38,996 nt of DNA, taken from Ginsengibacter sp. (GTDB taxonomy: Bacteria > Bacteroidota > Bacteroidia > Chitinophagales > Chitinophagaceae). Location of the stretch: NCBI GenBank assembly GCA_039922095.1, contig JBDSAQ010000001.1, positions 1 to 38,996 on the forward strand. The letters are read 5' to 3'. Positions within the stretch are counted from its first letter, which is position 1; the number at the start of each line of letters is the position of its first letter. Made by a program: the position numbers and the translations under genes. The notes under the pieces were generated by a model. The model was not told the origin of the DNA and made no database searches. It saw only the letters and a program-made list of their open reading frames with translations. Shown here piece after piece: positions 1 to 38,996 of the stretch.

Positions 1-2
1 CT

Positions 3-671
3 GAGTTCGAAGTTCTGAAACCCTATTTTGCAAAAGCACTTAAATCAAACAATATAAAAGTTGACATCCATGCAGAGTTTGAAAACAGTCAACTGGTTTG
101 TCTGATGGCAACTTCTGCAGATATTGAAAAAATAAACCAGGAAGTAATTGAGGGAGTAAAATTCAAATTTATTACAAAGAATTTTTTCGGGCAGAAACAG
201 ATAACTGAAGAAAATCTTTTAACGGCAACTGAATTGCAAAATGGTAAGCAACAACTTTATTCAGATGGAAAACAACTTTTGGACGACATCCTCATGAACA
301 AGGATTTTAAACATTCACAACAATTACGTTTTTTAGCAACCAAGCATGAAGGAACGCATCTAAAAATCAGATTTGTGTTAAGCCCCTTTTCATTCGTATT
401 TCTATTATCAGGCGAACAACAGTTCCATATTATTTTAGAAACACTTGACACGGAAGAAGCAACTTATTTGTGGCACACTGACAAAAACAAACAAGCCCTT
501 ATAAGCAAAGTAAAAGAAATTGACCAGCAGCTAAACATAATTCATAGCAAAGGCAGACAAGTATTTTTAGAAACAAACCCTGAGGACTTTTCAAAAATAT
601 TACATGACTATTCCGACAAAAAGAAAGGGTTTATTATTTGGAAAGACTTACTGGAAGAACAAATTGTATGA
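3..671 (+). CDS. C-terminal part of a larger protein running off the left edge; possibly the C-terminus of a Bacteroidota DEAD/DEAH-box helicase
   Basis: Frame is open from position 3, so ATG 105 is internal. The HIILETLDTEEATYLWH segment recalls Bacteroidota helicase C-termini (recollection only; no helicase motifs in view). Confidence 0.45.
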   Translation, partial: EFEVLKPYFAKALKSNNIKVDIHAEFENSQLVCLMATSADIEKINQEVIEGVKFKFITKNFFGQKQITEENLLTATELQNGKQQLYSDGKQLLDDILMNKDFKHSQQLRFLATKHEGTHLKIRFVLSPFSFVFLLSGEQQFHIILETLDTEEATYLWHTDKNKQALISKVKEIDQQLNIIHSKGRQVFLETNPEDFSKILHDYSDKKKGFIIWKDLLEEQIV

Positions 672-737
672 CACAGAAAGCCAATAATTGCACATGACCT
701 GAAGACAATAGGCTAAGTCACTAATAGCCAACGCCTC

Positions 738-806
738 AAGGTAAGCACGTTGGCAGGCACCCAAAAACTAGCAGCTCCGAAGACAACCTGCCAAAGAGCT
801 TGCCTT
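738..806 (+). other. Structured hairpin motif, copy 1
   Basis: aaggtaagc(738-746)/gcttgcctt(798-806) and ttggcagg(750-757)/cctgccaa(787-794) pair around an ACG/AGA internal loop. Same architecture as 37644-37697. Confidence 0.7.
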
Positions 807-880
807 CTGCTCGGCTTGGGTAACAGTCTTTACGTTAACACCGTTAAAATGCAAGATTCTTATAACTGACAGACGGAAGA

Positions 881-1071
881 GCGAACGTACAACAATGGGG
901 TTTGCCAAAATACAGGGCGGAAATTATCTTCAATATCAGCTACATATCCGACTGACCGAACACAGATGAGCAACAGAATATGTTTTCAACTTCAGTATCT
1001 TTAATCGGCTGCAGTTCGGGGGTGGACGTTTCCAAATGCCTGCCGAACGCAAAGCTGTGGCCGTTGTGTGT
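881..1071 (+). repeat. attC-like cassette boundary element 1
   Basis: Starts gcgaacgtaCAAC, ends ccGTTgtgtgt. Inner arms ggtttgcc..cagggc / gcctgcc..gcaaagc. Shares internal taatcggct.cagtt and tt.caaat motifs with elements 2 and 3. Confidence 0.7.
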
Positions 1072-1128
1072 CCTTGAATAAAAGCAGCTTGGACAGACAA
1101 AACATCCGCAAATAACTTCAATAAAAAT

Positions 1129-1518
1129 ATGACAAGATTAGACCCAATAATTGCAGTAAAAGATATTGAAGCCAGTTCAAGTTGGTATCAAAAAATATTT
1201 GAACTTAGAAACAATCACGGTGGTGAGCATTTTTCAACTTTAGTTTCTGATGATAATGAAATCCTTCTCTGTCTTCACAAATGGGAAGAACATAACCATC
1301 CAACAATGACAAATCCAGGTATAACACCGGGAAATGGACTATTACTTTATTTCAGAACGGAAAATATGATTGATATCTACCAAAATGCTATAGAAGCAGG
1401 TTGTGTAATAGAAGAAGGTATTCATTTAAATCCAAATTCTTTAAGAAAGGAATTTTCATTTCGTGACCCGGATGGGTATTTTTTGACAGTTACTGAATTT
1501 CATAAGTATGAAGGATAA
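1129..1518 (+). CDS. VOC/glyoxalase-bleomycin resistance family protein (cassette-like)
   Basis: 129 aa with VKDIEASSSWYQ and EFSFRDPDGY motifs. Confidence 0.85.
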   Translation: MTRLDPIIAVKDIEASSSWYQKIFELRNNHGGEHFSTLVSDDNEILLCLHKWEEHNHPTMTNPGITPGNGLLLYFRTENMIDIYQNAIEAGCVIEEGIHLNPNSLRKEFSFRDPDGYFLTVTEFHKYEG

Positions 1519-1579
1519 CCCGAACCTGGGAAAGCAAAAGATTATCCCCTGACACAGATTGGAAGCGAATGAAAAAATA

Positions 1580-1754
1580 GCGAACACACAACGGACACGG
1601 CCTTGGCAATATGGCGGGGACGAATATGTGCTCAACTTTTTGTTTACTAATCGGCTCCAGTTGCAGTCGACGAGTACCACCCAGCAATAGTATAAAAAAA
1701 ATGAACTTTTTATTTATAAATTTAGCTTCCATTACTTGCTGACGATCTTCAAAT
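1580..1754 (+). repeat. attC-like element 2, right arm deleted
   Basis: Left arm gcgaacacaCAAC...ggcaatatggcgg. Aligns with element 3, including the identical block ttttatttataaatttagcttc. Similarity ends at ttcaaat, 6 nt before the next ATG. Confidence 0.75.
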
Positions 1755-1760
1755 GTCTTA

Positions 1761-2561
1761 ATGAAAAAAATCCTTCTTAGAACACTAAAACTTGTTGCAG
1801 GACTTTACATTATCATTTGTGTACTTCTATTCTTTTTTCAAGAGAAAGTAATTTTCTTTCCACAAAAATTAGAAAGCGATTACAAATTTAGCTTCGACCA
1901 AAAATTCGAAGAATTAAGCATAAGGATGAAAGACAACAAATTGCTAAATGCTATCCTTTTTAAGGCAGACAGTTCAAAAGGTGTAATATTTTATTTACAC
2001 GGTAATGCAGGCTCTTTAAGTTCGTGGGGTGGCGTGGCAAAAACATACACAGATTTGAATTACGACGTTTTTATGTTGGACTATAGAGGCTATGGAAAAA
2101 GTGAAGGTTCAATAGACGGACAAACTCAATTTTTTCAAGACATTCAAACTACTTACGACGAATTGAAAAGTAAATATGTCGAAGGCAAAATAATAGTTTT
2201 AGGTTACTCAATAGGAACAGGACTTGCGGCTAAAGTAGCATCTACAAACAACCCTCGACTTTTAATTTTACAAGCACCTTATTATAGCTTGACAGATATG
2301 ATGCGACATACTTATCGAATAATTCCAACCTTTATCCTAAAATATAAATTTGAGACACATGAATATATAAAGAACTGCAAAATGCCGATTGTAATTTTTC
2401 ACGGAAATTCAGATGAAGTAATTTATTACGGTTCTTCATTAAAACTAAAGAAAGGGTTAAAAAAACAAGACACCATAATAACACTTATTGGACAAGGACA
2501 TAACGGAATGACTGAAAATCCAGATTATAAAACGGAAATCCAAAAAGTTCTGAGAAGATGA
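1761..2561 (+). CDS. Alpha/beta hydrolase (ABHD17/BEM46-like)
   Basis: N-terminal TM helix, HGNAG, DYRGYG, GYSIG nucleophile elbow, D and H near the C-terminus. Confidence 0.9.
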   Translation: MKKILLRTLKLVAGLYIIICVLLFFFQEKVIFFPQKLESDYKFSFDQKFEELSIRMKDNKLLNAILFKADSSKGVIFYLHGNAGSLSSWGGVAKTYTDLNYDVFMLDYRGYGKSEGSIDGQTQFFQDIQTTYDELKSKYVEGKIIVLGYSIGTGLAAKVASTNNPRLLILQAPYYSLTDMMRHTYRIIPTFILKYKFETHEYIKNCKMPIVIFHGNSDEVIYYGSSLKLKKGLKKQDTIITLIGQGHNGMTENPDYKTEIQKVLRR

Positions 2562-2564
2562 AAA

Positions 2565-2770
2565 GCGAACGCACAACAGGTAGGTGGGCAATATTGCGGG
2601 GCAATGAATATATGCTCGACTTTTTATTCGTTACCTCGACTTCAGTTCCAGCCGTAGAATAACGCCGGACAATAAAATAAACAATGGACTTTTATTTATA
2701 AATTTAGCTTCGGTTACGTGCTGACGATTTTCAAATACCGCCATATCGCCGAGCCATACCATTGGGCGAA
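2565..2770 (+). repeat. attC-like element 3, full length
   Basis: gcgaacgcaCAAC..ggcaatattgcgg(2587-2599) ... ccgccatatcgcc(2738-2750)..ccATTgggcgaa. Imperfect palindrome, paralogous to element 2. Confidence 0.75.
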
Positions 2771-2789
2771 AAGAAAACAAAACACTCTA

Positions 2790-3392
2790 ATGAGCGAAGA
2801 CTTATTGACCCAAAAACTTTTTGATGAAATTGTTGAGATGGAAAAATCTGAAAGACGATGGTTGTCCCCTAAATCAATAATCAAAACGACCAAAGAAGTT
2901 GCTACAAAAGGAAAGGAAAAATACGGTTTGAGTGATAAACCTTTTGTTATTCGTCGCAATATAAAACTTGACTTATTTTTATGGATTGCTATGACTTGTA
3001 TTATTTTAGGACCTATGACTTATGGAATTATAGAAGAATTTAGAAGTAGTAATTCAAACATTTTGGGAGTTACATTTTTATCTCTTTTCGTGATACTCTT
3101 TTTATTTGTTGGTTATAAAAACTTGACTTTAAAAGCTCTGACTTCACCAATTACTTTTACAACTCAAGAGTTGACTATAAATGATAAGACATTTACTTGG
3201 TTTGAAATTCAAGAAACGTTTTGCGTTTTGAGATTTGCAGGCAGAACTAGGAGAACTTCATTCGTTATCGGATTGAAGAATGGAGTAATTCATTTTTTTG
3301 ATATCGATAATCAACTGGGCTTTAAATATAGTGAGAGAGATTTTTCTAAATTTGTTGAACATTATAAACACTTCACTTCGCCCAACAAATAG
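2790..3392 (+). CDS. Hypothetical membrane protein with 2 TM helices (cassette-like)
   Basis: ATG 2790 preferred because the ORF-track start at 2718 lies inside element 3. Confidence 0.7.
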   Translation: MSEDLLTQKLFDEIVEMEKSERRWLSPKSIIKTTKEVATKGKEKYGLSDKPFVIRRNIKLDLFLWIAMTCIILGPMTYGIIEEFRSSNSNILGVTFLSLFVILFLFVGYKNLTLKALTSPITFTTQELTINDKTFTWFEIQETFCVLRFAGRTRRTSFVIGLKNGVIHFFDIDNQLGFKYSERDFSKFVEHYKHFTSPNK

Positions 3393-3414
3393 GGATTAAA
3401 CGAAGAGAAAAATA

Positions 3415-3819
3415 ATGACAGAAAAAAAATCATCCAATCAAAATTTCTTGGGGACAGCAGCCCTGATAGTTGCGTTGGCCGGAGCAGTCGGCTCACTCTA
3501 TTTTATGTTCAGTGCAGGTCGTAAACAAAATTCTATTATTTTGCTTGGGCTTTTTACAGCTTGGGTTCTTTCCCCATTTGTAGGACTATTTATCTCAAAT
3601 AAAATTTCCAATCGCTGGACAGTTCCTGCCCGTAGATTTCTTTACTGGTTTACAATAGTTCTGACACTTGGTTCTTTGATTGCTTACAGTGGTGCATTTA
3701 ATACACCTGAGACAAAAAATGCGTTTATATTTCTTATTTTTCCGATGATTTCATGGTTTCTTATTGTGGCTGTTTTCTTGATAGCGAGAAAACTTTCCAA
3801 CAAGAACTTAAACTCTTAA
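3415..3819 (+). CDS. Hypothetical 4-TM membrane protein
   Basis: 134 aa, four hydrophobic segments, A-rich leader. Confidence 0.75.
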   Translation: MTEKKSSNQNFLGTAALIVALAGAVGSLYFMFSAGRKQNSIILLGLFTAWVLSPFVGLFISNKISNRWTVPARRFLYWFTIVLTLGSLIAYSGAFNTPETKNAFIFLIFPMISWFLIVAVFLIARKLSNKNLNS

Positions 3820-3863
3820 CAAAAGGAAGAAGGAATCCAAAATTGCAAGAAAGGTATTTACTC

Positions 3864-4265
3864 TTACAAGCTGGGTTTTTTTACAAACATCCCACTATAA
3901 CACTTCCGATACGCATATCCCAAAAACAAGTTGGTTACAATCAGAATAACTCCCATTAACCAGCCAGAGGGAACTAAAATGGTGTGATACAGTAATATAT
4001 TTAAACTGATGGGAAATAGTACAACAGCGCTAAAAGGTGCATACCGATTTACCAATAGTGATATGCCACCTGCAATTTGAATCGATTTTATCATAGGGTA
4101 AAAGTATCCGACTCCTAATAGGCCCGCTTTAAAAGCTGCTACTCTGCCTGTATGATTGGGTTGATAAGGAATAAAATGCAAAAAATAATCCAGACCGAAG
4201 ACCAGGTAAATGAATCCAAGTATGATCCGTGATACTATGGTTGCTTTTTTCATTGTATTGCTCAT
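3864..4265 (-). CDS. DoxX family membrane protein
   Basis: RIILGFIYLVFGL...QIAGGISLL...FPISLNILLYH pattern. Confidence 0.8.
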   Translation of the reverse strand: MSNTMKKATIVSRIILGFIYLVFGLDYFLHFIPYQPNHTGRVAAFKAGLLGVGYFYPMIKSIQIAGGISLLVNRYAPFSAVVLFPISLNILLYHTILVPSGWLMGVILIVTNLFLGYAYRKCYSGMFVKKPSL

Positions 4266-4486
4266 TTAATAGTAAATTAAAACAACTTAATTTTTTAAAT
4301 AGAATCAAATATAACTTTATATCGAGGAGTGCCGCTTACATCAACTTTACGGTCTTACTGAGCAATAATTTGGGCTTAATTTAAAAACAAATTTGGTACT
4401 TTACATATCCTGGAATACGCAAATACTCAACATTGTGCGCCATTAGTTAAAGTGTATTATTATTGATGGCACTATAAAATATAAAA

Positions 4487-4726
4487 ATGTCTAATCAGAA
4501 TCCCCAAATTATTCCCATGCTTTCATATGAAGATGGAATTGCTGCAATGGATTGGCTGTGTAAAGTATTTGGCTTTTCCGAAAGGATCCGCATGTTAGAT
4601 GATAATGGCATACTTACTCATGGAGAAATTACATTAGGAGACGGCGTCATTATGTTAGCTTCTCCAACCCCTGATTACCAATTTGGTTTCATATCGGCAG
4701 TACAGTACATTATCATCAACCGATAA
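4487..4726 (+). pseudogene. Truncated VOC/glyoxalase (PhnB-like) gene
   Basis: IPMLSYEDGIAAMDWLCKVFGF...HGEITLGDGVIML is a typical N-terminal half. The C-terminal DPEG-type half is missing. Confidence 0.7.
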
Positions 4727-4757
4727 ATGTGAGGCATTACGACAAAAAATCTATTAT

Positions 4758-5306
4758 ATGAATCCGCTCAAAACACTTTTAAATTCTGTTATGCAGGCCC
4801 GCCAACAATTAATTGAAGTGGCGTCAGGACTGACCTTTGAACAATCGCAATTTAAATCTTCAGGGGATGCATGGTCTATTGCTGATATTATAGAGCATAT
4901 GGTGTGGGCAGAAATGGGAGGAATCAATGGAATTTGGAAAACTCTTGAGGGAATAAAAAATAACAAACCTATCTGGAAAGGTGAAGCGATTCACCACGGT
5001 TTAGCTATTGAAGAAATTATTGAGAAAACATGGAGAGCAAAAGAGCAGGTTCCTGAATCTGCTAAACCCAGGTGGGCGGGGCCTGTTGAATATTGGATTG
5101 TGGCGCTGGACAATTGTCAGAAGCTACTTGAGTCTTTGTGTCGTGAACTTGATGGGTATGACCTTGAGCAGATTATTTACCCTCATATTATTTCGGGTCC
5201 ACTAAATGTAGTTCAGAGAATGGAGTTCTTGAGATTTCATTTAAACCGTCACCAAACGCAAATTGAAAATATCAAAACTCATCCTGATTTCCCTTCTGCC
5301 TCCTGA
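4758..5306 (+). CDS. DinB family protein
   Basis: WSIADIIEHM and HLNRH metal-binding His pattern. ATG 4758 chosen. Confidence 0.8.
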   Translation: MNPLKTLLNSVMQARQQLIEVASGLTFEQSQFKSSGDAWSIADIIEHMVWAEMGGINGIWKTLEGIKNNKPIWKGEAIHHGLAIEEIIEKTWRAKEQVPESAKPRWAGPVEYWIVALDNCQKLLESLCRELDGYDLEQIIYPHIISGPLNVVQRMEFLRFHLNRHQTQIENIKTHPDFPSAS

Positions 5307-5564
5307 GCTTTAAGGAAAATATCTGCGTTTGACGGCAAGGCTCTTAAGTTCCGTAATGCCCATCACATAACCATTGTAGCCGATGCAACTACTTTTAAAA
5401 AATTAAAGCTGGAACTTATATTTTTAGTTTCCTTAATTTTTAGGTGAGAGGATAGTTTTGTAACTGGGGTTGTGAAAAGGTTGCCGTAATGTGGGGTAAT
5501 AAGAAGAAAGTATAAAGCTTGCAAATCTTTTTTAATGATTTTTGCAGAACATTAAAATTCAAAA

Positions 5565-8042
5565 ATGAAACTATCAATTAATCTAATGTATTCATTCCTG
5601 GTGAACAGCAGAACTTTAAGTCGCATCAAGGCATTAGGGTTATTGATCATTCTGTTTTCAAATTTTGTAACAGCTCAACAAGCGAGAACAAAAATTGATT
5701 TTGATAATAACTGGAAGTTTACATTAGATAGCTCTCAGCAATACAATGAGCAAAATGTAAATGATGCATCGTGGCGAACTTTAAACCTTCCGCACGACTG
5801 GAGTATTGAAGGAACGTTTAGTAAAGATCATCCTGCATCACCCGGCGGAGGTGCATTGCCCGGCGGTATAGGATGGTATCGCAAAATATTCTTACTACCT
5901 GCAACAGATAAAAATAAATTAATCTTTATAGATTTTGATGGCGTTTACTGTAACAGTGAAGTATGGATCAACGGACACTCTTTAGGGATCCGTCCCAACG
6001 GTTATATTTCTTTTCAATATGATCTTACACCTTATCTGAAATTTGGTACAGGTAAAAATGTAATTGCGGTTAAGGTTGATAATTCAAAACAACCAAATTC
6101 CCGCTGGTACAGTGGTTCAGGAATATACAGAAACGTATGGCTGCTGAAAACAAATAAAACTTATGTTGATCACTGGGGCACGTTTATCACAACTCCCATA
6201 GTAACAAACAGGGAAGCAATAGTAAAAGTGCTAACCAGAATTGTAAATGCTGAAGGCAATAAAAAATCATTGCAGCTTACCACAACTTTATATAATATAT
6301 CAGGAAAAATAGCAGGGCAATCATCAACCCAAATAAATAGCAGCGATAACTTTGAATCAAATGAAACAATAAGAATTTCACTGCCTCAGCTTTGGTCGGT
6401 GGATCACCCATATTTATATAAGGCTGTTTCGCAGGTAAAATCCGGAACCCAAATTTTGGACACTTATGAAACAACATTTGGTATCCGTTATTTCAACTTT
6501 GATATGGATAAAGGGTTTTCCTTAAATGGAAGGCCGTTGAAGATTTTGGGTGTTTGCAATCATCACGATCTTGGAGCATTAGGTTCTGCTTTTAATACAA
6601 GGGCAGCCGAAAGGCAGCTCGAAATTTTAAAGGCAATGGGCTGTAATGGTATCCGCACTTCTCACAATCCGCCGGCGCCGGAGTTGTTAGAGCTTTGTGA
6701 TAAAATGGGATTTATCGTTATAGATGAAGCCTTTGATATGTGGGCAAAACAAAAGTCGAAGTATGATTATCATTTGTATTGGAAACAATGGCATAAGAAA
6801 GATCTGGAAGATCAGATTCTAAGAGATAGAAATCATCCTTCTGTTTTTATGTGGAGCCTTGGTAATGAAGTTCCCGAACAATATAGAGATGAAAAAAATC
6901 CAGATACTTCCGGCCGTATTATAGCAAGAGAACTGGTGAGCATAATGAAAACACTTGATACTACACGCCCGGCAGTAACTGCCAATAACGAAGCAAATAC
7001 ATGGAACAATGTTTTGCAATCCGGCGCTTTTGAATTGGCAGGCTATAACTATAATCATGACGTGTGGGAAAAGTTTCACCAAAGATGGCCTGGCAAAAAG
7101 CTGATTGTTACAGAAAGTACCTCCGCCCTTGAAACCCGTGGCTATTACGATCTTGTACCTTTTGATACTATCCGCCGGTGGCCCAAACGGTGGGATATCC
7201 CTTTCGCAAATCCTTCCGGAGATTATACTGTTTCTGCTTATGATAATGTTAGTGCACCCTGGGGTTCAACGCATGAAGAAAGCATAAAAGCATTGATGAA
7301 AAGTGATCTTGTTTCGGGCATGTATATCTGGACAGGCTTCGATTATCTCGGCGAACCTACTCCTTACTCGTGGCCTGCACGCAGTTCTTATTTTGGTATC
7401 ATTGATCTGGCTGGCTTTCCTAAAGACGTTTATTACTTATATCAAAGTAAGTTTACAAACAAGCCCGTTCTGCACATTTATCCTCATTGGAACTGGAAAG
7501 GCGGAGATACAGTTGATATAGTTTCTTATTATAATAATGCCGATGAAGTAGAACTTTTTCTGAATGGAAAAACACTTGGTTCACAAAGTAAAAAAGGTGA
7601 TGACCTCCATGTAAAATGGCGCTTGCCTTTTGAAGCAGGAACCTTAAAGGCTGTATCAAGAAAAAATGGAAAAATTGTTTTAACTAAAGAAATAAGAACA
7701 GCCGGTGATCCTGCCGGAATTATTTTATCAGCAGATAGAAAACTTATTAAAGCTGATGGAAAAGATCTTTCATTCATCACAGCAACAATTGTTGATAAAA
7801 ATGGAGTAACAGTGCCTGGAGCAAACAATCTTATTAAGTATAAAATATCCGGACAGGCTTTTATTGCCGGGGTTGATAGCGGCGATCCTATAAGTCATGA
7901 GCCATTTAAGTCGGATAAGCATACCGCACTAAACGGACTTGCATTAGCCATTTTACAATCAAACGGAAAAAAAGGAATTATAAAATTAACGGTAAGTGCA
8001 GAGGGCCTGCAGTCTTCAAGTATAGAGATTGCAGCAAATTGA
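5565..8042 (+). CDS. Glycoside hydrolase family 2 (beta-galactosidase-like)
   Basis: LPHDWSI, DFDGVY, RWYSGSGIYR, IRTSHNPP, DRNHPSVFMWSLGNE, WTGFDYLGEP; signal peptide. Confidence 0.95.
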   Translation: MKLSINLMYSFLVNSRTLSRIKALGLLIILFSNFVTAQQARTKIDFDNNWKFTLDSSQQYNEQNVNDASWRTLNLPHDWSIEGTFSKDHPASPGGGALPGGIGWYRKIFLLPATDKNKLIFIDFDGVYCNSEVWINGHSLGIRPNGYISFQYDLTPYLKFGTGKNVIAVKVDNSKQPNSRWYSGSGIYRNVWLLKTNKTYVDHWGTFITTPIVTNREAIVKVLTRIVNAEGNKKSLQLTTTLYNISGKIAGQSSTQINSSDNFESNETIRISLPQLWSVDHPYLYKAVSQVKSGTQILDTYETTFGIRYFNFDMDKGFSLNGRPLKILGVCNHHDLGALGSAFNTRAAERQLEILKAMGCNGIRTSHNPPAPELLELCDKMGFIVIDEAFDMWAKQKSKYDYHLYWKQWHKKDLEDQILRDRNHPSVFMWSLGNEVPEQYRDEKNPDTSGRIIARELVSIMKTLDTTRPAVTANNEANTWNNVLQSGAFELAGYNYNHDVWEKFHQRWPGKKLIVTESTSALETRGYYDLVPFDTIRRWPKRWDIPFANPSGDYTVSAYDNVSAPWGSTHEESIKALMKSDLVSGMYIWTGFDYLGEPTPYSWPARSSYFGIIDLAGFPKDVYYLYQSKFTNKPVLHIYPHWNWKGGDTVDIVSYYNNADEVELFLNGKTLGSQSKKGDDLHVKWRLPFEAGTLKAVSRKNGKIVLTKEIRTAGDPAGIILSADRKLIKADGKDLSFITATIVDKNGVTVPGANNLIKYKISGQAFIAGVDSGDPISHEPFKSDKHTALNGLALAILQSNGKKGIIKLTVSAEGLQSSSIEIAAN

Positions 8043-8142
8043 ATGTAATTATTTATGTGGCTATCAAAACCCCTGCACAACAATGCAGGCATTTAAACGA
8101 CAGTCCCTAATCAATCTTAAACAATTCAAATAACAAAACACA

Positions 8143-8715
8143 ATGAGAAAATTAAAACTCCAGGTACAAATGTCCGTTGATGGATACATTGCGGGAACAA
8201 ATGGAGAAATGGACTGGATGGTGTGGGATTGGGACGAGGAACTCAAAAATTATGTAAAAGAAATAACAGAACCTGTTGACTGCGTAGTTCTTGGGCGAAA
8301 ACTTGCACAGGGTTTTATTCCACACTGGGCTTCTCACCCGGAAGAGGAAGGCGCTGATAAAATCAATAGTTTAAAAAAAGTTGTTTTCACCAAAACCCTT
8401 GATGAGTCAGAACCGATAGTCACCGGGTGGGATAATACCATTTTAGCAAAAGGTGGCCTTGCTGATGAAATCACTAAATTAAAAAATGAAGACGGTAAAG
8501 ACATCATTGCTTATGGCGGTGCCGCTTTTGTAACGGCTCTTATTAAACAAGAACTAATTGATGAGTATCATTTATTTATTAATCCAATTCTACTTGGTAA
8601 AGGGATGCCAATTTTTAAAGAACTTGAGAGCAAACAAAACCTGGCATTAATAAAATCTGCATCTTTTAACTGCGGGATTGTTGTTCTTAATTACGAACCG
8701 AAACGTAACTCATGA
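8143..8715 (+). CDS. Dihydrofolate reductase-like / RibD C-terminal domain protein
   Basis: MSVDGYIAG, LGRK, YGGA, LIDEYHLFINPILLGKG. Confidence 0.9.
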   Translation: MRKLKLQVQMSVDGYIAGTNGEMDWMVWDWDEELKNYVKEITEPVDCVVLGRKLAQGFIPHWASHPEEEGADKINSLKKVVFTKTLDESEPIVTGWDNTILAKGGLADEITKLKNEDGKDIIAYGGAAFVTALIKQELIDEYHLFINPILLGKGMPIFKELESKQNLALIKSASFNCGIVVLNYEPKRNS

Positions 8716-8834
8716 ACATCGCAGATAAAAATTAATCAACAATGGAAAAGTAATAATGGGTAAACCAAAAAAAATGAGACTCTAATTATCAATCAATCTT
8801 ATCTCAACTCTTTAACATTTTTTTCCACAAAAAA

Positions 8835-8880
8835 TTTGCTTATCTACGAAATATTCGTAGATTTACGAAAACTTCGTAGA
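8835..8880 (+). promoter_or_regulatory. Promoter with two tandem palindromic operators for the BlaI-like repressor
   Basis: atctacgaa-ata-ttcgtagat (8842-8862) and tttacgaa-aac-ttcgtaga (8862-8880) overlap TTTG(8835)-N19-TAGATTTA, which is close to the Bacteroidota -33/-7 consensus. Confidence 0.75.
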
Positions 8881-8881
8881 A

Positions 8882-9241
8882 ATGGAAAAATTAACTCATG
8901 TTGAAGAGGAAACCATGCAGGCTGTTTGGCGTACAGGTGAGGGCAATATAAAAGCCTTTATGGAACACCTTGATGAATCGCTGCCTTATACAACAGTAGC
9001 TTCCACTATTAAAAATCTGGAGAAGAAAGGATATCTCACCAGCCGCATAGCAGGTACTGCTTATCTATATAAACCCATCGTAAATGAGGATGATTATAAA
9101 AAGAAATTTATGGGTAATGTAGTAAAAGAATATTTTGACAACTCCTATAAAGAACTGGTGAATTTTTTTGTGGAGCAGAAAAAAATATCTGCCAAAGAGC
9201 TGAAGGAAATTATAAAGATGATTGAAAAAGGAAACCATTAA
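8882..9241 (+). CDS. BlaI/MecI/CopY family transcriptional repressor
   Basis: LTHVEEETMQAVW, YTTVASTIKNLEKKGYL winged helix; adjacent M56 gene. Confidence 0.95.
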   Translation: MEKLTHVEEETMQAVWRTGEGNIKAFMEHLDESLPYTTVASTIKNLEKKGYLTSRIAGTAYLYKPIVNEDDYKKKFMGNVVKEYFDNSYKELVNFFVEQKKISAKELKEIIKMIEKGNH

Positions 9242-9260
9242 ACTGCTAAAACTATTTTGT

Positions 9261-11063
9261 ATGATATTCTTTTTCATATACTTCATAAAATTATCTGTAA
9301 GCCTTGGTGTAGTTTATTTGTTTTATTATTTCATTCTGCGCAAGCTCACCTATTACAACCACAACCGGTGGTATTTATTGGGTTATACTTTACTTTCTTT
9401 CATTATCCCGTTCATTAATATTGCAGAAGTTCTGGAAAAAAATGACTTGAACAGCAATAATATTATTGCCTGGGTTCCTGTTATTAATACTACAACTGTA
9501 ACAGTTTTGCCTACGTCAGAAATTAACTCAATTAATGGATGGAATGTAGCAATGATGATAATTGTGGCGGGAATGGTTATTATGGCTGTACGCCTGCTGA
9601 TACAACTTATTTCTTTCCGCAGAATGCTAAAGAAAGCTACACCTGTTACTGAAAAAGGCATACATATTTACCAGTTAGATGAAAACATTATTCCTTTTTC
9701 TTTTGTCAATTCCATTTTCATTAACCGCCATTTGCACAGCGAAAAAGAATTGCAGGAAATTATTCACCATGAATTTATACATGTAAAGCAACGTCACAGT
9801 ATTGATATCATCTGGGGAGAGGTGCTCTGCCTTTTAAACTGGTTTAATCCTTTTGCATGGCTGTTGAAGAAAGCGATCAGGCAAAACCTGGAATTTATTG
9901 CTGATAATAAAGTTTTAGAAAACGGTGTTTCAAAAACAGCATATCAATATCTTTTGCTGAAAGTGACAGGTAACAACCAATATAGTATAGCAACCCAATT
10001 TAATTTTTCCTCACTTAAAAAACGTATAGCCATGATGAACAAACTTAAAAGCACAAAACGGCAACTGTTAAGGATGCTTTTTTTATTACCTGCCACCGCA
10101 ATTTTATTACTTGCCTTTAGAAGTAAAATGAGAACAGGTGAAATGGGAAGATCGTTTAATTCGAATGTCCGGAATCTTTCTCCAAAAGATGTTGTTGATA
10201 CACCGCCACCAACACCAACGCAAAAGCGCTCTCCAACCCCACCCATTCCATTGGTTGAGGCAATTCCGGCAGTTCCGCAAATTGAAGCAATACCCGCAAA
10301 TGCTCCGCCCTCTCCTGCAGTACCAACACTAAATAAAGAAAAACCCCCGGTTCCTCCATTACCCCCGGCACCGCCTGCTCACGCCAATGTTAATGATAAC
10401 AGTAATATCAATGACGTAAGTGATAATTATGAGATAACCGATAAGAAAGCTGTCATTTATTTAAGAAATGGAAAAACTGAAGAGTATAATTTTACCAACG
10501 CAAATGAAAAAAGGAATTTTGAAAGCAGGTATGGAAAAGGAAGGACTCTAACATCTGTTAATGCTCCCCGGGAATATGCAGCAGTAACAAATGCTCCAGA
10601 AATGGAAGTAGCACCCGAAGTAAAACTTACAACATCTGCAAATACATATACAAATTTCACCTCAGGAACAACGACTGCTCCTTTAGCAAAAACAATTACT
10701 TCAGCTAAAAAGATTACTACTGCACCTGTGATTAATAGCCTTGCACCAAATAATAACGGCGGTACAATAATGAATGGAAAATTTTTGAAAGAGGATATTC
10801 TTATTACCATAACAAAAACTACGAAACCCGCCGAGCTTGATGAGTTTGTTAAGCAGATGAAAGAAAAAGGATATGAACTTAAGTTTAATAATAAAAATTA
10901 TAATGGCGGAATATTAACACATATCAGCGGCACATTAAAATACAAAGGCAGCAGTTCTACTTTTTCTGTAACTGATTTTAATAAACTGTTGCTCGGAGTA
11001 GTTATAGAAGATGGAAAAGTTTATTTCGATGTAAGAACCGATGATGAAAAGGTGAGAATTTGA
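9261..11063 (+). CDS. M56 family (BlaR1-like) metallopeptidase / signal transducer
   Basis: HEFIH zinc motif, WFNPFAW, LEFIAD, LKKRIAMM, followed by a Pro-rich linker. ATG 9261 chosen. Confidence 0.92.
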   Translation: MIFFFIYFIKLSVSLGVVYLFYYFILRKLTYYNHNRWYLLGYTLLSFIIPFINIAEVLEKNDLNSNNIIAWVPVINTTTVTVLPTSEINSINGWNVAMMIIVAGMVIMAVRLLIQLISFRRMLKKATPVTEKGIHIYQLDENIIPFSFVNSIFINRHLHSEKELQEIIHHEFIHVKQRHSIDIIWGEVLCLLNWFNPFAWLLKKAIRQNLEFIADNKVLENGVSKTAYQYLLLKVTGNNQYSIATQFNFSSLKKRIAMMNKLKSTKRQLLRMLFLLPATAILLLAFRSKMRTGEMGRSFNSNVRNLSPKDVVDTPPPTPTQKRSPTPPIPLVEAIPAVPQIEAIPANAPPSPAVPTLNKEKPPVPPLPPAPPAHANVNDNSNINDVSDNYEITDKKAVIYLRNGKTEEYNFTNANEKRNFESRYGKGRTLTSVNAPREYAAVTNAPEMEVAPEVKLTTSANTYTNFTSGTTTAPLAKTITSAKKITTAPVINSLAPNNNGGTIMNGKFLKEDILITITKTTKPAELDEFVKQMKEKGYELKFNNKNYNGGILTHISGTLKYKGSSSTFSVTDFNKLLLGVVIEDGKVYFDVRTDDEKVRI

Positions 11064-11327
11064 TTGTCCTGAAAAATTAATTTCTTTTTTGAAAATCTAT
11101 TATGATTCAAGCATTTTTACCGGCATCTAAAACTGTTCTTTCATTATCATAAAAATCGCTCATCTTACTATAACCTATAAAACATTATTGCATTAAGGCG
11201 AGATCATAAAGTAAAAATCGGGCAACTTCACACATTCTATAAGCCGTCTGCCCTGCATAATTGTCTGTTCATAATTTAAACTACGAAGAATTACGTTTAT
11301 CACATTTTTTTTGTACAAAATAATGTT

Positions 11328-13778
11328 ATGCGTAAACTCTTGCTTCTTATTAGTACCCTAACCAGCATTGTATGTTACTCCCAAACAACACAAAATGGAA
11401 GTGCTTCAATAACTGTATTGAATGATAAACAGTCACCTGAAGAGAATGCTACAGTACAGCTTTTAAGGGCCAAAGATTCCGTGTTAATACGATCTGCTCT
11501 TACAAATAAGAACGGCAATGCAGAGATAGCAAATATTCCGGCAGGCGAATATTTTTTTAAAATAAGCGCTATTAATTACCAGCCGCTGCTAACTAAAGCA
11601 TTTATGATAACTAATGGTCAGGCTTTATCAGCAGGCACAATAAATATGGCAATAAAGACCACTTCATTAAAAGAAGTGACTGTAAATACCAATAAACCTT
11701 TTATACAAAAACTTTCAGACCGGATAGTTGTGAATGTAGATAACAGTATTATCAGCGCCGGCAGTTCTGCCATGGATGTGCTTGAGCGTTCACCAGGAGT
11801 TAACATAGATCAAAATGATGTAATAAGCCTTAGAGGAAAAAGTGGTGTAATTATAATGATAGATGGAAAACCCAGTCCTATGTCTGGGGCTGACCTTGCT
11901 AATTATCTAAAGGGGTTGCCTTCATCGGCCATTGACCGCATTGATATAATTACCAACCCTTCATCTAAGTATGATGCGGCGGGTAACTCGGGTATCATTG
12001 ATATTCATATGAAGAAAGATCAGCGTATGGGAGCTAACGGAACTTTTACAACCGGCTATGGACAAGGCGTTTATTCTAAAGCTAACATAGGCTCTACATT
12101 TAACTATCGCAATAAAAAAATAAATGCTTTTGGTAATTATAATTATGCTTACCGCATCGGGCTGAACCACTTATTGCTCGACAGGAATTTCTATGATAAC
12201 GGAAAGTATAACGGCGGAGATCTGAAAGATAATTACTCAAAATCACCTGTGGGCTCAAACACTGCAAGAATTGGAATGGATTATTTTCCAAACAAAAAAA
12301 CAATTGTGGGTTTTGTGGTTAACGGCAATTTTTACGATTATACAAGAAAAAATAACAATGCTTCTATTGTGCTCAATACTTTAAGACAACCTGAAAATAC
12401 TTTTAATTCATTTGCATCAAATAACGATAATAGTAATAATATAGTAGCCAATATCAATTTTAAACATACGTTTGACAGTACGGGCAGAGAAATTACAGCC
12501 GACGTGGACTATGGCGAATATAATTCCGGCTCACTAACTGTTAACAGCACCCATTATTATAAACTTGACGGAAACATGCTACAACCCGATTATACCTTAA
12601 ACGGTGATCAGCAGGGCAGGCTTACTTTAAAAACAGCCAAAATAGATTATGTGAGTCCTTCGGCCCGGGGAAGCAAATGGGAGGCTGGTATAAAATCAAG
12701 TTTTGTTTCATCAGATAATGATGCCCAGTTTTTTGATGTAAGCAGCGGCAACCCGGTAAATGATGTGAACAAAACAAATCATTTTCTTTATAAGGAATAT
12801 AACAACGCGGCCTATGTAAACTTTAGTAAGACATACAAAAAATTTGATGTGCAATTTGGTTTACGTGGTGAGCAAACCAACCTAAGCACAGAACAAAGGA
12901 TAGGTAATATAAAATTTGACTCAGCTTATTTTCAATTATTTCCAAGTGCTTTTTTGAATTATAAATTAAAGGAAGATAACACTATAGGATTTTCTGTAAG
13001 CAGGAGAATAAACAGGCCCGGGTATTCGCAATTAAATCCTTTCCTGTTTTTGATAGATGTTACAACTTATGCTACAGGAGCGCCTGGGTTATTACCGGAG
13101 CTGACGTGGAGCTACGAATTAAACTATACTTTAAAAAACTTAAATTTCAGTTTGAATTATAGTTACACTAAGGATCCCCAAAATATTACGCTGGCAAGGT
13201 TTAATGAAGCCTTCCCCAACATTCCGTCAGCAGAAAATGTTACTGTACAAATACCGATCAATCTTGGCTCATCTGATTATATAGGGTTATCAGTTTCAGC
13301 GCCAATAAGTATTAAGCCATGGTGGAATATGATAAACAATGCAAACATATATTATCAAAGATTCAAAGGCACTTTCAGCGGAACCATTTTAAACAATGGC
13401 AAGCCTGCTGCGGATGTAAGAATAAACAATACGTTCACTCTTAAGAAAGGATGGACCGCAGAACTGAATGCCAGTTTAAATACAGGAGGGCAATATGGCT
13501 TTATGATACTTGATCCCCAATGGAGCCTTTCCGCAGGTGTACAAAAGCTTATTTTAAAAACCAAAGGAACCCTCCGTTTTAATATAACTGATATCTTTTG
13601 GACCAACTTGCCGAAGGCTGTAATTACTTATAACAATTATATTGAAAAATGGCATGCATACCGGGAATCAAGGGTAGCAAATCTTACCTTTTCTTACCGG
13701 TTTGGAAATAACAAAGTACAGGCGGTAAGAAGGAGAACCACAGCCTCAGAAGAAGAAAGACAAAGGGCCGGTGGTTAA
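11328..13778 (+). CDS. Outer-membrane beta-barrel / TonB-dependent receptor-like protein
   Basis: Signal peptide, carboxypeptidase-regulatory-like domain, plug motif IDIITNPSSKYDAAG, C-terminal LTFSYRFG. Confidence 0.9.
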   Translation: MRKLLLLISTLTSIVCYSQTTQNGSASITVLNDKQSPEENATVQLLRAKDSVLIRSALTNKNGNAEIANIPAGEYFFKISAINYQPLLTKAFMITNGQALSAGTINMAIKTTSLKEVTVNTNKPFIQKLSDRIVVNVDNSIISAGSSAMDVLERSPGVNIDQNDVISLRGKSGVIIMIDGKPSPMSGADLANYLKGLPSSAIDRIDIITNPSSKYDAAGNSGIIDIHMKKDQRMGANGTFTTGYGQGVYSKANIGSTFNYRNKKINAFGNYNYAYRIGLNHLLLDRNFYDNGKYNGGDLKDNYSKSPVGSNTARIGMDYFPNKKTIVGFVVNGNFYDYTRKNNNASIVLNTLRQPENTFNSFASNNDNSNNIVANINFKHTFDSTGREITADVDYGEYNSGSLTVNSTHYYKLDGNMLQPDYTLNGDQQGRLTLKTAKIDYVSPSARGSKWEAGIKSSFVSSDNDAQFFDVSSGNPVNDVNKTNHFLYKEYNNAAYVNFSKTYKKFDVQFGLRGEQTNLSTEQRIGNIKFDSAYFQLFPSAFLNYKLKEDNTIGFSVSRRINRPGYSQLNPFLFLIDVTTYATGAPGLLPELTWSYELNYTLKNLNFSLNYSYTKDPQNITLARFNEAFPNIPSAENVTVQIPINLGSSDYIGLSVSAPISIKPWWNMINNANIYYQRFKGTFSGTILNNGKPAADVRINNTFTLKKGWTAELNASLNTGGQYGFMILDPQWSLSAGVQKLILKTKGTLRFNITDIFWTNLPKAVITYNNYIEKWHAYRESRVANLTFSYRFGNNKVQAVRRRTTASEEERQRAGG

Positions 13779-13803
13779 TTAATTTATTTAGGGGTAAACC
13801 AAC

Positions 13804-15156
13804 TTAATCTCCATGTATATTTTTAGCATGTTTAATAATAGATTGCAATGACAGGTTTACATCTTCATCAGTTGTAGCATAACAGCTCACACTTATACGC
13901 ATAGCTGATTTTCCTTTCCATATTGTGCCGCCGCACCAGCACACGCCTTCTTCCTGTACATTTTTTATTACCTTTTGCGTAGCTGAAGCACTACCAAAGC
14001 TTACTAATACCTGGTTAAGTACTACATCATTTAACACATTAAAACCTGCAGCAGTTAATGCTTCAGCAAAGTGCACCGCATTGTGGCAGTTTCTTTCTAT
14101 TAGTTGTTCAAGTCCCTGCGAACCCAAAGATTTTAATGCAGCCCAAACAGGTATGCCTCTTGCCTGCCGCGACATTTCGGGCACATACTGGAAAGGTTCA
14201 CGCAAAGCATTTGATGGAAGATATGAAGCTGTTGATGACATGGATGTAAAAAGCGCTTCTTTATCACGAACAAAAACGAGCCCGCAATCGTAAGGAACGT
14301 TAAGCCATTTATGCGCATCTGTTGCCCATGAATCGGCCATTTCAATTCCTCTTGCTAAATACTTTTTTTGGGATGAAGCCGCAGCCCATAAGCCAAATGC
14401 ACCATCTACATGCACCCATACATTTTTACTTTCCACTTTGCTGCAGATATCTTCAACCGGATCAAATGCGCCTGTATTAACATTGCCAGCCTGTGTGCAT
14501 ATAATAGCTGGTCCTTTAATGTCGGGAATTTTTCCAGCAATCATTCTTCCCTGTTCATCAGCAGGCACTCGTACCACCCTGTCTCTTCCAAAGCCCAGCA
14601 TACTTAAAGCTTTCAATACACTTACATGTACTTCTTCTCCAACGATAACAGTTATCTCCGGGCTATGAAACAAACCCCGGGCCTCCACATCCCATCCTTC
14701 GTTTTTTAAAAGCTTGTGACGTGCTGCTGCAAGTGCTGTAAAGTTTGCCATCGTGTCCCCTGTAACAAAACCAAAGCCGCATGATTCAGGCAATCCTAAC
14801 AGTTGAAGCATCCATTTACCTGCAATTTCTTCCAGCGCTGATGCCACGGGTGACATTACGGTAAGCGCTGCATTCTGATCCCATACAGTTGCGAGCAGCT
14901 TTGCACACATGGCTGCGGGAAGGCATCCCCCATTTACAAAACCATAATATCGTCCCCCGGTTGATTTTACAGTCGCAGGCGAACCGGCATCATCTAATAA
15001 TTTTAAAACATCCGCCGTATCAACAGGGTTTTGTTGAAGTGCTGTATCGAATTTTTTCAGCTCATTTATGGAGGAAACATTTGGGTAAACGGGATTACCA
15101 TTAGTCTGTGACAAATAGTGTTTTGCTCTTTGAGAAAATTCATCTATAAAATGCAT
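13804..15156 (-). CDS. Group II PLP-dependent decarboxylase
   Basis: HVDGAFG and DAHKWLNVPYDCG (PLP lysine). Confidence 0.9.
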   Translation of the reverse strand: MHFIDEFSQRAKHYLSQTNGNPVYPNVSSINELKKFDTALQQNPVDTADVLKLLDDAGSPATVKSTGGRYYGFVNGGCLPAAMCAKLLATVWDQNAALTVMSPVASALEEIAGKWMLQLLGLPESCGFGFVTGDTMANFTALAAARHKLLKNEGWDVEARGLFHSPEITVIVGEEVHVSVLKALSMLGFGRDRVVRVPADEQGRMIAGKIPDIKGPAIICTQAGNVNTGAFDPVEDICSKVESKNVWVHVDGAFGLWAAASSQKKYLARGIEMADSWATDAHKWLNVPYDCGLVFVRDKEALFTSMSSTASYLPSNALREPFQYVPEMSRQARGIPVWAALKSLGSQGLEQLIERNCHNAVHFAEALTAAGFNVLNDVVLNQVLVSFGSASATQKVIKNVQEEGVCWCGGTIWKGKSAMRISVSCYATTDEDVNLSLQSIIKHAKNIHGD

Positions 15157-15192
15157 ATAATAATTTTGAGATAGAAAGTTATGGTTTAGCTT

Positions 15193-15322
15193 TCAGGTAT
15201 CAGCCATCAGGTGTCAGGTATGAGGTATCAGGAGAAAAGAAAGACTTAATGATCAACTTGAGCCATTAACCATCAGAAGAAACAATGAGGTTGATACCTG
15301 ATACCTGACACCTGACACCTGA
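15193..15322. repeat. Inverted arrays of 7-mer tandem repeats
   Basis: About 6 x TCAGGTR (15193-15234) facing 4 x YACCTGA (15295-15322). Confidence 0.85.
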
Positions 15323-15325
15323 ATC

Positions 15326-16360
15326 TCATTTCTCCAATTCCTTACGCACTGCAGGTGCAACAACGTTTCCAAATAATTCTATGGAGTGCATCATTTGCTT
15401 ATGCGGTAAAGTGCCTACGCTGAACTGTACCATAAAACGTGTGTTACCAAACAACTCATGCTCATACAAAATTTTATCAATCACCTGCTGAGGGCTTCCT
15501 ACCAATAATGAACCTACTGGGCTTCGCATAAATTCAAATTGTTCACGGGTGGTAGGCGGCCAGCCACGTTCCTTCCCTATCCTGCTCATTACATAAGCAT
15601 ACACCGGGAAAAATTCATCAGCAGCCTGTTGTGAATCATCAGCAATGTAAGCGTGTGAGTTGATGCATAGTTGGAGGGTGGAAATATCATGACCTGCTTT
15701 TACAAATTCATCACGATAATATTTAGTATGAGGAACAAACTGATCAGGTGTGCCGCCAATAATTGCAATGGTAAGCGGCAGGCCCAATGTTGCAGCCCGT
15801 AATACAGATGCAGGTGTACCACCTATTGCCACCCAAATGGGCAATTTATTTTGATAAGGTCTTGGATATATAGCAAGGTTTTGTATAGCACTCCTGTGCT
15901 TTCCTTTCCAGGTAATGCTTTCGCTGTTGTTGATAGCCACGAGAAGCTTCAGTTTTTCATCAAAAAGTGAATCATAATCTTTAAGATCGTAACCAAACAG
16001 GGGAAAGGACTCAATGAAAGATCCGCGGCCGGCCATAATTTCTGCTCTTCCTTTAGAGAGAAGATCAAGGGTTGCAAACTGTTGAAAAACACGAACAGGA
16101 TCATCAGAACTTAATACGCTTACGGCGCTGGAAAGTTTTATATTTTTTGTTCTTACTGCCGCCGCCGCAAGTACTGTAGCAGGGGAAGATACAAGAAAGT
16201 CTGGCCTGTGATGCTCGCCGATCGCAAAAACATCAAGGCCTAACTGATCTGCAAGTACAACTTCTTCCATTAAGTTCTGGAACCGTTGATAAGGGGTGAT
16301 TGTGTGCCCCGTAATTGGGTCAGGAGTTAATTCTACGAAAGTGCTTATACCTAATTCCAT
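15326..16360 (-). CDS. LLM class flavin-dependent oxidoreductase
   Basis: [42 protein letters not shown]. Confidence 0.95.
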
Positions 16361-16364
16361 TATG

Positions 16365-16372
16365 CAAAAGTA
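16365..16372 (-). promoter_or_regulatory. Bacteroidota -7 box TACTTTTG
   Basis: Matches TAnnTTTG, 4 nt before the LLM gene ATG. Confidence 0.55.
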
Positions 16373-16428
16373 AGCGTATGGAAGTATTAGAAAGCTGTTA
16401 GTATTTTGGCTATTTATTTCTCAATTTG

Positions 16429-16848
16429 CTACATACTTTTTGGCTGTGTTAAACTAAACCAGTTACCGCAACTGTCCGTTATAAGCGCCTCAATGCCATA
16501 AAACTGCTCTTTTGGTTCTGATTTAAAAACTACACCTTTTGTTTTCAGTTCTTCATAAGTAGCACGACAGTCTGGTGTATATAATACACCGGCACCAAGT
16601 GCATTTTTATCAAGCAAAATTTTAAATGCTTTCTTTGTTTCTTCATCATAATTCATTCCTTCATGCAGCGGCGAAAGGAGTGCAATCTCAGTCTGAGATT
16701 CCCCGGAGGGGACTACAGTAAGCCATCTGAAACCATTCGGCATTTTAGTATCGGTCTTTACAATAAAGCCAAGTTTGTTTACATAAAAGTCATATGCTTT
16801 ATCCTGGTCTGATACGAACAAAGTAGTGTGAGATATCTTAGTTACCAT
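16429..16848 (-). CDS. VOC family protein
   Basis: VSDQDKAYDFYVNKLGF, RWLTV, DSCGNWFSLTQ. Upstream -7 box TAGTTTTG at 16862-16869. Confidence 0.9.
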   Translation of the reverse strand: MVTKISHTTLFVSDQDKAYDFYVNKLGFIVKTDTKMPNGFRWLTVVPSGESQTEIALLSPLHEGMNYDEETKKAFKILLDKNALGAGVLYTPDCRATYEELKTKGVVFKSEPKEQFYGIEALITDSCGNWFSLTQPKSM

Positions 16849-16908
16849 AAAATGTTTTGAACAAAACTACAATTCACTTATACAAATCATTTATTGAATC
16901 TTGCTTTC

Positions 16909-17319
16909 TTATGAAAACATATTTTGAATAATGCAGTGTGGAATAACCTGGTGGGGTTGTTCCCTGGCAAGTTTATTTTTTATAAAAGCAAGGCTGCGGT
17001 AATATTGAGGTGCATAACCATTACGGTTTTTAAACAAGAGGCTAAACGAGGCGAGGCTCTCAAAGCCAACGCTGTTGCATATTTCCTGTATGCTTATTCC
17101 CTCCTGCTGAAGTAAATGTTGTGCCTGCTGCAATCTTTTGGCAGTGAGATATTCAAGAGGAGTTTTACCATATATTTTTGTAAACACACGATGAAAATGA
17201 AATCTGGAAAAACAGGCTTTTTGTGATATATGTTTTAACTGAATAGGCTCATGATAGTTTTCATCTATAAAAAGTTTAGCTGCAACTACACGGCTGTAAA
17301 TATCTGCTTGGCGTGGCAT
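16909..17319 (-). CDS. AraC family transcriptional regulator (HTH-only)
   Basis: SRFHFHRVF...VGFESLASFSLLFK. ATG 17319 chosen. Confidence 0.9.
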   Translation of the reverse strand: MPRQADIYSRVVAAKLFIDENYHEPIQLKHISQKACFSRFHFHRVFTKIYGKTPLEYLTAKRLQQAQHLLQQEGISIQEICNSVGFESLASFSLLFKNRNGYAPQYYRSLAFIKNKLAREQPHQVIPHCIIQNMFS

Positions 17320-17442
17320 AATTAAAATTAACAATAAGAATTTAGCAGAAGCTATTTTATCTTTCTAACCCAAAAATTTAATTAACTTCCGGTCAAGATG
17401 TACATTTAAATTTATAAATAAAACAAATAAACAATTGTAGAT

Positions 17443-18405
17443 ATGCGCATTCATTTTCCACTAAGATACCCGCCGGAGATACCCGGCAATCTGATATGTT
17501 TTATTTTCATTGCATCTTCCTTCTTCATCAAATGTACCCCGGGCCGCAGTATAGGTTCATCCAACATTGCAGATACCGGTATTATTGCCCCCGGAGTTAA
17601 ACCAGTAATGATTGACAGTGGATTTATTTTTACAGAAGGCCCGGCAACAGATAAGAAGGGAAACGTTTTTTTTACTGATCAGCCTAATAATAAAATCTGG
17701 AAATATGATACGGAGGGAAAACTCTCCGTTTTCTCGGATAAAGCCGGCAGGTCAAACGGGATGTACTTTGATGCCAAAGGCAATTTAATTACCTGCGCTG
17801 ATGAGAACGGGCAATTATGGTCAATTGATCCTGAAGGCAAGGTTACTGTTCTTGTAAAAGATTACCAGGGACACAGATTGAATGGGCCTAATGACCTTTG
17901 GATTCATCCTTCCGGTGGTATTTATTTTACTGATCCCTATTTTCAGCGCAGTTACTGGACAAGAAAACATACAGATTCAGCTTTAGGAGGCGATAAGGTA
18001 TATTATTTGTCACAGAATAAAAAAGAGTTGATAATGGCAGACAGTGAGACTGTAAAACCTAATGGCATTGTTGGGACACCCGATGGAAAGTATTTGTATG
18101 TTGCTGACATGGGCAAGAGAAAAACCTACAGGTATGATATTAATAAGGATGGAACGCTAAACAACAAACAGGTATTTGCCAATGAAGCATCAGACGGGAT
18201 GACCATTGATAACAGGGGCAATATTTATCTTACAGGAAGAGGTGTTGCAGTATATGATCCTGCTGGTAAAAAAATTGAACAAATAGACATTCCTGAAAAG
18301 TGGACAGCTAATATTTGCTTTGGCGGAAAAAACAGGCGTACTTTATTTATTACTGCTTCTAAATCTATTTACATAATACCAACACTGGTGAGTGGAGTGG
18401 AGTAG
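17443..18405 (+). CDS. SMP-30/gluconolactonase/LRE family protein
   Basis: FTEGPA, LNGPND, PNGIVGTPDG, DGMTID, ANICFGG. Confidence 0.92.
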   Translation: MRIHFPLRYPPEIPGNLICFIFIASSFFIKCTPGRSIGSSNIADTGIIAPGVKPVMIDSGFIFTEGPATDKKGNVFFTDQPNNKIWKYDTEGKLSVFSDKAGRSNGMYFDAKGNLITCADENGQLWSIDPEGKVTVLVKDYQGHRLNGPNDLWIHPSGGIYFTDPYFQRSYWTRKHTDSALGGDKVYYLSQNKKELIMADSETVKPNGIVGTPDGKYLYVADMGKRKTYRYDINKDGTLNNKQVFANEASDGMTIDNRGNIYLTGRGVAVYDPAGKKIEQIDIPEKWTANICFGGKNRRTLFITASKSIYIIPTLVSGVE

Positions 18406-18463
18406 TGTATAAAATTGGAGTAACCTGCAATACAAAATAACCTCATTAATTTTTAGGTATCTC

Positions 18464-19555
18464 ATGCAGACTAAGACAGTTTTGATATTTATGTGTTTCA
18501 GTTTTCTTCTTCCAACAATTATTTTCTCACAGCAAAAGTTTGACAAAACTGATTATTCAACTATTGATAGCATCGCAGAAACTGTAAAGTATAAAAACGA
18601 TATTTATAAATTGACTAACGACTTGACAAAATCATTTCCTGAACAAATATTTAAGGCGAGGGCTATCTTTAAATGGATTACTGATAATATAAGTTACGAT
18701 TATAAGTACTACAATAAATTCTATTATAAAGGAAAAGAACCCAAGACTTATAAATGTAAGGATGAAAAAGATTGTGAAGCAAAAAAAATCATATGGGAAA
18801 CAAGATACATCAACAAAGTTCTTAGGAAGAAAAAAGCCGTATGTCAAGGCTATTCAGTGCTTTTGAAAAAAATGTGCAACATAGCTGGACTTAAGTCTGA
18901 AATAATACCAGGCTATGTAAGAACTGAGTTTTACCAAGTTGGTTCTTCTGGAACTCTTGACCATGCATGGAACACTGTTTGGTTGGACAGTGCTTATCAT
19001 CTTTTAGATGCTACGTGGGCAGCCGGTGGCTGTTGGAAAGATGGTGATGGTAAGCTAATTCATTTTCAGAAGAATTTTAATGACTATTATTGGCTTACGC
19101 CTTCAGATGATTTTGCAAGAAATCATTATCCACAAGACAGCAGGTGGGTTCTGCTTTCAAATTACACTAAAGAAATGTTTTCAGCGAACCCGTATTATGC
19201 AACAGACATTTTAAATGATATTAAACTGATAACACCAAGTTCAGGAATTATAAATGCAAAAAAAGGTGACACAATTCGTTTTGAATTTCAATATGCTGGA
19301 GCCTTTCAAGATTTACAAATCAACTCAAATATTTTTCGCAATCCAGACATTTGGGTTTGGGAATACATCAACAAACGAAAAAGAATAAGAAAACAAGATA
19401 CTTTAGCGATTAAAAAACAGCAATATATAAAGTACAAACGGGAAGATGACAAATATGAATTTGACTATCTAGTTACAGACAGCACCCTTTACTATCTGGA
19501 CATTCTTTTTGATACCCGACGAGTGATGCGATTTAAAGTAAACATTGAAAAATAA
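18464..19555 (+). CDS. Secreted transglutaminase-like domain protein
   Basis: Catalytic triad motifs AVCQGYS, HAWN, LDATW; signal peptide. Confidence 0.85.
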   Translation: MQTKTVLIFMCFSFLLPTIIFSQQKFDKTDYSTIDSIAETVKYKNDIYKLTNDLTKSFPEQIFKARAIFKWITDNISYDYKYYNKFYYKGKEPKTYKCKDEKDCEAKKIIWETRYINKVLRKKKAVCQGYSVLLKKMCNIAGLKSEIIPGYVRTEFYQVGSSGTLDHAWNTVWLDSAYHLLDATWAAGGCWKDGDGKLIHFQKNFNDYYWLTPSDDFARNHYPQDSRWVLLSNYTKEMFSANPYYATDILNDIKLITPSSGIINAKKGDTIRFEFQYAGAFQDLQINSNIFRNPDIWVWEYINKRKRIRKQDTLAIKKQQYIKYKREDDKYEFDYLVTDSTLYYLDILFDTRRVMRFKVNIEK

Positions 19556-19631
19556 AACTGCTGGACAAGTACGACCGCTAATAAAAGTATTGCTGCAATA
19601 ATAATAAATAATAATAATAGACATCCTAAGT

Positions 19632-20156
19632 ATGCGAAAAGTACCAAAACAAATTCTCATCGAAGTCTTATGGCTTGTCCTGTCTTTGGCAATAACAATT
19701 TTATTTGCTTCATTTCTTTTTGGATGGTCATTTTTACGAAGTGATGTAAACATACACCTGCACGACACCTATTTTGTTATTTCACGTTGGTTGATTTTAC
19801 CACTAATCTTTTTTCTATTGGTATTTATCGTTTACTTCATAAAGGAGTTTCGTAAATCATTTAGCAGTACACTTGCTAACCGGGTACTCACAGCAACAGG
19901 ATTGATACTTATAGTTTTGCTGACATTTTTAATTCAGTCCTTCTCTCAGTCTTTAATTGGTGGCTGGACTTTGTACCCCCCATTATCAGTACTTGGCCCC
20001 GACAGTATTTCACAGATGACTCAAAACCCGGTTACAAAAGTTATAACTAACTCTTTAATTGTTATACAAATTTTAGTTTTGGTCATGCTTTTATTTGCAG
20101 CTTACCAGTGGGGAGCACACCGTCGGAAAGAAAGCGTTGACTACCAAAAGAGATAG
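19632..20156 (+). CDS. Hypothetical 4-TM protein with COX1-like motifs
   Basis: IHLHDTYFVI and GGWTLYPPLS within a 174-aa membrane protein. Confidence 0.7.
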   Translation: MRKVPKQILIEVLWLVLSLAITILFASFLFGWSFLRSDVNIHLHDTYFVISRWLILPLIFFLLVFIVYFIKEFRKSFSSTLANRVLTATGLILIVLLTFLIQSFSQSLIGGWTLYPPLSVLGPDSISQMTQNPVTKVITNSLIVIQILVLVMLLFAAYQWGAHRRKESVDYQKR

Positions 20157-20194
20157 CCTATGTCTATGCATTTTCAAAATAATATTAGCTATAA

Positions 20195-22576
20195 TTAGTC
20201 TGTGGCATTTCCTAAGGGCTTCTTCAAAAGCTTATGTATCAGGGAATCAAGATAAGGCTGGTAGTGTAACCGTTCATTCATTCGCTCAAGTATGTGTTGA
20301 GAAATAAACCAGTTCATAGCATAAGGTTCTTCAGGCTCATTGTTTGGATTTTCTTTTTTGTCTTTATATAAACTGATTGGATAATAAACGCCCCGTGATG
20401 AATCAATATCAGCCAAAAGATTTACCAACCGGCTGTCGTTTACAGTTGTTTGCTTATCAAAAGCGCCGGCAAGGGTACGCAATGGTGCAGTAAGATCATT
20501 TTGTAAGGGGGATACTTTTTTAAGCGCAGATTCTCCCAAAGGGCTATTTGTAATATGTAAAACTATAAAATGAAGTTTTTTTGCACGTGCCCCAAACGCA
20601 GTGCCTGCGCTATCTCTGTTAATATTTCTTATCACCCTTATCATTTCCTGCACCACACCGGCACCAGAGTTATCAAAGTATCCTCCGTCAACAAAATAGT
20701 TAGGCACAATGCTGTCTTTAATTTTATTTGGGGCTATCTGCTTAGGAAAAATTTTATCAATTCGCCCAGCAGGGCTTAAATAAGGAAATCTTGCTCCCAG
20801 CAATGTGGCAGTACTCAGGCAGATATCTTTCCCTTTTTGCAATAGATTGAGCACATCCACACGGTTATTGAAGTTGGAGCTGTCAATAATTATATTGCTT
20901 ACCACCCCGGGATTGCCATCCTGCATACGGGTAACATTAATGCAAATTACCGGGAGAGTTGATGTGGTTCCTTTGGTTGTAATGAGCGACGAAAACCGCT
21001 GGCTGAAATCCGGCTTTAGAGGATACTCGCTTTTGCTGCTTCCGTCTTCCAGTATCTGGTCAAGTGCAGAAGCACGATCGCCAAAAAGTTTAGTATGAAG
21101 AATAAACTTTAAATAATCAGGGCCAAGCATCCGGGCAAGGGTGTAGGTAAGAAAATCATTTTTTAAATAGCTTCTGGCTGCCGTATCAAGAAGAAAAATG
21201 CTGTTAGGTAACTTCTGTTTCTCACGCAGCAATGAAAAAAATGTTGCATTACCCACACTTCCGCCAGATGCTCCGGAGAGGCAAAACAAATGCTTTGAAA
21301 AATCTCCATGTGTAGTATCATCCAATGTTCCCAGAACAGAGGCGGTCCAGTATCCGGAACGTGAGGCGCCACCATTGGCCATAACAAAATAAACATCATA
21401 CCTGCTGCCGGTATCTATTGCAGCGATACGGTTAGTATCACTCATCCATCTGGCGTAATACTCTTTTATATCCTGCCGTTGCTGAAAAGCAGTGTCAGGC
21501 AGGTTTTTATTAAGATGAAAAGTGCGGATATAGTGTGTTTCCTTTGACGGTATTAAAGCCGCCAATAAAAAAAGAATAAGGTGAAAGTTAACATTGGCAC
21601 GAACAGAAACCGCAGTAATAATATTGAGAACACCAGTAAGCACTGCAAAGGCAAGCAGTACAAAAGGAAATGGCCCTATCGTCCATGAAAAAGGCTTTGA
21701 AATAATAGTTGCCCCATAAACAGCAACACCTGCAATACCGATTATATTGAACCATGTAAAATGACCAAACTCATTAAGTGGAATATGCAGGCGGCTTAAT
21801 AACCGGCAGTTAATCTTTCGTATAAAACGGGGATAACCCTTACCCGCATCACCTTCATCAACATTTTCCATACGCCGCAAATGAATGTAAAAAACAAACA
21901 CCAAATGCAAAATGATCATTACCCAAACAAGCGGCATAAGTAGCCTTTGGTTTAAAAACAGTAATACAATTATGCAGATGCTAAAAAGGATTAAAAGAGC
22001 GTAAAATATCCACCATGTCACCCGCTGGTTATTTTCAAAAAATCTGTCGAGAATATTATTTAAAAAAAGGTAGGCAAAAAATAAAATGATAAAGATGAGT
22101 TTGGCGATACCCGAAGAAAATGCAGGGGCCTCATACACATTCAACTGCAATACTGCAAGCTCAACAATGAGCAAACAACTAAACCCTATTAATCTTGGAA
22201 AACGCTTCAGCCACTTTTCAGGGATCTGAAAATAAATATTGCCGGCAGGGGCCTCAGCATCGCCTTTGACTGCTGTGCTTTTAAACTGCACATGGTGTCC
22301 CTGCTTTTTTGCTACCATATATGCAATTATGCGTGACGAATACCAGGCTGTATAAGTCCAGTAAGCAATAGCGATGAAAAAGAATAGCCTGGCCTGCCTG
22401 TTTTCTGCAAAAGCTATCATCAGATCTTTGCCCTGGCCCAATACCCAAAAACATGCGAATGCTAAAATTAAAAACAGCATAGCCGGAAAAAATACCCAAA
22501 AGCATTTAAACAGGTGAGAAAGGAATGCAAGCAGCCAAAGAATGGTTCGCTTAATGGATGATATAATCTGGCTCAT
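20195..22576 (-). CDS. Membrane-anchored patatin-like phospholipase
   Basis: Multi-TM N-terminal half; GGASRSG, GASGG and DGG patatin motifs. Confidence 0.8.
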   Translation of the reverse strand: MSQIISSIKRTILWLLAFLSHLFKCFWVFFPAMLFLILAFACFWVLGQGKDLMIAFAENRQARLFFFIAIAYWTYTAWYSSRIIAYMVAKKQGHHVQFKSTAVKGDAEAPAGNIYFQIPEKWLKRFPRLIGFSCLLIVELAVLQLNVYEAPAFSSGIAKLIFIILFFAYLFLNNILDRFFENNQRVTWWIFYALLILFSICIIVLLFLNQRLLMPLVWVMIILHLVFVFYIHLRRMENVDEGDAGKGYPRFIRKINCRLLSRLHIPLNEFGHFTWFNIIGIAGVAVYGATIISKPFSWTIGPFPFVLLAFAVLTGVLNIITAVSVRANVNFHLILFLLAALIPSKETHYIRTFHLNKNLPDTAFQQRQDIKEYYARWMSDTNRIAAIDTGSRYDVYFVMANGGASRSGYWTASVLGTLDDTTHGDFSKHLFCLSGASGGSVGNATFFSLLREKQKLPNSIFLLDTAARSYLKNDFLTYTLARMLGPDYLKFILHTKLFGDRASALDQILEDGSSKSEYPLKPDFSQRFSSLITTKGTTSTLPVICINVTRMQDGNPGVVSNIIIDSSNFNNRVDVLNLLQKGKDICLSTATLLGARFPYLSPAGRIDKIFPKQIAPNKIKDSIVPNYFVDGGYFDNSGAGVVQEMIRVIRNINRDSAGTAFGARAKKLHFIVLHITNSPLGESALKKVSPLQNDLTAPLRTLAGAFDKQTTVNDSRLVNLLADIDSSRGVYYPISLYKDKKENPNNEPEEPYAMNWFISQHILERMNERLHYQPYLDSLIHKLLKKPLGNATD

Positions 22577-22820
22577 ACAAACTGTTTGAATGAAACGGTA
22601 TGTAAAATAATCTTTTCATTTTTTAAATACAACACTTCGGCATCAGATTTTCTCTAACTTAAAAGTGTATCGTACTACAGAAAGACAAGCCGTGAAATTT
22701 TCTGATACTCATGACTGATCCGGAAAGATAACAGGGAAGCATAAATGTATACTCCTGTTATTCATATTTTATTATGATACGAGCACAGGAAAAAGCATTA
22801 ATCTTTTTGATAAGAAAAAA

Positions 22821-23918
22821 TTATAGATCAGGATCATAATCATATGGCAACATATCCGCTGTTTTTTTAAAGCCCCAGTAGTCATTTGCAGTTATATCTT
22901 TCTGATCATAGTAATACCCATTTTCTTCTATAATAATTGATTCGCCGGGAGTGATATTGAGCGTGGAAACCTGGAATGTTTTATTTGCTTTTGGTTCTAA
23001 ATCAATATACGCCTGTTCAGGTTTATCGTTATTATATATTATAGCTATATCATACTGGTTAGGTTTAAATTCAACGGTATTGGTACTATCATCTTTTGTA
23101 TAATTTAAAGCGCTATAAATATTTTTAAGAGGAATAGAAGTTTCCCGGTTATTGTTTTTTACAATAAACTGCACTTCAAATCCTTCTTCATCTAATGTTT
23201 TATCAAAGAGACTTCTCATAAAATGTAACTGTGAGCCCATGTAAGCCTGCAGCCTGTTTTGAAGCCATATTGCGTGTTGATCCGCTGTTCCCTGCATTTC
23301 TTCAAATAACGGATACCCTGTAAACTGAGTTATTTTATCATTGTATTCATAAGTGAATGAATCTATTGCAAACGTTATTTTATAACCTAAAGCATTATTC
23401 ATTACAACTAAAGGCTCATTGGAAACAACCCTTAAACGATTTCTTTTTTTACTAAAAAAGAACTTCAGTACTTCAGGATTTTTAATAATGCATTGCTGAC
23501 TCATCCTGGTTCTGCCAATAAAATTTTCAGTAAAGAATGAACCATATTTTTGCCAGCCATCTTTCACTTCATTGGAGACGACGATTGACACCTCTTCCAT
23601 TGATCTCTCTTTTGGCTTTACTTCAATTACCATATTTTTATTATCATCAGATGCAGTTGTAATACGAATGTTTTCAGTTTCATATCCTGTAAAAGTTACT
23701 ATCAATTCATACCCGCCGTTTGGTAACTTTAATTTGAAATTTCCATCTGCATCAGTTGCAACTCCAAAGGTTGTGTTTTGAGCAAATACAGATGCACCAG
23801 CTAATGGTAGTGTTGAATTTTTATCAATCACTTTACCCGTTACTGTATAAAATGAAGCTTGTGCAAATACATGAGAGGTAAAAAAAAGAAACGATAATAC
23901 AAACAGAAAAAGTTTCAT
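22821..23918 (-). CDS. Carboxypeptidase-like regulatory domain-containing protein
   Basis: VTGKVID...PLAGASV...TDADGNF N-terminal domain; LPYDY C-terminus. Confidence 0.85.
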   Translation of the reverse strand: MKLFLFVLSFLFFTSHVFAQASFYTVTGKVIDKNSTLPLAGASVFAQNTTFGVATDADGNFKLKLPNGGYELIVTFTGYETENIRITTASDDNKNMVIEVKPKERSMEEVSIVVSNEVKDGWQKYGSFFTENFIGRTRMSQQCIIKNPEVLKFFFSKKRNRLRVVSNEPLVVMNNALGYKITFAIDSFTYEYNDKITQFTGYPLFEEMQGTADQHAIWLQNRLQAYMGSQLHFMRSLFDKTLDEEGFEVQFIVKNNNRETSIPLKNIYSALNYTKDDSTNTVEFKPNQYDIAIIYNNDKPEQAYIDLEPKANKTFQVSTLNITPGESIIIEENGYYYDQKDITANDYWGFKKTADMLPYDYDPDL

Positions 23919-23940
23919 AATACTTTATGGTTATAAGAGC

Positions 23941-24969
23941 CTATAAGGTATGGGTTAATTGCTGTAAAGCTGCACAAGTATCGTTAATTGTTTCCTTAAT
24001 GGGCCTGAATGAAAAACCATGCAAATTTTTTTTAATTTTAGAATTATCGTAGTAAGATTTGTTGAGGGCTTTATGTGCTGTTTCTTTGTTAAGCAAGTGT
24101 TCTTTACCCGTAATAAAACTTTTTAAAGCTTCCATTCTCCAGACCATGCCGGCGATAAATGGAGTTACTTTTTTATGCGGAGCTTTTTTACCAAAGCCAT
24201 TTGCAATATCTGTAAATATCTGTTTGTAAGAAATATTTTCTGCACTTAGTATAAAACGCTGGTTGGTTATTTCACTATCCATTAAAAGAATCATTGCCTT
24301 TACAACATCCCTTACATCAACAAAGCCGGTAATCCCTTGTGAATACCAGGGAAACTCTTCAAAAGCAGTTTTAAATATTTTTGAAGAACTCCTGTTCCAA
24401 TCAGCACCTCCCAGAATTGTAGACGGATTAACTATAACAGCCTGTAATCCTTCGCCTATGCCACGCCATACTTCCATCTCTGCAAGAAACTTGGATCTGC
24501 CATAAAAGCTATTATTATGTTTTTCAGTCCAGGCAGAGTCCTCAGTAATATTTTCCCCTTCATTTGCACTTCCTAAAGAAGCAACAGAACTAACATGCAA
24601 CATTTTTTTTACCCCTGCATTAATACATTCATTCACTACATTAGTTGTGCCTTCAATATTAACAGCATAAACTTCATTTTTTAGTTTTTTACTAAATGAA
24701 ACGATGGCAGCACAGTGATAAACTTTAGTGATCCCTTCCATTGCAGCCTCCAGCATAGATGTATCAAGAATATCGCATCTTACTGCAGTAACATTCTCGC
24801 TTTTAAAATCTGGTAACGGTGTGTGATTGTAGATCGCTCTAACCTTTCTATCTGCTGCTAATAAATGAGTAATTAATTCTGCGCCAACCAGGCCAGAACC
24901 TCCTGTGACTAATGTGATACCCGAATCCTTTAGAGGGTAGTCAGCTGGAGTGTCATTGGGGTCCTTCAT
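23941..24969 (-). CDS. NAD-dependent epimerase/dehydratase
   Basis: TGGSGLVG, HVSS, YGRSK. Confidence 0.92.
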   Translation of the reverse strand: MKDPNDTPADYPLKDSGITLVTGGSGLVGAELITHLLAADRKVRAIYNHTPLPDFKSENVTAVRCDILDTSMLEAAMEGITKVYHCAAIVSFSKKLKNEVYAVNIEGTTNVVNECINAGVKKMLHVSSVASLGSANEGENITEDSAWTEKHNNSFYGRSKFLAEMEVWRGIGEGLQAVIVNPSTILGGADWNRSSSKIFKTAFEEFPWYSQGITGFVDVRDVVKAMILLMDSEITNQRFILSAENISYKQIFTDIANGFGKKAPHKKVTPFIAGMVWRMEALKSFITGKEHLLNKETAHKALNKSYYDNSKIKKNLHGFSFRPIKETINDTCAALQQLTHTL

Positions 24970-25011
24970 TTCAATTTTAAATGTGATTAGTTGTTAGTGA
25001 AATTGCAGAGT

Positions 25012-25872
25012 TTATGAACTTTCCTTTAGGAGATAGGGGTAAAATCCTTTTCCGGTTTTTCTGCCGAGTTCACCATTCCTTACTTTTTCAATTTGTATTG
25101 GTGAAGGTTTTAATCGCTCAGGCTTACCAAGTGCATCATATATACTTTGTGATACCGATAGATTAATATCCAATCCAATAAGATCCATTAATTTAAAGGG
25201 CCCCATTTTAAAGCCAGTGGCTTCCATAACCGCATCTACATTCTCAAAAGATGCAATTCCATCTTGCGCTATTTTCATCCCTTCTAAATAATAATGACGG
25301 GCAATACGGTTAACAATAAAGCCTGGTGCATCTTTGCAAATTACAGGTGTTTTATTCATTTGTATGCAAAGCTTATAAATGGTTTGAGCAACTTCATCGT
25401 TTGTTAGCTCACCTTTAACTACTTCCACCAGTTTCATTAATGTTGCAGGGTTAAAAAAATGCATTCCAATAATCCTTTCAGGGTACAAAATATTTTTTTG
25501 AATTTGAGAGACAGGAATAGAAGATGTGTTAGTGGCAAAAATTACTGCTGCATTATTTACATGGGCAAGCTGGTTGAACAAATCAATTTTGGCCTCAATA
25601 TTTTCTACAATAGCTTCAATGATAAGATCAGCTTTGCATTCATTTATTGTATTTATAAATTTTATACGCCTGGAAATATTTTCTTTATCATCTGAAGAAA
25701 TTTTTTGCTTATCAACTAACTGCTGAAGGTTTTTTTGAATGGAGCCTTTCGCCTTTTCCAAAACTATTTCACTTACATCAAACAAAATTGTGGTGAAGCC
25801 ATTTTGTGCACAGACTTGTGCTATAGAACTTCCCATAGTTCCTGCGCCGCAAACACAAATTGTCTGGATCAT
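25012..25872 (-). CDS. 3-hydroxyacyl/3-hydroxybutyryl-CoA dehydrogenase
   Basis: GAGTMG, ATNTSS, GMHFFNP, PGFIVNR, MGPFKLMDLIG. Confidence 0.93.
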   Translation of the reverse strand: MIQTICVCGAGTMGSSIAQVCAQNGFTTILFDVSEIVLEKAKGSIQKNLQQLVDKQKISSDDKENISRRIKFINTINECKADLIIEAIVENIEAKIDLFNQLAHVNNAAVIFATNTSSIPVSQIQKNILYPERIIGMHFFNPATLMKLVEVVKGELTNDEVAQTIYKLCIQMNKTPVICKDAPGFIVNRIARHYYLEGMKIAQDGIASFENVDAVMEATGFKMGPFKLMDLIGLDINLSVSQSIYDALGKPERLKPSPIQIEKVRNGELGRKTGKGFYPYLLKESS

Positions 25873-25877
25873 GTAAA

Positions 25878-26204
25878 TTATCCTATTTCATTTGCTAATA
25901 ATCTTAATTCAGTATCTGTAATATTTGTCTTTTCTGATTTGTCGCAAATAGAAGCCAGATAAACTCTTGTTTGAATAACCTTACACAAGTTATTATTCTC
26001 GCTCCTCCCTATTTACCCTAGCCTTTTACTTAGTATGCTTATACGGACTTTATAAAAATCTTTCCTTAATGAAGTTCCAATGAAGGGATTTACCTCTAAT
26101 CAGTCATCAATTTTAATAATTCTGACTTTAAGGATGGATATTTTTTTGACCAACTTCTTAAATTCTTTTTCAAAAGCAGATATAGTTCTTATTTCAAAGT
26201 TCAT
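25878..26204 (-). pseudogene. Degraded RelE/HigB-like type II toxin
   Basis: Fragments in shifting frames: MNFEIRTISAFEKEFKKLVKK / YPSLKSE / NPFIGTSLRKDFYKVRISI / GK*GGARII / VYLASICDKSE. Several frameshifts and stops. Confidence 0.8.
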
Positions 26205-26400
26205 TTAAAAATGATTTAGCTGGGCGGCTTTTCATTTTTCCCTCAGAAGCTAATTTTGCCTGGTGCATTCCTTTTGCTACATGCATGATAATGTCTTTTC
26301 TGGAAAAACTATCTTTCACAGAAACAAAATCAAAATTCTTCAACAAATCCAAAAAAAATTTGTATTTCCTTTCTTCAACCTCAAGAACAATTTCTTTCAT
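26194..26400 (-). CDS. Putative antitoxin
   Basis: 68 aa, MKEIVLEV...KFFLDLLKNFDFV...KSFLNEL. Its 3' end overlaps the toxin ATG. Confidence 0.7.
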   Translation of the reverse strand: MKEIVLEVEERKYKFFLDLLKNFDFVSVKDSFSRKDIIMHVAKGMHQAKLASEGKMKSRPAKSFLNEL

Positions 26401-26427
26401 AATCAAATTTAATAAAAGCATTTTACA

Positions 26428-27471
26428 TTATACAGCACCCGTAAACTGCCTTAAAAATCTTAAATCATTTTCACTGAATAACCGTAGATCTTTTATCTGG
26501 TATTTGAGCATGGTTATTCTTTCTATGCCCATACCAAAGGCAAAACCTGAATATTTATTGCTGTCAATTTTGCAATTTTCCAATAGTTTGGGGTGAGCCA
26601 TACCACAGCCCAAAATCTCTACCCAGCCTGTATGTTTGCAAACACTGCAACCTTTGCCTCCGCATATCAAACAGCTAATATCCATCTCAGCACTTGGTTC
26701 GGTAAAAGGAAAATAGGAAGGACGAAAACGAATTCTTACCGCATCACCAAACATCTCCTGTACAAAGAAGTATAACGTTTGTTTAAGATCGGCAAACGAA
26801 ACATTTTCAGCAATGTATAAACCTTCAACCTGGTGAAAAAAACAATGTGCCCTTGCGCTTATCGTTTCATTTCTGTATACCCGTCCCGGGCAAATGATCC
26901 TGATAGGTAAATTACCTTTTTCCATTTCTCTAACCTGTACACTGCTGGTGTGTGTACGCAGCATCCATTCTGTACCGCCTGTGGCGGGATGAGATACATA
27001 AAACGTATCCTGCATGTCCCTTGCCGGATGGTCTTCAGGCAAATTCAATGCAGTAAAATTGTGCCAGTCATCTTCTATTTCCGGGCCTTCTGCAACGGCA
27101 AAACCCAGGCGGTGAAAAATTGAAATGATCCTATTACGCACAATACTAATTGGATGGCGGCTTCCTAAGGGCAATTCATCACCGGGCAAGGTAAGATCAA
27201 TATGGTGTTCCGTTGTTTGCAGGCCATTATTGCTTGTTTGCTTTAATTGCTCATACTTATTTTCGGTAAGTAATTTCAGGTCATTTACTACTTGCCCAAA
27301 GGCTCTTTTATCTCCAGGTGCTAAATTTTTCATTTCAGCCATTACATGCTTAATTACACCCTTTGAGCCGAGATATTTTATACGAAAAGTTTCTGCATTG
27401 GAATTAGTCTGCAAACTGTAATTATTGATTTCTGTTTTATATTCTTCTATCTTTTTAACTAACTCTTCCAT
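26428..27471 (-). CDS. pheS: Phenylalanine--tRNA ligase alpha subunit
   Basis: HPARDMQDTF, LRTHTS, FHQVEG, FRPSYFPFTEPSAE, GFAFGMGIER. Confidence 0.99.
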   Translation of the reverse strand: MEELVKKIEEYKTEINNYSLQTNSNAETFRIKYLGSKGVIKHVMAEMKNLAPGDKRAFGQVVNDLKLLTENKYEQLKQTSNNGLQTTEHHIDLTLPGDELPLGSRHPISIVRNRIISIFHRLGFAVAEGPEIEDDWHNFTALNLPEDHPARDMQDTFYVSHPATGGTEWMLRTHTSSVQVREMEKGNLPIRIICPGRVYRNETISARAHCFFHQVEGLYIAENVSFADLKQTLYFFVQEMFGDAVRIRFRPSYFPFTEPSAEMDISCLICGGKGCSVCKHTGWVEILGCGMAHPKLLENCKIDSNKYSGFAFGMGIERITMLKYQIKDLRLFSENDLRFLRQFTGAV

Positions 27472-27476
27472 ATTTA

Positions 27477-27484
27477 CAAAAATA
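27477..27484 (-). promoter_or_regulatory. Bacteroidota -7 box TATTTTTG before pheS
   Basis: TAnnTTTG match, 5 nt before the ATG. Confidence 0.55.
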
Positions 27485-27581
27485 AGTCACCATTAATTAA
27501 GCATAGCCTGTACAGGAAAAAACTTTTGTGTTAAACCGTAATCTCCCATTTATCTTTTAGGTTTGTTGCAAAATAAAAAGA

Positions 27582-28706
27582 ATGGATGATTTGAGTGGAT
27601 TTCTGGAAAGAATATATATTGCCTCCTTAAATAATGATAAAGATTATAATGATGCTCAATTTGCTAATCACATTTTAGCTTATGAAAATGAATTGCCTGA
27701 TCTTACTGATATTGATATTGTAATACTTGGGGTTAATGATCAGAGAGGTGAGGGTATATATGCACCTGCAGCGGCTTCTGCAGCTATTCGTAAACAGTTA
27801 TATCAATTAAATTACTGGCATACTGATACTAAAATTGCTGACCTCGGAGATATTAAAACAGGCGCTGGTATAGCTGATACTTATGCAGCAGTTAAAATTG
27901 TACTGGCTGAGCTATTGAGCCTTAATAAAATTATTATTTTACTTGGAGGCTCACATGATATAACCTTAGCCCAATATTCAGCCTATAAAGGATTGAATCA
28001 AATAATAGAGGCTTCAGTGATTGATGCTGCTATTGATCTTAAAGGAGACCGGTTTTTAAAAAGTGAAAATTTTTTGATGGAAATGCTTACTTCAGAACCT
28101 AACCATGTACAACATTATAATCACATAGGTTTTCAAAGTTACCTCGTTCATCCGCGAATGCTGGAAACAATGGATAAGCTTCGCTTTGATTGTTACCGTG
28201 TTGGTATAGCAAAAGAAAATATGGAAGAGATGGAACCCGTTATAAGAAATACAAACATGTTAAGCTTTGATATATCAGCTATTAAAAACAGTGATGCACC
28301 TGCCGGTAATTGTTCCCCTAATGGCTTTACGGGTGAAGAGGCTTGTATGCTTTCCCGTTACGCCGGCATGAGTGCCGTTTTAAGCACTTTTGGCATTTAT
28401 GGATATAACCCTGTGAATGATATAAAAGAGTTAACGGCAAAGCAAATTGCACAAATGATCTGGTATTTTATTGATGGCAAAAGCAAAAGCAGGCAGGAAA
28501 CTAAATTTGAAGACAAACATACTTTTAATGAATATAACACAGCCTTTGCCGAAGTACAAACGGTATTTTTACAAAGTAAAAAAACCGGCCGTTGGTGGAT
28601 GCAGCTTCCTAACCAAAAGATGATCGCTTGCAGTTATAAAGATTATTTAAATGCCAGTAATAACCAGGTTCCTGAACGCTGGCTAAGAGCCCAGGAAAGG
28701 ATATGA
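27582..28706 (+). CDS. Arginase/formimidoylglutamase family protein
   Basis: LGGSHD, SFDISAI, SPNGFTGEEAC, and the Bacteroidota C-terminal RWWM extension. Confidence 0.9.
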   Translation: MDDLSGFLERIYIASLNNDKDYNDAQFANHILAYENELPDLTDIDIVILGVNDQRGEGIYAPAAASAAIRKQLYQLNYWHTDTKIADLGDIKTGAGIADTYAAVKIVLAELLSLNKIIILLGGSHDITLAQYSAYKGLNQIIEASVIDAAIDLKGDRFLKSENFLMEMLTSEPNHVQHYNHIGFQSYLVHPRMLETMDKLRFDCYRVGIAKENMEEMEPVIRNTNMLSFDISAIKNSDAPAGNCSPNGFTGEEACMLSRYAGMSAVLSTFGIYGYNPVNDIKELTAKQIAQMIWYFIDGKSKSRQETKFEDKHTFNEYNTAFAEVQTVFLQSKKTGRWWMQLPNQKMIACSYKDYLNASNNQVPERWLRAQERI

Positions 28707-28785
28707 CCCCCACCCACCCTCTCCTAAGGAGACGGAGAATTAAATCCCATTATTCCCAACAATCCCATAAATCACAGTTCAGACA
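28707..28785. repeat. REP-like palindrome plus 9-mer tandem repeat between convergent genes
   Basis: ccctctcc-taa-ggagacgg (28717-28735), then aatcccatt/attcccaac/aatcccata/aatcacagt (28743-28778). Confidence 0.55.
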
Positions 28786-30645
28786 TTATCTTCCAAACAT
28801 CTTTTCCAGTTCATCTTTCTTAAACTCAAGATAGGCAGGCTTACCATTCGGGGTGGTGTTTGGCGTTTCACATTCAAAAAGCTCGTCTGCCATTAACCTC
28901 ATTTCTTTTAATGTAAGATGTGTACCTGGCTTTACAGATTGCTGCCACGCCATAGAACGTAAAAGCTTTTCCCTTTTATTAAATTTGAGATCGTTACTAA
29001 AATGTTTGTACTGTTCCAGCATATTTTCAATAACAACTTTTTCATTACCCTGAATAACATCAGCGGGTGTACCTTGAATTACAAAAGTATTATTACCAAA
29101 AGGCTCAACCATGTATCCTAATAATTGCAGATCGGTCAATAGCTCATTCAGTAATACACAATCTCCCGGCACTAATTCGATAGTTGTAGGAAAAAGGCTT
29201 CTTTGTGTGGCTATTGGCTTTCCTTTAAGCGCATTAGCAAACCGTTCATATAAAATTCTTTCATGTGCATTTTGCTGATGAATAGCAATAAATCCATTTT
29301 GATTTTGTGCGATAATGAAAGTGTTATGCAACTGGATGAAATTATCACCGGTTTGTTTTTTATCGTCTGTCTTTATTAAAAGGTTATCATGACTGTACCG
29401 GGTGTTTAGGAGTGAAGCTTCCTGCAGCTCCTCAACAGGTTTATGGGTTAGATTGCCATTTAATGATGGCTGATTCTCCTTCCAATGCTTTAGCTCACTT
29501 TTACCTTCAATAAAATGGGCCTGGTGTTTTTGGGTAAACGTATTGTACAAAGAAGAAGAAAGAACGGCCGCTTTTTTTTCTTCAGTAAAGGGCTTGCTCA
29601 CAGCATCTGTTTGTTGTATGGAAAGATCAAGATCAAAATCCAATGTTGGCGTTATGCTGAATTGGGCAAGTGAATGTTTAACCGCAGATTGAACAAAAGC
29701 ATAAATAATTTTTTCGTCTTCAAACTTAATTTCTTGTTTGGTGGGATGAACATTTATATCAAGCCTTGATGGATCAATATCTATAAATAAAGCGTACATA
29801 GGAAAGCTGTCTTTGGCAATTATCTCACTAAAAGCATTTATTACAGCATGATTTAAGTAAGCGCTTTTTATAAACCTGTTATTTACAAAAAAATACTGAT
29901 CACCACGTGTTTTTTTAGCTGTTTCAGGCTTACCGGTAAATCCAAAAATATTCATGTAATCGGTTTCTTCATGTACGCTTACCAATTTGGCTGAATAACT
30001 ATTTCCCAAAATTTGTACTATGCGCTGTTTTAATGTTCCTTTTTCCAAATGAAAAATTTGTTGTCCGTTGGATGTAAATGAAAAAAAAACTTCAGGGAAA
30101 GCCATCGCAACCCTTATAAATTCATCTACTATATGTCTTAGTTCAGATGGATTACTTTTTAAAAAATTTCGACGGGCAGGAACGTTAAAAAATAAATTCT
30201 TCATTGCAATACTGGTTCCCTGCTGCATCCCAACCGGTTGCTGGGTTTTAACCATACTATTTTCAATTTCTATATAAGTCCCTGTTAAATCTCCGGCTTT
30301 TTTTGTTTTTAATTCCACCTGTGCTACCGCGGCAATACTGGCTAATGCTTCCCCTCTGAAACCCATTGTTTTTATATGGAAAAGATCATCAATATTTTTT
30401 ATTTTAGAAGTGGCATGCCGTTCAAAGCACATCCTGGCATCAGTTTCACTCATTCCCTGCCCATTATCAATCACCTGTATCAGCGCCTTACCTGCGTCAT
30501 TGGCGATAAGCTTTATTTCATCAGCTCCTGCATCTATAGCATTTTCCAATAATTCTTTTACAGCGCTGGCCGGCCGCTGAATAACTTCACCTGCGGCAAT
30601 TTGATTAGCTATGTTCTCAGGTAATAATTGTACAATATCCGGCAC
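28786..30645 (-). CDS. mutL: DNA mismatch repair endonuclease MutL
   Basis: NQIAAGEVIQRP, GFRGEALASI, DINVHPTK, HQQNAHERILYE. GTG start; -7 box TAAATTTG at 30667-30674. Confidence 0.99.
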   Translation of the reverse strand: MPDIVQLLPENIANQIAAGEVIQRPASAVKELLENAIDAGADEIKLIANDAGKALIQVIDNGQGMSETDARMCFERHATSKIKNIDDLFHIKTMGFRGEALASIAAVAQVELKTKKAGDLTGTYIEIENSMVKTQQPVGMQQGTSIAMKNLFFNVPARRNFLKSNPSELRHIVDEFIRVAMAFPEVFFSFTSNGQQIFHLEKGTLKQRIVQILGNSYSAKLVSVHEETDYMNIFGFTGKPETAKKTRGDQYFFVNNRFIKSAYLNHAVINAFSEIIAKDSFPMYALFIDIDPSRLDINVHPTKQEIKFEDEKIIYAFVQSAVKHSLAQFSITPTLDFDLDLSIQQTDAVSKPFTEEKKAAVLSSSLYNTFTQKHQAHFIEGKSELKHWKENQPSLNGNLTHKPVEELQEASLLNTRYSHDNLLIKTDDKKQTGDNFIQLHNTFIIAQNQNGFIAIHQQNAHERILYERFANALKGKPIATQRSLFPTTIELVPGDCVLLNELLTDLQLLGYMVEPFGNNTFVIQGTPADVIQGNEKVVIENMLEQYKHFSNDLKFNKREKLLRSMAWQQSVKPGTHLTLKEMRLMADELFECETPNTTPNGKPAYLEFKKDELEKMFGR

Positions 30646-30739
30646 AGTTATGCGTTTTTAAAATATCAAATTTAGCATTATCTTATTGCATTAAAATGTT
30701 TGATCAGCAATCAGAGTGCTTCTGATTTAATTATTAAAT

Positions 30740-31348
30740 ATGAAAAAAATTGCAGGCATGCTTGGTTTATGCCTCTTATTATTTTCTGCCTGTAAAAAGC
30801 AAGCTCATTCGCCTGTTGAAAGTATTGATACAAATAATTCTGCTTTAATCCCATTTACTCATTACATAATAAGAGAAGGTCAGCAATTTTGTGATCAGAA
30901 TAGTTTTGCTGCTGTTGAATATGCTGAGTTAAAATTTGTGGTAAAATTTGATAGTTCTGCGATTTATACTACTGCAAATCATTCCAATCAGTACGATATT
31001 AATAAACTATACGGTTTCTCTGATAATGATTCTATTCATCAACGTTATAGCGCAAGGATGGGTTGGAGATGGAGCGACAATGCACTTAGAATTTTTGCAT
31101 ATGTATACAATACCGGTGTAAGATCATCTAAAGAATTAGGTACAATAAAAATTGGCACTGAAAATAATTGCTGGGTAAAAGTTACCGGAAAGCATTATAT
31201 TTTTTCGTTGAACAATAAAACAGATACCTTGTTGCGTTCCAGCACAACTTTTAAAGCAAGAGGCTATAAACTTTATCCTTATTTTGGGGGAGATGAAACT
31301 GCACCTCATGATATAAATATTTTAATAAAGGAGCTTAAGGGTGATTAG
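30740..31348 (+). CDS. Hypothetical lipoprotein
   Basis: Lipobox LFSAC; beta-rich domain ending LYPYFGGDE. Confidence 0.8.
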   Translation: MKKIAGMLGLCLLLFSACKKQAHSPVESIDTNNSALIPFTHYIIREGQQFCDQNSFAAVEYAELKFVVKFDSSAIYTTANHSNQYDINKLYGFSDNDSIHQRYSARMGWRWSDNALRIFAYVYNTGVRSSKELGTIKIGTENNCWVKVTGKHYIFSLNNKTDTLLRSSTTFKARGYKLYPYFGGDETAPHDINILIKELKGD

Positions 31349-31449
31349 CCGCAAATTCATTCCAGGCCTTACCAAAGTTTATAATTGGTGAAAAACTTTT
31401 TCTAAAAAAAATTCCCTTCACTGTAACATTGTGAAACTATTTTTATAAA

Positions 31450-33897
31450 ATGAAAAAGAAATCAGCCAAACATAAAGCTCTCAGACAAAGAATACCACAT
31501 ACCCGCAGGCCTGAAGATATGAGCGCTGCCCAATGGCAATTGGCCCTGCGCAAACAAATAGCAGAGGATGAAAAATTCACTATTAAAAAAATCGGTGAGG
31601 GATTAGTGTTTACTGATTACAGTGTGTATAATATTAACTCTAAGAATAACTATAAAGTTGCCCTGCGCAGTGCTGATAACTCATTGAACTTTTGTACCTG
31701 CCCTGATTTTAAAACCAATCAATTGGGTACCTGCAAACATATTGAAGCGGTTTTGCTGCATGCAAGGGCAAAGCCGTTGCTGCGCCGTGCATTGAAGCAA
31801 TCTTATAAACCTCCATACAGTTCTGTTTACCTTGATTACCTCGGCGAAAGAAAAGTGAAGCTTAGAATTGGCACAGAGGAACATGATGCTTATGCAAAGC
31901 TTAGTGCCGGTTATTTTGATAAAGATTTTGTATTGAATCCGGAAGCCTTTATGCGATTTGAAAACTTTCTCCCAAAGGCTCACCAGTTGCACAGCGGCTT
32001 CAGGTGTTATGATGATGCAATGGAATTTATTGTGCAGCACCGTAATCATATACAGCGGAAAGATTTAGTGCAGCAGCAAAAGAATAAACTCGTTAACGGA
32101 ATAAGTAATGCGGAGTTATTTCCGTACCAGCAAACAGGTGTTTCATTCGTTGTAAGTGCCGGACGCTGCATACTGGCAGATGATATGGGCCTTGGCAAAA
32201 CACTTCAGGCTATTGTATCAACTGAAGTAATGCGTGCAGCGTTTAAGATTAATAAGGCCATTATTGTTTGTCCCACTTCATTAAAATATCAATGGAAAAA
32301 TGAAATAGAAAAATTTACGGGTAATAAAAACGTTTGTGTGGTAGAAGGTAACCTGCTGATGCGGATGAAAATTTATGAGAGCAATGAGTATGATTATTTT
32401 ATAGTTAGCTACCAGGTGGCTGCAAATGATTATGATTATCTGAATAATATGCAGGCAGATATGCTGATACTTGATGAAGCGCAGCGTATCAAAAACTGGC
32501 GGGCAAAAACGTCTGCAAAGATCAAGCGCATTAAAACAACTTATGCCATTATGCTCACTGGTACGCCGGTTGAAAATAATATTGAAGAATTGTATTCGCT
32601 GATGCAGATTGTAAACCCTTACCTGCTTGGTTCGCTCCATAATTTTTTATCAAGATACCAGGTTAAAGAAGACTTTACAGATAAAGTAATTGGTTATAAA
32701 GATCTGAATGAGATTGGTGTGTTGCTGAAAGATGTAATGCTGCGACGTACAAAGAAACAAGTATTGAAAGATCTGCCTGCAAGGATGGATAAAAATTTGT
32801 TGGTGCCTATGACAGAGCAACAGTTTCAGATGCACCAGGAGTTTGGTGATATTGTTGCAAAGCTGGTACATAAATGGAGAAAGATGGGATTTTTGAAAGA
32901 AGAAGACAGGCAGCGGTTGTTAAACAACCTGAACCTGATGCGTATGGTTTGCGACACCACTTTTATTATTGACCAGGAAACAAATTATCAAACCAAACTT
33001 GATGAACTAAGTAATATTCTCGATGAAATTATTTCAATGCCCGGCGAAAAAGTTGTCATCTTCAGCCAATGGGAAAGAATGACGAGACTGGTTGCAAAAA
33101 TGCTGACTGAAAAAGAAATCGGCTTTCAAAATCTGCATGGGAGCATACCCAGCAAAGACCGCCAGGCATTGTTTACGCACTTTAATAATGACGCTGATTG
33201 CCGGGTGTTTCTTTCAACAGATGCAGGTGGCGTGGGGCTTAACTTACAAGCCGCCTCTTACATGGTAAATCTCGATATTCCCTGGAACCCTGCCGTGTTA
33301 GAGCAGCGTATAGGCCGCATATACCGGCTGGGCCAAAAGAAAAATGTAAGCATCATCAACCTGGTGGCGCAGGGCACTATTGAAGAACGCATGCTTGACG
33401 TGCTGAAGTTTAAAAGGGGGGTAGCAGCAGGTATTTTAGATGGAGGCGACAGCAATATATTTCTGGGCGAAGACAAGTTTAAGCAGTTTATGAAATCGGT
33501 GGAATCTATTACAGGCGGTTTGCCGGAAGTTACATCGCATGCCGTGACCGGGGCTGAAGAAATAATTACGGAAAAAGAATTATCTGTTGCAGCAATTGGA
33601 GCAATACAAAAAGATTTGTTTGAGGAGGAAGCAATTATTGAAGAAAAATCACCACCTGCTGTTATCCAACAAGCTACTTCAATTGAAGATGAAGTATTGG
33701 AAAAGGGAACAGGCTTTTTACAGAACTTAGTACAGGTGTTAAGCAATCCTGAAAGCACCCAAAAGTTAGTGAGCAAGCTTACAGAAACAGATGCATTAAC
33801 AGGAAAAACTTATTTGAAAATTCCCCTCAGCAATACAAACGTAGTAGAGAATGCGCTGAAGTTATTTAGCAGCCTGTTTAGTGGAATGGCAAAATAA
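31450..33897 (+). CDS. SWIM zinc finger + SNF2-family helicase
   Basis: CTC...CKH SWIM motif, LADDMGLGKT, DEAQ, TGTPVEN, WNPAVLEQRIGR. Confidence 0.93.
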   Translation: MKKKSAKHKALRQRIPHTRRPEDMSAAQWQLALRKQIAEDEKFTIKKIGEGLVFTDYSVYNINSKNNYKVALRSADNSLNFCTCPDFKTNQLGTCKHIEAVLLHARAKPLLRRALKQSYKPPYSSVYLDYLGERKVKLRIGTEEHDAYAKLSAGYFDKDFVLNPEAFMRFENFLPKAHQLHSGFRCYDDAMEFIVQHRNHIQRKDLVQQQKNKLVNGISNAELFPYQQTGVSFVVSAGRCILADDMGLGKTLQAIVSTEVMRAAFKINKAIIVCPTSLKYQWKNEIEKFTGNKNVCVVEGNLLMRMKIYESNEYDYFIVSYQVAANDYDYLNNMQADMLILDEAQRIKNWRAKTSAKIKRIKTTYAIMLTGTPVENNIEELYSLMQIVNPYLLGSLHNFLSRYQVKEDFTDKVIGYKDLNEIGVLLKDVMLRRTKKQVLKDLPARMDKNLLVPMTEQQFQMHQEFGDIVAKLVHKWRKMGFLKEEDRQRLLNNLNLMRMVCDTTFIIDQETNYQTKLDELSNILDEIISMPGEKVVIFSQWERMTRLVAKMLTEKEIGFQNLHGSIPSKDRQALFTHFNNDADCRVFLSTDAGGVGLNLQAASYMVNLDIPWNPAVLEQRIGRIYRLGQKKNVSIINLVAQGTIEERMLDVLKFKRGVAAGILDGGDSNIFLGEDKFKQFMKSVESITGGLPEVTSHAVTGAEEIITEKELSVAAIGAIQKDLFEEEAIIEEKSPPAVIQQATSIEDEVLEKGTGFLQNLVQVLSNPESTQKLVSKLTETDALTGKTYLKIPLSNTNVVENALKLFSSLFSGMAK

Positions 33898-34160
33898 TGA
33901 TGCACGCATTGGTTCTTTCATAATCATCTGCGAATTAATTATAATTAAAGAAACCGGCTATATTGTAGAAAAACCTCTTAATAATAAATCAATTGGTGCG
34001 TTGGCTGTCCTGTCTGCTTACAGTTACAAGATTTATAAATTACATGAACATTTTTAAATGTGCTTAACGATAAATATGGAGTCATTAATAAACTTTATAC
34101 TTCAGGTCGGAAACTTTGTCATTACGGAAGCTAAAAGTGTAGATGAAGCTGGAAACATTG

Positions 34161-35393
34161 TTAGAGGTTGTCAATTTTTTTTTGAATAGTTTGCTTGTCA
34201 GTTTGTGTTTTTGCCAACGATAATGCTTTTTGAAAATTCACTTTTGCTTTTGTGTTGTCAATCTCTGTGTAAAGTTCACCAAGTAAAGTAAAATAGAAAT
34301 GATTGTTTTCTAATCGTAATTTTTTCGCTTCAATTAATGCAACCTTTTTGCCTCTTGCTTTAAATAATGCAAAAGTGCGATTAAGAGCAACACTTGGAGA
34401 ATAATTTATTTGTAATAACCAATTGTAATAGTGTAAAATCTTTTCCCACTTTTCTTTTGTATCATTTTTTTCGCAATGCAAAAAGGCAATACCTGCTTCT
34501 AAATGATATGAATTCAATTCGTTTCCCTCCGCCGATGCATTTAGAAAATATTTGCCTTGCTCCATCAAATCTTTGTCCCATAAATTTTCGTTTTGATTTT
34601 CATACAAAACAAAATCACTGCTGTCTGTTTGTCGTGCGTCAAATCGGGAAGCGTGAAAACACATTAATGCAATCAGTGCATTGGTTTGTGGCTTGTTGGT
34701 TAGTTCGAATTCTGTAAGCATTATTCCTAAACGTAATGCTTCTAAACAAAAATCTTTTCGCAAAACCTTATTTTGAGTTATTGAATAATAACCTTCGTTG
34801 AATAATAAATAAATGATAAGCAATACATTTTTCAATCGATTATTAATTTCCATTTCATTCGGCATCTTCAATTCAACTTTTTCAATTCGCAGTTTTTCTT
34901 TTGCTCGAAATAATCTTTTATGTATGGTTTCTTTATTGGTAAAAAAAGCTTCTGCAATAGCATCAATTCCAAAACCACAAAGGATTCGTAATGCCAAACC
35001 TATTTGTGCCTCGCTTGCTATTGCAGGGCTACAAATCGCAAACATCATTTGCAACTGACTGTCCTTAATATTTTGCTGTGAAAAATCTACTTCCGCTATT
35101 TCTATTGAGTTTTCACTTGTCGCTTCTAATTCAGAGATAATTTTTTCGTCAAAAATTTTATTTCTCCTGAAATGATAAAGTGTTTTTTGTTTCGCAACTT
35201 TATAAAGCCATGCAGTAGGATTTGCAGGAACTCCTTTTACATCCCATGTTTCAATGGCTGACATAAATGTATCACTAACGATGTCTTCTGCTATTTCAAT
35301 ATGCTGTAAGCCAAAAAGTTTACTGATGACAGCAACCATTCTTGTAAATTCCGCTTGAAATAAATTTGATATCGATTCTTTTTCGCTTTGCAT
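34161..35393 (-). CDS. ECF sigma factor with C-terminal TPR-like extension (ECF42-like)
   Basis: AEDIVSD, PTAWLY, LYLLFNEGY-type motif, ~200-aa helical extension; adjacent DGPF protein gene. Confidence 0.9.
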   Translation of the reverse strand: MQSEKESISNLFQAEFTRMVAVISKLFGLQHIEIAEDIVSDTFMSAIETWDVKGVPANPTAWLYKVAKQKTLYHFRRNKIFDEKIISELEATSENSIEIAEVDFSQQNIKDSQLQMMFAICSPAIASEAQIGLALRILCGFGIDAIAEAFFTNKETIHKRLFRAKEKLRIEKVELKMPNEMEINNRLKNVLLIIYLLFNEGYYSITQNKVLRKDFCLEALRLGIMLTEFELTNKPQTNALIALMCFHASRFDARQTDSSDFVLYENQNENLWDKDLMEQGKYFLNASAEGNELNSYHLEAGIAFLHCEKNDTKEKWEKILHYYNWLLQINYSPSVALNRTFALFKARGKKVALIEAKKLRLENNHFYFTLLGELYTEIDNTKAKVNFQKALSLAKTQTDKQTIQKKIDNL

Positions 35394-35457
35394 ATCTCAC
35401 AAATGACAAAACCTATCGCAAAGTTTTTGCGACAGGTTCAAATTTAATTGTTTTGAC

Positions 35458-35796
35458 TTAAGAATTATAAGGACGGATTTCAACACTGCCATTACAATCA
35501 AGTGCAGGACAGCCGTGAGCCAAGGTTGTAGCTTCATCAATATTATCAGCCTTTACGACTATGAAGCCACCTAATACTTCTCTGACTTCAACAAAAGGTC
35601 CGTCAGTAATAACACCTCCAGCTTTGAGGACTTTTCCTTGAGAGGATAGACGGTTGCACATGCCTGCTAATTTTCCTTGTGCTGCAATACCTCCAATCCA
35701 ATCATCCCATCTTTTCATTATGATTTGATATTCGGCTGGTGTAGCCTGACTATTATTTGTGTCCACTTGCCTGAATAATAAGACGAATTCTTTCAT
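35458..35796 (-). CDS. YCII/DGPF domain protein
   Basis: TDGPFVEVREVLGGF...GCP...GSVEIRP. Confidence 0.92.
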   Translation of the reverse strand: MKEFVLLFRQVDTNNSQATPAEYQIIMKRWDDWIGGIAAQGKLAGMCNRLSSQGKVLKAGGVITDGPFVEVREVLGGFIVVKADNIDEATTLAHGCPALDCNGSVEIRPYNS

Positions 35797-35910
35797 TCTT
35801 TTCGATTTTTAATTAATGAAGATAAAAGTGATTTATAATTTAGATAATATTTTTCTCTGATTGTTTTCTGAGCAATTTTGATGTATAACGGTCATATCAA
35901 TAATTCAGTA

Positions 35911-36905
35911 TCAAAACCCATTGAGCACATCCACGGCTATACGTCCAAGAGCCTTGCCACGGTGGAGTTCTTCTATTCCCGTAGCAACATCACGTACTGG
36001 AATGGTGGAGTCAATCGTAATCGTTAGTCCAGATTCGAGCCACTGACCCAATAATTGAAGGTCGGCTTGGCGTGATTTGACGCCTACGAAGCCTACATGG
36101 TAGATGAGAACAGGCTTTTAAGTTTGTCTACGAAAAGAGGCACTGATGGTAAAGTGGTGACATACTTTCCACCTTGGCAGAGCAATCCTTTCCATTGACT
36201 CCAACTATAAGCAGCGGCAGCATCGAAAATCACATCGAAATTGCCGTCAGAAGATTTAAATATATTCTGATGTTGACGGTCAATCACTTTACTTGCCCCC
36301 AGTTTTTTAGCAAGTTCAATCCCTCGTCCAGAACCGACTCCAACTGGTACTGCTCCGAGCTTGAGGATAACTCCGATAGCCGTGGACCCCACACCCCCTG
36401 AAATTCCAGTAACCAATACTCTTCCACCTGAATGTGGAAGTTTTCCAACGTCTCGAATTGCTTGAAGCGACGTGAGAGCAGGTGTTGCAGCAGCGGCAGC
36501 TTGAAAATGAGAAACTCCGGTTGGTTTGAGTGCTATCTCGTTTGTTTTTGCAATAAGTGCTTCTGCAAAAGCACCTCTGTTGTTGGATGGAGCATAGGGT
36601 AGAAATCCAAAAACGGCATCGCCAATCTTCCATTCGGAAGCCTCTCCCAATTCCTCGATTATTCCTGAAAAGTCATAACCCAGAATCATTGGAAAATTTC
36701 GAGCATGGACGAATTTTAATTTTCCGAGTGCGACTTTATATTCTGCCGGATTAATCGCTGATGCATGGACACGAACACGAACTTCACCCTTCTGAGGCTC
36801 GGGTAGTGCCAACTCAATTGGAGCAAAACCATCGAGTGAACCATATTGTTTTAGTCCAATTGCACGCATTTTTTTGGTGTTTTTCAGAAACTGGTCTTTT
36901 TTCAT
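35911..36905 (-). pseudogene. Frameshifted NADP-dependent (MDR/quinone reductase-like) oxidoreductase
   Basis: The ORF stops at 36093. The missing C-terminus (HVGFVGVKSRQADL...GKALGRIAVDVLNGF*) continues in another frame to TGA at 35911. Confidence 0.8.
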
Positions 36906-36991
36906 TTTTTACATTTTCAATGATTCTTTTGAGTATTACGATATTTTTAAATGTCTATTTAAAGACTTTATTTTTTGAACTTAAAACTCTA

Positions 36992-37028
36992 AGAAAAAAA
37001 AAGTGGCAGGTTCATTACCGCACTAATT
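36992..37028 (-). terminator. Probable intrinsic terminator after the VOC gene
   Basis: Minus strand agtgcggt-aatga-acctgccact, an imperfect stem followed by a long T run. Confidence 0.45.
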
Positions 37029-37030
37029 TT

Positions 37031-37402
37031 TCATTTCATTGAGTGAAGTGCGACTTTATTTCCTTCAGTATCAATAAAGTGAGCCATGAAACCGTTTTGA
37101 CCGATTGAAGTTTTTGGCAATACAATTTTACCTCCTGCTTTTTCAACTTTAGAAAGCGGAACACTCAAGTCGTCTCCGCCATTGAGATAAATTAATGAGC
37201 CCTTGTTTGAAGGTTCACAACCTACGCCCTCTGATAATGCACCACCTACTTGTCCTTTTTCCATATCAGCAGGAAAAACTCCATAGTTATTGGTTGGATG
37301 AGGCACTTTATTAATCTTAATGCCTAATACAGTGTCATAAAATTTTTCAGCTCTGTCGAAATTTTTAGCTGGAATTTCAAACCAGTTGATTGCATTTGCC
37401 AT
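37031..37402 (-). CDS. VOC family protein
   Basis: INWFEIPA...FYDTVLG, KVEKAGGKI, FIDTEGNKVALHS. Confidence 0.93.
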   Translation of the reverse strand: MANAINWFEIPAKNFDRAEKFYDTVLGIKINKVPHPTNNYGVFPADMEKGQVGGALSEGVGCEPSNKGSLIYLNGGDDLSVPLSKVEKAGGKIVLPKTSIGQNGFMAHFIDTEGNKVALHSMK

Positions 37403-37643
37403 TTTTTAAGTTTTAATTATTATTGAATGTTTGATTTACTCTTCAATAATGACTGAGGTTGCTGAAATTGGACATGAATTGAAAAATATTTTTTGTCGGA
37501 CTACATTTTTAAAGATAAAGGCTTTGTGTGTGGAAAATTAAGTGACAACGTATCGAGGTAAGTTCATGAAAGTTGCATTGCTCACATTTAACGTGAAGCT
37601 GAATAGAATTTCGTCCGCTGAGTGGTGGACATGGGGCGTTGGC

Positions 37644-37697
37644 ATTTTTAGCTCTTTGCAAGGTTGGCTTTTGTGTGCCTTGCAATGTGCTAAAAAT
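37644..37697 (-). other. Structured hairpin motif, copy 2
   Basis: Minus strand atttttagc-ACA-ttgcaagg-cacacaaaagccaa-ccttgcaa-AGA-gctaaaaat. Confidence 0.7.
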
Positions 37698-37767
37698 AGC
37701 GTAGGGTAGTGTCGGCAAAGTCTTAGGGTGTGTCAACTGTTACACTGTGTCCAAATAGGGTGACGTA

Positions 37768-38918
37768 CAACTGTTGCATTAATGATACTGGTAAATAATC
37801 CAGGCTCATGGTCGCACATTTATTCGCCGCTTGAACATGCTCCATGGCATGGCTGCACGCCAACCGATCTGGTATTTCCGTTCTTTTTATTTGCTGTTGG
37901 TAACGCATTAGCTTTTGTAATGCCAAAATTAGAAGCCGCAGGGCAGGGAGTCTTTTGGAGAAAAATCTTAAAAAGAACTTTTCTTATTTTCTTTATTGGG
38001 CTTATGCTAAATTGGTTTCCATTTATTAAATGGGATCACGACCAGATTGTATTTAAACAATGGCAATTTATTGATGCGAACGGAAACCTTGCAGGAGTTC
38101 GTATTTTAGGAGTGTTGCAAAGAATTGCACTTGCTTACTTTTTTGCATCCGTCATCATTTATTTTTTTAAGATAAGAGGAGCCTTTGTTGCCGCATGTTT
38201 TATTTTGCTTGCCTACTGGTTTTTATGTGTGGCGGCAAATCCTGCTGATCCCTTTAGTTTACAAGGCTGGTTTGGAACTAATGTTGACAAGATCATTTTA
38301 CACGAACCTCATATGTATCATGGCGAAATTGTAAACGGCAGGCCTGTAGCTTTTGATCCCGAAGGATTCATGAGTTTGTTTGCAGCAATTGTGCAGGTGA
38401 TATTTGGGTACTTTGCCGGTGATTATATTTTAAAGAAGGGTAAAACACATGAAATGGTAAATGGATTATTTGTTGCGGGGTGTGTGTTGGTATTTGCGGG
38501 CTTATGCTGGAACATGGTTTATCCTATTAACAAAAAAATATGGACAAGTTCTTACACAATTTATACAACAGGCCTTGCTTTGTTAACTTTATCAGTGTTC
38601 ATATATATAATTGAGTTTAAAGGATGGCGGGGATGGTGGAGCAGGTTTTTTGATGTGTTTGGAAAAAATCCTTTATTCATTTTTATTTTGAGCGGAACAT
38701 TGCCCCGGCTGTTATCACTTATCAGAATTCCGCATGGTACTACTCCCCAGGGTAAGCCAATGTATATTTCTCCCTTTGGCTGGTTTTACGAACATGTTTG
38801 TAAACCAGTTTCATTAAATTTAAATAATGGCTCCCTGTTATATGCAATGAGTATGATAGTTATGTAATGGCTGATTGTATGGTGGATGGATAAAAAAAAG
38901 ATTTATGTGAGGGTGTAA
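37768..38918 (+). pseudogene. HGSNAT/DUF5009-like acyltransferase, 5'-truncated with a premature stop
   Basis: TVALMILVNNPGSW, HGCTPTDLVFPFF, GVLQRIAL, DPEG, PINKKIWTSS. Lacks the usual N-terminal SLDVFRG segment. TAA at 38865 precedes in-frame WLIVWWMDKKKIYVRV*. Confidence 0.8.
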
Positions 38919-38996
38919 TTTTATCGGGTGCTTAAGTAAATGACAGCAGGAATTTAAAACAGGTTATCTGAATTTATTTCCTTTTTACTATTATTC

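What the first reader, a model, noticed from the sequence alone, without database searches (positions are those of the whole stretch)
881..3392. Integron-like cassette array with long attC-like palindromes in a Bacteroidota genome, no integrase in view
Seen: unrelated single genes (VOC, hydrolase, membrane protein), all on +, are separated by paralogous imperfect palindromes at 881-1071, 1580-1754 and 2565-2770. Each starts GCGAACRYACAAC, and the complete ones end ccRTTG, with pairing inner arms (ggcaatatKgcgg / ccgccatatcgcc). Established: integron attC sites run RYYYAAC...GTTRRRY and are usually under ~150 bp, and integrons are considered rare in this phylum. Inference: this is a divergent cassette-capture system with ~180-205 bp sites, served in trans by a tyrosine recombinase encoded elsewhere.
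Basis: partly seen in the sequence, partly recalled or inferred. Interest (0 to 1): 0.9.

Follow-up and report, generated by a model that had tools for sequence, protein, structure and literature searches.

The report
Integron-like cassettes without integron integrase
These repeats are worn copies of a site that borders single genes in long arrays across Bacteroidota genomes; the arrays are laid out like an integron and are likely shuffled by a neighbouring recombinase that lacks the protein segment thought essential for integron enzymes, and I found no intact copy of that recombinase in this genome.

Summary
Real, but damaged. The three repeats belong to a family of ~196-bp (and ~132-bp) attC-like sites: 15 complete copies in this genome versus 0 in a shuffle. 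Only a 17-bp terminal arm pairs (strongly covarying, no bulged bases). In related arrays each site's R'' box complements the R' box of the preceding site (64/93 perfect) rather than its own (4/93), the footprint of cassette shuffling; five cassette pairs recur behind different neighbours, starting exactly at GTT. In relatives the arrays follow, on the same strand, an attI-like site and a ~405-aa tyrosine recombinase (59/127 genus genomes) lacking the IntI insertion; no IntI was found in 127. In the window, E1 has mismatched arms, E2 lacks its right arm, E3 has ATT for GTT, and a fourth stub (3377-3386) was missed. The array sits at a contig edge; this incomplete genome shows only a recombinase remnant, so 'served in trans' is unproven. 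Works like an integron, is not an IntI integron. Seven literature searches found no description; this scan has reported the same system on other DNA many times. No activity was tested.

The parts
1..671 (+). ORF cut by the contig start (>=222 aa, no Pfam hit); probable gene of the cassette that ends at E1
   Evidence: window = whole contig C1
714..841 (+). second non-coding hairpin family (TTGGCAGG/CCTGCCAA stem) in the cassette tail; function unexplained
   Evidence: 12 profile hits in genome plus loci, 3 of the 12 end 27-41 nt before a site
881..1071 (+). site E1: R'' box 881-893, left arm 900-916, right arm 1039-1055, R' box from GTT at 1063; arms mismatched (8/17), probably chimeric or decayed
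   Evidence: (score 47)
1063..1592 (+). VOC cassette body: begins at E1's GTT, ends at E2's R''; the two ends are complementary at 9 of 10 (E1's own R'' gives 7 of 10)
1129..1518 (+). glyoxalase/VOC-family gene, 129 aa
   Evidence: PF00903 E 4.6e-8; homologues in 33 of 127 genus genomes
1580..1754 (+). site E2: R'' box, left arm and middle; right arm and R' box deleted, hydrolase ATG follows 6 nt later
   Evidence: the closest VOC homologue (L099, 90% aa) keeps a right arm of this type downstream
1761..2561 (+). alpha/beta hydrolase gene, 266 aa; cassette 5' end lost
   Evidence: PF12146 E 5e-21; homologue L129 shares sequence through E3's R'' box, 1758-2578, 85%
2565..2770 (+). site E3: R'' 2565-2577, left arm 2583-2599, right arm 2738-2754 (12/17 pairs), R' box 2761-2770 with ATT in place of GTT
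   Evidence: (score 53)
2790..3392 (+). 200-aa gene with hydrophobic stretches (weak DUF4271 hit below cut-off); body of the cassette between E3 and E4
3377..3386 (+). site E4 stub: R'' box only, overlapping the gene's 3' end; complementary to E3's R' at 9 of 10
   Evidence: such a 10-mer occurs 141 times in 8.48 M positions, about 0.001 per 60 nt
3415..3819 (+). 134-aa hydrophobic ORF after the E4 stub, no site detected behind it; possibly a further decayed cassette

Best explanation
The window holds the decayed tail of a gene-cassette array whose sites belong to a Bacteroidota-wide family that follows an attI-like site and a ~405-aa tyrosine recombinase lacking the IntI insertion, and that enzyme likely inserts and excises the cassettes as an integron integrase does. 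Shown: site anatomy (R'' box ending AAC, asymmetric 4-5 x 6-8 nt loop, 17-bp bulge-free arm, unpaired conserved middle, R' box starting GTT); one gene per unit on the same strand; each cassette's two ends are complementary over about 10 nt, which places the crossover within GTT; the same cassettes recur behind different sites; enzyme, attI-like site and array are co-oriented. Inferred: the enzyme is the catalyst; the substrate is the folded bottom strand (conserved top-strand A.C mismatches at arm positions 7 and 10 become G.T wobbles there); these fixed mismatches may take the place of extrahelical bases; the extra N-terminal DUF5710-like domain and an adjacent ssb gene may help handle the folded strand. 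In this window all four sites are damaged and no intact enzyme gene was found in the assembly, so this array is probably immobile or partly so.
For: R-box exchange: at offsets 3-6 the R'' box matches the previous site's R' 81-89%, its own R' 31-43%, random 27-49%; previous better in 78, worse in 9, tie 6 of 93 pairs; repeated in 53 pairs from 15 loci of other genera, 40 vs 1, 12 ties; holds for both testable window cassettes, 9/10 vs 7/10 and 6/10. Five cassette pairs (79-92% identical) align from the G of GTT to the next R'' with unrelated sequence upstream (24-28%), two of them behind an attC-like site in one genome and an attI-like site in the other. 80 GTDB loci of the enzyme: 84 sites downstream, all on its strand (348 kb), 8 upstream (633 kb), 2 in shuffles. 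Enzyme in 59 of 127 genus genomes, 38 of 58 good ones; TIGR02249 over cut-off in 0 of 127 though it scores IntI1 at 507 bits. No insertion: 24 residues against 64 in VchIntIA; motif spacing 60-64 against 102 in IntI1. Arm covariation: mutual information 0.7-1.0 bit in register, <=0.27 off register, 264 sites; 11 of 15 RNAalifold pairs compensatory in 30 chosen sites. attI-like profile: 7 hits at E<1e-4 in this genome, one behind the C534 enzyme remnant. Bottom strand folds better in 45 of 60 reconstituted sites.
Against: No activity data; no excised circle or rearranged allele seen (contigs only). Of 37 enzyme loci with >=3 kb downstream only 21 show a site and 14 show two or more (my detector was trained on one genus and missed arrays that a model-free test found in L208 and L200). 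3 of 9 intact-enzyme loci show no attI box matching the first site. Only 2 of 29 VOC homologue loci carry a complete site nearby, so the gene is mostly found outside recognisable cassettes. Strand evidence is mixed: arm position 1 is T.G on the top strand in 52%. ssb is adjacent in 12 of 21 genus loci but only 7 of 80 wider loci. The N-terminal domain was not detected in 6 of 23 array-bearing enzymes and is present in 8 of 12 with no site detected; its fold matches are middling (Z 7.2 or less). Sites are related by descent, so the counts overstate independence.
Confidence: 0.72

Rival explanations
1. Same enzyme and same cassettes, but recombination is on double-stranded or cruciform DNA with two strand exchanges, Xer-style; the arm is a cruciform or paired binding site and the conserved middle (a motif repeated at about 69-nt spacing) binds the N-terminal domain or a host factor.
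For: The enzyme is closest to XerA by profile and sequence and lacks I2, which is tied to single-strand recombination (PMC7790495, passages). No extrahelical bases. The middle is about 60% conserved though unpaired, site length comes in two sharp classes, 132 and about 196 nt, and the long class is self-similar at lag 68-70.
Against: R'' and R' of one site in an array do not pair better than random, which suits substrates rebuilt on excision; arm sequence is free while pairing is kept; A.C outnumbers G.T on the top strand 441 to 219.
Confidence: 0.14
2. These are ordinary, unusually long attC sites (CALINs) moved by a canonical IntI met in passing; the neighbouring I2-less recombinase is a bystander.
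For: RYYYAAC...GTT cores and cassette layout are integron-like; a complete integron is reported in one Bacteroidetes, Salinibacter ruber (PMC9024848, passage); EHB removal does not abolish IntI recombination (PMC2727003, passage).
Against: No IntI in 127 genus genomes; the I2-less enzyme heads arrays across several families with strict polarity and its own conserved attI-like site whose GTT box matches the first cassette at 10 of 11 in 5 of 9 loci.
Confidence: 0.06
3. Arrays are assembled by other mobile elements found in them: IS91-like elements with their own tyrosine recombinase, or group II introns.
For: Y-recombinase + Y2_Tnp pairs and an RT/maturase lie directly beside sites in L029, L030, L031, L088, L089, L092; IS91 and XerD are reported beside Chryseobacterium resistance genes (PMC11194056, passages).
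Against: They sit inside arrays, in either orientation, and are missing from the long clean arrays L085, L086, L093, L096; they form separate branches (quick tree).
Confidence: 0.04
4. The repeats are MITE/REP-like insertions or structured RNAs that gather behind genes.
For: Copies are spread over many contigs; covarying arms would also suit an RNA hairpin.
Against: Flanking duplications of >=3 nt in 1 of 175 sites, shuffled 1.4 (6 vs 3.0+-1.7 with a wider box); 109 of 190 sites follow a same-strand ORF within 60 nt, 11 an opposite-strand one; R-box exchange between neighbours has no such explanation; no Rfam family.
Confidence: 0.02

Closest known systems
Sedentary chromosomal integrons (IntI, attI, attC; VchIntIA PDB 2A3V; IntI1)
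   Same: Tyrosine recombinase, an adjacent attI-like site, single-gene cassettes in one orientation, sites bounded by AAC and GTT with unpaired central loop and paired arm, crossover within GTT, cassette ends complementary.
   Different: No IntI insertion (about 40 residues shorter there); extra ~75-aa N-terminal domain; enzyme on the same strand upstream of the array (most integrons are opposite, PMC4889954 passage); arm has no extrahelical bases but fixed A.C mismatches; R box about 10 nt; sites 132 or about 196 nt with conserved unpaired middle; several attI-like sites per genome.
CALIN (attC cluster lacking an integrase, IntegronFinder term)
   Same: Sites and cassettes with no enzyme nearby, as in this window.
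   Different: The cognate enzyme in relatives is not IntI; whether IntegronFinder's attC model scores these sites could not be run.
Archaeal XerA / 'site-specific tyrosine recombinase/integron integrase' (NF040815; PDB 4A8E, 5HXY)
   Same: Best profile and sequence match of the core (209 bits, cut-off 220); collinear with no insertion.
   Different: Below cut-off; accessory (absent from many genomes, which keep XerC/D-like genes as G000 does); heads cassette arrays; N-terminal extension.
IS91-like elements with a partner tyrosine recombinase; group II introns in attC arrays
   Same: Related recombinase fold; found in or beside these sites.
   Different: Passengers inside arrays, not at their head; ~290-310 aa, no N-terminal domain.
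Flavo-1 RNA motif (Rfam RF01705)
   Same: Bacteroidota intergenic structured repeat (recalled as a lead).
   Different: 76 positions; no match over cut-off in this genome and none at these sites.

Membership tests
Integron (IntI-type) | Tyrosine recombinase with catalytic R-K-H-R-H-Y residues beside the array | tested here: met
   In relatives: PF00589 + PF13495, invariant GLR..E, KGKKDR, H.LRHSFATH, LGH, Y383. In this genome only a remnant.
Integron (IntI-type) | IntI-specific insertion (I2 helix) in the catalytic domain | tested here: not met
   24 vs 64 residues against 2A3V; spacing 60-64 in 21 of 22 array-bearing and 5 of 5 genus enzymes vs 102 in IntI1, one value of 143 not checked; TIGR02249 160-174 bits, cut-off 265. 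Feature as defined in passages of PMC7790495, PMC8138268, bioRxiv 2022.02.06.479319.
Integron (IntI-type) | attI site next to the integrase where the first cassette begins at GTT | tested here: met
   Conserved ~110-nt region ending in a GTT box after the enzyme in 19 loci; box matches first site's R'' at 10 of 11 in 5 of 9 loci, 8 of 11 in one, no match in three. Function inferred. None in this window.
Integron (IntI-type) | attC with R'' (RYYYAAC) and R' (GTTRRRY) boxes, unpaired central spacer, paired L arm, variable terminal part | tested here: met
   Consensus cngcnnccAACA ... CGTTagnngc; loops 4-5 x 6-8 nt, 17-bp arm; compensatory pairs.
Integron (IntI-type) | Two or three extrahelical bases on the R''-L'' arm | tested here: not met
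   Arm pairs in ungapped register; most frequent left-arm bulge in 6 of 264 sites; A.C at position 10 in 86% and position 7 in 51%. Definition from PMC2727003 passages.
Integron (IntI-type) | Cassettes are mobile units bounded at the GTT crossover | tested here: met
   (comparative evidence only).
Integron (IntI-type) | Recombination of the folded bottom strand, single strand exchange | not testable with these tools
   Indirect only: bottom strand more stable in 45 of 60.
Integron (IntI-type) | Pc promoter driving the cassettes | tested here: inconclusive
   Sigma-70 scan of 600-4000 at chance level, 11 vs 11.1; the scan does not cover Bacteroidota promoters and the array head is not in the window.
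CALIN | Cluster of attC sites scored by the IntegronFinder model with no integrase nearby | not testable with these tools
   IntegronFinder's covariance model is not available here; no enzyme within this contig.
MITE / REP | Target-site duplication and placement independent of gene orientation | tested here: not met
Flavo-1 and other Rfam families | Match at gathering score | tested here: not met
   0 matches to E<=5 in window 1-6000; only one tRNA in 8 array loci, 117,775 nt; RF01705 none over cut-off.
HARP / UvsW-N / XPB damage-recognition-like domain (N-terminus of the enzyme) | Shared fold | tested here: inconclusive
   Model pLDDT 89.9; top matches archaeal XPB N-terminal half Z 7.2 (56 aa, 1.6 A), T4 UvsW Z 7.1, XPB II Z 6.7, MotA 5.2; SMARCAL1 HARP E 0.31; DUF5710 in 17 of 21 members at E<=5, best 1.7e-4. 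That these domains form one family binding branched or distorted DNA is recalled, not read here.

The most novel reading that the evidence does not exclude
A second, phylum-wide integron lineage that never had (or replaced) the I2 helix: an XerA-like enzyme with a HARP/XPB-type N-terminal domain, often beside its own ssb gene, recombines folded sites marked by G.T wobbles instead of flipped-out bases, seeds many attI-like docking sites per genome, reaches Bacillota and plasmids, and is the unrecognised platform behind the 'xerD' beside tet(X3). It would be a living stand-in for the missing intermediate in the origin of integrons and a large cassette pool that IntegronFinder does not count.
Probability: 0.3. 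Interest if true: 0.93.

Novelty: new variant of a known kind. Interest (0 to 1): 0.78.

Why it matters
The I2 insertion is treated as the defining and essential innovation of integron integrases, and Escudero et al. note the lack of intermediates (PMC7790495, passages). A natural enzyme without I2 that runs integron-like arrays would make that question directly testable with the standard attI x attC assays. Surveys report almost no complete integrons in Bacteroidetes (PMC9024848) and none in Elizabethkingia anophelis (PMC11523902); here the platform enzyme is in 38 of 58 good genomes of one genus and beside arrays in Chitinophagaceae, Flavobacteriaceae, Spirosomataceae and others, so a major route of gene exchange in this phylum may be uncounted. 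A family member lies next to tet(X3) on an Acinetobacter plasmid, where papers call it xerD and leave its role open. This particular window adds a decayed example, not a new part.

Tried and rejected
Whole-element folding: no signal. End-profile HMM pairing found only 4 sites; a first weight-matrix model drifted to GC-rich noise and was retrained with core and pairing filters; a purely structural scan was too noisy. Recombinases first seen beside sites (L029-L031) proved to be IS91 partners. Idea that the enzyme gene is itself a cassette: no conserved 5' boundary upstream of the genus enzymes. Idea that site length steps are exact helical multiples: the internal repeat lag is 68-70, not 63. 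E3 has no DNA match in plasmids, E1 none in phages. An attI-like site before the hydrolase homologue in L129, or before tet(X3) in L238, was suspected by eye but did not score with the genus profile. Sequencing runs: 4 DNA holders, none with half the words, no RNA holder listed; laid contigs show many other sites diverging after the arm and one jump 1671 to 2723 between paralogous sites, which I do not count as excision. The tree is the quick one only, with 37 of 86 inner branches open; it does not place the family relative to IntI (C-terminal 300 residues, loci with short or truncated ORFs left out). The ESM Atlas gave no answer for the N-terminal domain. No paper on the HARP/UvsW/MotA link was found in the library. 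No covariance model was built.
Full report
Observation. The window is the whole of contig C1 of a 4.24-Mb, 552-contig, 89%-complete assembly. They belong to a dispersed family: 35 profile hits in the genome, 15 complete sites against 0 in a shuffled genome, all 15 within 3 kb of a contig end. They are not palindromic throughout (z -0.03 and +0.17). No Rfam family matches them.

Anatomy of the site. From 264 distinct sites (genus loci, this genome, and loci of other families): lengths peak at 131-133 and 193-199 nt. An R'' box ending AAC is followed by an asymmetric loop (4-5 nt left, 6-8 nt right), a 17-bp arm, an unpaired but about 60% conserved middle, the partner arm and an R' box starting GTT. 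The arm covaries strongly (0.7-1.0 bit in register at the variable columns, at most 0.27 two columns off; 11 of 15 consensus pairs compensatory in 30 sites that I picked). It has no conserved bulge (commonest left-arm bulge 6 of 264). Instead arm positions 7 and 10 are A.C on the top strand in 51% and 86%, which are G.T wobbles on the bottom strand; position 1 goes the other way (T.G on top, 52%). Canonical attC sites carry two or three extrahelical bases (PMC2727003, passages).

Evidence that the units move. If a cassette is cut within GTT, the bases after GTT belong to the next cassette and should complement that cassette's own R''. In 93 adjacent pairs from genus arrays the R'' matches the previous site's R' at offsets 3-6 in 81-89%, its own R' in 31-43%, random partners in 27-49%; all five offsets 3-7 match in 64 of 93 against 4 of 93. 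The match extends to offsets 8, 9 and 11. In 53 pairs from 15 loci of other genera: 43 perfect against 3. Among 145 cassette bodies, five pairs (79-92% identical) align exactly from the G of GTT with unrelated DNA upstream, including Sediminibacterium against Flavobacterium and one cassette of this genome (C475); two other pairs did not start at GTT. Target-site duplications are at chance level, and 109 of 190 sites follow a same-strand ORF within 60 nt. Kinship among sites inflates these counts, but the own-site control shares that kinship.

The enzyme. This genome has two Xer-like and two other tyrosine recombinases, none near the sites, and a frameshifted C-terminal remnant on C534 directly upstream of a lone GTT box and an array. 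That remnant led to a 400-430-aa family in 59 of 127 genus genomes (38 of 58 at >=90% completeness; tallies include two unpublished genomes). It heads arrays of 6-15 sites within the fetched stretches, on the same strand, in L085, L086, L093 and L096; a truncated copy heads about 30 sites in G007. Across 80 GTDB loci, 84 sites lie downstream, all on the enzyme's strand, and 8 upstream; 21 of the 37 loci with at least 3 kb downstream have a site, and a model-free test found further chains in a Bacillota and a Bacteroidia locus but none in several others. The enzyme scores below the IntI cut-off and best against XerA, and lacks about 40 residues where VchIntIA has its insertion. No IntI was found in the 127 genomes (positive control). 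A conserved region of about 110 nt ending in a GTT box follows the gene; that box complements the first site's R'' at 10 of 11 in 5 of 9 loci. The same profile finds 7 sites at E<1e-4 in this genome; of 8 examined besides C534, four have a 9-10 of 10 partner downstream and four do not. The enzyme has a 75-aa N-terminal domain, weakly DUF5710-like, whose model matches XPB and UvsW N-terminal domains at Z about 7, a middling score. An ssb gene (PF00436) is adjacent in 12 of 21 genus loci and 7 of 80 wider loci.

This window. E1's R' complements E2's R'' at 9 of 10 (own 7), and E3's R' complements a stub at 3377-3386 at 9 of 10 (own 6), so the VOC gene and the 200-aa gene are cassettes by the family rule. 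But E1's arms pair at 8 of 17, E2 has lost its right arm and R' box together with the start of the hydrolase cassette, E3's core is ATT and E4 is only an R'' box. A metagenome contig spans 3117-3756 without gaps, so the E4 truncation is not an assembly error of this genome alone. VOC homologues occur in 33 of 127 genomes with nearly all-different neighbours, but only 2 of 29 loci show a complete site: against my reading, or a sign that cassettes decay fast once settled. The head of this array lies beyond the contig end.

Mechanism. Most likely (0.72): the I2-less enzyme recombines a folded site with the attI-like site or another site within GTT, inserting and excising single-gene circles. Layout, exchange footprint and association are shown; catalysis, strand and the roles of the mismatches, N-terminal domain and SSB are inferred. 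A double-stranded, Xer-style route (0.14) is the main alternative.

What is known. It works like an integron but fails two defining tests (I2 insertion, extrahelical bases). Seven full-text searches (listings and abstract starts seen) showed no description. Passages only were read of: PMC4889954, PMC9024848 (one complete Bacteroidetes integron, Salinibacter), PMC8618304, PMC8138268 (an 'integron-like subgroup' whose insertion is 'not fully conserved'; its appendix, which I did not see, may include these enzymes), PMC7790495, PMC2727003, bioRxiv 2022.02.06.479319, PMC11194056, PMC7758954, PMC7473080, PMC11523902, PMC13616975, PMC9368896; PMC8352920 has no hit for three Bacteroidota terms. Most subscription journals are not in the library and no supplements were read, so an earlier description cannot be excluded. 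This scan has reported the same system on other DNA (at least 10 notes in 6 or more genomes); these were leads, and I tested the claims used here myself.

Verdict. Real feature, new variant of a known kind, interest 0.78; the window itself is a decayed member.

Noticed in passing
L238:5028-7330 (NZ_CP041297.1, Acinetobacter indicus plasmid): The truncated 'xerD' before tet(X3) is 48% identical to the family's core and groups with array-bearing Bacteroidota enzymes in the quick tree; the left half of a family site follows the tet(X3) stop codon. The candidate GTT box before the gene matches that site's R'' at only 7 of 10 by eye, and the genus attI profile did not score there. Papers call the gene xerD and leave its role open.
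   Followed up: partly
G000 contigs C490, C404, C393, C74, C246, C475, C534: Seven attI-like sites in one genome, six with no recombinase remnant detected by profile; C393 seems by eye to keep the last codons of the enzyme gene.
   Followed up: partly
window 714-841; also L137, L192, L171, L082, L071: A second non-coding hairpin family in cassette tails, 12 hits, no Rfam match; unexplained.
   Followed up: partly
L029, L030, L031, L088, L089, L092: IS91-like elements (tyrosine recombinase + Y2 transposase) sit directly at these sites, suggesting they target them.
   Followed up: no
L029:7927-9180; L028:7725-8603; L234:15744-17060: Group II intron RT genes inside arrays, two opposite to the cassettes, as recalled for group IIC-attC introns.
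   Followed up: no
L208 (Bacillota MAG), downstream of the enzyme: A chain of six cassettes with perfect 10-nt R-box complementarity and sites of about 90-145 nt with branched, folding middles, behind an I2-less enzyme.
   Followed up: partly
L234 (NZ_CP041688.1, Chryseobacterium plasmid): A plasmid-borne platform: full-length enzyme followed by co-oriented small genes and three ~130-nt sites.
   Followed up: partly
L164, L171: Enzyme plus array on contigs of MAGs labelled Bosea and Asaia, nested among Chitinophagaceae enzymes: transfer or mis-binning.
   Followed up: no
long sites, middle part: The 196-nt class is self-similar at lag 68-70 and looks like the 132-nt class plus one repeated module with a GGCWGA motif.
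   Followed up: partly
window 4487-4726 and 4683-5306: A short VOC-like ORF that ends early, overlapping a DinB-family ORF; probably a truncated gene; a contig in run X1 diverges at 4681.
   Followed up: no
window 15200-15322: A GC-rich inverted repeat with TCAGGTG heptamer repeats, unrelated to the sites.
   Followed up: no
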